A stretch of 63,876 nt of DNA, the filler included, from Rhabdomonas costata (Eukaryota): the NCBI GenBank assembly GCA_019059605.1. It is 42 parts of 42 records of this genome, joined end to end, with 100 filler letters (N's around TTAATTAATTAA, not from the genome) between each part and the next. Parts side by side here need not be neighbours in the genome. Positions count along the whole stretch, not along the records: positions 7,616 to 9,041 come from JAHMHO010016366.1; 41 more parts are not named here. One strand, written 5' to 3'. Of the stretch, positions 1-63,876 are shown one piece after another. Within the stretch, counting starts at the first letter, position 1. Each line of letters begins with the position of its first letter. The translations under genes and the position numbers were made by a program. Below the pieces are notes generated by a model. The model did no database searches. It had not been told where the DNA came from and saw only the letters and a list, made by a program, of their open reading frames with translations.

Positions 1-1244
1 GGTGGTGGGTCATGAAAGAAGCTATAAGTGATCAGTTTCATCGTGAGTTTCATCGTCAGTTTCATCGTACACGAAATTGCCACCACATATAATCATTCAG
101 TAGTGACACTGTCACACGGTCCGGGCGGCGGGTGCACGAAACCAGTCTCAAAGGACAGCATCACAATGGCTACGGCGGAGCAATGCGGAGCCAGGGGATT
201 CAGTGATGGGTCCAGCCTGTGAATTGCGGTGCAAAGATTCAAAGATTCAAGTCATGGTGTCATGTTGCCGAAGAATTTTGCTTTCCCCCTTCATTGCTCT
301 TCAGCGCTTTTTGTTTATTGCCTCTGTGACCACGTTCCCTTGTCCGCCTCAATTCTTCTCGGGTCCCTGCACCCCATATCGATGTGTTTTCTTCCTGACG
401 CTGCTGCTCGATGCCGTTGCGCTGCGGTGTGGGCACGGCTCATGCCTCTTCAAAATTGGTCACAATGTGAGCGTAGTGCTTTTCAACTGATGTCTCAGTG
501 ACTCTGAGAAGGCTCTTAGGTCACTCTGAGGATGGGATTGATTAAGACAAGGAGAGGCAGCAAGGTGTTATTTGCGAAGCCTGCGTCCCCTGCTCACGCA
601 GGGTAAAATCCGCAATCTTCTTCTGGAGCGATTGTTCCTGCCCCACGGCTGTATCGCTATCCGGGCGAAGGACTGCCACCATTCCTTTGGGGTGCTCCCT
701 TCCCCTCCTCAATGGCATCACAATTCGGTCCGGATGTGGCAGACCCCGAACCCCATGTACTTCCATCCTGGCGCGGCTGACGGTTCCTTTCTCTGCCTGC
801 TCAGGGGCCCGCACTGGGCGGCTTTCCAGCTGGTGTGCCACCTCAGGCTGTAGACCTGGGGGAGACGCTCCTCGCGCTGCGTTTGGTTAGAGGCTGCGTC
901 TGCTATGGCTATTTACCCACTCGATAGGTCATTACGGAGTTTGCTAGCACTTGGGTGCTGTCCGAAAGTTGCTTATTTGCGGGACGAGCGGGCCGTTCGG
1001 ATGGATCTGTTAAAGTCACAGAAAACTGTAGTGGTACCCCAATGGACACCGAATGGATAAACGCGAGAAACGTGAGAACAGTACAGGCAAGGTATTCTGA
1101 CAAAATGACGCCGGCACCACCACCAGCACCAGCCTGCACCAACATCTTCAGTAGTACGCGTCCTGTGCCCCATCGCAACAGCACCAGAAGGAATTAAGCG
1201 GCAAAAGGCAGCGCCCGTGTCCAACAGGTCCAGTTCAAACGCCC

Positions 1245-1328
1245 TCAGCCGGGGGGCTTTGGAGGTTCTGCAGGCATCTCCGACATCTTCCGGTGAAGCT
1301 CTTCTCGCAAGTGTCGGGTGAACTCATC
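1245..1328 (-). CDS. Probable terminal coding exon, unknown protein
   Basis: Polypyrimidine tract plus AG, then DEFTRHLREELHRKMSEMPAEPPKPPG-stop. Confidence 0.45.
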   Translation of the reverse strand, partial: DEFTRHLREELHRKMSEMPAEPPKPPG

Positions 1329-1422
1329 CTAAAAGAGAAAACAAACAAAACATCGTCGTCTTTTACTGAATAGAAACCACCGAGAAACTGTGGCTAATGG
1401 AAAAACAAGTAAATTTTCACCA

Positions 1423-1522
1423 NNNNNNNNNNNNNNNNNNNNNNNNNNNNNNNNNNNNNNNNNNNNTTAATTAATTAANNNNNNNNNNNNNNNNNNNNNN
1501 NNNNNNNNNNNNNNNNNNNNNN
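1423..1522. other. Artificial contig linker N44-TTAATTAATTAA-N44 (first of 41)
   Basis: Identical 100-nt spacer recurs every ~1523 nt and has stops in all six frames. Neighbouring contigs are unrelated. Confidence 0.98.
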
Positions 1523-1534
1523 TGTGTTGGGTGA

Positions 1535-1780
1535 CCTGACAGGCTGTTGGTGACCGCTGTGGACTGCAGGGAGCATGCGCTGTAGGCCAGACGGGTGCTC
1601 GAGAGAGCGAGAGAGAGAGAGAGATCTTTTGGAGCGAACGACCTTGCGGGGTACCGGCTCACCCCCGAGCTTGCCACATGCGGTTGCCCCTCTTCTACTT
1701 CACGGGTCCCGGGTCTTTGTCACAGTCTTTGCCATCTTTTTCCTGCGGCTACCCGCACTGTCCTCTTGCTGCTCAGGTCC
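1535..1780 (+). repeat. Dispersed repeat family A, copy 1 (diverged)
   Basis: Shares GTTGGTGACC..TGTGGACTG, TTGGAGCGAACG, CCGGCTCACC, GGTCTTTGTC and TTGCTGCTCAGGTC with copies at 4569, 26717 and 47870. Confidence 0.75.
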
Positions 1781-3674
1781 CGATGTCTTTCTACTGTGGT
1801 TGGCTGGAGCGACGTCTTGTTGGAAAGCACCTTTGTGTGCTTGCGATTCCTCAGAGCATGGCCTGGCTGATCCACCAAATCCAGAGCTGTCATCTGGTGT
1901 GTGAGCTTCCACTTCAGTGCTGTGCCAGGGGCAGGCTGTGCCGCAAACGCTCGTTGACATACAAAGGCCACTGTGTGTGTGAGCAGGCTCCGACGCTGGA
2001 ACAGCAGGCTTGCTGCACTCGCCCGCCGGGGGACAGTGTTTGTATGGAATGGGGCCAGTGGGTTGCGGCGCATTCTTGGTCTTGGGGATCAGACCGCAGT
2101 GCAGCGATTCTGGTGCTTTCGAATGGTTTCTCCCCACTAAATGGGTTGACTCGGATAGCAAAAGCTCAGAAGAATATGCAGCTGGAGTACTACCTTGAGG
2201 TAATCAAAAAAATGAAGTTTGGAAAATGTACGCCCACGTTTTCTATTCGTAGAATTGCAGAAAAATCTACCGGCAATATGACGCTCCATAAGTGGGGGAA
2301 CTTCGGGAAAATCGTATCCGATTGTGTGGGAATCATGCCGACACGCCGACCTAACGTGCAACCGCGTAGCGTCTATTTCTGCGGTGCAAGCTGCAGGGAA
2401 ATATTGGAAAACTGACACTGAGCCAGAAGATTTTGATCTCATGTGTGGCGTTTGCAGGAACACAGACATACAGAGAAAGAGAGAGAGATGTGAGAGAGAT
2501 AGACCATTACCTGTGCAGCAGGTGGCAGTGGTGGCACAGGTGGGGCTGGAACAGCGCGTGTAAGTCACCGGGAGGGTCCCCAGACTGGTGCAGTTCGTCG
2601 CGGGGAAGTTACAGCACAGCTGAGCTGCACAAGAAAGGTTGACAGCATCAAAAATAAACGCTGACAGTTGAGGTTGACGATTAGGCTGTCGACCTGCCCA
2701 ACACGCAGTTTCCAGGGAAGTGCAACACGAATCTGCGGGTTCAAGACTTGTTGGGCTGGAGCTCACTGCGAGTATACGCTTGTGGCCCGCACGCACCAGT
2801 AGACCAATATCGTCAGCTTCGCTTGAGCCACATGCAAACAATAACGCTGCAAAGACCACTACAGGGGTGGAGCCATACTGCTATTGAATGTTACCCCAGA
2901 TCAGCAACATAAGCAGGTCCCCATTTGTCGTCCACACCAACCACCNNNNNNNNNNNNNNNNNNNNNNNNNNNNNNNNNNNNNNNNNNNNTTAATTAATTA
3001 ANNNNNNNNNNNNNNNNNNNNNNNNNNNNNNNNNNNNNNNNNNNNGGTTGTTGGTGCCACACACAGACCTGAGGCGCGAGTGGAAGACAACCTCGCGCAT
3101 CACAATACAAGCAGACGACCCAGCTAAACAACTGTCCCTGCCCGCAGGGTGCTGACGAGCTTGCTTTGGCAGGCTAAGAAACCACAGGATTGTACAATTC
3201 AACCTGCCTTTCGACATTACGGTGGTTTAGGCTTCACGCACCACATTGGCGGGAGGGAATAGATTGCACGGCGTCAACAGGGAGTTTGGGGATTTGAACC
3301 CAGGACCAAACTATTGGGAGAAACCCGAACTGCAGCACCCTTTCGTGAAATCCAAAGCACAAAAGCAAACAGGCCGCGGTATCCCGCCAATCCCGCTAAT
3401 CCAATACTCCCCTCTCATTTCCAAAAAGGGCAACACAGGCGCCTCCGTTACTGCAAAAGCGAATCAAAAAATTCCGACGCTGAAGTCCCCTCATGACGAG
3501 ACCGGAGGAGAACCTGCCCGTGGCTTTGCAGGTCGGTCGTCGATTCGGTTGACTTATTTCTGGACTGTCTTTGTTGAGCAGCATGTAAAATGTGGAGGCG
3601 AACAAGGAAGCATAAAAACCAACGGGGTGCTGCAGCTACTCGTGCTGTGAGGGAAAGACGCACAAAGCACATGC

Positions 3675-4364
3675 CAGCATGTCTCCGAAGTACTGGTGCA
3701 CCAGCCCCTTCTCCGCGGACACGCACTCGTACACCGTGTTGAAGAAGCCCGAGAGCCTGGGCTCCAGCGAGCAGTCCTCCGCCACTAACGCCCCCAACAG
3801 AACCACTACAGGTGCTGCTTTTTGGAATCGTCATTTCGGATCAGTGCGTTTTTAATGGTCCCGTTCCACATGATGAGGGATTGGTTCTTGCGAAGCAAAT
3901 TTCCAATTTCGAAGGCCAAGACATGTTCAGAGAATCCTGGAAACATGGATAGTAATAGCCTCCTCCCACCACTTCGCTGCGCTGTTGTCGCTCGCCTCGC
4001 TCAGTTCGCTCCGCTCCACCACACCAAATCTCCTTTCCACAACCAATGTAAAGTTACCCCAGGCACCATTTGATGGGCAAAAAAAGGCACCACCAACACC
4101 ACACCTCCAGATCGCATCGAGCGGGCTCGGATCACCCCCACCGTGGCCTGCTTGGAGTGCAACGTGAGGCTTCCCCTACAGGCCTCCCCACTCCCCACAA
4201 GCCCAGAGACCGCGCTGGGGACCGACGATGACGTGGGCTTGCGAGATACCGCCTTGGTGGTCCGGGCCTCACCACTGGAGCCCTGGGCGAGGGGGCGCCC
4301 TTCACTGTCCAACGAGGTCACCGAAAAGGAGGAATCCAGGGACTTCGCCATGGACCCCCGCAAT
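3675..4364 (-). CDS. Class III nucleotidyl (adenylate) cyclase, two exons, N-terminal half of catalytic domain
   Basis: Exons 4364-4105 and 3805-~3675 joined by a phase-1 GT-AG intron give KQATVGVIRARSMRSGVVLL...LSGFFNTVYECVSAEKGLVHQYFGDML, matching the cyclase pattern T-V-x-F-x-D...GG-x-V-x-K-F-x-GD. Confidence 0.7.
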
Positions 4365-4568
4365 CTAGCGGTTCGCGGGGTTATAGCAGCAGGGTCGGAC
4401 AGAGTTTATCTCAGTACACGTCTCCCCCAAGTTCAAATGACAGAAGCAAAAAGAAGCTCTCACCCAAANNNNNNNNNNNNNNNNNNNNNNNNNNNNNNNN
4501 NNNNNNNNNNNNTTAATTAATTAANNNNNNNNNNNNNNNNNNNNNNNNNNNNNNNNNNNNNNNNNNNN

Positions 4569-4740
4569 CTGGCTGTTGCCTGGTTGACTGGTTGACCGGT
4601 TGGTGGTGACCACTGGGGACTGACTGGCGCACGCGCTGTTGGCCACGGGTGCTCGCGAGAGGTGCCGTTGGAGCGAACGGTGCCGTGGGGAACCGGAACG
4701 GCTCACCACCGAACGTTCCACATCTGGTAACCTCCCTTCA
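4569..4740 (+). repeat. Dispersed repeat family A, copy 2
   Basis: Closely matches the reverse complement of 47885-48060. Confidence 0.85.
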
Positions 4741-4970
4741 GTGTGTGTGTGTGTGTGTGTGTTGTGTGTGTGTGTGTGTGGTGAGGGGTCATCTACCCAT
4801 AATCTTGCAAGCGTGGGACTAATCAAGAAGTCAACAGCAGTTGCTCAATTACTAAATAATTTGACGGAAATATATGCATCAATGCATCGAAACCCACAAA
4901 CACACACATCTTTTTTCATGCCAGCTCTTCAGCCAGGGGGTGGGGTGACCAACCCAACAATACACAGCAC

Positions 4971-5102
4971 CTCATCCCCGTCACAGTTCTCGAAGATCTT
5001 CTCCACACTGGACCGCTCACTGCTGGGGATGTCAAAGGCAGCGCATAGCATCGCCAGGTACTGCTGTCGCCGCTCCGAATCACCCGCAGCGCTGCCAGCC
5101 AT
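4971..5102 (-). CDS. Probable first coding exon; CUE/UBA-like helical domain start
   Basis: ATG at 5102, MAGSAAGDSERRQQYLAMLCAAFDIPSSERSSVEKIFENCDGDE, GT donor at 4970. Confidence 0.45.
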
Positions 5103-6383
5103 TTCTCCCTAACCTCACCTCACTTCACGTTCTTTCACTCCTTCCTCGCCCTTAATCCGCGGGCAGTCAGTGCACCACGACAACAGGAGGAGCAATGCAA
5201 TGAAATGAGCAGATGAAGGCGAAGATGAAGGTAATCACCCTTCACGCAATTACAAATTCATGGCCACCAGCGGTACGACATACGCAGCAAACCGCGGACA
5301 ATGACACTCACAACACAAAGATGAACGAAAAGCAAAACGTTCTACCGAAACGACAAAAAAGTCCACGGAAAGCAAGCACGAAGAGAGATTACAGGACGGT
5401 GCAAAACAAGAAGGGGCCACTTAAAAAGTCAGCAAAACGCAATGAGCTTATCTCAGGCTTTCAAAACGGCAGAGGTTGCATCCAATCCTTCCGCCGAAAG
5501 TAGAACCTCCTCCTGCAACCAAGAGTTAGTTGTCTGCGACCGCCTGATTTTGTCCTCACTAACGGATTTCAAAGGTAAAAAAAACACTTCAGAAAAATCG
5601 CTCCCCCTTTGGGCCTTTCCTGCCACCGGGCGATGCACTGGAAATAAAACTAAGCACACCACCACATTAGATGGGGAAACTCGCAGTAGATCTGGCACAA
5701 CAAACGATGTCCGACAAAGAAAGCGGCCTGAACCTCTTAGCCACAGGTGGCAAGAAAATAAGAGCAGTTCTGTACACAACCCTCAAAACCACAGAAGTGC
5801 AACCAACGAGCAAAGCTTCGACTGAAACGAAACCGATCTGTGCAGAAGAGGCTGTTGCTAAGAGCCCTTTCAAATGCCATTGGGTGAGATAGAGAGACAA
5901 AGAGGTCAGGACACCGCCCCGAGCAGGGCCTCACTGCGGCGCATGCTGGCTTCGCGGCGGGCCTGGTAGCCCCGAACCAGCTCCTGGATCCTNNNNNNNN
6001 NNNNNNNNNNNNNNNNNNNNNNNNNNNNNNNNNNNNTTAATTAATTAANNNNNNNNNNNNNNNNNNNNNNNNNNNNNNNNNNNNNNNNNNNNGGGGGTTG
6101 GTATGTTGTAACTGCGTGTGTATGTGAGGGGGGGGGGTCTCAAAACACACTAACATTGGTTCTCGAAAGATTTGGGAACGAAAACGATTCGTCCCTTGCG
6201 ATCCGCTACAAGTAGACACCAATTACTGAACTCGCTCCTCCGACTTGAAGTTATCTTTTAAGTAGTTTTGGACATTGCGCTAGACCTGCCAAAACAGTTA
6301 CGGGGTTTGCATACTGCCGGATTCAGTTTTCTTAGCATCATCTTCATCTGTCAGCCATACACATCTAGCGACCAAGTAGAGCT

Positions 6384-6640
6384 CTAAGCCGAAGCAGGCC
6401 TGAGGATTTTGTATGTACAACAGGCCTCAAAAAGCTGCGTGGCCGGTCATTGGGGTCAGATTTTTCTGACCTTTCACCCTCGGTCGGTTGTGGTGCCCTT
6501 GGGCGGCTCTCTGGTATCCCTTTTGTGCAGCTTCTTGCCCCACGCAGCGAAGGGTTTACGTCAGCACCCACAACGTATTTACATAAAACAAACCAACTCC
6601 GAACGGGGCCAGGCACCAGACACCTAGCGACTTCTGCCCC
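6384..6640 (+). repeat. Dispersed repeat family B, copy 1
   Basis: Colinear similarity to 57130-57350 (CTTCTTGCCCCACG, GTTTACG, CCCACAACGTATT). CTAAGCCGAAGCAGGCCTG is also at 51851. Confidence 0.75.
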
Positions 6641-7617
6641 AGAACAACTCAATGTACGAAAACCTACCAGCGAAGACCCGTTCCGCCGACGAAAAGGTTT
6701 CCATGGTGAAGATGCGGAGAGTGGAGAGCTGGTGCAGCAGCGCTGCACGAGCTGGCTACTGCGCTGTCGTGCGCAGCGCCTGACTTTCTTTGGAGTGGGG
6801 ACGGGACCACCCAAGGAGCGGAAGCCAGGTGTTTCAGAGCATTCAGACTCTTCCGGGAAGGAGGAGGAGGAGGAACTGATGTACCCGAAGCGGCCAATCC
6901 AATCCTATCACAGCAAAGAAAGGAAGAGAGGTTGAGGCAGAGAGCCTGTTTGAGAGGTTGCGGCATCACCACCCTGAATCTAAACCTGACAAAGCATACC
7001 TGTCATAATGTGTCATCGCAACCCACCGCAGTCAGAAGATGTGTCCTAATGTGTTCAAACTACTCGAAACATTAATATATTGCCTTTCCCTGATATATTC
7101 ATGAATGCCATGGGTATTCTTAACAACCACTGCAAACTGTTTTAACCCCCCCCCCCCTCTCTGAAATATGATTATCACGGCACGCAAAGTGGTGGTTGGG
7201 GCGGAGCACCTCAACTTCGGACCCTCTCCAACGACTTTCAGGCGTCAACACCGACAGAGGACGTGAACAGGAACTGGAGCACTGGGACGGCCCAGCCATA
7301 CCCCACACAGATGGTGACTTTCAGAACAGAATGAAAGAGAGAAACATAAAAAGTTTGGGGCAGTACCAAAGACAACCGAGCGGCTGCGCCGCGACCACAA
7401 CAGAAAAACAAATGAGCGGCGATGCAACAGGGTTACAGCAATGGGATGAAAGTCACAAGTCGGGGAAGGGTTAACCCCAGAGTATGCAGACAGCCTTGGA
7501 ACATCACATAAAAAANNNNNNNNNNNNNNNNNNNNNNNNNNNNNNNNNNNNNNNNNNNNTTAATTAATTAANNNNNNNNNNNNNNNNNNNNNNNNNNNNN
7601 NNNNNNNNNNNNNNNAA

Positions 7618-7953
7618 GTTGCTTCGGTTGTGGGTCATCAATGGTAGTGGGAGTTGAACGGTGTGGATTCTCGGTTGGTGGGTAGTGGTGCGTTGGAGTT
7701 GGGTATGGTGCGTATGGTGCTTGTGGATCAGCCTTTGTTTGTAGCGTGTGGTTCCTCGGTGTGTCTAGCGGTATCTAGTGTGGATGTCATTCATTGCTAT
7801 TCGGTTCCGGCTCTTGGTGTGAAGGTTGATGCCATTCCTGGCAGGGTTTTGTGGGTATGTGTTGGTGCTTTGTGTCCTGGTTAGTATTCCGGTTAGTGCG
7901 CTGAGCTTTGTGGGTCGGGTCATGGTTTTATGCCTTGTGGTGTCACTGCGTAT
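7618..7953 (+). CDS. cox2: Cytochrome c oxidase subunit 2, C-terminal cupredoxin domain (mitochondrial type, 5'-truncated by contig edge), with three in-frame TAG codons
   Basis: One frame without indels: VVGHQW*WELNGVDSRL...VDQPL...SSVDVIHCYSVPALGVKVDAIPGR...PG*YSG*CAELCGSGHGFMPCGV. CuA ligand codons His 7792, Cys 7897, Glu 7903, Cys 7909, His 7921 and Met 7930 are intact. TAG at 7645, 7882 and 7894. The 3' end is inferred from homology. Confidence 0.92.
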
Positions 7954-8057
7954 TCCGATGTTGCGTCCGCTTTCAGGGTTTCATGCCTTCCGATCACTCC
8001 TTCCTATCCGGGTTTGCACTCCCAAGTTAGTATCCAGGCCTTCAGGTATCGTGTGTC

Positions 8058-8702
8058 AACCATGCTCTCTGCTTCTAGCGTAGTTGTGTGCATCCTGTCG
8101 CTTTGTGCCTATTGCGCTTCCTTTACGTACCTGTCGATGCAACCATGCTCCCTGTCAACCAAGCCTCAACCATGCTCTCTGGTTCTATTCGTAGTGTGTG
8201 CCTGGGGTTCCTGACGCGCGTGTATTATATTATATTATGTATGCATGTATGTGTAGTGTAGTGTAGTGTAGTGTAGTGTAGCGTAGTGTGTAGCGTAGGG
8301 TCTGTGTTAGGGTTCCTGTTGGTGCGATGCGTTAGTCTCAACCATGCTCACTGTTAACCATGCTCACTGTTGTTGTGTCGGAGGGTGTGTTGGTGCGATG
8401 CGTTACTGGTAGCGTTGGTGGTGTTGGCGTTGGTTGTGTCAGTGGGTCCATGGTGTGATGTCGAGGCGTTGTTGGTGCGTGCTAGGTCTGTGTGCTGTGC
8501 TTGTTGTGGGCTTCTGTAACCATGCTCTCTCTCAACCATGCTCTCCGTTTCGTCTCAAGGTCTCTGGGTCTGTCGTGCTTCCTGTTGTGTCCTCGTGTCC
8601 TGTGCTTCGTTAGTGCTTTGCGTTACAACCATGCTCCCAGCTACCATGCTCACCCCAACCATGCTCTCAACAACCATGCTCTCATGCTTCGTAACCATGC
8701 TC
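8058..8702 (+). repeat. Cluster of 11 same-strand AACCATGCTC decamers downstream of cox2
   Basis: Exact copies start at 8058, 8141, 8168, 8340, 8356, 8518, 8534, 8627, 8657, 8672 and 8693. Variants at 8157 and 8642. Confidence 0.92.
8252..8298 (+). repeat. (GTAGT)n microsatellite
   Basis: Tandem GTAGT units with GTAGC variants. Confidence 0.85.
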
Positions 8703-11700
8703 TCTGTACCTGTATGTGTTCCTGTTTGTGCTTAGCGTTACCGTTACTGTTACTGTTTCTGTGCGTAGGGTTAGTGGTTGTTGTGTTCTTGCTTCGTGGG
8801 TTCATGGCTGTAGGGTAGTTGGTGTCAGAGGGTGTCATGGTGCTACGGTCTCAGGGGCTAGGTGTCAGGGTTCATGCTTTGGGTGTTGGTGCGTTGGGTC
8901 AGAGTTCTAGCGTAGGGTGGTGGTTGCTGCGATGTCAAGCTGAGTATGTTGCTTCTTGTGTTTCTTTGCGTAGGGTGTGTTTGGGTTCTGAGGTTCGTGT
9001 TTTGGGGTTCGTGGTGTTGGGGTCAGGATGTCGGGATGTTGNNNNNNNNNNNNNNNNNNNNNNNNNNNNNNNNNNNNNNNNNNNNTTAATTAATTAANNN
9101 NNNNNNNNNNNNNNNNNNNNNNNNNNNNNNNNNNNNNNNNNGTGTTTTGTTTACGTATATGGCGCATTTTCATCTGAAAACAGAGTGTCCAATACAAACA
9201 TCAAACAGTCAAAACTTTGAGGAAAGATGCATGTCAAACAGCTTTCCTTCAATTGCCTTAAGGCAACCACTATCAGCAAAATATGGGATTTCTCTTACTT
9301 TACTTTTACTGGCACCCAATTGACTAACCCAAATTCACCAGAAAACAAACACCCACAAGTGCATTTAATTTGGTCAGCATCGGTGAAAAACGCTGTTTCA
9401 TTTTCGATATTATTCAACCTTCACGTGCTTCAGCCACATCGCACAACGCACGCAATGATTTCTTCCCTGCATCCCCATGATCGGACCCTTCTCTTTCCAC
9501 TCACTGGTGTATTTTCCACCCAGGGTTACTTCTTCCGTGTGAATAGTACTTCTTCTGCCGGCCTTTTCCTTCCATTTGTGTGTCTTCAACGGCCTCTGCC
9601 ACTGCGCCATTGTTCCGTTTCCTGCTCTCTTTCTTAACATTTATCCGATTCTCCTCTCTTCTTTCATTGACGGTTTTTTACTCCTTGGTTTTCACCGCAC
9701 ACTGCACCGTGTGCCCTTTTCACTTACCCCGACCACCAATCTGCGTGCCACTTTTGCATTCAATCCAGGTCTTGCGTTGCTTTTTTTTTGTAAATTGTTT
9801 TGTTTTCTACCGAACCCCACCGTTGCCAAACTCCTGTGCCTATGCCGCAGTGCCGTGAGTCAACCACCCCCAAATCTCTGTCCGAGAGGTCTCCTTTTTA
9901 GAAGCGTTTTCCACCACTTGTGAAACGGGTAATACCACAAACACCGTGTCATACCATACCAAATCATATGACACCATCCATCACGCGAAGCGCGGAGGGA
10001 CAATTGTGGGGGAAGTTAAACGTTTAGCACCTCTGACATTTACCACTGATGAGCACTTCGGGCTTTTGCAGATTTTTTTAAATTGCCGTTACTGGCTTCG
10101 GCAATACAACTAGGACAAGATTATTCGGTGCGGAGGCCCAGGCGGACGGCTGGGTTGAGACGCTCATGGGGTGGGTGATGCTAAGTTTAGCAGAGCTAAA
10201 CGACCGAACTGGTGACTTTTTTGCGAGGTTATTTAGAGGGGTTTGGTAAACTGTGTCAACTACCGCTAAATGTAATTAGTGAAGCAAAATGCGGTTGAGC
10301 GTATTGTTTTTCTGCCCCCTATAAAGACAACATTAAAGGGGGATTGGAAAACTGCCCGTTAAAGCAGCTAAACGTAAACACCCCCCCCCTCACAATAAAA
10401 GCGGCAAGAGGACCCCTTTCGAGCAACAATGGACGTCCACCACAACCCCAGTGTCACGTGTCAAAGCTGCAAGCTGTTTTCCAAACGAAGAGCCAGCGTC
10501 CGCTGCGCGGAAAATCGAAAAACCCACGCATACGCACCCAGCGGTGGATGCACTCCACAAACCCNNNNNNNNNNNNNNNNNNNNNNNNNNNNNNNNNNNN
10601 NNNNNNNNTTAATTAATTAANNNNNNNNNNNNNNNNNNNNNNNNNNNNNNNNNNNNNNNNNNNNGTGTTGGGTGTGTGTGGGGGTGGTGTGGAAGATAAA
10701 CCAGAGTGAACGTAGAAATATGTGAGGAAAGAGTCAGTGAACTTGATGAGTGTGTGGGGAAGAAGTAGAGACGTAATGGGCGGCGTCGGCGGGTGTTGTG
10801 GATCGGTGTGATGTGATTGTATCATGTGTGTAGCGTGGATGTGGAACGTGTCAAACAAAACTGGAGTGGATTTGATGGTATGGAGTAAATATTGAATGTG
10901 AGGGAAGAGAGGTTTATGGCAGATATGGAAGAGTGATAGATGTCAGGAGGGGCGGTGAAGGTGATGAATCACATAAGGTCCGTGGGAAAATCTTACTCTG
11001 AGGTGTGCATCTTGCCACATCCGATGAAGGAGGTGGAATGTGGTGCCTGAGATGCAAAGATGCGGTGAAGGCCACCTTGGCGTATCGTAAGAATTCTAAC
11101 ACATGGTGATAGCGGCGACGTAAGAACATGGCCGGAGTGACTGGATCAACTGCGGGGACTTCTGGCTGGTTTGGGGTCGCAGTTGCTGCGGTACTCGGAC
11201 CCTGGTGCTGGAGGCCTTAAGGCCTCCATCATCAAGGCTCTGATATTTCTTCGACAGCACCTTTGGGTGAGAGATCATTAGGCATAGCGCGCCAATGGGC
11301 TGCTTTCCGAAAGAGTTGCGAGAGGTGCTACATTCCAGCCATGTGGCAGCGGCGAATGAGGTACGGTGAGTGTCTAGAGCCCACTCATTGAATCGGTGAA
11401 TGTGAGCAGGATACGATATGTGCAGGAATTGTCGACCTTATTGTGTACGTTTTATGTGTGTATGTGTGTGTTTGAGTGTGTGTTTGTGTGTATGTTTGTG
11501 CGTGTGGACGGGGGACAAAAAACAACTGTTCATGACACAAATTGCCGCTGTTGTAATGTGCAGGTGTTTGTTTCTACTGAACACGGCCTCTTTTGCTCAT
11601 TGCATAGGGTGAGACGAAATATAAACTACCACAGAAGAAGAAAAGGAGGCGTACCTGACTGGCAGGCTGAATCAGCGGGCATTGCCAAGCTCAGGGGATG

Positions 11701-11923
11701 GACATGGACACAATGCACTTGCTAATGGGATGAAATCTAACATCATGTAGGAAGCCCTACCAAAACGCAAGATGAAAATATGAACCAGAGGAACGTAGTG
11801 ACGACTGTGAATGCGAACCGTGATCGAAAAAAAAAAGAATACACAAATGGAAGCAACATGAGGAACATGAGCGCAGCGAATGTGAACGACAGAAGAAACA
11901 ACGGAGGAACATGTCAGGAGCTA

Positions 11924-12083
11924 GTGTGAACGTGACAACTGAATTGGCATTATTTCCTGCGGAACCATTACGCTGATGTCACAAGGCATGTATTGCGTAG
12001 CAGGGAATGCCGTAGTAGAATGACAGCATGATACGTAGCGTAGAGTAGTAGGAATAATGCCAATTCAGTTGTCACGTCCACAC
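11924..12083. repeat. Contig-terminal inverted repeat (~33-bp arms)
   Basis: ACGTGACAACTGAATTGGCATTATT and its reverse complement; outer arm runs into the contig end. Confidence 0.9.
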
Positions 12084-12245
12084 AACANNNNNNNNNNNNN
12101 NNNNNNNNNNNNNNNNNNNNNNNNNNNNNNNTTAATTAATTAANNNNNNNNNNNNNNNNNNNNNNNNNNNNNNNNNNNNNNNNNNNNGGGTGTGGGGGGC
12201 ACCACCGGTTTAGTGCCGGCATGGTGGTCATAGCCGGGGGGCAGA

Positions 12246-12249
<4 letters not shown>

Positions 12250-12287
<38 letters not shown>
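12250..12287 (+). repeat. (GA)n microsatellite
   Basis: Direct observation. Confidence 0.95.
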
Positions 12288-12289
<2 letters not shown>

Positions 12290-14951
12290 CGGGCTCCTTT
12301 GGGGATTCCAAGGTCAAAGCGTGGGGCCCGGAAGGACCGAATGTCGTCACGCATTGGTCCAATGGACGAGGATGGTCGACGCGATTCAGGGTGCAGCTGT
12401 TCTCCCGGCGAGTTGCCCCAACGAAAAGGTGAACAGCTTTCCCCGTGGCCGTTCGTAGGGCTGTGGCGCGGCCGCTCAGCAGCAGCTCCACATTTCGCGG
12501 GTTAGGGGTCCTCTTTAAAGCAGATCAGTCGAGAACCAAACAAACAAAAAATAAAAGCCACCCAAAAGGGAGATGCCACCTATGATTGGTTCGACCAGTT
12601 GAGAACAAAAACAAAAGACCCACACAAATACGAGTCACCAAAACTCAACTGCAACAAAGAAACATACTGCAGCACTGGCGAGCTCCAACTTGGACTTTTA
12701 ACACGGTCCATTCTGCGAGCTGGTCAACACACTAAAGTAACGGCAAAAACGTTCTTATATACGACGAATCACAGCAGACCGATAATTGAATCAAACTCGT
12801 GCCGTATTTGATGTCAGCTCTGGAAAAGCAAACATGCCCAACTCCCACCCGACCAAAGCGCGAATGAGACCAGAACACCCACAAGCAGAGGTGCGCTGAT
12901 CGTCGGCGGCAGCAGCTATTTTTGAATACCCTTGTCACATCTAATATGCACAGATAGAAAATAGTCTTCGTAATTCGAAGAAAAAAGCAGCCGCCCGCGC
13001 CTCGCCGAAAAATCATACAGCTAACTCCACCGTGGAATGCTTCACCCGGCGATGGACACGCAAGTGTACAGGAGCTTCCCACTCATCCTTTTCAACTACT
13101 TCTTTTCTACGACTGTTCCAGATCCACATACGGCTGAACCCGCAATTCCCGCAGTCCCGTGAGGTGATCGTCCACAGAAAGGGTCAATACTTTCAGCCCA
13201 CCCACAGTCTCCACGCGTTCCAGGCAGAACACCACGTAACATGCGAACAGCGTCTCGTTCTCAGACTGAACACCCAAAACAACGCACGCCTCTCTGCACG
13301 ATTATTTTCTATAACACACTGCAGCGCAGCTACCAATCAAAATAGCAAAAAAAAACGATCCTTTCTAGTCCAGAGTAGAAGGTGAACAGGGTAAAGCATA
13401 GACCCTTCGCTATACCTCTGCGCATTTCACTGCAACCTGGGACGACACCTCGAAAAACACACGATATACGGCCGATATGAACACCAGGGCTACACTGCAC
13501 CGCAACCGGGAATTCAACTCAATACCTCCTCCAACGCCAGCAGGAGGCACACTAGCTGGACTACGAAACTTGAATTCTCCAACGCCCCTCCCTCCTCCCC
13601 GGATCTGCCCTANNNNNNNNNNNNNNNNNNNNNNNNNNNNNNNNNNNNNNNNNNNNTTAATTAATTAANNNNNNNNNNNNNNNNNNNNNNNNNNNNNNNN
13701 NNNNNNNNNNNNTGTTTTGGCACACTTCCGTCACAGGTCAACTGCATATATCATTCGGGGGTGAATGGGGTAATCGTCTAGAGAGGGGAGAGAGGCGCCA
13801 CCAATGTGTCTAATTTCAGATATATTTGTTGCTAATCTTTGTTTTTCCCCAGCGCTCGCGCACTTGTCCCCAAATGGAAGAGCGTACTTAAGGCCATAAT
13901 ACCGTTGTTGTCTTCCTCTTTTCTTTTCATCTTTCATCATGTTTTTTAACTTCCCCACAAATGTCGCAAGGCTTGCCAAAAGTGGGAACAAGAAAGGGGA
14001 GGAGGAAACAAGTGAGTAGAGGGAATCCGCTGCCCTCAACACAGGCGAGCCGGTACACCAGCGGCTCGTCCAATTGCTCCCGCACCTCCCCTAGCTCAGC
14101 CTGACTTCTCCCGCAAAGGTGTGGGCCACCGCAAAAGAAAACCGTATCAAGGGATCAAGGGTAAACTCCACTTTCACAAGGACAGGCAAACCCACGCTGG
14201 AGAGCTGCTGGAGGCCAACCTCTTGCAATCAGATTAAGCCAACCTCTTGCAATCAAATTCCCTTAGGACTGGAAAATGGTCCATGGCTCACAAAAAACAA
14301 CCAATAGAAATTAACAAAGATAGCGAAAAGGTAGCTAAACTTGAGCTGCCGAGTGAAAAGCGTAATGGTGATGTTTTGAACGAGCAGTTTTGTGAGGCGA
14401 CCCCGGCAACATTCACACGAAGGCGAAAGGCGAAGGGCGACTCACATTTCAATCCATTAATCTGTTGCGTGTTAGCGTGTGGTCAACATTAAGACATTAT
14501 TGGTATGAGCCTGACGTCCGTTTTCGTTTAATTCGTCTCTGAGCTTTTGGAGGGTATATCGGGGGGCGAGCCGAATCCGATAAGTGCTCCTAATATCGAT
14601 TGAGAAGCCACGTTGCATGGTTCGATGCAAAAAACGATCTGCAAAACATTCTCAGTTGCTGAGAGTAGGGAGAGAAGGGGGTACTTGCAGCCTGTGAGGT
14701 TGGGAGGTTCAAAGCACCACTCTCACCGGTAAGCATCGTGAACGCCACTCATGCGATTGCAGGTAGCAGCAAGCTGAAAGAACTGACAACTATTAAGAAC
14801 CCCAGTTGTTCTTTTCGTGTCAGGCTTGAAGATGTTGGTAAGTCTTTGGTATGAGTATAACACTGATCCTGCACGCCCCCCACCCCGACTTGAAAAACCA
14901 TTTTCTTGAGGCGGTATCGCATAGGCGGAAGAGAAGCCAACAGGTCCAGAC

Positions 14952-15095
14952 CTCCGCAGATGGACCCTCGGCGGTGAATCCCCCAAGCAGAAAGAGCTGC
15001 CCCTGGAACGGCTGCAGCGCCATTGCGGAGCGGCTGGAGAAAGGGGCTGCGGCCATGGCCAAGATCCAGTGATGCCCGTCCGGAGTGCTCCAAAC
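14952..15095 (-). CDS. Kelch-like beta-propeller repeat, one exon
   Basis: AG|VWSTPDGHHWILAMAAAPFSSRSAMALQPFQGQLFLLGGFTAEGPSAE|GT; 144 nt, phase 0-0. Confidence 0.75.
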
Positions 15096-16879
15096 CTTTG
15101 CGGAAGAGGGAGACGTAACGGTAAACCCCAAAACCNNNNNNNNNNNNNNNNNNNNNNNNNNNNNNNNNNNNNNNNNNNNTTAATTAATTAANNNNNNNNN
15201 NNNNNNNNNNNNNNNNNNNNNNNNNNNNNNNNNNNGGGTACTTCCTCTTTCCGTCGAACCCAGTCCGTTGTGTGAGAGAAACACTGACCGAGGCCGTTTG
15301 CGCACACGTTTTTGTAGTGGGCGTTGTTTTTCACTCTGTCGCCCTTTCTTTGAAGAGAAGCGCCACCCACCTAACGGAAGTGGACCGACCCCAGGGGCCA
15401 GAGTGCCTGTTTTGCCCACAAGTCTTTTTGGTGTTGAGAAAGGCTGTGAAAGGGACGGGGTGGGTTCCAACCTCCCGGTTTCCCAGAAACCCTCTTCTTG
15501 TCTTCGTGGCCCCCATGCTTGCGCCTCCCTCCTTTCATGGGGGCGGCGTGCTTTCCGGCGGCCAGAACGAAAAGGCAACAAACTCTTTCGAGGTCAAGCA
15601 GAACCAAACGACAGCCCTGACCTCTTTTGCAGTTCCTTTGCGTGCTGTTTTTCCCCACGCCTTCTCTCCGATTAACACGCGCCTCCACCCACCTCGGTGT
15701 TTTTGAGTTTGCACCCCTTTGCGCCTGCCACGTAAAGGCTCGCTAAAGGTCAAAATCACCTGTGCCACGTCTCTCACTTTTGCTCACGTTGGTAGGCTCT
15801 TTGTGTCTCTATGTAGCGCCTCAGACAAAAAGACCGCCACGTCGGGTTTCGACCCAGCCAGCGCCAGAAACGGGGTGGTTCGTGTACAGGACGTTCCAAG
15901 TGTGAGGTGGTGCAGGCTCCGCCCAGTGTGTGTGTCGGGGGGGGGGGGAGCGTAGAGTCAGTGCTACCCCCTCCCCAGCCGCCGCTGCGCTTGGCAGCCG
16001 GGGAGCCGCCCCACACAGCCACAGTGGTGTTGGTGAACCTGCTCCTGTTTCTTTTTCTGCTGCACCTGGTCCTCTTTTCGCTTCTGTGTCCCGTTCTCCG
16101 GTGGGGTTCTCTTGTGGTTTTGTATTTCTGTTTGTGTGCCACGAACGACGTCTTTTGTGTGTGACGGTGAACTGTCTCGGTGGCCGGTACTTTTCCTGCG
16201 ACTGGCAAGTCTCAGTGTTGGGGCGTTGATGGCCTGTGTGTAGGAGGGGTGCTCACGGCCTTTCTTTTCTTCGCCCTGCTTTTGTTTTGCACCCGCTGGT
16301 TTACGCCTCTTCCTCCTGCTTTTTGGGACTGGCGTGCTTTGAGGGTGCCAGACTTTACTTGAGGGTTTCGCGTTGGTGAGTTTCTGTGGGGAATCGGGGG
16401 AAGCTGTGGGGCCAGTGGGTTTGGTGTTTTGCTCTTGAAAAGAGTCAAAGTTCAACGAGAAAGTTGTTTTCACTTTCTTCCTTTCTCAGAGCAAGTAGAA
16501 AGGGTCTGTCAGAGCGGGGGCGTGCTGGGGAGATGCGTTGCCTGGTTTCAGGCAGGTGGTATAGCTAGGTTCACAGCAAGAGTTTGCCCACAGTTAAAAC
16601 CCCTTCCTGTACCTCTCACTGTCCCGCACGCCTTTCCCCAAACGTCAGGAGGGTCCGGANNNNNNNNNNNNNNNNNNNNNNNNNNNNNNNNNNNNNNNNN
16701 NNNTTAATTAATTAANNNNNNNNNNNNNNNNNNNNNNNNNNNNNNNNNNNNNNNNNNNNGTGTTGGTTTTTTCAAAGGCGGCCTGAATTTCTTTACAACA
16801 TTCTTTCGACCGCTTGACAAACTCCTTGACTGTCTCTTGCTCTCTGTCTGCGTAGAACTTCTCCGGTTTGGTAGCTTCT

Positions 16880-17350
16880 GGTACATCACCAAAGAGAACA
16901 ATGTGGAATCAGAAGTCAGGTAGTATGGACTAAACTCCGTGTTCGCGATGGGAGCGTTGATGGCCATTTCCACCAATGGTATGTGATCACCCCAGGAAAC
17001 GGTAGGTCGTTGGATCTGCAGTGTTCAAAGGACCTGCTTTAGTGCATGATTAGTCTTCAGCTTGTCCGTTAGTCTGTGGACTTTGGTTGAAGCTCGTATT
17101 TTGATTTCCAGGGCTCATACTGTATGCCAAAACATGCGCATGAGCTGATCCCTGTCGGAGACCACACTTCGCCTTAGTGCATTTTACTTGACAACAGCGT
17201 CCAAAAACTGGGATAATGTCAGATCAGTGTAGTGCTTTTTTGGTTGTGATCAGATGAAACATTTTGGTTCCTATCTGTGAGATTTATGGTATGATCTGGT
17301 TAAAGACCAGATGGTTTCCAGGTAGTTGGCACTCACCCACATTTGTCCAG
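16880..17350 (-). mobile_element. Decayed Ty3/Gypsy LTR-retrotransposon integrase core
   Basis: Frameshifted remnants VVSDRD..FW, IKIRASTKVH, LKQVL and WGDHIPLVEMAIN..TEFSPYYL match Gypsy integrase motifs. Confidence 0.75.
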
Positions 17351-18498
17351 CCAATTGAGACAGACTGCCATTTCTGTTTGGGGATACTACAAGAGCACAC
17401 CCAAGACGACACCACATGAACCGCGGAGTCACGCACAGACTCAGACGTCGAAGATACGCTGGAAACCTGCTAGTCCCCCGCAAAGTAAAAAGCGGAATTC
17501 CACCAAGAAGGGAGGGGGGACTGGTTTTTTCAGATTCTCGTGAAAGCTCGATGGAGAGCTTTCAAGCCGAGCACATGCAGGATGTGAACTAAAATAGATA
17601 AAAAAATGTAGAAAAGCATTTTGATTTATCGATTTTTGGTTGTTTTTGCTGATTAAAGGATTTTCAGATAAAGTAAAAGGAGATGTTACGAGACGTCTTT
17701 TTGAATGCACCATTCTGCGAAATATGCGAAACTAGAGAAGATTGGAGAAGGTATACTTGTCATATGTCATGTTTCTGTCCACTTTACAATCTTCCTTTCC
17801 ACTGCACCAGAAGCTGAAGGAATTGACAATGAAAGGCTTTGCTCACTGAGACAGTGTTCAACCTTTCGGCGATGGGAAAGCCTTCTCGAAAATTGCGGCA
17901 ACCACCATACTGAATTAAGAAGAATCAAGAAAGGCGGAGCAGAGGAACACATTGGCAAGAACGAAAGTACCTGTGACGAGCTTTCCTTCAGTTCCAGCAC
18001 TGTTTTCGACGCCCATTTTAGAGCTGGTCTGGTTTGCTTAGAGGACAGCAAATAACATGACATCTTTTCATTACAGCCTTCCCCTGAGCTTTTTAGCTCA
18101 GAGGGTGTGCTTTCTTTGCTTTCTCGGGATCTTCTGAGTGCTTTGTGACGAAAAAGGGTTTGAGTCGGTTTCTTGANNNNNNNNNNNNNNNNNNNNNNNN
18201 NNNNNNNNNNNNNNNNNNNNTTAATTAATTAANNNNNNNNNNNNNNNNNNNNNNNNNNNNNNNNNNNNNNNNNNNNTTGTTGTTGTAACTTTTTTTTTTT
18301 TGCTTTTTTATCTTTTGGGTATTTTCTGTCCAACCAATTCCTTCCATTATTGGTTGATGAAGCAGAGAAGAAGACATTGGGGCTGTCCTAAAATTTGTTC
18401 AAATGCAGCTTTATCGCTCTGCGTTGTGCGCGTGGTCCTCTTGCATCCAGGCTTCGGGGAATTAACTTAACCACCTCGATGCCTAATGTGAACTTCAG

Positions 18499-19358
18499 CT
18501 TCCTGGACGGCTACCAGAATCAAATGCGGTTTGTCACCCCAGCGAGCCTGCGCTCGGCGGAGGTGCGTGGCGCGCCCAGATTTCTAGAGACTGGGATAGG
18601 GACTGGATTGGAGTTATGCCTTTCCTGGGTTGTTGGGGTTCTCGACCTCTGCCTTGTCTGCTCTCCCCTAACCTCTTTCCCGAAAGTTGAAAGGGAAACG
18701 AAGCATTCCCCACTGTTGAAGGGATCGTGGGTTATGCGGGAGCACATTTGCTCCACAAGATTTCGAAGTTGTCGGAGTAGTTTTGATGTAGTATTCTGCA
18801 ATGTGTTGGGGGCGGACACCACAGACTATGAAACCGTTTTATTGGTTTGGTTGTGAAGAAGAATTTCTCTTGTTTGGTTTGTGAGCATTCGTTTCCTCCG
18901 ATTCCCAGCCCTAACTTGCTTTCTCCTCCCGCCCGCAGTATTTGAATGGTGGAGGGCCGTTTTATATTATCCCTCCTGTATCCGTGAAAATGGCCAGCAC
19001 CCTGAAAAGAAGATTCCTCAGTGAACCTCCGCAGTCTTCTTTCCGCAGTCTTTCATTTCCTCGCGTATCGCATATCGTTGCAGTGTCATGTGCACGTTGC
19101 TCTCTGTCGTGTCAGGTTTTTTATGCTGTACCAGCGTCGCTTCGGCTTTCGGCTGCGCGTCTTGGTGGTCAAATTTTTCAGGGGTTGATGGCAGTTTCGG
19201 GCTATCAATACTTCCACATAAACGCGACACACCTCTGCTTCCCGGAGGCCTCCATTTACCCGTTGGGTGACTTTTTCACCCCTGCTTTTCTCACTGGGAA
19301 GACACTGCTGGACGTCGGCGCAAACAACGGTGGCTGGTGTTTGACCGCCGTCTTCCGG
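18499..19358 (+). CDS. Class I SAM-dependent methyltransferase (spliced fragment)
   Basis: Exon 19182-19358 contains motif I GKTLLDVGANNG. Probable upstream exons at 18499-18562 and from 18939. Confidence 0.7.
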
Positions 19359-20165
19359 GTTTGCTTTCTTGCGGAGCTTTTTCTTATGTGTGTCTGTCTT
19401 TCTGTCCGCGTGTCCGTCTGTCTGTCGGTCGGTCTGTCTGTCTGTCCGTCTCCTGTCTTTCTCTGATTTCTTGTTGTCGCAAATAAAAAGAAGCAATAAG
19501 GAGCGAATGTGACCCAGTGAGCGTAACCATCCTTATGGTGGTGAAGCTAACCACACAGAGGAGGGACTCGAGGACCCGAGAGTCACGACGTCGGTGGATG
19601 GAAGGAGCGTAGCGACAGCGTAGCGACTGACTGACGACTGAATCGGCACTGTCCCTGCGGGGCCTTGACGCTCTCATCCACACCCTCCGACAACAAACAN
19701 NNNNNNNNNNNNNNNNNNNNNNNNNNNNNNNNNNNNNNNNNNNTTAATTAATTAANNNNNNNNNNNNNNNNNNNNNNNNNNNNNNNNNNNNNNNNNNNNG
19801 GTGTGTGTAGATGTGTAGTGAATGAAGAGTGCCACATCGGGATGTTTGTGTATGGGTGTGTGAATCGAGGGAGCACCACCAAGCTTCCCAGTGAGCAGTG
19901 AGCAGTGAGCAAACTTCCTCATGATGTCAGACATCCGTCATCTGCCCCCCCCCCTTTTTGTTTTGCAATTTGCACGGCAAGACAACGACGGCCTCGGCCA
20001 TGGGCTTGGTTTATTTGGATGGGCTATGTGACTTCGAAATTACTGTGCGAATTCTTGCCGGCTGTCGGCAAATCCAGTCCACAGCTTTCATCCCTGCCCC
20101 ATGCTGTTGTGCAAAAATGAGGGGTTCTGAAGCAGAGTGGATGGGGATGGGCACACCACTCCCAC

Positions 20166-21068
20166 GTGGGATTCAGAAAACTGATCAAGTTCCACAGCTC
20201 CTGCACGTTGTTCTGCACTGGAGTCCCTGCGAAGGAGGAAGGTGGAGGGAGAATAACAGAAGTCTTCACAACGAGCACGTGGTGCGTGTGAACTCATGTC
20301 CAATTTAATTGAGCGAGGAGCTGGGTGAGAGAGAAACACAATGTGTGGGCTAAAGCCCCCCGCGCAGACGAAAATGTCGAGGAGAAATCCTTGGAAAGGA
20401 TCATATACCGCGGCAACTCCCATCTTTCCTGCCAAAGACGAGAACAAGGATTGTGTTCATGCGGGGAAGGGCGAGTGAGAGTGAGACCCGTCAGCATCAC
20501 TCGAGACTCCGCCGTGAGGGAGCTGAGAGTCCTGCACAGCGCAGAGTTCTGAGGAGACGGAAAAGGTGAGCAAGCAAGAATACAGGACAGGCCTTTGGTC
20601 ATAAACCTAAGCTTCCATACAAGAGGTGCGAAAATGGTAAAGCCGCGAAGGAGATTAAACCAATTCCTCGAAAACCTTGAGAGATAGGGCATGCATCACA
20701 GCAGAGACAGCGGCCGGCACGGCCTGGAGAGGGGGGTGCACACTTTGTTCTTTAATCGGTGCCCCTCGTCGATGACCATGCATTCAAACCTGAAGCCCTT
20801 AAGCCTGCGGAAAAATCGATAAAAGCTCCCTTTCACAGCCAACTCGGACCCAGCCCTTTTTTGCGCCCATGGCACGGAACAACAGCTGAGTGAGCTACTT
20901 TTAACAGAAAAGCGCACATATGGACTTGCCGCAAACAACCGTGATCGCTACTATTGCGCACCTGACGGAGACTCCAGAAAACTCACAATCACACCGCTCA
21001 AATTCCTTCAGAGCAATCTCGTAGGACGTCAGCAGAATGTTCACCTTGCACGGGACCATCCCCGAGCG
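20166..21068 (-). CDS. SNF2-family (CHD-like) chromatin-remodelling ATPase, four exons
   Basis: Exons 21068-20995, 20804-20744, 20548-20488 and 20226-20166 with phase-compatible GT-AG introns: VNILLTSYE, MVIDEGHRLKN, RVMLTGTPVQNNVQELWNLISFLNP. Confidence 0.92.
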
Positions 21069-22848
21069 CTGTCGAAGCAAATAATAAAGGCGGGAGGTAT
21101 GGCAGGCCAAAAAACCTCCGTTGAGGTCATGGGCACCACAGACTACTCCACGGCCGTTCCAAATTTCACTGTGGCTCTCGTAGCACCCTAAACGAGTTGA
21201 CTTGAAGGCGTACAAAAACACCNNNNNNNNNNNNNNNNNNNNNNNNNNNNNNNNNNNNNNNNNNNNTTAATTAATTAANNNNNNNNNNNNNNNNNNNNNN
21301 NNNNNNNNNNNNNNNNNNNNNNACCCGCCATGACACGGTGCTGGTGAGCGGTCGTAGGAGAGTAGGAGAGCAGGTAAGAGAATGGGGTGGCCTCTGCAAT
21401 GAACAGTTGTTAATTGTTGACGGGGGCCGCTTAACATTGATACTGTGGTGCGCACGTTCATTGTTTTGCAAATGATGTCCCCCTCAGTACCTTTCCTGTG
21501 CCTCACCACAAAATTCGTAAAGACGAAAGAACAACTACGAAAGAAAAGGTTGCGCCCGGTAACGACCCTGGCCGTTAGACTATAAAAATATGCGGGCGGG
21601 GCGCCTTCCTTTCCTCACCCTGCTTGGGCTTCTTTTTGCCCCTTCCGGGGGTTCTGGGAGCCTGCTGGGGGACCGCAGATCTTTCGGGAGAGAATTTCAG
21701 AACAGGAGAACGAGTTGCAACAACAGGACCCAAATGACGTTCCAAGACGAACAGCCGTGGAGGGGACCTGTTGGAAAACCCTCAAAACGCTTACGCGCCC
21801 AAAACAACATTATATGACGAAACCCCTTGAGTCCTCGAACTTCTTCAGATTAAGTCCCCCCCATACACACATAATGCAAAATACGACCATTGTTGAATGC
21901 AACCAGATGCAGCTCGTCCCAAAATCCTCCCTCTCCTGGCAACGCCGCAAACTCAACACGCGCTGAAGCGCAACAGGGTCACCACAAGAGGTCAAAAGGC
22001 AAAGGGCAAAGCAGCAACGAAGGAAAGACGCAACGCTAGAGATTCAGAAAGTGTGAGGAGCAATCAGGCAAGCAATTGGGGTCGTCCTCCTGCACTTCGT
22101 GGCAATTCAACACCCGACCTCCACCGCGAGCGTCAGCGGGTGCAGACCATTCGCGGAGAGATGGGCTTAACTGCGACAGCCATGGCCGCAAGAGCATCAG
22201 CCAAGAGGTTTGGTTCAGTATGTACATGGACAATAAGCAGGGGAGAAATGAAGGCCGTGGGGACAGCTGCCAGAGTCCTGGGAACTGAAGACGCGCCGCA
22301 CTAATGTTCTGGCCTCAAAACCTGTGCCCAGCTTAGAAACTATCAAGACCTATAATGATGGTGGACCTGATTACACTTCCACCTCCCTGGATGACGTCAG
22401 CCGAGCCAATGGAACATTACCCCCACACACATACGCACACAAGCACACAAACACATCGCCTGCCCGACGAGCAAAGCTTATCAGGCAAAAATCATTACAA
22501 TCCAAAAACTATCCTTTTAGGCGTAGGTGCCGTCAGACCCTTCGGAGAATGAAGCCCAAGTCTAGTGTATTGTGCAGTCAGCTTCCCCAGGACACAGGCA
22601 GTGTACAAAGGTGGGCTGGCCTCTTGCCTTAGCATGCCTCGGAAGGGCAAGCGACGGAGCAACGGGGCGGCAAAACGCCACGCAGGGGCGTGGCAACGGA
22701 AATGGAAGGACGCGTTCACCGCCCGCGCCTTCTCCCCAAACAANNNNNNNNNNNNNNNNNNNNNNNNNNNNNNNNNNNNNNNNNNNNTTAATTAATTAAN
22801 NNNNNNNNNNNNNNNNNNNNNNNNNNNNNNNNNNNNNNNNNNNGGGTT

Positions 22849-23124
22849 TTTTGTCTTGTGTATCATCGCATTAATGACAGAGCCACTCTGGAACGCGTTT
22901 CGAACATGAAATGAACATGGAATCGTATTTGATATGGGTCTCTGGCCGCGAAAGGAAAAAATTCCTCTACTGTGAGATAATGCGCTCCGGCACAGGCCCA
23001 GGCTGAATGACTGCCTGAATCTGAAGCAAGTTCTTTCTGTCCAACCGGAAAATCTGCGCCTCGGGAAGGCACAGAACTCCCATCTAGTGGCTCTGTCATT
23101 AATGCGATGATACACAAGACAAAA
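22849..23124. repeat. Contig-terminal perfect inverted repeat (39-bp arms)
   Basis: 22849-22887 is the reverse complement of 23086-23124. Confidence 0.93.
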
Positions 23125-23705
23125 GATCGCCAAATTTGAAGCTCCAATGGACGGTAAAAGTGTGATTAGAAAACTTTATTCATCAGAAGAAATAACGTCA
23201 TCTGATGCTCAGCATGAAAGCACAATACAAAGCAACACTATGTATATTAGAGTCAAAAAAGTTGATTATAGAAAAGGTGCGGACAATAGTGATAAACATG
23301 GCGTTATTGGCGATGCCTGTGGAAACGTTGGTTGGAGGTACGGAGTTTAGTATCCAAAGTTCGAGATATTGCATCCAAAAGTGGGTCTCTGTTACCAACA
23401 TGACCTTCGCTATTACTACTGTACGTTGGCTCATAAACCTGTATTACACAGATGCCATCACGTATGGTTGAACGTAAGTGTTTATTCAGCACCCAGCCTC
23501 ATATGTGATGTGATGCAGAGCCAGACTCCATGTGGCTCACAATCATTGCCACTTCTCATGGTTACCCAGCAAGCTCACCACAGGGACCATTATCCGGCTC
23601 AGTCATATGGCTTGAGTGACGTTGCATCACCGGTTACCACGCACCTTGCCTCATGTGGTTTTGGTTCATGCCATTGCCTAGCATTCATCACTAGAACTTT
23701 CATCA
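23120..23705 (-). mobile_element. Decayed APE-type endonuclease of a non-LTR retrotransposon
   Basis: Ordered remnants MKVLVMNAR, GVWL, NSVPP, IINFFDSNIH and HTF..DL resemble EEP motifs (WNxxG, YxPP, GDFNxH, PTF, IDL). Interrupted by stops and frameshifts. Confidence 0.4.
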
Positions 23706-24731
23706 GTGGTACAGCCACAGGAATATCACGTGTACTCGCGGTACGGTTAGGCGTTGGTGCCAGCATTGCTAATTGCTCTCTCGGAGATGACGCCAATGAC
23801 ACAACGTCGCACACCTGAATTTGTTCACGTTTGGTACTTGTAATGCCAGTCACTCGTCGAAGTGTTTGTACATGCGGAACGTAATTAAGGCGTCTGGCGG
23901 TTTCCGTCATTTCGCGGAGGTATGTGAGACGTAGAGACATGAAGCAGAAATAGAGATACGGCACCACACATTGCAATAGAGCTACAATTGGTGAAAAGCA
24001 CACACACAAGCACCACACTATACGCCTACTTACCAACATCAACGGAACCAGGACGCGCACACAAAATAGAACAAGTGAAAATGGGTAATTTGCCTATTAA
24101 TTCTGTTCATCGCCAGTCGCTGAAATAGGCGTTCTCTCTGCTAAACCATGGTGATACTTCTGACTGGGTTCGTACAAATACGTGGTTAGGTGGCAAAGAC
24201 CTAAAACATAACAAAAAAACCAAATACCCACGCAAAACACAAACCACGAATTCTTAACACAACCCCNNNNNNNNNNNNNNNNNNNNNNNNNNNNNNNNNN
24301 NNNNNNNNNNTTAATTAATTAANNNNNNNNNNNNNNNNNNNNNNNNNNNNNNNNNNNNNNNNNNNNTTGTTGGTGGGTGCATCAAGAAAAAAATCAAAAC
24401 CCACCATGGGTTTTGTTTTCCGTGCCTGGTTTGGTTGTATTTTTGTTAGAAATCATTTGACACGCTGCAATTTGAATTATTTCTCTGCGAATGGCCGCGC
24501 CTGAGAGGTGTTCGCAGAGCTGTACCGTTTTACGTGCGGCAGATTTGAGTGAGGTGTTGTGAGCGTTAACAGCTGTCTATAATGTTTTGAGAAGCATTTT
24601 GTTCTGCAGTCGAAGTAAGCCTCCGCCAAGTCGGGTGAAGTGCATTGCTGAGTGCATTGCTGATTACTGAATCGCATCTTGCCTGCATAGTCGGGAAATT
24701 TTGCTTTCAGTTTTCTCCACGGCTTTGACAG

Positions 24732-25505
24732 ATGGCAAAGCTCATCTTTCCACTTTCGCCCCGAGTTTGCTTATCTCATTCTCGACGCCGCTTGGCCACT
24801 GTCTATGACCCTGAGGTCCTTCTGGGGGTCTCATCGCGGGCCTCATGGGGAGAGATCAACCGGAAGTTTCGCCAGCAACTGCAGGGGTTACCCGCACACA
24901 GCGCCCGCCGGAGAGCCCTTGACCAAGCTTACCGCACCCTTTCCCGGCGAGTTAATGAAACCGTTTCGTTCACCCCGGCTGTCAAAGCATCCTCCCCGGA
25001 TACCCTTGGGGCGTCGGTAGCTTCCACAGCTCCGCCCACAAATCTGCCCCACGTCAGCACTAGCCAGGGGATCACTCTCTCAGAAGTTCAGCAGGAGCAG
25101 GCCCTTTTATTTAACTTCCAGCGGGAGCTTCCCTTGCAAGTCCTTGGGCTTCCGCCGGTCTGTACTCTGGAAAGGGCCACTGTGCGGTACTTAGCCCTGG
25201 GTTATGAGATCAGCCCTGCGGAAAGAGTGATGTACCCGCTTCGCTGCGCGAAGTTTCTGAACTACAGCCTTGCTCTGGACACGCTGCGCAATCCATCGGA
25301 TTACGCGGGTGCGAAGCAGTCGGTGGTATGGAAGCTCCGGAGGGCCGTCCAAGTGTGGCCCCAGGCACTTGCTGAGCGTGGTATGCCATGTTCTGGGGAG
25401 CAAAGCGTTGGTGACCACTACCCAAAGTGGTGTGTAAAAATGGTTGGAGTCCTTTTCAGGATTCGACTTTTTATTCATATTGAACTTTCACGAGCCCCCC
25501 GTTGA
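24732..25505 (+). CDS. Protein with two J-like (DnaJ) domains lacking HPD; possible mitochondrial presequence
   Basis: DPEVLLGVSSRASWGEINRKFR...LDQAYRTL and PLQVLGLPP..TLERATVRYLALG...AKFLNYSLALDTLRNP. Arg/Ser-rich, acid-free N-terminus. The 3' end may be spliced. Confidence 0.65.
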   Translation: MAKLIFPLSPRVCLSHSRRRLATVYDPEVLLGVSSRASWGEINRKFRQQLQGLPAHSARRRALDQAYRTLSRRVNETVSFTPAVKASSPDTLGASVASTAPPTNLPHVSTSQGITLSEVQQEQALLFNFQRELPLQVLGLPPVCTLERATVRYLALGYEISPAERVMYPLRCAKFLNYSLALDTLRNPSDYAGAKQSVVWKLRRAVQVWPQALAERGMPCSGEQSVGDHYPKWCVKMVGVLFRIRLFIHIELSRAPR

Positions 25506-25916
25506 ACCGAAACCCCTGGTATGCGTTGAATTGATACTGGCCGCGAAAAAAAATTACCATCAACTTTGAACTGGGTGACAATGAATGTGTAGTGAATTGA
25601 GCTTTTTTGTGGGGCCACGTTTGAACTCTGCGGTCTGCGCGACCCTGGTCCTTTTTCAGCCCAGTTGTGTTCCCTATTTTTCCCTCATTCTTGATCGTCA
25701 GTGACGTTTTTTACAAATCGTTACGAAGTTGGGATCTTTAGGATCCACTGCACGCATACACTTGGACTGGAGTAACACCCACCCCACCCNNNNNNNNNNN
25801 NNNNNNNNNNNNNNNNNNNNNNNNNNNNNNNNNTTAATTAATTAANNNNNNNNNNNNNNNNNNNNNNNNNNNNNNNNNNNNNNNNNNNNTGTGTTGCGTG
25901 AGTTTGGGGGTGTGTG

Positions 25917-26012
25917 GCCCTCCATCCCTGTTCGAAAGCCATTGTCAGCCATTGTCCAGCAAGGATTAGCGTGACAATGGCTGACAATGGCTTTCGAACA
26001 GGGATGGAGGGC
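25917..26012. repeat. Near-terminal perfect inverted repeat (40-bp arms, 16-nt loop)
   Basis: 25917-25956 is the reverse complement of 25973-26012. Confidence 0.93.
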
Positions 26013-26716
26013 GACACACGCCCAACAGTGCAGATGTTATCATCTATTGTCAACTGAAGAGGGATCTTGATGAAAGGGAACTGGGAATGAAGCAAGCGTG
26101 AAGGTGTTTTTTGTGCCAGCGGAGATTCTTCTCATTGTAATGTTCTTACAGAGGTGTTTCAAAGGGCCTATTGCAAAGTGATAACTTCAACCAAGAGGTG
26201 AATCTCACTTTATTTAGGAATCTTAAATCTCAAAAACGTAAAGATTTGTTGAAAGTATCAAATGGCGAATGGCGCCAGAAATGCAGGATAGAGCGGCGAA
26301 AAGAACAAAGGACGTCCGGTTATGAACGAAGTCAGTCATGCAAACCCCAGCTTCAGCCTCGCAGTCACCTCCCAAGTTTTCCGTGGCAAGCACGGGGTCG
26401 TCTGTGGCAGACGAAGCCCTCTGTGGAATAAAACAAAGAAGTCTTTCACCCTGTAACCATCCTTCGTCCTTTGCTGCACCACCAGCAATTCGCAACCCTC
26501 CAGAATGACGCTATGCAGAGAGAGGAGGGGAGAGGAAAAGAGAGGAGAAATAGCTCAGCCAGAAGCCGCACAGAGCAGCCCTTCATTTCTTCTCAGCCCC
26601 CGTTGCTTCAAGACATAACTCTCGCTCGTGAAGGAATGTTAGTCTGGTTGAAAAACTGCATCGGTTGGAACAAGATGTTGTGTATGCAGGGGCGTGCGTA
26701 TTGTGCGCATAGCACG

Positions 26717-26945
26717 CTGGCTGTTGCCTGACTGTTGGTAACCACTGTGGACTGACGGGCGCACGCACAGGAGCTGGCGAGAGGTACCGTTGGAGCGAAC
26801 GACGGTATCCCAGTGTGGGGTGCCGGCTCACCGCCGAACGTTCCACAATATGGAAACCTCCTTCTGCCTCACAGGTCCGGTCTTTGTCGCACAGCTGCTC
26901 TGTTCCAACGGCCATCAGCTTTGCTGCTCCATTGCTGCTCAGGTC
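26717..26945 (+). repeat. Dispersed repeat family A, copy 3
   Basis: CTGGCTGTTGCCTG...CCACTGTGGACTGACGGGCGCACGC...GTTGGAGCGAACG...CCGAACGTTCCACA. Confidence 0.85.
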
Positions 26946-27997
26946 TGTGAGGCACTTCGAGACCCTTGGTCGCCTCTCGGCGAAGTGCGTTGCAGCACAA
27001 GCTCAGGGGTCCGCCGCAGAAGCTCTACGTCCACAGAAGATGAGGGTGGATGTGCAGCAGAAGGCAGCAGAAGTCCACGGAATCAGTCTGCTCGCCCTGA
27101 TAAAATTGCGCTTTTTGTGACTTTTTCTTATGCCTACAACTCCCTACCCCTACAACCCCCAGCGGATGCTGGACGCAATCGCGGTATGCATGGTACTGTT
27201 ACGGGGCCTACAGCGCCTAACTGTGACGCCAGCAAAGGCGTCAAGGTTATTGGTCAAGCCTATTTTCTCCCTGTTTACTGCGGAGCTATGCTGTCCTTAC
27301 CCACCCCCACACNNNNNNNNNNNNNNNNNNNNNNNNNNNNNNNNNNNNNNNNNNNNTTAATTAATTAANNNNNNNNNNNNNNNNNNNNNNNNNNNNNNNN
27401 NNNNNNNNNNNNGTTGTGTGGGTTACACGCGGACAGCCCTGCTATTCCTTTTCTTCCATTTCTGTTGGTCTCAGTTTGTGTTTTCATTATCCTTTCTCTC
27501 ACTTGCGTTGTTTAAGGCGATGACCAATCCTGTCTCAACCTCCTCGATCTTCTGCGCACAGTCACACACACACACCGTAACCATAACCGCCCATGGTTGA
27601 AAATGAACAAACTAATAAAAGTTTGAGCGTTGAACTGTGTTTGTTTTTTTACAAACTAAGGTGCAAGTCGGTGCCATTGGTAGTGTCGGACTTGGTAGTG
27701 TCAGATGGGCAGACGGGTCAGAATAATGCGATTCATTTAATGGGTTAAATCACGGTAATGCTTAATCCAATCCGTAAGCAAGTGAAGGGTGTTCAGCAGC
27801 ACAGAAGCATAGTGCACGAGCAGGCAAGCGATACGCAAAAAGAATCAATAAATTACACAACAACGAGACAAAGTGAGCATGGCAGGCGGCCAAGTCACGA
27901 GCGAATGACAAACACGAACAAACAATTAAACAAACAATTAAATCGCATGAGCGCAATTAAAATACATAATTTCATTGTTGAGTGACTCGCGCCGAAG

Positions 27998-28774
27998 ATG
28001 CACGCACGCGCAGCTCTTGTGAGAGACTTCTGCTCTGCCGCGCGTTGTGGGAGGGAGCTGCTGGTGGTGAGCTGCTGCGGGGCAGCCACCCGTCTGGACC
28101 CCACCTTGCTTCGGTGCGCTGACATCAGCCGAACCACGCACTGCCCCGTGGCCAGACAGATCCGCAAAGCTCTGGCCCAGGAGGGGTACGCCGCACCTGT
28201 ACACATGCGAAGATTTTTAGTTCGAGGGTGGACAAAAAAATCACCTCAAAAGCCAAAAACCAGACCTCTAACAGGTCGGCAACCTGCCCAGCAAGGGCAT
28301 ACAAAGGTTCGTTTTCTGTTTCATTTAGGCGTAACAGTCTTTTACGGTTCACTGTGTCCTTCCCGAACGTCGCTTTTGATATGTGTACTTGCATTCTATG
28401 TGCCTCTCTGTGCATCTCTCAGTATTCTTTCATATAAGCAGTTGCGTATGCTCCCGCAAGGAAGCCAACACAGTGAGAACCAACGGAGGACGGCTATTAA
28501 GCTGCGGTTGTTCATTTGCACATTCGCTTGGCAGGGCTCTTTGTGCGCACTTTGTGTGCGAGTTTCAGTTTCAGTTTCAGTTTCAGTTTCAGTTTCAGTT
28601 TCGGTGGGTTCTTTCAAGAGGCAGGGGTGGGGTGCGGTAGGATCACCCATGGGGTGACCTGCATCTTCTCCGTCGAGCCGCCTCGCAATCGCAACATGAC
28701 CTCTCGAGATGCGCTCGTAGATCGACCCGGCTCGGCTTTGGACTCCTGCCCTGGCAACAAGGATCCCTCATGCA
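27998..28774 (+). CDS. ThiF/E1-like tRNA threonylcarbamoyladenosine dehydratase (TcdA/CsdL-like), two exons
   Basis: Exons 27998-28185 and 28641-28774 (phase-2 GT-AG): VVSCCGAATRLDPTLLRCADISRTTHCPVARQIRKALAQEG|ITHGVTCIFSVEPP. Confidence 0.82.
28561..28602 (+). repeat. (AGTTTC)n intronic microsatellite
   Basis: Seven tandem units. Confidence 0.95.
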
Positions 28775-30637
28775 GTGAGGGAAAACTCGATCTTCGCCTC
28801 CTTTCCTGGAAACTGCCTTGGGTTTCATCAAAACCNNNNNNNNNNNNNNNNNNNNNNNNNNNNNNNNNNNNNNNNNNNNTTAATTAATTAANNNNNNNNN
28901 NNNNNNNNNNNNNNNNNNNNNNNNNNNNNNNNNNNTTCCCCTCCCACAGCGGCAGGATCACCGCCAGCCGGCACTGCACGGCGTACTGGATTTGAGAGTA
29001 CACTGTATGGTCGACCAGAATCTGAGAAGGCCCAGAATTGCGCCGTGCGACACGTCACTTCGCTCATCACTTTGTTCATCGGTTGTTTCCAAAGGTTGCA
29101 TCGGACCCCGCTAATTGGCTCAACGGCCCCATCCATCAAGGTTTTCATCCATTGCAAGTCAGTAACCGACAAAAACGTGCAAAATTCACCGGCCGCAAAG
29201 CATCCAGAAGCACCGAAGCTGCTTAAAAGTAAAGTGCAAAGCACTTGTTTAAAAACCACCGCAAACGGCACGGGGAAAATGGGGAAGTCTGTAAGGGTGT
29301 TGTGGGGAAAATAGGAGTTCAGGCATCATTGTTCTCAACATGTTTTGCTTCTGATAGAAATCCGCACTGCTTCCCTTTACTTTCGGTCTCCGTGATTAAG
29401 TTCATATTCCCCTTGTTTCCAGTCCCCGTGCCATCTGGCAGAGCAGCGAAAAAGCCAATTTAAGTCCTTCCGGCTAGTGCCGGAGCCACATCACTTCAAC
29501 CCCTCTCTTCTGACTGAGTGAATTTTGGGCGACTGAGTGCCCCAGTAGCCCAAAATTGACCAATTTATATCTACCTGAACAACACAACGAGTTCCGCACA
29601 TTCTCCCGCGTACCTGCAACCTGGAAAACAAGAAAGGAGAGTACAAGGAATGCACCGCCACAAAGATATGGGAAAACGCACCAGCTGAAAAAATGGGCTG
29701 AACCGAAATAATTGAAAATAAAATACTAAAAATGAGGAGAAATGGTGTGCGGAAGGAGGCGCTACCCCGAAGGGGATCAGCTTCGCCAGCTTCTGAATGA
29801 CAAGCCCGCGGGGGATGCATGGCGCGACTACAGTGAACGCCCTCTGAGTCTTCGTGCCCATTGGGCCAAAAGAGGCGGGCCTGAGCAACAAGGAACAAAA
29901 AATCTTTGCCTACCGACCTCAGGTTGGTACGCACACTATACAAGTGCGGATATTGCACACTTTAAGAAGTAAAATTGAGCACCAGGAGGGAAGCAGCGGG
30001 GAAGTCTAAAATGTAGTGCGGCAATTAGGAATATGTGGAGATTTTTCCGGTTGGCAAGAAAAAAAGGGAAACGAGAAAGAGGGAGGGGGCAATGTAAAGA
30101 GAGATTGGGGGAAGTGTCAGGGCGTAATGAGTTTAGGTGGTGGTGGTGAGATTCAAAGTCAAGGAAGGGGAAAAGTAAGCAGCAGAAAAGTAAGTCATCA
30201 AGAGAACTGGGAAGCCGATATCGGTTCCCGCAGCAGACGGATCGTATGCCAACAGCAAAGGACTGCATCAGGAAAAGGAGAAAATGAGTGAATGCATTGC
30301 CTAACAGGCCAGCAGCGAGAAACACACTGATAGTCAGAGATAAAGGCCCACACCACCNNNNNNNNNNNNNNNNNNNNNNNNNNNNNNNNNNNNNNNNNNN
30401 NTTAATTAATTAANNNNNNNNNNNNNNNNNNNNNNNNNNNNNNNNNNNNNNNNNNNNTGTGGGGGGGGGTCATGCCCGATCAAGGAAGTGAAGAGAATCC
30501 CGGAACTTCCCCAGAAAAAACGTGCCCTCGAAAAGTGCAAAATATGTGGGTGTATGTGCCGGTGGGTGATTCCGCTGGGTGGGTTGACTCGCCGTTATTA
30601 TTTTTCCGTCGCCTGCTGCAGGACCTAGCACTTCCAG

Positions 30638-30743
30638 GATTTGCTGCGTTTTGCTTCGCTCAGAATGCGAATTGGTATCAACACCGATGCTGTGCTAGTG
30701 GGGAATGTTGGCTGCGAGCACCGCATCAACTACACCTGCCTGG
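30638..30743 (+). CDS. Class III adenylate cyclase exon (dimerisation arm region)
   Basis: AG|DLLRFASLRMRIGINTDAVLVGNVGCEHRINYTCLG|GT. Confidence 0.85.
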
Positions 30744-33080
30744 GTGTGCAGCGCGCTCGTTTTCAACGGGAATCGGAGGGTGCTTCTGAAAGCTGTTGGA
30801 TGATTAGATATGGCTTCTTTTCGTGGAGTTCTGCGGGATTCTTTTCATTATATTTGCATCGGGAGGGCTCTTTTTGCTAAATATTCTTGACTATTGTGAC
30901 CTTTTACTGGGACGTTAGCGGTCGAGTGCATCGAGTGCAGGTTTGATGGGGGCGTTTTGTCCGGGAGTGCAACCTGAGCGGGTGGGTGAGCTGGGACTTT
31001 CCAAATCCCTTCGAATCCGTTTAGCACTGCGCGACGTCTAGCAGTCTCAAACAGACAGGCATTTCTCTATTTTGGGCGATGTTTTTTTGCCTCGGTGACG
31101 AGATTTTTACTCTCATCCGCCCCTGGACCTGATGAATTTTTATATGGCGCACAACGGAAGCTAGCGGTGTCTTTATCAAACCGGAAGGCTTTTCTCCTTT
31201 CCCTTTCCATCTGGGTTTGCTTTGACAGGAGACGGGGTCAACTTGGCGAGCCGCCTGGAAGCAATGAACAAGGCATGGCGACTGCCGTTGCATTATCCCC
31301 GAATATCACAGCAAAATCCCTTGGTTGGGAAGATCCGATGACAGAGTTTCCAAGGCTTGAAGTGCATGTGGTGGAGTAGTCGGGAAGGTCTGACTCGATT
31401 TGAACTTCGTCGCCGACTTTTCTTATCTGGATTTTTTTTTTACACAACGTGTCTTGCTTTTAGGATCTTCTGGTATTTTCTGCGCTTGGAGTGGTACCTT
31501 TCGTGACAATTGGTCCTTAGAACCCTGGTCCTCACCTCAACAATTTTGGCCTTGGGTGGGCTGGTTAGTTTCTGCGCCTTAGTTTTCCCATTTAAAGACA
31601 CGCCGCACTGCATTGTGCGAGCTCTCCACATTTTTTTAATCCCGTCAGCCATAGCTGCAATCCAGTTCTCTGGGAAAGTGTGTCTTGGCCTTCTCACTCA
31701 CACTTTCTTTCACGCCCTGGTGTGCTCCTCTCCAAGTCGTCGCGTGGAACACAAATCCAACGCACTCAACGTTAAAAGCAATGTATCGTTGGACGGGGTG
31801 GAGTCTAGGTCTAGGTGGAGTGAAACAAATGTCAAAAGACGGCACAAGTGCATTTATGACCCCCGCTGGAACCCACACACANNNNNNNNNNNNNNNNNNN
31901 NNNNNNNNNNNNNNNNNNNNNNNNNTTAATTAATTAANNNNNNNNNNNNNNNNNNNNNNNNNNNNNNNNNNNNNNNNNNNNCCTGTCTCTAGCGGCGGTT
32001 AAGAAGCTCGGCGTGATATCAGCCCACTTCGAGAGCTGCGCAGAACAGTGGACCTCGCGAAACTGAGGGTGGCATTGCGCTCTCCACATAGCCTTGATGC
32101 TATTATGATCAGGATGCCTCTGGTGTGCAACTGTGACCGGAATGCGTTGGCACAGTGTTAGGGGAGAGGAGGGAAAGGGAGGTTGGGAATGCTCAAGGTG
32201 CGGGCCAAGGCGGGAAGTACAGAATGCATCCTGTCTCCACCTTATGGTGGAAGGAGGTTTATTGACCAGGTTGACCGTGTGGCAGAACATGACTAAATTT
32301 CCATAATGGAAGACCCGATTCCGGGGAGCGCAGGGAAAGTGGGCGGCAAAAGAGACCGACCAAAGACCCACTCATCGAACCCTGGAACGGACCGAAATCA
32401 AGTTATAGTGAACACTCCTGGAAGAGTTATCAGCATGGTGAAACTACAACAGTAAATCATCCCAATGAGGTCTGTTGCAGGGACGGCAGGGAGCGGAAGG
32501 AGGGGGGGGTTATCACTTGCACTACAGGGAGGCCGTCGTACAGAGAGGAGTGCAGCTCTGGACCCACAACAGGAACGCGACCAAGGTAGAGCCTGAAAAT
32601 AATGCAGGGGAGCAGCAGCAAGGGTGATCACCTATATCTTAGCACAGTAATGGGCAAGCATTCCACCAGCGCTGGCGTGAACCATCCATATCTATCACGG
32701 GGTTTCACACTGCTCTCCGCCGCACTTCACTGAACTTTTTTTTAACTCGGAACGACAAGCCACCACACACGGCAGCCAGAAAACACTCAGGAGGAGCCTA
32801 ATTCCACTGTGCATTGCATGGCATCACTACAGAAAAACTCAAAATTTAACTCCCTCCAAAGCGCTATTCAGTTTTCTGGCTCTCGAGTAGTGCGTCAAAA
32901 CCACAACAAAAGCCGTCACCAGGCAAGAAAAAAAGCCGTGTCGGGGTCCTAAATCAAACAAAAAACTGATTATGTCGGTGGAGTAGCGCTCACGTTTTGG
33001 AATCTGCCATGGCAAAGCACACGGTTCGTTGAAACAAAAATGTCCACGAAGACATCAATACCACACACGAAAACACACAC

Positions 33081-33403
33081 GTCTGCCATGTGCGGTAGAC
33101 GTCGTAGCCCAGCCCAGGCGGGGAGAGCATGAACCAGCTGCCCATCACATTTTCCTGGAACCGCGGGTCCTTCCTCTCCACCTCGGCCCGGGAGAACGCG
33201 AAGGAGGCCTGGATCGCCCGCAGCACTGCCATCCGTCGCGTGGCGCGCGGAGTGTTGCTGCCGATGCTGAACGAGGCGTACAGCAGTCGGGCCCCCGGGG
33301 GGTGCCTGGAGGAGTTCGCCCGGGCGGCGTTGACCAGGGCGGAGACGGTGTGGCGGATCCCCAGCGGGATCGCGACCAGCTTGGGATGGGGAAACCGCAA
33401 TCG
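33081..33403 (-). CDS. Exostosin/GT47-like glycosyltransferase exon
   Basis: HPKLVAIPLGI...LLYASF...SWFMLSPPGLGYDVYRTWQ matches the F-x-L-x-P-x-G-x-G-x-D-xx-R-x-W motif. Confidence 0.75.
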
Positions 33404-34100
33404 GNNNNNNNNNNNNNNNNNNNNNNNNNNNNNNNNNNNNNNNNNNNNTTAATTAATTAANNNNNNNNNNNNNNNNNNNNNNNNNNNNNNNNNNNNNNNN
33501 NNNNGTTTCCGGATTGACCAGTGTTTTTATTAAGGTACGTTAGACCGTAAACTCAGAACCACAGAATTCTTCTTTTTTTCAGCTGTTTTGTGCTTCCCAA
33601 GTAGAAATCCTACCCGTGTAAGGACCAAAATACACACAACCCGCAGGCGTGACGTGGGTGCAAAAATCGAAATTTTTCTCGCGATGCGGCGCGTAGCGAT
33701 ACAAAACAAGACCTTTGCTAAAATGAAGGAGGCAGCCTCAGCCGCAGAATCTTTTTCTCGTTATCCATAGGAGAGCGTTGTGGACCACGGTTATCGTCCA
33801 AGAGAAGATGCGCCAGCAGTCACCGTGTATCACACCTTGGGGGGTTGGGGAAGAACCGGGGTGAGCTACATTCCAAGGTTGAAGTTGAGACATTCTGAGG
33901 CCGAAAAGTGGTGTTTCCAGATGAGGTAGACATTTCATCACCGTTCAGCGGAAGGGAGAAAATTGGACCACCCAACGACACATCGTACAACCAAGCTGTG
34001 GACGGATCCATGTCGATTAACGGAAGGCAGCGAGAAGCTAAAGGCGAGCCTGTAATACAGCATCAAGCAATTTGTCGTGTGTGTGTGGGGGTACTCAGAC

Positions 34101-34601
34101 CTGTTTCGCGACGGCCTCCGTGATTAGCACAGGAACCCCAAGGGCCTTGCACGCCACTCTCTGCACCACAACGGCCTGGCTCACAGCCTCCCCCACCACC
34201 ACAAACCGCATAACAACGTCGCTGCCCAAGTTCCCAAAGCTCACCGGGGAGCTCGCGATGCCCACCCGAAGCCCCAGTAGGGCAGGACCCTCGGTCTCCT
34301 CCTTGGGAAGGCTTTCGGCGTTGGAAGGTGAAAAGGTCGAAGAGCTTGGGGGAACATACGCAAGGCCCCCTGTGGGGTCAGCGTCTCCCGACCGCACCCC
34401 GGAGGGACGGCAGTGGACGATGCCCCACTTTGCCAGCACCTCCAGCGCGCACTTCACTGCACGGTACTCCGCTCGGCTGCACCGCCGTGGGACGTTGAAC
34501 AGGGCCAGCACACGGTACCCAAGCACTTTGTCCACCAGCCCTTGATGCGCGGTGACCTGCTCGTGCACGACTTCGATGTAGCGGTGGTACACGCGCTCCA
34601 G
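34101..34601 (-). CDS. Class III adenylate cyclase-like domain with degenerate catalytic residues, one 501-nt exon
   Basis: CTAACAG acceptor; GLVDKVLGYRVLALFNVP...AVKCAL...LRVGIASSPVSFGNLGS...FVVVGEAVSQAVVVQ...VLITEAV; GT donor. Confidence 0.88.
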
Positions 34602-35181
34602 CTGTTAGTTATGATGCAAACGGAACATCACGGGAGGACGTCATCTACAGGTTAGGGTAAAGTTGGGGGAATTTGCCCTGCCACGGAAACTTCTATTTTT
34701 TATTTTTTTATTTTAGAACTTCTATTTTCCTCCGCACGCGCCCACGCGCTGGTGCAGGAAGTCGAGCGAATGCCCTGTGAATGCCGTCACAATTACGGCA
34801 GAAAAAGCCACATCTTTTCCAAACCAGCGCGCCAAGGAAAGGTGTTAGCCACACTGCGAGAGCGGAAAATGGCGGGTTCTTATTTTTCGATAAAAGAAGC
34901 GGACCCTGCACACGTCCCAAACTCAANNNNNNNNNNNNNNNNNNNNNNNNNNNNNNNNNNNNNNNNNNNNTTAATTAATTAANNNNNNNNNNNNNNNNNN
35001 NNNNNNNNNNNNNNNNNNNNNNNNNNGTTTTTTTTTACCACCCTCGCCCTGTCAGTTTTTTGGACGCACTTTGATTTGGACTCTCTCCATGTTCCGGCGT
35101 AATTTTCTGCACGCCAAATCCGCTGCTTTTTTGCAAAAGATGTGAGGGTTGGTTGCTTTGACCGGCTTTTCCCACCCACAG

Positions 35182-36449
35182 GAGCCTGCCAGCTGGCCTT
35201 TATGTTGGAGTCCAACGAAACCTTGGAGGAGATCGACCTGTTCGGTAATGTCGTGGGCGCCAAGGGTGCTGACGCGTTCATTGAGGTGTGCCCCATTCAA
35301 GGGGGCAACCCCCCTTTCTTTGACCTCATATTGAGAATGTGCTGGTGGTTTTCGGGGCTCATGGTCTGAAGTCGCAGGACACTGGAATAGCTCTGGAAGC
35401 TCAAAATGGCTCGGGAAAAGATTTGCTAGTTTCAGTTCTACGTTGTCCTGTGAAGTTTTGTTCCATAAGCTGTGTCCATAAGTGTCTTCAAACGGCAGCA
35501 GCCTGGCATCACTGTTACAGCTGCATATGTTTTGGGTTTCCGTTTTTTTCCTGTGCAGCGTTTCAGAATGCAGACCAACTGCCAATGTCAATAACTTTTT
35601 TTCACAAATCTCCTTGTCCAACACTTTTTGAGCAGTTGGATTGACCTTGTGAGGGGAAGGTTGTGGCCAACAAAGGCAAAGGGGACTGTTCTTTCTCCGG
35701 AAAGGTTCTGATGGATCGCAATCACCACCTTACCAAGCTCAGCTTGAACAACAACGCGGTGAGCCAGGACTTGCTGGTAGACCTCGAGTTTGCGTTGGTG
35801 CTGAACCGCCAGCCCCTCAACCTGAAGCGCTTCCTGATTCCGCTGCGCGAGGATGACCCTGCGCTTGTGGAGCTGAAGTTCGACGAGCACCTGTCGCAGC
35901 GTTTCTACGACGATGTCAGCGGTTCCTTCGCCTTCCTTGACCACCTAATTTGATTGCTGCATTTGGCCAATTGGTTTGTCATGTTGGAATTTGTGGCATT
36001 GAGGTCCCCATTAATTAGCTGGACAAGTTTATTTGGCATACCTTTACTAAACAGGCCCAGGAAGAAGACGAAACAACCCCACCACAGTCACAGCAAACAA
36101 CCGTCACGGATGCAGCAGAGCTGAGAAAGGAAGGGATCGGCCGAGGCATAAACCCTCGAGCTCAAACAGAGAAAACATAGCAATTCTGCAAAGAGGCGAC
36201 GCTCCCTAACCCCAGGAAGTCAATACACCTTGCATCGCTCCCTAACCCCCTCCCAAAAATTAATCCTATTCTTGGGCCTGTTTAGTAAAGGGCTGCCTTT
36301 TATTTATACAGCAGGTCTGGTCGCAAACTAAGAGTTATCGGGAGAGCAGAGGCGGGAGTGGGTTGCGGGGGTGGGCCTTTCGCAGCTCGGATCTTGGCCG
36401 ACGCGCTGAGCCGGAATCACCACCTGACCTCCCTGGATCTTCCTAACAA
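35182..36449 (+). CDS. RNI-like leucine-rich repeat protein, three exons
   Basis: Exons 35182-35285, 35705-35921 and 36386-36449: NETLEEIDLFGNVVGAKGA, NHHLTKLSLNNNAV, LADALSRNHHLTSLDL. Confidence 0.88.
36035..36297. mobile_element. MITE-like element in LRR gene intron
   Basis: ~29-bp imperfect TIR GGCA(TA/GC)CCTTTACTAAACAGGCCCA(G/A)GAA, flanked by GTTTATTT / TTTTATTT (putative 8-bp TSD, one mismatch). Confidence 0.7.
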
Positions 36450-38088
36450 NNNNNNNNNNNNNNNNNNNNNNNNNNNNNNNNNNNNNNNNNNNNTTAATTA
36501 ATTAANNNNNNNNNNNNNNNNNNNNNNNNNNNNNNNNNNNNNNNNNNNNCTCATTTTGTATAAAGTTTCTTATCATGTCAACTTTTTGGCCCTACTCCTG
36601 GAGAGAACCCTGTGTGCTCATTGCGATTGTCTTTGCGATTAGGGACCCCACGCAGCACTTAGCGCACAGGGCCGCCTCCCCCCTTTCATCAATTGCCCTC
36701 TGTCTTCCGGGTACATTTATTGCCTTTCCCCCTTTTCAATCGCGCTACATGCACGGCACGTGTTCTCCGTTTTTTCTTGACATTTTCCCTCCACGAACAC
36801 TTGACCTGCACGCTTGCATTGCCTTATGCCCGGACCCTAACACCCTGTGCGCTGCTGCCGTGACTTTGCACCTTCAAAAAATTTAATACTACTCCGAAAT
36901 TTCTACGAAAAAGAAGATAGATTTTTTTACCTTTATCGTCGCTGCCAAGCTTGCGAAATTTTCAAAGTGCACCTCTTCTGACTCATCCAGGTCAATCCAC
37001 CAACACAACATAATTTCCATGAGAAAAAAGAAGTCACACCTGTTTTCCAAGGCCGAGGCTTCGGCACGGCAGCCGAATTCTTTAAATGCCGAGAACAGGT
37101 GTGTCCTCTTGCGCAGTATTGAGCAACTCCAACGGAAGAGCATGCCGTTTCGAGTTGAGCGCAGCCAGATGAATTGAAGAGGCCAATGAATTTACTGCCA
37201 AAGAAAATGAAATAATCTGGGGAGACAGCTGAAGAAAGCTGCTTTTTCTGAAACAAGCAACCTGCATAGCCTATTCAGCGATTCTCGCGGATTAATGAGG
37301 GCAGGCCCATTACCCCTCTCTGTCGAAAGGGCCAATAGTCGACGAACAAGTGATGCTGCTGAGCGACTTGAAACCTGGGGTTAAGGCGAGCAAAAAAAAA
37401 AGACACCTGGATTGTGGTGGAAACTTTTGAAAAGCGAGCTCCAAAAGTCCAAGCGATGCAATTGCAGCCAAAAGTAAACCAGTGCCCGAAACGAAGGGAC
37501 GAGTCAAACGCTGCCGCATAGATCCAAGTGAGCCGGTCATGTCAAAGGAGACAAAATCATCAACAGTTCCAAGTCTGACCAACAAACAAAGTGTGTCACT
37601 GTGCAGACGCTTGGGTAAATCATGCGCCCCCCCCCCCAAAAAAAAAGTCGCCGGCTGCTTGGAAGTGTTGCAGAAGCAAATGCTATCGAGTTTCATGCCA
37701 AGAAACTCGATAGCCCCAAGCCGACCTCACTAGCACTGTTTCCCAGGGGGTTGGGAAAATAAGGGGAATTTAAGCTGCCAGAGCTTGTAATGTTCTGCAC
37801 TCTTGCGTGTTGCCAACAGAAGGAGTCAACACCCGTTGGCACAGGAACAGGCGTTGTCCCACCAAAGGAGCCGAAGGTCTCGAAGGCGATAGGCTGAAAT
37901 CCGCAGCCTCCCGTTTGAAGAGAGTACCGCTTTTATGACGCTTTATACTCTCTAAACAATCAATTTAAGACNNNNNNNNNNNNNNNNNNNNNNNNNNNNN
38001 NNNNNNNNNNNNNNNTTAATTAATTAANNNNNNNNNNNNNNNNNNNNNNNNNNNNNNNNNNNNNNNNNNNNGGGTGGGGTGGGCGCAT

Positions 38089-38131
38089 TGCGCACTGGCT
38101 GTTGCCTGGTTGACTGGTTGACCGGTTGGTG
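38089..38131 (+). repeat. Dispersed repeat family A, short copy 4
   Basis: CTGGCTGTTGCCTGGTTGACTGGTTGACCGGTTGGTG is identical to 4569-4605. Confidence 0.85.
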
Positions 38132-38280
38132 TATGTGTGTGTGGAAGAGAGCCACATGGAGACAATAAGTGAGCACCCCATGGCCCTCACGCCTATAAAG
38201 AATCTCCGCGATGAAAAGGAACCCACACACCACCCATTTTCCCCAATGTTGCCCCAAGAATAGAGGGAGGGTTCGGAGAC

Positions 38281-39287
38281 CTGTAGATGGAGGCTCTGCC
38301 GAGGCCAACGAGCTGACGCAGTGTTGCAGTAGCTCCAGCCATCCGGGAGGATCCACCCCCGGCTCCTCCGTCGGGTCGTAATGGCGCAAAAGAAAGGCAA
38401 GTCCGGCACACCGCCCGGCTAGAACTGCAGGCTGAGGGTGCGAGAGAGCGGAGGGCATCGCTTCTTGTTTTCAGAGACCTTCTGATTTTTCAAAAATCCC
38501 TCGGTCCTTGGAAAGCTTGAAAGGAGTCGGGTTGCGCCCACAGTGTAGCAGCCGTAAAAGAACATTTTAGGTTTCATCCGTTCAAGTCCAGGTTGTGTAA
38601 ATTAAGGAAGGTGTAGTTGAACAGAAATTCTTTAAACCTGAGGGCAGCGCAGCTAGGCAGCATCATGGGTAAAGCTCTGCTGCCTAGGGGCAATAACAGA
38701 GCTAATTATGTGGCATAGGTGGAATCCCAGATACACCTCCCACATACACCCGCACGCAGAGAATATCGATGGATGCACACCAGCAGGCTCGCTGCAGCTG
38801 ACTGGATTAGAGCCGGCATGACCTTTTGGTTCACAGTCCCGAGGAGAGCGCTGGGCGAGTCACCTGTTGTCAAGCAGCAGGGAGCATAAATAACTCGAAC
38901 AATCCAAAGGTCGAAAAAGGGCAAAGGGGCAAAAGGGCACGGTAGGTTTATTAAAGCTGAGAAGACACACATTTTCGCTCATTTGTGCCTTGCGACACAT
39001 TTGTCAGCCCTAAACAGTGCAGTTCGCTCCGCAGCAGCCTTGTTGCTCAAAATATATCCGGTGCACCGCGAACCAGGCGTGGTCAGTTCCAAAAAGAGAG
39101 CACGTCAGCGTTGTCGAGTTGACAGTTTTTGTTCCAAAACGCACACCCCGCAATTTAGCCAGCAGCAGAAGCATCCTCTGAGCAGCAGTTCGCGCAGGAG
39201 CTGCGGCAGACGTCAGCTCGCCGCACAACAGCTGCACCAGTTCCTCCAGCGGCATCCCGGCGACGCACTCCTCGCTGGCGGCGCTGC
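38281..39287 (-). CDS. HEAT-repeat protein, possibly TRRAP/Tra1-like, three exons
   Basis: Exons 39287-39147, 38863-38781 and 38431-38281, phase-compatible: LVQLLCGELTSAAAPARTAAQRMLLLLAKLRGDSPSALL...PAVLAGRCAGLAFLL. Confidence 0.5.
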
Positions 39288-39595
39288 CTGAAAAGTGGCC
39301 AATGTTGCCCATTCACTCTGCCTCATAGTCGGACAGTCAGGGGCACGAGTAATCCACACCCCGGTGCTAGCACATGCATCCAAATCGCGTGAGGTCCATA
39401 AAATCAAAGAGCCATTCGATAACCACTGCCGGCCGAAGGTTTCAGAAAATGCCACTGGTTCAAAAGCGGCAAACCACAGGAACCCCCAACACAANNNNNN
39501 NNNNNNNNNNNNNNNNNNNNNNNNNNNNNNNNNNNNNNTTAATTAATTAANNNNNNNNNNNNNNNNNNNNNNNNNNNNNNNNNNNNNNNNNNNNG

Positions 39596-39898
39596 TGGTT
39601 GTGGGGGGTGCTATCCGTGGGGCTGAACCAGCAGATTCTGCACCACCTGATGCCCACGGTCAACCCCTGCCACTACCCCGACCTACACCCCGTGGTCCGC
39701 TCCGTGGCCGCGGCGCACGGGCTGGACTACGCCAGCCGCAGCGCAAACACCTTCACCGGGATGCTCCGGAAGTATATCGGGTGGGTGTCCCTCCTGAACA
39801 GCTCGCCCGACGCCGCTCGGGGGCTGCTCCTGCAGGGCAAGCAGAGCCTCAGCTGCGGGGCAGAGAAGCCCTTGGACACTCTGCAGAGGTGTGTCTGA
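39596..39898 (+). CDS. Front-end fatty acid desaturase, C-terminal part
   Basis: Third His box GLNQQILHHLMP followed by HYP..HPVV...HGLDY; stop at 39898. Confidence 0.88.
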   Translation, partial: WLWGVLSVGLNQQILHHLMPTVNPCHYPDLHPVVRSVAAAHGLDYASRSANTFTGMLRKYIGWVSLLNSSPDAARGLLLQGKQSLSCGAEKPLDTLQRCV

Positions 39899-41134
39899 AT
39901 TTCACCTATGCGATTTAGAAAGACCGCAACTTTGTCTTCAGATCAAATTATGGCACACTTGAGAACTGTAGAGAATCCGTGCCAGGTATTTGCTTTGTAT
40001 TCGTCTGTATTTTTTTGGGGGGGGTTAAACGTTACTCCGCCTTCATACCGAAAAACGGCGTTGTTTCGTATTTAGGCGTTGTACCGTTTTACGTTTTACG
40101 ACCCACCATTTGTTTCGTCACGTCCTGTGGCAAGGTACAAGGTCCCTCAATACCGGCACTTCTGAAAGCTCGATATCAATGGTCAACATTTTCTCAGTGA
40201 ATGTGTTTTTTGCATTGCTCCCTGAATACGCACTTACGCTCACTCTCGGATTTGTAGCAACGGCCCCATATCCGCCGCCGGGTTGCCCGCAGAGACCTCC
40301 TCCGTGTCGTGCGTCTGTGAAGGGCAGCGTTTGCAAGACGGGCGCAGCTCGGGCTAGCTTGGGTCCGACGATGCCCACCCCATCTGTCTTATGCAGGAAG
40401 GGGCTTAGAGAGCCCATGAAGACCAGAAATTAGAACTAAGCTGACGGGTGGTCTTTTTTGAAGAAACATGTTTGGCTTTTGTACGCATATGAGATATTCG
40501 GGGGCTGGTGACGTGCCCTTTTTCCTTGTGTTGGATCGTTTTGGCTTCATCTCAATGATCTGGAGGGATGAGAGGAAGAAACGCTGCCACACGCTGGACA
40601 AGCTCATCCTTTGGTCTTGTGATGTTTGTTGCTGTATATTTGCGGGGAGAAAGGAGAGGGGCGGGTTCCTATGTGATGCGTTTTCTCATCTTGTCCCCCA
40701 ACCCGCTCTCCGCTGTCTCAGTGATCTGAGCTTTTGTTCAGCTGCTTTGGTGCCCAGCTTCGTTGCCTTGCCGTACTCTCGGCGATGTCTATATACAAGC
40801 ATACTGTTGTTAACAACGCTACGATCGCAGGTGCTACGTTGACGTGCTTCCCTTCAGCTACTGAGTAGAGGACTGCCTCAGCCCCGGCTGTATCTGTCCA
40901 ATCCTGAGTGGGTAGAAGTCCTTTAGCTCTTCCGTTTTTATGCACTTCAGTTGACTTCAGTCGTGCCCAGCACCGCAGCTCCATATCTCAGGTGATTTCG
41001 ACCCTGGCGGGTTAAACNNNNNNNNNNNNNNNNNNNNNNNNNNNNNNNNNNNNNNNNNNNNTTAATTAATTAANNNNNNNNNNNNNNNNNNNNNNNNNNN
41101 NNNNNNNNNNNNNNNNNATACTGTTTCACTTGAC

Positions 41135-42521
41135 CGTAGGTCAGATCAGGGAGCACGGGGGAAGATGGGCGCTCAGGGACGGTAGCAGGCGGCTGGGAAA
41201 AGGCACAGAACAAGAGCAAGGAGGAAAGCTCGAAAAAGCCGTTGAGCGAAAGCCAAAGTATATAGAAAAGCACCCGATGAGAAAAAAGGAAAACACTGAG
41301 CAGTGTCATACAGGCGCCGCTGCGTCAGCAACTTCCGGGCGTCTTCTTTTGGCTGTAAAGTGCAATGTGAGTGCCATCAAATAAAAAACCAAGCGCAGCC
41401 ACATGATTATCCTGTAGAAATCCGCACCGCACCATCTTCTGGAATCTCCAAAGTTTGCGTCGTCTGCTCAATACCCCGTTTAAGTGGAGCCTGCGAGTAA
41501 GAAAGCAAAAAAAATCATTTGTGTAATTCAGTGACAGGCAATTCTTAAAACAGTGCGCCAGTCCGACCTGTTCGGGGGCAAGACCAGCAATCGGGCCTGC
41601 AAGAGAGAGCGACACAAAAAAAAACAAAGAACCTTGGTGGTACAAATCTAAGGGCAAAACTAATGGTGCCCAACTGGCAAGTTCAGCCTACAACCTACAA
41701 CCAAAAAACGAAACACGGCACCAGTTGCAGCTTCCGCAGTGGCTGAGTTTTCAGCCTGAACAGCCAGGGAAGTGGCCTCGGCAACCTCGGCCTCTGGCTG
41801 CGACTGTTGCATCAACTGAAGCTGAAACAAAGGAAGGCATCAATGCAAAGGTTCAATTATCCTTATTAGCCTTTTGGTCGTTGCACCCCGGTCATTAGCT
41901 AGACTTAGAAGCATTACTTTCGAAATGAAATTAACATTCTATAAATGTGCGGTTGCGAGGTTGGTCGAACACTGAAAGCAACTGCGCTTCAATCTATAAT
42001 TTGCGTCAGCACCTCCGAAAATTTAAATAAAATTTAAAGGGAAAACCTTTCAGCAGTGTACTTTTATTTAGGGAACACGTGCATTAAAGGAGCCTTCAAG
42101 AAAAAAGGCGCACTGCTGGAGTGCCTTCAAAAATCTTGAAATGAACAGAGGTCAGTCCCGAAGATGAGAATTCGAAAAAGGCAACATGAAAGAACATGCC
42201 CGTTTAGCTTCCACAAAGCCTCGGATCTGCTTTATTTTCGTCTCGATGTGCTTTGGCGTCACCACCTCCAGGTTGCATTTTTGCATTTGCTCCAGCCATT
42301 CCTTGTATTCGTCCTTGCAAAAGTTATCCAAAGCTGAAAAATCACTTCAAATCAAGCAATACACGGAAAGGAGAGGAGTGCGAATTTGGAAACCTGCGTG
42401 AAGTCTCCGTTTGAAATGAAGTCCATCTTGAAAGTCATTTTGGCAGTTCCCCAGGTCAAGGATAAAAGCTTGTGAGTCCATGCATCTCCAATTTTATACA
42501 CCTGGTCAGACGTCTGAACTC
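41135..42521 (-). CDS. Plus3-domain protein (Rtf1-like) followed by short low-complexity exons
   Basis: Exons 42521-42394 and 42313-42266: VYKIGDAWTHKLLSLTWG..KMTFKMDFISNGDFTQ|DEYKEWLEQM. Further small GT-AG exons near 41820, 41595, 41490, 41355 and 41195. Confidence 0.65.
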
Positions 42522-42649
42522 CTGGCGGGAAAACCAAAAANNNNNNNNNNNNNNNNNNNNNNNNNNNNNNNNNNNNNNNNNNNNTTAATTAATTAANNNN
42601 NNNNNNNNNNNNNNNNNNNNNNNNNNNNNNNNNNNNNNNNTGTGTTGGT

Positions 42650-42712
42650 GTGATGGTGATGCTGATGGTGATGGTGATGGTGATGGTGATGGTGATGGTG
42701 ATGGTGATGGTG
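42650..42712 (+). repeat. (TGATGG)n microsatellite
   Basis: Direct observation. Confidence 0.93.
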
Positions 42713-44486
42713 TGGTGAGGGGGTGATAGTGAGTGACGGTGAAGGTCGGCTTCGTGGAGGGTGTTTCGTGTGGAGTGTCAGTTTTGTGTTGAAGGTGTCA
42801 GTAGTGTGGAATGTGGCGTGTGTAAAAGGTGTGCGTGAGGGATAGTGACTGGTGTGTACGCGAGGAGGGACCGAGGGTTTGACGTGATGGAGGGTGTGAC
42901 TGAGGGTGTGACTGAGGGTGTGACAGAGGTTGTGACAGAGCGTGCGTGTGGTTGTGGTATTGGCAAGTGAGTCTGATGGAGGGGTCAATGTCTGCGTGAG
43001 AATCGTGCGTTTTGTTTCTCGGGTTCTGTGCGTATGGTATGGGTCAGTATGTGAGGATGAGCATGAGAATGGTGGTTTTTGCGAATGACAGTGTCATAAT
43101 CAAGTTGGTGGTGTCACATAAGTGTCATTGTTACAATAGATGGTTGATGCGAGGATCAGTGTTGCGTGTCTGAGGGTCATGGTCAAGGTTGCGTGGGACG
43201 TGGAAGGTGGATGGTGAGTGTCAGTTGTGTGTGCGTTGATGGATGGTCATGGTGTCACTGGATGGTAGTGGTTGTGAGAATGGTTTTTGGATGGTTCGCG
43301 GGTCCGTGGTGTGTGTTTGTACGTGGTTGTTTGACGTCCATATGGATTTCCAAGCTGAAATCCCCGACTCCTACCCAAATCAGATGGACCAACATATGCC
43401 GTGAGCAATGACAGATGATGAAGATCATGTCAGGAAGTCCAGACATCCACCACATGAGAATCTACAGGAAGTTCATGATGACAAGGCCTTTGCGAACGCA
43501 ATGTCTCAACTTACATACTAATGGGATAAGCAGTGAGATGCAACTAAGTGGGACGGTACCATTGTGTCAGTTGAACTGTTTTGTGTGATTTATGCGTTTA
43601 AGTTGAACGATACCATGGTAGCAGTAACGCACAATAGCTCCAGTGGTTAGATGGCTAAAAACTACCACTGGTTGATGCACACATGCGGAGTACCACGATG
43701 TGTATATGCCAAGTGCAGGAAGAAACATTGAAACTTTTCCCCACATGTGCCACATGTAATATCGGTACTGAGTATGTCCAGTATTTGCTTGTCATTACAT
43801 GCCACATACTTCCACTCGTGGCACGTTTCTCCTTTTCTTCACGCTTCTTCCTGTTCTCTTCTCTCAAATCCTGGTCTTCTAACTTTTCTTGTGTGGTTAC
43901 TGCTTACTGTTGCGAACGAGCACCGCTGCGAGTGATCCATTCGCTTCCATGAGCTTTGTGTAATCGTACGAACAGCAGCGTTTGGGACTCCACAGTGGTA
44001 TCGAGGAGAACTCATAACCGCTCAGAATCTGCGCCGACCCACACGAGCACGTAGGTCTCCCNNNNNNNNNNNNNNNNNNNNNNNNNNNNNNNNNNNNNNN
44101 NNNNNTTAATTAATTAANNNNNNNNNNNNNNNNNNNNNNNNNNNNNNNNNNNNNNNNNNNNGTGTTTGTGAGTGATGCTTGCTCACTCAGGGGTGTGTAT
44201 TTGTGGGAAGCTTATAGATGCATTTGGGAATCGCTTGAAATGAACCTTGGAGGGTGTTGTGGATTTTGCGGAGTTGGGGTCGTAGTGGATTATTTTTGAA
44301 CTGTAAAAGTTAGCCAACAGGAAAAGTGATGCAAACGTGCTCAGAAAAGTATCTAAGTATCCTTGCCTCTTAGCGGTTTCTGTGCTCGAGGGTTAGAATT
44401 CTTTTTCTGCATTTAAAAAAGATGTGTGCTCTTTTCTCACTTCCCTGCAGCGTCCTTCACGCACGACCCACACGCCATGATTGCAG

Positions 44487-44654
44487 GAGGTCGGGCTGGC
44501 GAATAACCGCTTCACGGGGTACCTTCCTCCGTCCTTCATGAACGCAAAGTGGCAGTGGTTCCCCGAGCCCGCGTCCGCACTGGCCAGCAACGACTGGCTG
44601 CCGCCCGTCCCCGACTGGGCCTCCGACATGGGGGCCTCTCCTCAGCCCCTGCAG
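44487..44654 (+). CDS. Exon with plant-type extracellular LRR motif
   Basis: AG|EVGLANNRFTGYLPPSF...LASNDWLPPVPDW...|GT. Confidence 0.65.
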
Positions 44655-45684
44655 GTGGGTGTCTCACCTCCCCCTGGTGGCTTTGTTTGTGTATGTGTGA
44701 GTGCATGGATGCATTTTTCAATTTGAGTTTGAGTTCTTCGTTCTTTTTCTCCTTTCCATCTGCCCTTTCCTGCTCCCCTATCAGCTATGCGTTGGTTGGT
44801 CAGGACAGATCCCAGGAACCGAGGAGGCGTTCCCCCCGTTCCTTGAGACAGAACCGACACACCGGAGGAAGAAGCAAAACTTCTGACAAAAAGACGCATG
44901 CGGTGCACCTACGGGGTCTTGGGGGGGGGGCTCCGGAAGCGACTCCTCTTTATTTTCCTTTTGCCCACCCATTTTTGTTTCGTTTGTATAGTTTGTGCAT
45001 CAGGTGTGGTTACTTCCAGGGACTCTGGGTATGCTTTGTCTGACGTTTGTTCATTCGTTCACGCTCGTTTAGCCTGTCAAGTTCTCTCTTCCGGAATATA
45101 TATTTTCTTTGTTCACCTCAAAAAGTCACAACAAAAAAAGGCGATTACTAAGCCAGGCGTTTTCAGGCTTCGAAGCTTAAATGGGTGGTGAAAAAACTGG
45201 ATTTCCAGAGCATATTTGTTGAGCTTGTTTTTGAACTCATACTTGATCTTCTACTCTACCTTTTACTTTTGAGGTGAGAGAGGCCCACCATTACACCCCA
45301 ATGCTCCCATATGGTCTAAAATCACACAGGCGCACGCGCACAGACTGGGTCACAGCTCGCTGACCCAGAAACTGGTGAACTGCCAGAGAACTGAGACAGC
45401 AGCCCCCGTATCAGCCTTCCCGCCATCCGTCAGGCACCCACAACCACAACCACACCTCGAATCCAGGAGCTGCTGTATTTCAGATGCCCCCTTTCCCTTG
45501 GTTCTCAGGTTCAGGTGGTGACCCCAAACCCCAAACACCCTTACCCTGAGGCCGCACCAAAGCAAACGTAACCTCAGACCAACCNNNNNNNNNNNNNNNN
45601 NNNNNNNNNNNNNNNNNNNNNNNNNNNNTTAATTAATTAANNNNNNNNNNNNNNNNNNNNNNNNNNNNNNNNNNNNNNNNNNNN

Positions 45685-46956
45685 GTGTGGTTGTCGAGCA
45701 AGTGGGTAGGGTGGCCGAGGGGCCTAGCTCAGCAAGGTGCTGGGATGTGGGGTGTCGCAAGGGAATCCAAAAGCTGAACCGTGAGCCTCGGCCCTCGCCC
45801 TCACTAGATGCGGTGAGGTCCCCTCCCATGAGCTGGATGAGCTTTCGGGAAATCACCAGGCCCAGGCCAGTGCCCCCAAAGCGGCGAGCAATCGAGACAT
45901 CTGTGGAAGATATCGCACAAGAAGAAACACACAAACTCAATTTAAAAAGGATCCTTTTTACAGTAAATAATGGCGGAAACATGAATCAATGAGCGTCCAT
46001 GTCAAACAACGGAGAGCCCAAACAAAGATGCTCATAAGTCCCAAGCATTCGGTCCGTTTCACTATTCACAATCTTCCACGTAATTCCATGGATCTAAAGG
46101 AATAAGGACCACCCAAAAGGGTCCAGATTGTGTCGGTGCAGCCCGAATCACCGAGGCACCAAAGTCACCGCATACCGGCTTGCACAAATGGCTGGAAAAG
46201 CCGCCCCATGGCCTCCGCAGACAGCCCAATGCCCGTGTCCTGCACCTCGAACAGCAGCTGCGTCTTGTCGGAACTCAGCTGACACTGCAGGCACACCTTC
46301 CCTTCGGATGTGAACTGCAAAAAAGAAGCGGAGCATGCTAACAAGTCACCGACCTGTCTTTGCAGCAAAAGATGCCAAAGACCCGTTTGTTATTAACAAA
46401 AGGGGGCTACGCCCCTGGCCAACACTTCGGACATCAGACATCAGAATGCAGGCGCCTGAGGTCTAACCTTCTCTTCTCTGTCGCCTCGCACCATATGACC
46501 TTTGAAGTGACCGTTAGCAGCATTGCTGATGCCGGTGGAGCATCCACAGCTAACTCCACGTCACTGCAAAAGGGGAGCGTGCAACTTCAAAATACAATGC
46601 CACTTCGGTCAGGTTTCCAAATCCTAGTGTGTACTTTCAACAATGTCTCCTCCCCCAAAGGTCCTTCTCAACTTTTACTGCTTCCGCCTGAAAAGCAATG
46701 CACCAATTGAGATGGTCGTCATCAAATGAGTGAGGGATAAAGAGAAAACCTTGATCGCGTTGCTCAGAAGGTTCAGAAGGACTTGCTGCAGCCGGCATGC
46801 GTCTCCCACGACGATTCGGGGCACCATGGAGTTGATCCAAGACACAAGCTCCAAGCCCGCAGCCTCTGCCCGCATCTGCACAATCTCCAGGGTCTGATCG
46901 ATGCAGTCGTGGATCACCAAGGGTCTGAAGTCCAGCTCCAGCATGCCGCTCTGGAT
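45685..46956 (-). CDS. Sensor histidine kinase, HATPase_c domain, three exons
   Basis: Exons 46956-46750, 46314-46176 and 45900-edge: N box RLQQVLLNLLSNAIK|FT, G1 DTGIG, F box LFQPFVQA|D, G2 FGGTGLGL. Confidence 0.95.
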
Positions 46957-47396
46957 CTTTGAGAACTAGTTCCCCAGACCCCCAAGGACAGAAGAAAGGC
47001 GAGCCCACCACAATTTTGAAGGCCATTGGTGGAGGGTTTATGAAAGTATCCAGGGCCTTCAAAACCAAACCAAACCAAACCAAACCAGCACGGATCTCCC
47101 ACAACACNNNNNNNNNNNNNNNNNNNNNNNNNNNNNNNNNNNNNNNNNNNNTTAATTAATTAANNNNNNNNNNNNNNNNNNNNNNNNNNNNNNNNNNNNN
47201 NNNNNNNGTGGTGTTTTTTTTTTTGCTTAAAGTGCGTGTGGAATCTGAACTGGTGCTCAGTTCGTGAGTGGAGCTGGTGGTGTGACCGCTTGCACTGCAA
47301 GGACAAGAAAGTTTCGAAGCAATGTTCGAAAGAGATTTGGTTTTGCATCCTCTTTTGTTGACCCTGTGACTGGGCACCTCGGTGTTTGTGATACAG

Positions 47397-48575
47397 AGAA
47401 CCAGGACCTGGTCCGCAACTCCGGGGTGTACAAGATTGTGCTGCAGTTCCTGAAGCTGCCGTTCAACAACGACCTGCCCCGCGAGCAGACCCGCCGGTCG
47501 CTATTCTTCGGGTGCTACGAGCTGCTGCGCCTGTTCTGCGCGGAGAACCCCCGAAACCAGGCAGCGCTCTTCGAGAGCGAAGGTGCGCTGGCAGACACGC
47601 ATACACACGCGCACACGCACGCCCCAGCCGAAAGAAGGTGCAAGACGAGCACGTGTGCCCCAGGAGTGCGATGCTGGCAAGGGATGGCATGCAAGTTCCA
47701 ACGGTGTCCCTTTTTGCACCCGAGGGAGGAGCGCCTACAACGAACCCGCTTAGAGAAGATCCCAGAGGTACAAGTGGACCATCGAGCAAGAAATCAGAGC
47801 CCTTATGCTACCACCAACGGGAATCGACAGTACTCGCAGATGCACCAGGGCAAAGAGTCAGTGAGGCAGGCCCGGGACCCTTGAGGCTGAAGGGAGGTTA
47901 CCATATGTGGATTGTTCGGCGATGAGCCTGTTCCGGTTCCCCACGGCACCGATCGCTCCAACGGCACCTCTGGCGAGCACCCGTGGCCAACAGCGCGTGC
48001 GCCCGTCAGTCCACAGTGGTCACCAACAACCACTCAACCAGGGAACCAGGCAACAGCCAACCCAACACACGCACGCGCGCATGAATGCATGGATTCAACC
48101 TCAGCGAGATCGTATGCAGGGGCGCACGCAACGGCAAATTGAAAGCACCAGCAAATAGCTGCAGCAGCACCAGCTGTAACGACGAGCGTTGAGGAATTCG
48201 CAGCGGTGAGCCGGCCCACCGGGTCATTCCGCCTACACGAGCGTGTGCATTACGCCAGCTTAGAAACTCAAAGCCGCAGAATACAAGGGTCCACCAGGGA
48301 TTGGGTTTGGTATGAGAGAGGTTGCTAGTGGCGAAACGGAAACAGTGAATCGTGGGCTGCTATCAATATCCACTCCACCAAAACCTAAAGGGATGGCACT
48401 GTTCACGAAGCACATCCCGCTGGACGTCGGCGCGGACACCTGCGTGGAGGCTATCTTCAGCAGCAACTACGGTCTGGCTGCGAAGGTGGGAGAGGGTGTC
48501 ATTGACGCATTCATGCAGCTCGTCGCCCGCGGCGCCACCCCGACGAAGATCACCCACAGTGTGGAGTTCCTCAAG
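47397..48575 (+). CDS. IP3/ryanodine receptor-type Ca2+ release channel, RIH domain, two exons
   Basis: Exons 47397-47582 and 48391-48575: NQDLVRNSGVYKIVLQFLKLPF...CYELLRLFCAENPRNQAALF...EAIFSSNYGL...IDAFMQLV...VEFLK. Confidence 0.82.
47620..48060 (-). repeat. Dispersed repeat family A, copy 5 (longest, intronic)
   Basis: 47870-48060 is the reverse complement of the family A core. Adjacent 47670-47721 encodes CWQGMACKFQRCPFLHP on +. Confidence 0.8.
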
Positions 48576-49395
48576 GTTCCAAGAGGCCTTTCCTCTTCCC
48601 CGTCCTTGTTACACCTGTGTCCCCCACACANNNNNNNNNNNNNNNNNNNNNNNNNNNNNNNNNNNNNNNNNNNNTTAATTAATTAANNNNNNNNNNNNNN
48701 NNNNNNNNNNNNNNNNNNNNNNNNNNNNNNGGGTTGGGGTCAGCCCTGTTCCAATTCCACCAGGTCTTGAACCCATGCGTGGCCTCGTTTGGGGCCGATC
48801 CGAAGAATGATGGGGACAATGCTGTCAACGCATGTCTCTGGTGAGAATCTGTAGGGCGAAGCGAGGTCGGTGGCACCACGTGGATCGCGAACCAAGCCGA
48901 TGTACACCAACAACGGGTGGGTTGTGATGAGATCGTCGTACGTCCCTCTTTGGCCGAGCGGGTTCGCGAGGGAGTCGTTGCTAGTGGTGCTGCTGCTTGC
49001 GCTGGAGGGTGCCCGGGCCAATGGGAAGGTGTTTTCAGTGTCATCTTCATCGTCTCCTGCTGGCACCGGGTCGGGTACTGCCGTTACGGAAGGGCCGCCA
49101 GATGAAGAGGGTTGCTCACCGTCGGGCTTGGCGACCGGGTTATCGCCCGACGTGGGGTTGGGGGACAAATCCAAAGACTGGTTAGCGCCTGACTTGGTGA
49201 AGATGTGGACTCCCTGATGGGTGATTGGGATGGCCTCGGTGCCAACTATCCAGTCACTGAATTTTGGGTGATCCTTTGCACCCATAGCCTTGGGTCCATG
49301 CCATCTTGTGGTCTGGTGGTAGCCTGCACCACAACTGTTTCCCGAACGGGGATGGCAGTGGGTGCGGATGCCCCAACCAGTGGTGGCCAACCGCC

Positions 49396-50055
49396 TTACT
49401 TCTTGTCTTGGCAGTCCTTAGAAAGCTTTTCCAAAGAACCAACTTGCTTCATCTTTGCAAGTACGGCGTTACCTTCCTCTAGCAACTTGGAGCCTTTCGG
49501 GAACACCATGGCTATGTCCAGTGCACCGCGTACTTTCTCACCAGTCATTTTTTCATCGATCACAAAGCAAACATGGAGGGAAGGTTCCTTGTCGACGACC
49601 TTGAGAGCTTGAGCGTGGTCTAGTACTCGGCATCAACTTCCCCAGCAAAAACTTGTTTGACTAGCACGGAAGTACTTTTTATAGGAAGCACTTCAACAAA
49701 GACACTTAGACTTTCCTTGTTCTTTTCAAAAACCTCCTGTGCTACGGAACTGGCTTGCACACCGACCTTCTTTCTGAAGAGGTCTGACGGGCTCGCTATG
49801 CCTTTTTCCTTCTTTGAAACAAGGACAAACTTGGCTGATACATAGCTTGAAGAGAAATTAAACGAAGATTTTCTTGAGTCGGTAGCTGACACGCTTCCCA
49901 AACCGAAGTCTGCCTCATTCTTTTGGACTAAAGCTAACATGTCTTGGAAAGTAACAGGCTTGAAGGAAATTTTCTTGCCAAGCCTTCTTGATACCTCCTT
50001 CGCAACAAAATGTATGTCAAGATAAAGATGGTTCATCATATGACGGATAATAATA
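49396..50055 (-). pseudogene. Bacterial-type polar amino acid ABC transporter substrate-binding protein (family 3), frameshifted and 5'-degraded
   Basis: LDIHFVAKEVSRRLGKKISFKPVTFQDML...SATDSRKSSFNFSSSY...KKVGVQASS...GEVDA; 1-nt frameshift near 49627; then VLDHAQA...AMVFPKGSKLLEEGNAVLAKMKQVGSLEKLSK-TAA. No introns. Confidence 0.85.
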
Positions 50056-50259
50056 CAAAAAAATCAATGTTGTCATAAAATAGAACAACTTGAAGCAGTG
50101 AAAAATGAACCATTTTTTTTAAAAAAAAATAGTAAGTTATGTTGAAACAAAACNNNNNNNNNNNNNNNNNNNNNNNNNNNNNNNNNNNNNNNNNNNNTTA
50201 ATTAATTAANNNNNNNNNNNNNNNNNNNNNNNNNNNNNNNNNNNNNNNNNNNNGTGGGT

Positions 50260-50336
50260 TGGTAAATCTATTCGGGAGGTGTGTGTTTTCGTTCTACGAT
50301 AAAAAGAAAACACACACCTCCCGAATAGATTTACCA
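50260..50336. repeat. Contig-terminal hairpin (31-bp stem)
   Basis: 50260-50290 is the reverse complement of 50306-50336. Confidence 0.93.
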
Positions 50337-51522
50337 TCACAAGCACAAAGCAGTCGCGGACCCTGATGAGGGGGTGCGGTGAAGTTTACTCGCAGGGGGA
50401 GGCGCGCCCGAGCGCCCTGAGCCGGGGGTGGCAGTCTGCCCTGGAACCACCGCGCCCTCATGTCCATTGGGGCAACAGCGTTGAGGAAGAACTCTTCGGG
50501 CTGAAGACGAAAGTGTTCCCGAACAAGAACCCGACATACAAAATAAAAACATGAACAACTCGTACAGCAAGAAAAGGCAAAAAATTGCCTGGCTAAGCTT
50601 TTTCTAGAATTTCACCGCAACAAATTATCTTTGCCCAATCACACCATAAACAACTTTGTTGCGTCCGTTTTTCAAAGCGAAAAACCACTCCTGGTCGTGC
50701 TCTCCTTCCCAAAGTCGCCAGCTTTGACTACATCCTGACGATCTGCCCATATTTGCCACAGTTGGCTCAAACTGCGCTTGTGCGGCGCAACTCCGGTCCG
50801 ACCTGCTCACTCACAGCGGGATCCGGTGTCCAGCACACAAGAAGGCTCTTCACCCTCTACTTCTGACAACCCTCTCCTAACTATTGGAAACGTTTCCAAC
50901 GCTCCTTCGTGTCTGCTCACAACTACTTGGAGATATCACCTGACGGCTCTTCCAGATGTGTTTCGGCTTGCACTGGCAAAGGTTGATTGTGCACATGACA
51001 CAGTTGAGGTTCAAGACTGCGGGGACTCTGGGCCAACCCCAACGTTTCCTCGACAACGCCCTCCTCGACAGCCACTCAGCGCAAGAATGCCGATGAGCTG
51101 AAAAACTGTCGTGTCGTCACCACCATCTTCGCTGACACAGGTTTTTCTTTTTCCCAGGCGCTGCCGCGGAACGCATGACCACATATTTTGAGTGAATCTG
51201 CCACTGGGCCTGGTTGGCCTCATGACTTTCCTTTTCAGGTCGTGCTTGATAGCCGCGTTGGCCTAACAAGCGGAGCGCTGCTTCCAAGCCAACCGACGGT
51301 GCCAACAGCTGATAGCACGACGCGTGAAGCCTTACAGTTCCCAAGCACCCCAAAGTCTTAATTTTGTAAGTGGGAAAGCAACAGATTCAGGAGAAGCTTT
51401 AGAATACTGCTGCGTGCGCAGGAGTGGCTGAGATGGCGCACTAAGCACATAGGAAGAGGGCTTCCCAAATGCCCTATCTAAGGGAGCATACCCCGTCATT
51501 ATGGGAGGGAAGGGGCTGAGGA

Positions 51523-51667
51523 GCAGAGCCCACGAGGGGAGGCCTTGAGTCTGACATGGTTGGGGGTCCCGTGAGCTCCGTGGAGTTCGATGCCGCAGGT
51601 CGACGCACAGATAGCTCACGGGACCCCCAACCATGTCAGACTCAAGGCCTCCCCTCGTGGGCTCTGC
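51523..51667. repeat. Contig-terminal hairpin (55-bp stem)
   Basis: 51523-51577 is the reverse complement of 51613-51667. Confidence 0.95.
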
Positions 51668-52294
51668 ACCACACCCNNNNNNNNNNNNNNNNNNNNNNNN
51701 NNNNNNNNNNNNNNNNNNNNTTAATTAATTAANNNNNNNNNNNNNNNNNNNNNNNNNNNNNNNNNNNNNNNNNNNNGGTGTGTAGAGGGCACATACGCAC
51801 GATCCTGCCTCCAAACGGAGCAAGATGCAAAAGTGATCTTGTAAAGAGGGCTAAGCCGAAGCAGGCCTGGATCTTAAATGACCAAGCAGTCTGCGTAAAT
51901 TCGGTGCAACCCAGACAGTGATGTTTTCATTCGCTTCATCATCACTGAAGTCAATACATACGACGCAAAATGACACCCATACGTACGACCCATCCACAAC
52001 AAAGACCCACATAGAGGCCTGTGAGGACTTCATTCAAATTATATTGGTGGATTTAACTGGGACACCCGGTTCTGATAAAAATATGAACCAACACAACATC
52101 CAAAACGAAACCACGACGAAGGGTTGGCGGCCCCCAGCAGAGAAGCCAGAGATTCTGCTTCGCTAATGACGTCCGGTTTTTTTTTTGCTCTTTTGCTCTT
52201 GCCCTGAGTGCGCGAGTCAGACGAAGAGCAACTACCAAAGGAAAAGGGAGGAGGGTGGACGGTGGAGGATGCAGAGTATATATACCTTCCAAAC

Positions 52295-53198
52295 CTCTCC
52301 GGCGACGGCCAAGAATTGCCCCGGGCACGCCACCTGGCACTGCAGCTTCTGAGCCAACACCACACGGCACTCCGGGCTGGCCTTTCCAAAGAAGGACACC
52401 CGCTCCAGGAAGCTGATCCTCATGTGAAGCGCCAGGCGGTCCTGAGCACAGCGAGAAAGGCGTTCAAACGTTCACGATAAAAATAGCAGTGGTCACCCTC
52501 TGCGCAGCGTCAGATTTTTGCAGACAACCACTTCAACTTCAATAATACACACCGACGCCACAAGATCAAGCTCACCGATGTTCTGATCGTAAAGCGAGGG
52601 TGACTACTGGTACAGAAATGACAGGCCAAAGAATGCTTAGGAAACCCAATGTGACCGGGCACTGATCTGACGGTAAAGCGAAGGTAATTACTGGTACAGA
52701 AATGACACGGCATGACAACCTGCATCTCCGGGGGCAGTTCCCCGATGACCTCGCCGTGGGCGTTGCTCACCTTGCTGGATAAAAGATGCTGCTGAAAGGC
52801 CAGGATGCTGTTGTGCAGCGGGTTGGGCACCCGGAAATGCCGCAGCACGACTAAGGTCTCCCGCATCTTCACCCTAGCAGCTCGCTGAAAGAGACATAGT
52901 GGCAGGCAAAATCGCCGAGTATACGACTATTGCTCACTATCACTTACGCACAGCGATAACACTCACGAAGCCAGCAGCCGCAGAATGCTGAGAGAAGGTG
53001 GCAGGCCATGATTGCCGATCATTCCTTCCATAAAGAGCGCAGAACAAAGGCATTCCAACCGCTATGAACACAGAGGGTGACATCAGACAAAGGACGTCGA
53101 AGAAAGCTGAGCTGGCAGAGAGGTGGTACAACGCAGCCGCAGATGCCTCCACGCTTTTGTCACGGAGGATGTCGGAGAAGTGGGCGAACACCAACCAC
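52295..53198 (-). CDS. Cyclic-nucleotide-binding ion channel (CNG/HCN/KCNH-like): S6 end, C-linker, CNBD start
   Basis: Exons edge-53147, 52884-52720 and 52441-52295: KMRETLVVLRHFRVPNPLHNSILAF...IGELPPEMQ|DRLALHMRISFLERVSFF...LAQKL...PGQFLAVAGE. Confidence 0.85.
52583..52707 (+). repeat. Intronic imperfect direct repeat (~40 bp, two copies)
   Basis: GTAAAGCGA.GGT.A.TACTGGTACAGAAATGACA occurs twice. Confidence 0.85.
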
Positions 53199-53723
53199 NN
53201 NNNNNNNNNNNNNNNNNNNNNNNNNNNNNNNNNNNNNNNNNNTTAATTAATTAANNNNNNNNNNNNNNNNNNNNNNNNNNNNNNNNNNNNNNNNNNNNGG
53301 TGGGGGTGGGGGGCGACTGTCGGCCTCACAAGACTCACGCCGTGACCACTGCCGTGCCCTTTAGGACGGCTGAGACATTTTCGATCTCGCCTCAGTTAGG
53401 TTGTGTGGCCGCCAACCATCCGTCCGTCCGTACTTTCTTCCATCCTCTAACCATCAATACGGCAACGGGTTCGATCTCAACTTTGGTTGCAGACTGTGCC
53501 ACCAGAAAAGGATGCCAGTTTTAGTTCCACGCTTTTATCGTTCCATATTGTGCTGGGAGGTGCGCACCGCCCCGAAGCGGCAAGTGACTCCCAGGGGGTT
53601 GAGAAAGTCGCTCCATTTGATTAACACGGGGAGTGAGTCCCAGGGATGAACACTTAGGTCAATTGAATGAGGCTACTCTTCAGGCGCGAGCTCGAGAAAG
53701 AGCAAGAGAGGTATAAAAAATAC

Positions 53724-54720
53724 CCCGCCCGGTTGGCCACGGAAATGACCACCACTCCCATCGATTGGGAGGTGGGGAACGGCACCACCCCAATGGCGTA
53801 CGGCGTTGCCTGAAAAGACGAAGGCAGAAGACAGAGGCCCAATCCTTGCCCGGATCCCTCAGCAGTCCAGCTCATGATTGTCACCAATGACTCTCCAATG
53901 CGGCGGTGGCAGTCTCCTTGTCTTGGTCTACGAATCGTGGGAAGCTGAACCGTACCCCTGTCACGAAAACAAGGGATGGGGGGGGGTCAAGCCTTTCTCA
54001 GTCCACAAGCTAAATCTTTCGTTGCGAGGAAAGCTAAGCAATCACACGCGTAAAAACCAGTACAAAAAGCCCAAATAACAAGCCAACGGGTACAAAAGGT
54101 TCATACCTGTACGAATTGCGCCACGCTAACGAAGTTATCCAGCAGTATTAGACTCGAGTTGACTGCCGCAGGCCACGTGGGGTTCGAGGTGACCCCGAAG
54201 GACTCGGTCCACGAGGGATTGAACGAGCTAAGCGCGGACTGCAGGATCCACGTCACCCCACTGCTTCTGAGCAAATAGCCAGGAAGGAGGCGAAATCATC
54301 AATCAGGATTGAGGGGGGAGGCAACACAAAACACAAGAACGCAAACAATTCAGCCCCGCTCGCATACAAAGCACAGCTGAGAGAGGTCTTGTGAAGTTGT
54401 GGGAAGGGGTACCGGTACTACTCGGTACCATGGCACCCGATAAAAGCCCGCAAAAGATAACTAGGCCGTTAAAACCGAGGCTCGTGGGCGGCGCAACGTA
54501 CTGCTGCGCTCTGCAGCCCAAGACATTAGAATCTCTATCTACCGGAATCCCAGGGGATACACGCTTCGCCACCCTAACTACTCCCGTCAGCAGCCTTTAT
54601 GAGAACATAAAACCACAAGAACACGACGGGTGACACGATTGTAATTGAGACTCACCGCCTGAACCCAAAAACGCAGCATGCCCTTGCACGGTGGCGATAA
54701 TGATGGGCCGCGACGGGAAG
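53724..54720 (-). CDS. Multi-exon gene fragment, unknown (probably extracellular) protein
   Basis: GC-rich blocks bounded by AG/GT, e.g. 53809-53724 ATPYAIGVVPFPTSQSMGVVVISVANRAG and ~54260-54166 GVTWILQSALSSFNPSWTESFG. Confidence 0.4.
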
Positions 54721-55180
54721 NNNNNNNNNNNNNNNNNNNNNNNNNNNNNNNNNNNNNNNNNNNNTTAATTAATTAANNNNNNNNNNNNNNNNNNNNNNNN
54801 NNNNNNNNNNNNNNNNNNNNTTGGGTGGTGTGGGGGCAATTTCAGTCCCAATGAGGGCAGGCTGAATTCTGTCAGGCAAACGAAGCACACCATGCAGACC
54901 CACCCACAGGGAGGACATTTGGTGCGTGTGGGGAGAGGGGAGGAAGAGGACGCGGCATTCTTTCTCTTCACCAGAAAGAAGAGGAATCAGCACGGAAAAA
55001 TGAGACCACTCACTGCACAAAAGGAACAGAGCTTCACCCCCCAAGAAAAGCTGACCCCTCTTGCAAGATCCCGCCAAACAAAGAGCAAACCTCGACCTGC
55101 AGTACGGGTGTGTTTGTTTGTGCTTGTTGTGCTGCTTTTTTCTTTTTTGTGGAGAAATTCCTCCCACCTGCCCAACCCCA

Positions 55181-55182
<2 letters not shown>

Positions 55183-55230
<48 letters not shown>

Positions 55231-55249
55231 CCGCGCGCGCGCGCGCGCA
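55183..55249 (+). repeat. (GT)n followed by (GC)n dinucleotide tract
   Basis: Direct observation. Confidence 0.95.
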
Positions 55250-56582
55250 CGAAAGTGAGGATGTGTGTGCCCGCGCTCTTCTTCTTTCTGTTTTCGTTTC
55301 CGTCTTTCATCGCACAAACATAAACAAACGCGAGCAAACACAACTGTCCCTGAAGAATACAAAAGTGAGGTTTGTGGTCTTGTTCAGCTCAAGCTGTGAT
55401 GTCATCGTCTGACATCCCCTCCTCCGCCAAGGGCAAGTGGTCCCAGTCACATATTCACAGCGTACCACCCGACCGGCGGAGGGTCCACGCTCGAAGCACC
55501 CTAACTGTTGAAGAGTCGGTAGTCGGTATGCCGCAAAGGTCTCACTCCAAGGCACTGGAGGACCAGTGGGAGAGGAAGAGGAGGAGGGAATGGAAGAGCA
55601 CAGCCGGACACAAAATCGGAAGCGTTTGTGTGCAAGGAAAGAGAGAGCGAGGGGAAAAGCTAGGTGTGGAGGGGGTGCAGGGTATACCCCTTCACCTGAA
55701 GAGCTTGAAAGGCAGACTCGCCCATCCCATCTATCCTGCGAGAAAAACGAGTTAAAGAAACATTCCACACGCTGCTTTTCTTCTGGGATGCGGGAGTTCG
55801 TATTTCGTGTGATGGCGACGATGATCGGCTTCCAGGCCTACGTCAAGAGGTGGCCCCGAACTGTTCCCTTACTGACTTGACTTGACTTAAACTTTAATCT
55901 GTCCCACATTGAACTTTGAACTGGTCACACACATTCGATGCTGCACGGTTGGCAAAGAATGAGCACCCCACCCACCCACACACTGAACTTCCGAAGGAGC
56001 AGAAACGAAGAATCCGACTCCGTAACCCCGCATCTGCCTGCACCACGGTACCATGGGACAAGGATTCTTTTGAATGTTATTTTGTTCTGTTTTTCCAAAA
56101 GACAACACAACAGAACAACTAACAGCCTTGTCAGGTGCCATTCTTAGTAATTTTAAGATCGGAAAAGGCTACAGCTTGATGAGCGCTAACCGTTTTTTTA
56201 GCAAAAGTGTTAAGGCAGATTTCTGTTACCACCGGTAACGGTTACCCCCCCCCCCAACTTCNNNNNNNNNNNNNNNNNNNNNNNNNNNNNNNNNNNNNNN
56301 NNNNNTTAATTAATTAANNNNNNNNNNNNNNNNNNNNNNNNNNNNNNNNNNNNNNNNNNNNTGTTGTGTGGCTGCAAAGAGAGACGGGCATCCTTTATGA
56401 TTCCTTCTGCTTCTCCGTGGCCCCGTGAACACTCTGCGAAAGAAAGGCTTTCTGCGAAGGCTCCACAAACAAGCATTGGGAATCATAAAGGATGCCCGTC
56501 TCTCTTTGCAGCTATACAATAAAATGTGGGAAACCCAGGGTGATAAAACACCGCCCGCGGTGGCACGCGGGGGCACTAGCAC

Positions 56583-57537
56583 CTGTGTGGAAATAAGCTT
56601 ATCCCGGAGCTTCGTCAGCTCCTGCTCCGAAGTGGTCTGGGCCATGGCAAGCCTGGTCACCTCTGACCGGAGAGCCTGCACAGAACCACGGGGATAGCAA
56701 TACAGAAATCTGCTCTCTCAAGCCATTCTCTTCGGGGGCCGAAACTGAAGCGATTCGGGCTCTCTATGGGAATATGGCAAAAGCGCTACGCGGCTATGCT
56801 TCTGCGCCCCTTGGGTTGTTTGCTAGTTTCCGAAATGCCTTGAAAGGAAAGAGAGAATCCCAAGATGAGGGACAAAGGGGATAAGGCAAGCATACATCTG
56901 CCTGCCGCTCCAAGGTCTCCATGTGCTCGTCCTTGCATTGCATCCACCCCTGTTGCATTTTTACCTATTAGTACACCCCAAAAAAGAGGAGGGGTGACTG
57001 ACCCACACCCCATACAAAAAAACGCGCATGTCCGCTAGCATCCGTCAACATTTTTGATACGGAGGATGCAGCATCGCTGCCAAATGCACACCGAAAAGCA
57101 AAACCTGCCCCATATGGCATTTTGTCTCATTGAGCGCAAAGCAGGTCTGGGGTCTTTTCTATATCCAGCAGGCCTCCCGAAGCGCCTTGTTGCCGGTCGC
57201 TGGGGTCAAGATTGTCCCTAGGCGGCTCATTCGCTTTCCCTTTTGCTTCCTTCTTGCCCCACGTAGGGGAGAGTTTACGACAGCGCCCACAACGTATTCA
57301 CAAAAAGCCATCCACCCGAACAGGACTAGACAAATGACTCTTTGCCGCTGAAGACCACGAAAATCACTGGGTCGTTCGGGGAGGGGGGGGGCGTTCAAGG
57401 CCGTGCCAATCATCGCCCTTACCATACCCCCCCGCCCCAGAAAATACCGTGTCCGAGAGCTCAGCGTTCTTCCCCTGGAGGTCGTCAACCACCGCCCTCC
57501 ACGCAGCCACCTCTTGGCGGAAAGACTGGCAGCGAGC
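56583..57537 (-). CDS. Coiled-coil protein, spliced fragment
   Basis: Phase-0 exons 57537-57448 (ARCQSFRQEVAAWRAVVDDLQGKNAELSDT) and 56675-56583 (ALRSEVTRLAMAQTTSEQELTKLRDKLISTQ). Confidence 0.65.
57130..57350 (+). repeat. Dispersed repeat family B, copy 2 (intronic)
   Basis: Colinear similarity to 6384-6640. Confidence 0.75.
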
Positions 57538-57950
57538 CTGGAAAAAAGCACCGCAATGACACAACCCACATCAGGGCAACCACTGTATGAGCCCAGAAAG
57601 TGGACACCCACACATAAATAGGAAGTTGGACAGCAAGGGTGGGGATTACCACTACTCCCAAAGAACCCACCATCCTGAGCCCCCGTCATACCATCCCCTC
57701 CTCCCACCCTTCGTCCCTCCCTCCATCCTCTCCTAAAGAATCCCTTCAAACGGTCCCAAAGTTGTTGTCTCAACTCTTCCCCACAAANNNNNNNNNNNNN
57801 NNNNNNNNNNNNNNNNNNNNNNNNNNNNNNNTTAATTAATTAANNNNNNNNNNNNNNNNNNNNNNNNNNNNNNNNNNNNNNNNNNNNCGTCAGTCGGTGT
57901 TTCAGCACTTAGAAAAAGGGCAGCAGGAGGAGGGGAGGAGGAAAGCACAC

Positions 57951-58574
57951 CCCAATGGTGATCCCCTTGAATCGGGGCAGCCCTCCATGCACCACAAACA
58001 CCTGAGGGCAGAAGAAGCAGAGTGGAGGAAACTGAGCGGGCAGACACCCCTTCTTTCTAAAAAGCAGCCGAGCAACTGTATAAGACGTCCAAACCACCAC
58101 AAACTATGAAGGTGGCGTGAAGCCAATCCAATTGAAGCCAATCCAATTCAAACCTTCGACAAATGCAAACGCGGGAACCATGGCCCGAGATCGACCCCGG
58201 GGGGCAACGATCGCTCGAAAGTCGGGAGAGAGAGAGAGTACCGTGTTGTCGACAATAGTGCAAAGTGGGAGGTACTTGAAGACCCCCATGCAGAGGTTGA
58301 ACAGGTGGCCCTTGCCATACCTGGAAAAGAGAAGGAACAGTACTCGCTTTCCAGAGTGCCCCAGGACACCCCGCAAAAAGCTAGCCGAAGACAAGTCAGG
58401 TTAACACTAATCTTGAGCCACCCGCGATGCACACACGCACTCACTTCAGGGCCATCTCTTCACCAAACCCATCTCTGCGGTTGATGTAGTCGTCCTCGTG
58501 ATTGCCCCGGTTGAGGTGGACGGTGTCTGGGTAGAGCAGCTTCAGGGCGAACAGGATACAGATGATCTCCACCC
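57951..58574 (-). CDS. PPP-family Ser/Thr phosphatase (PP5/PPEF-like), three exons
   Basis: Exons 58574-58445, 58320-58242 and 58001-57951: VEII..LFALKLLYPDTVHLNRGNHE...GF, LPLCTIV, VFVVHGGL. Confidence 0.93.
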
Positions 58575-59444
58575 CTACGAGCGCACGGAGCGAGGCACTC
58601 GCCTCTGGGGCGGAAAAGGCGGAACCAAGAAAAACCGCGGCTCAGCGGGGAACCCTCCTATTACCACCTGACCATAAAACATCACTCACCCCACGTGGAG
58701 ATTTTCCGGTGGAGGTAGAGAAAGTTCCCTTCATGCTGTAGCACTTGTAGAAAATCTCATTTGACCCTAAAACGTTCAAAATAACACAAGTCCAAAGTTG
58801 ACCATGTACAGGACCCAGTCTTCAGTGTGTCTTTAGGACCTTTTTCTGGTGAAAAAAGGACTTTCGGTCCCGGTTTCGCCTTTCCTAACCTCTGATATTC
58901 TTCAGTGTAGCGGCAAACTTGTCCGAAAATGGCCTGTATGAGGATTTTTGACTTGGGCGTTTACAAAAGGGGCAACCCCCCCTTTTTTTTGACAACTGGT
59001 TGCTGGGAGAGTCCAGGTTGGTCTTAGCCAATGAATCTGAGTGAAAGCTGCGCGCAGAAAAGTTCACAAACACTGCAAGACACAGAACGCACACATCATT
59101 GCTCCTTCATCAACATCTTCACTATATCAGCTCGGAAGGTAACCCAGCTAATTTGATCCTTCTCAGGGACACTCGCCAGGTTTCGCATTCATTGCACCGC
59201 ACCAAATTTTTTTTACCGCATTTATTTCTTCCGGGTAGACGGCAGATACAACGAGAGGCATGGGAAGTCGCACGCCCCCCCCCCTGCCACACACCGTAGT
59301 CCCCACCACANNNNNNNNNNNNNNNNNNNNNNNNNNNNNNNNNNNNNNNNNNNNTTAATTAATTAANNNNNNNNNNNNNNNNNNNNNNNNNNNNNNNNNN
59401 NNNNNNNNNNCACCCCTTGCCCTTTTCATGGGCGGAGGTCATGC

Positions 59445-60581
59445 CTGCGGGGGGCCGGACTAGGAACAGCCCGGAGAAGGTAAAGGTCCCATTACCCGTC
59501 ACCGCCAGCACCGTGCTGTTCTGGACCGTGGTGTTCCGCACGGTGCTGTTAAGGAACAGCAACCTCTGGGTAGGGCGAGTGTCAGTCTCCAGGCAGCTTG
59601 AGTTGACCTGTGACGGGTTGACGCAACAGGGTGGCGAACATCCGCAGCTATCGCCCAAAGAGCAAGAATGGAAATCGTCCCGCCAACTGCTTTGTATAAA
59701 TGGAGGGTTCCAAGGTAATTGGAACCACAGGACCATAAACTTCCGTGGGAGGGTCAAGTGCTGACGTGTTTGAGGTGATGGGAAGGGGGGTGGAGGAGCG
59801 ATGAGAGGTGTGCCGCGAATGCGGTGCTGCAAGCACAAGAACACACACCTTCCTTTTACGCGAACTTCGCGAACGCTTAAAAGGTCATACTTCACCCTAG
59901 ACAAAAGGCACACCAGCGAAGAGGTTTGCAAGGCATTCAGTGTGATCTGCACGGTTCGGGTGGTGAGGCTGTCCAGGTCGTCCACACGGTTCAGCAGTTC
60001 GTCCACGATGTGCACCGTGGGGGATTGCCCCTGGGCGTCCACCAGGTTGCTTACGTCCTGCGAGGGGATCTGTGGCATCGGGCTCACCGCGGACCCCTGA
60101 AGCACACAATCGAAGCGTTGTGTGGAGCCAAGCGGCACTCTCACATAGCAGAAGCGCTGGGACTCCGAATCGTTTTTCTTTAAACAATAATAAGAGCCAG
60201 AAGCACCGCACCTCCGGTGTACCTTTGTATATGCATCCATTGAGGAGAAATTTCCACCCTCCCACCCTTCTGGTCATGTCTGGCATCTTTTTCTCCATTT
60301 TAAAACGAAAGATACTCACCACGGAAAAGGGTTTTGGGGTACAATGCAGGATGTTCGATGCGCGTGAACGGCCCAACCTCCGGCTGTGATGCCGCAATAT
60401 CGGCTCACGGCCCGCTCGACGCGTGCTGTCCTAAATCGACTACTTCTATATGATGAATACGAAAAAATCAGTCACGATGAGAAAGCACAACCTCCAGGCC
60501 AAGCCCATAGGGGGGTCCCAGGACGTAGAAGGTGACTCCCACGGAGTACAGCTGCCCGTCCAGGCTGGCCTTCAGGAGAAC
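59445..60581 (-). CDS. Large extracellular protein with Ig/invasin-like beta repeats, spliced fragment
   Basis: Exons 60581-60492, 60096-~59914 and 59760-~59445: TVHIVDELLNRVDD..VQITL and NGTFTFSGLFL; several N-x-S/T sites. Confidence 0.5.
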
Positions 60582-62845
60582 CTGTGGGCGTTGAAGTGAA
60601 AAGAGTTGCAAAAATGAATGACAACACAAACGGGGTGCCAGCCCGCGATGGTTCAGCACACAGAGACACAGGGCATACAGCAGCGCGAAAGTAGTATTCG
60701 GAAGCCTAAAGGCTCCGGGCAAGCGACGATCAAGCCGACCCTGCCTAACTCCACCCAGCTACGCTGAAGGCAGCTGGGCAGCTTGCCCTTTGTGATTGTT
60801 TTGCAGTGCACAGCACCGCGAGACCCACCACANNNNNNNNNNNNNNNNNNNNNNNNNNNNNNNNNNNNNNNNNNNNTTAATTAATTAANNNNNNNNNNNN
60901 NNNNNNNNNNNNNNNNNNNNNNNNNNNNNNNNTGCGGTGAAATGTAAAACAAGGCGGCGGCTGTGTACGGAGGGGGGTCACACCAGAGGTGGGAGACGTG
61001 GTCTGCGCAGTGTTCGGGGAAAGGGGCTTCTCTACCTGGAACGAGGTTTTGGATGCATAAAGTAATACTGGTCGGAATTCGTGAATCAGGAAGGGATCAC
61101 GGACGGCCGCTAAAGATGTTAGCAGAGAAGGCGATCCGCCTCAGTGCGGATATCGGTCCGCCCAGGTCACTTTTTACATGGCACGTTAGTTAATCCATGC
61201 ATAACGACGCTGCTTACCGTTTTTAGGGTTACTGCGTCTTTTCGCAGGATCCCACCGTATCAAGTTGTTAATGTGAAGAGATACAAAAAGCTGACCAAAA
61301 GCTGGCTCGGATGCGCACATACAGAAGGCATGCGGGTTATCTGGGGAGGGGGTATTATCTTGACAACCATGGTTGCTTTGGGAAATAATGACCTGAGATA
61401 CCTGATATTGCATATTTTCTTGTGAGGAGTATTGACTGCTAAATAATCACCCGGCAACCACCAGAACCACTGCTGATCATGACAACCAAGATATCCACTC
61501 CCACCAACTATGGCAGAGGACTTCAAAAATGTTGCCACTGGCGGTGGTAGAAAGCGACTTTGGATTTCTTTTCAGAAAAAACAAACACAAACGGACATGT
61601 AATACCAGTATCGCTAACAAAAAGCAGCTAAATAACAGTAAAGTAACGCAAGAAAGCCACCGGTGGCGAAAGGGGGAGGTTGACGCCCGAGGGATGCATT
61701 TCACCCCACCCACCTTGAGATCAGGCTTGGCGTGCTTGAGCGCAGGAGGCTTCGCAGCAGTGGACTCCTCTGGCGTGTGCGCGCGCGAGAGAGAGAGGCA
61801 ACGGCGGAGAAGATCGAAACAACAGTCTGGCTGCGTGATGGTGATACGAGGTGGCGTGGCGCTTCCGAGAGAGAATACAAGAGTTGTTGATGCAAGAGCT
61901 CAGTGTGGTCGTGAGGTCTCGGAAACGCTGAACACAAGCATGCCGCCACTGTCCATCACATTTCCACGGACGACAGCATTGGGCATTGGGAAGACCTACA
62001 ATGGACTAAGAAACAAACATGAGCGCACCTACCCAGACCAAACTCGTGCACGTTCACCGAAAAGAGTAGTGGATACACATCATAATCCAAATTACGACGA
62101 TTCCAGCGGAAACGTCGAAGCAGGACAGAGGAAGCACATCAGCGCAGAGCCACACCAGAAGAGTCGGAATCTGAGTCGGAAGACTGTGCAAAGAGAAAGG
62201 ACAAGCAACGGGCATGTTTCCAATCCAATCCCAAATATGTGTGTCTATCAAGCAGGACCCTTTCTTGCCCATCGCCCCCAGTACTATCCAATTTTCGGAG
62301 AGTTTGCCCTCTGCTTTAGCTCCCTGCTCGAACTCATCGGTGATCCTCCCACACNNNNNNNNNNNNNNNNNNNNNNNNNNNNNNNNNNNNNNNNNNNNTT
62401 AATTAATTAANNNNNNNNNNNNNNNNNNNNNNNNNNNNNNNNNNNNNNNNNNNNGTTGTGGTTGCAGATGAGAGGAGGGAAAATGTAGTTGGTTATCGCG
62501 GTGCATTGTGGAGCCACTTCGTCCCATGATGTCAGCGGGAACCGAGTGGAATGGGATTATGAGAAAGAGAATGGAGTGGAATTAAATGGGTTAACTGATT
62601 GAATCAAGGTGGAATGAAATGCACTGGAATGGGCGAGGCAATGGCAGAGTCAACGATTCAACCAGGTTTACTGCAAGACCTTGCTGTTACGTCAAACATT
62701 GACTTTTGGACTTTTTTGTTGGAAAGACAGAGGCAATTGTGAGCGGGATCCGGGCAGGCTCAGAGATCGTGTCTGAACATGCCTTTTGCTGTCAAACCGT
62801 GCTATTTCCCTTCAATGGATGGCCGTGTAGGTGCTGTTTGGTGAG

Positions 62846-63580
62846 CCGCTGAAGACATCGCCATCATCGGGGTGACCGACCAGTACAATACGATAGCCGG
62901 GCTTTACCGCCCCGGTGGGCTCTACCACGACCGCCCGTACTACACGAACACTCTTACCTACGTCTACCTGAGCTACTCCAGTGGCCTGGGCTGGACGGTG
63001 ACCTCCTCTTTGGGCTCGACCCCGTACTATGCGCACTGCGCACAGGATGTTGCTACCCCGGACCTTTTGACCTCCTCCTGGGATGTCTGGGACGGGGCCG
63101 CCGACGAAAGCCGCCCGGAGATTCAAGCCTTGTGCTCAGGTGTGGAGCCTCTGCCCCGTCCAAAGGAGAGCCCGTTCTCTGCTCTGTTTTCTACGCGCCA
63201 ACTTTCGGTCTGTATTTCCTCAATTTTTCTCTCCCTCTGTGGCTCTTTCCCTCCCACCGTCCTCTGTCGCTCTCTCTTTATCTTTCTTCCTCTTCTCTTC
63301 CTCTTTTGTTTCGACCTCGCCAATCTCCAAGTCATGTGCACAGATTAGGGATCCGGATGCACTCGGTGAAGGGAAATATACTTCCTCCGCATCTGCGGAA
63401 AGCTGCCCTATCCTCCGCATCTGAGGAAAGCTGCAATCCTAACCCTCCACTCCTGTGGTCGTACAGGCCAGGTCTGCTCGTATTTCCCGGGATGCCCGTC
63501 GAAGGACAGCATGTTCCCCAACGCCACCAAGGTCTGTGGCCAAAACCCTTGCGTGGGGGCCTCGGAGTGCTGCATGGAAG
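62846..63580 (+). CDS. Modular extracellular protein: aromatic-rich beta domain plus Cys-rich module
   Basis: Phase 1-1 exons 62846-63139 (GLYRPGGLYHDRPYY...WTVTSSLG...WDVWDG) and 63467-63580 (VCSYFPGC...VCGQNPCVGASECC). Confidence 0.7.
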
Positions 63581-63744
63581 GTGTGCCGCCTCGCGCATCC
63601 TCCACCTCTCTTTCCTCACCAGCGTGCGCAACTTGCAGCGCATTTTGCTCTGAGCGTTGCATTCGTGGCTTTTTTGACCAGGATGTCTCTTTTCCCCACC
63701 ATAGTGAGGAAAATGAACAAATAAGAACTTCTACAGGCGCACAG

Positions 63745-63870
63745 CTTGCAAAGAATGAAGAGTCATATCTAGAGGGTTCAGTGACAGTGCTTTTCTTTGC
63801 CCCGTAATGGAAGAAAAAAGAAAAGCACTGTCACTGAACCCTCTAGATATGACTCTTCATTCTTTGCAAG
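63745..63870. repeat. Contig-terminal hairpin (54-bp stem)
   Basis: 63745-63798 is the reverse complement of 63817-63870. Confidence 0.95.
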
Positions 63871-63876
63871 AACTTC

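Follow-up and report, generated by a model that had tools for sequence, protein, structure and literature searches.

The closest described system is the mitochondrion of Rhabdomonas costata, for which Soukal et al. (2021, Sci Rep 11:13070, PMC8219788) reported contigs carrying cox1, cox2, cob, and nad4 in a draft genome. Read under code 4, these genes contain many UAG codons where other euglenozoans have Tyr; the authors, who saw no evidence of editing, proposed that UGA encodes Trp and UAG encodes Tyr in this organism. They also noted unusual tyrosyl-tRNA synthetases and compared the R. costata code with those of Labyrinthulea (Zihala et al. 2020) and Clathrina clathrus (Lavrov 2013). In the main text of that paper, the terms 'termination', 'release factor', and 'start codon' go unmentioned and gene ends are not treated. 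The use of UAG for Tyr in euglenid mitochondria, cox2 included, is therefore already known since 2021, and the premise of our first-pass annotation, that euglenozoan mitochondria typically reassign only UGA, to Trp, was out of date. Our literature search found no other report of UAG = Tyr in euglenids. Because the euglenid case is in print, the locus described here serves chiefly as confirmation, and as a warning that TAG should be translated as Tyr when such contigs are annotated. Two points are modestly new: the code is common to at least four environmental lineages besides that of the locus, for which we found no paper saying so, and no stop codon is present near the conserved end of any of these genes.

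The window analyzed here is a stretch of 63,876 bases in which 42 unrelated contigs, of 1417-1441 bases each, are chained via 41 artificial linkers. The contigs stem from a very fragmented assembly, and sequences on either side of a linker should not be taken for true neighbours, even where a feature seems to run across it. The locus lies on a single contig (7616-9041), whose + strand comprises 12% A, 19% C, 32% G, and 37% T and is strongly GT-rich. This contig has the lowest A and the highest T content among the 42 pieces, A amounting to 16-32% in the others. The coordinates of the features are collected in Table 1.

Table 1. Features of the cox2 locus and of its surroundings in the window.
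Feature	Position	Strand	Basis or remarks
Linker N44-TTAATTAATTAA-N44 (44 N each side)	7516..7615	.	Between two unrelated contigs; 41 such in the window
cox2 contig, mitochondrial-type DNA, 1,426 bases	7616..9041	+	Base composition
cox2 3' part, 112 codons, cupredoxin/CuA domain to conserved C-terminal Tyr	7618..7953	+	PF00116, 8iuf_C2
GHQW motif	7633..7644	+	
TAG 1, codon 10, GHQW-x-W	7645..7647	+	Tyr in 3/3 relatives with a sense codon; TAG in two others
DVIH motif, presumed first CuA histidine	7783..7794	+	
TAG 2, codon 89, PG-x-YSG	7882..7884	+	Tyr in 2/2 relatives with a sense codon; TAG in three others
TAG 3, codon 93, SG-x-CAELC	7894..7896	+	Tyr in the one relative with a sense codon; TAG in four others
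CAELCGSGHGFM, presumed CuA Cys, Glu, Cys, His, Met ligands	7897..7932	+	
TAT at last conserved Tyr of euglenid-type COX2	7951..7953	+	Tyr there or terminal in 16/16 references
Repeat-bearing non-coding stretch	8058..8702	+	11 copies of AACCATGCTC, short tandem repeats

Frame 1 of the contig (7618-8022) reads VASVVGHQW-TAG-WELNG ... DVIHCYSVP ... CPG-TAG-YSG-TAG-CAELCGSGHGFMPCGVTAY. Its translation matches Pfam PF00116 with an E-value of 4.9e-25 and a score of 88.2 bits (cut-off 22), residues 4-110 of the fragment covering positions 5-118 of the 120 positions of the profile. Since this single match spans all three TAG codons in one frame, there is no frameshift, and neither TAA nor TGA occurs in frame between 7618 and 7953. 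Among solved structures, the best chain for the fragment is 8iuf_C2 (E 2.2e-30), with residues 3-112 aligned to residues 94-196 of 196. The DVIH and CAELCGSGHGFM motifs, whose residues we take to be the CuA ligands following textbook assignments, are intact and align to the matching CuA motifs of both 8iuf_C2 and 1occ_B. GHQW-TAG-W aligns to QWYW, so that the aromatic Q-W-aromatic-W motif is present along with the CuA ligand pattern (His; Cys-x-Glu-x-Cys-x3-His-x2-Met). The description given in the first-pass annotation, i.e. a cox2 gene in one frame with three in-frame TAG codons (at 7645, 7882, and 7894), free of frameshift, TAA, and TGA, and with intact CuA motif ligands, is thus borne out by the Pfam match and the structural alignments.

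The distribution of stop-type codons among the three + frames is informative as well. We count three TAG codons in the cox2 frame vs two in each of the other frames, whereas TGA is found zero times in the cox2 frame vs twice in each of the others. TAG is hence as frequent in frame as off frame while TGA is absent from the frame, which indicates that TAG behaves like a sense codon. Codons of the Tyr type in the fragment number three TAT and three TAG. Only 2 bases of the contig (from 7616) precede the cox2 piece, and we attribute the missing N-terminal half to the assembly break, the contig starting inside the gene, rather than to a lesion. The N-terminal part, with its two transmembrane helices (PF02790), lies outside the contig and is present in the relatives L001-L008 described below.

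No further domain beyond cox2 was detected by Pfam on the + frames of the cox2 contig. Downstream of the gene, we observe 11 copies of AACCATGCTC at 8058-8702, all on the + strand and confined to this contig, where 0.09 would be expected by chance, and a tandem array of TGTAG (8.6 units) at 8246-8289. AACCATGCTC is absent from all nine related loci, to which the contig shows similarity over cox2 alone. Both the AACCATGCTC copies and the TGTAG array possibly represent mitochondrial repeat elements. In the rest of the window, a tblastn search with the cox2 and cob of the relatives gave 7618-7953 as its sole match and no cob. Two other contigs, 10665-12087 and 42641-44061, show a G-over-C skew, the second opening with a GTGATG-type microsatellite. 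Neither contains a Pfam domain in its + frames, and for this reason they are probably not mitochondrial. Nuclear-type open reading frames of at least 230 residues are also present in the window, and among the six listed none was recognized as conserved. Neither the window nor any of the nine related loci yielded a tRNA gene, and an Rfam scan of the window and five of these loci had no match reaching the gathering score.

When 5.8 billion proteins were searched for relatives, 86 hits were obtained, the closest of which are short open reading frames with 54-69% identity over the alignment. Two of these proteins (P0018 and P0048) end exactly one residue before the place of TAG 2, and two others (P0025 and P0044) one residue before that of TAG 3; other close hits have Tyr at the places of TAG 2 or TAG 3. 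A profile of those proteins, run against metagenome contigs, matched 140 stretches, among which nine were confirmed as relatives (L001-L009). They correspond to four lineages, namely L001/L002, L003-L005 (with no differences in their overlaps), L006 = L007, and L008/L009. The fragment is 67-80% identical to the nine loci, whose cox2 is complete if TAG is read through. For the alignment, we combined the window piece with the cox2 of five relatives and with 16 full-length COX2 from outside the clade, picked from the 86 hits.

The A-poor composition of the cox2 contig recurs in the nine loci (A 8-19%). Coding-strand composition otherwise varies widely among these close lineages: L001 and L002 have 40-42% T and 8-10% A, L003-L005 have a G+C content of about 63%, L006 and L007 have 39-41% G and 11-13% C, and L008 and L009 have 39% G and 8% A, with A being low in all of them. 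Near the conserved N-terminus, the cox2 5' ends of L001-L009 show no ATG. L008 has a TGA one codon before the conserved R-V-V-E-L, a place occupied by TGT or TCA in the other lineages.

Around cox2, little is shared between the loci. When the six-frame translations were compared all-vs-all, similarity between lineages was restricted to cox2 and ended with it, and no conserved downstream gene was seen, such as a divergent cox3, which lies beside cox2 in Euglena gracilis. L001 and L002 stay alignable for about 112 bases past cox2. The + frames of L001, L007, and L008 gave Pfam matches to cox2 alone. On the 6,441-base contig L004, cob (921-1950) is followed by cox2 (2455-3240) on the same strand; the other tested open reading frames of at least 150 residues on this contig, including those in the roughly 3 kb downstream of cox2, gave no Pfam match.

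The residue that TAG stands for can be deduced from the columns in which it occurs. The six clade sequences (the window and five relatives) contain 23 TAG codons distributed over 10 alignment columns. Opposite these codons, Tyr takes a mean share of 0.61, compared to its background frequency of 0.056, while Phe and Leu take 0.10 each and Val 0.09. Tyr is present in nine of the 10 columns and is the commonest residue, or tied for it, in eight. It does not rank first in column 117, which is variable and entirely devoid of Tyr, or in column 226. Columns 117 and 143, which have no Tyr within the clade, count against the Tyr reading. In the three columns of the window, all six sense codons of close relatives encode Tyr, which supports the proposal of the first-pass annotation that Tyr is the best residue for these sites and that UAG is decoded as Tyr.

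The 16 references are less uniform at these sites. At site 1 (column 140), we find Tyr in 14/16 and Phe in 2/16, and at site 3 (column 230) Tyr in 10 and Phe in 6. Site 2 (column 226), with Val in 7 references, Leu in 9, and Tyr in none, counts against the Tyr reading. The COX2 of Euglena type (8iuf_C2) has Tyr at both sites 1 and 3. In place of this Tyr, 1occ_B has Gln at site 3; the earlier statement that Gln is the usual residue there applies to the bovine-type chain, but not to euglenid-type COX2, which has Tyr or Phe. A stricter, independent comparison favoured Tyr less strongly. With a more distant profile, built from 50 of 87 proteins (at least 180 residues long and outside the clade), the three sites of the window scored 3.3 bits for Tyr, 3.1 for Phe, and 1.5 for Gln, Tyr being narrowly first. 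Over the 21 TAG codons which fell in match states, the scores were 17.4 for Tyr, 13.4 for Ala, and 11.8 for Phe; the remaining two were assigned to insert states. Given the narrow margin, our reading leans on the codon exchanges within the clade rather than on this profile.

Codon usage within the complete cox2 genes points in the same direction. The sum of TAT, TAC, and TAG per gene is nearly constant (9, 9, 8, 10, and 10), with TAG contributing 1/9, 2/9, 1/8, 8/10, and 8/10, respectively; the highest shares occur in the two most G-rich genes. TAG and TAT/TAC interchange at the same columns among the four lineages. Indeed, L001 and L002, whose proteins are 97% identical, nevertheless differ at one Tyr column by TAT/TAC vs TAG.

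A second gene is available in L004, and it is from this relative that the support from cob comes, the organism of the window being represented by its cox2 fragment alone. The L004 cob matches PF00033 (E 8.9e-51) and 8iuf_QC (E 1.2e-97). Its core contains two TAG and no TGA, and both TAG codons are opposite Tyr in 8iuf_QC; for the second one, Tyr is also found in 8ab6_C and 7rja_K. Since the cox2 cores and the cob core are without TGA, these cores are silent on UGA = Trp. At the level of sequence comparison, these alignments demonstrate the use of TAG as a Tyr codon in this clade, and the equation of TAG with Tyr is well supported.

We consider it highly probable (roughly 85%) that the locus is the C-terminal half of a euglenid mitochondrial cox2 in which UAG is a sense codon for Tyr, the gene being cut by the contig start. 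The three TAG codons would then encode Tyr in the normal way, alongside TAT, and the coding strand of the genome would be very A-poor and G/T-rich. UAG would presumably be decoded by a tRNA imported from the cytosol, which inserts Tyr, and would no longer be acted on by the release factor of the mitochondrion. In Diplonema, a single mitochondrial release factor of RF1 type is described (PMC12699882), which is the component that would have to change.

Other explanations were weighed against this one, and on the sequence evidence both editing and decay appear unlikely. We see a small probability that the locus is a dead copy, either a nuclear insert or a decaying fragment, in which the TAG codons are nonsense mutations of Tyr codons arising under a G-rich bias. 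Only one third-base change is needed to convert TAT or TAC into TAG, the strand is G-rich, cox2 is incomplete at the contig edge and has no stop codon after it, and scattered gene fragments are known in the mitochondrial DNA of E. gracilis, as described in PMC4700960. However, the reading frame has no frameshift, TAA, or TGA, and all of the CuA motifs are kept. Moreover, Nei-Gojobori counts over the shared 112 codons gave dN/dS values for the window of 0.15 against L001, 0.15 against L002, 0.20 against L006, and 0.10 against L008, whereas synonymous sites are saturated against L003 (pS 0.82, pN 0.26). The values of 0.10-0.20 argue for purifying selection along the lineage and are hard to reconcile with the dead nuclear copy that the first-pass annotation had listed as an alternative. 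The composition is also of mitochondrial type over the whole contig, with no nuclear-like flank. Finally, four independent lineages have TAG for Tyr in complete genes, with up to eight TAG per gene, and these cannot all be dead. It is conceivable that this particular copy could be a scattered gene fragment of mitochondrial DNA, as in E. gracilis, or a recent nuclear insert, but its TAG codons would reflect the native code either way.

RNA editing, by which the TAG codons would be turned into standard sense codons in the mRNA with the code unchanged, is more improbable still. Such a process has precedent in the heavy mitochondrial RNA editing of the sister groups, diplonemids and kinetoplastids, as described in PMC4700960. 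Nevertheless, restoring the Tyr of the relatives would require that the final G of the codon be converted to U or C, and the types suggested by the first-pass annotation, A-to-I yielding Trp and U-to-C yielding Gln, would introduce residues found in no close relative at the three columns. The free exchange of TAG with TAT/TAC between lineages, even within the pair L001/L002, also speaks against editing. In R. costata, the authors saw no indication of editing across cox1, cox2, cob, and nad4 (PMC8219788), and the transcript data of E. gracilis are reported to be without the RNA processing of the sister groups (PMC4700960). The least probable explanation, that TAG encodes another residue, most plausibly Phe, can draw on the distant profile and on the Phe found among the references at sites 1 and 3, but it is at odds with the sense codons of the clade at the three columns, with the low share of Phe over all TAG columns, with the constant sum of TAT, TAC, and TAG across genes, and with the Tyr opposite both TAG codons of the L004 cob.

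We count the absence of a stop near the conserved cox2 end against our preferred reading. Counting from the last conserved Tyr in the window, an in-frame TGA is first reached at 8212-8214 (+87 codons), a TAG at 8254 (+101), and a TAA at 8692 (+247). In the relatives, the next TGA or TAA after cox2 is similarly remote: none in 265 codons, up to the contig end, in L001, and a TGA at +195 in L002, +35 in L004, +238 in L007, and +54 in L008. Past the last aligned stretch of the L004 cob, TAG, TGA, and TAA follow at +278, +331, and +628 codons, respectively. The codon for the last conserved Tyr starts with TA in all six cox2 genes, which fits a Tyr followed by a stop-less end and a UAA completed by polyadenylation alike.

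A broader generalization, which we put forward tentatively and which is rather doubtful at present, is that UAG = Tyr extends beyond a single species and unites a larger and for the most part uncultured euglenid clade with extremely A-poor mitochondrial DNA and no stops at the conserved gene ends. If so, TAG would be Tyr, the cores seen would have no TGA, and neither TAA nor TGA would follow within at least 35 codons, such that translation would have to end otherwise, for instance where a poly(A) tail turns a final TA into UAA, or where the mRNA simply runs out at its 3' end. The absence of recognizable stops raises the testable question of how translation ends in these mitochondria.

Among the known systems, E. 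gracilis is the sole named euglenid that we compared, and the mitochondrial DNA is of euglenid type in that its closest solved relatives are euglenid (8iuf): 8iuf_C2 and 8iuf_QC are the best solved chains for the COX2 of the window and the cob of L004, respectively. The entry code 8iuf appears in a paper on the E. gracilis respiratory chain (PMC10884005). The COX2 of E. gracilis is short, with 196 residues, and has a Val-Tyr end. Its mitochondrial DNA is described in PMC4700960 as missing tRNA genes and low in gene content, which matches the zero tRNA genes in the window and in the nine loci. The two differ in that E. gracilis uses code 4 without UAG = Tyr, according to PMC8219788, and in that COX2 of Euglena type is rich in Ile and Asn, whereas the gene in the window is A-poor and rich in Val, Gly, and Cys codons. 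The R. costata data of PMC8219788 resemble the window in the in-frame UAG codons at Tyr positions, cox2 included, and in the very fragmented draft genome.

Outside the euglenids, the mitochondria of Labyrinthulea and of Clathrina clathrus have the same UAG = Tyr, as cited in PMC8219788, where the change in Clathrina is described as combined with UGA = Trp and with CGN read as Gly. As these lineages are unrelated, the change arose independently. The change of UAG to Tyr belongs to the less common departures from the standard code, and the euglenid case represents a third independent origin beside those of labyrinthulids and calcareous sponges. What the present comparison adds is a set of at least four environmental lineages with this code, in which the share of TAG among Tyr codons peaks in the most G-rich genes.
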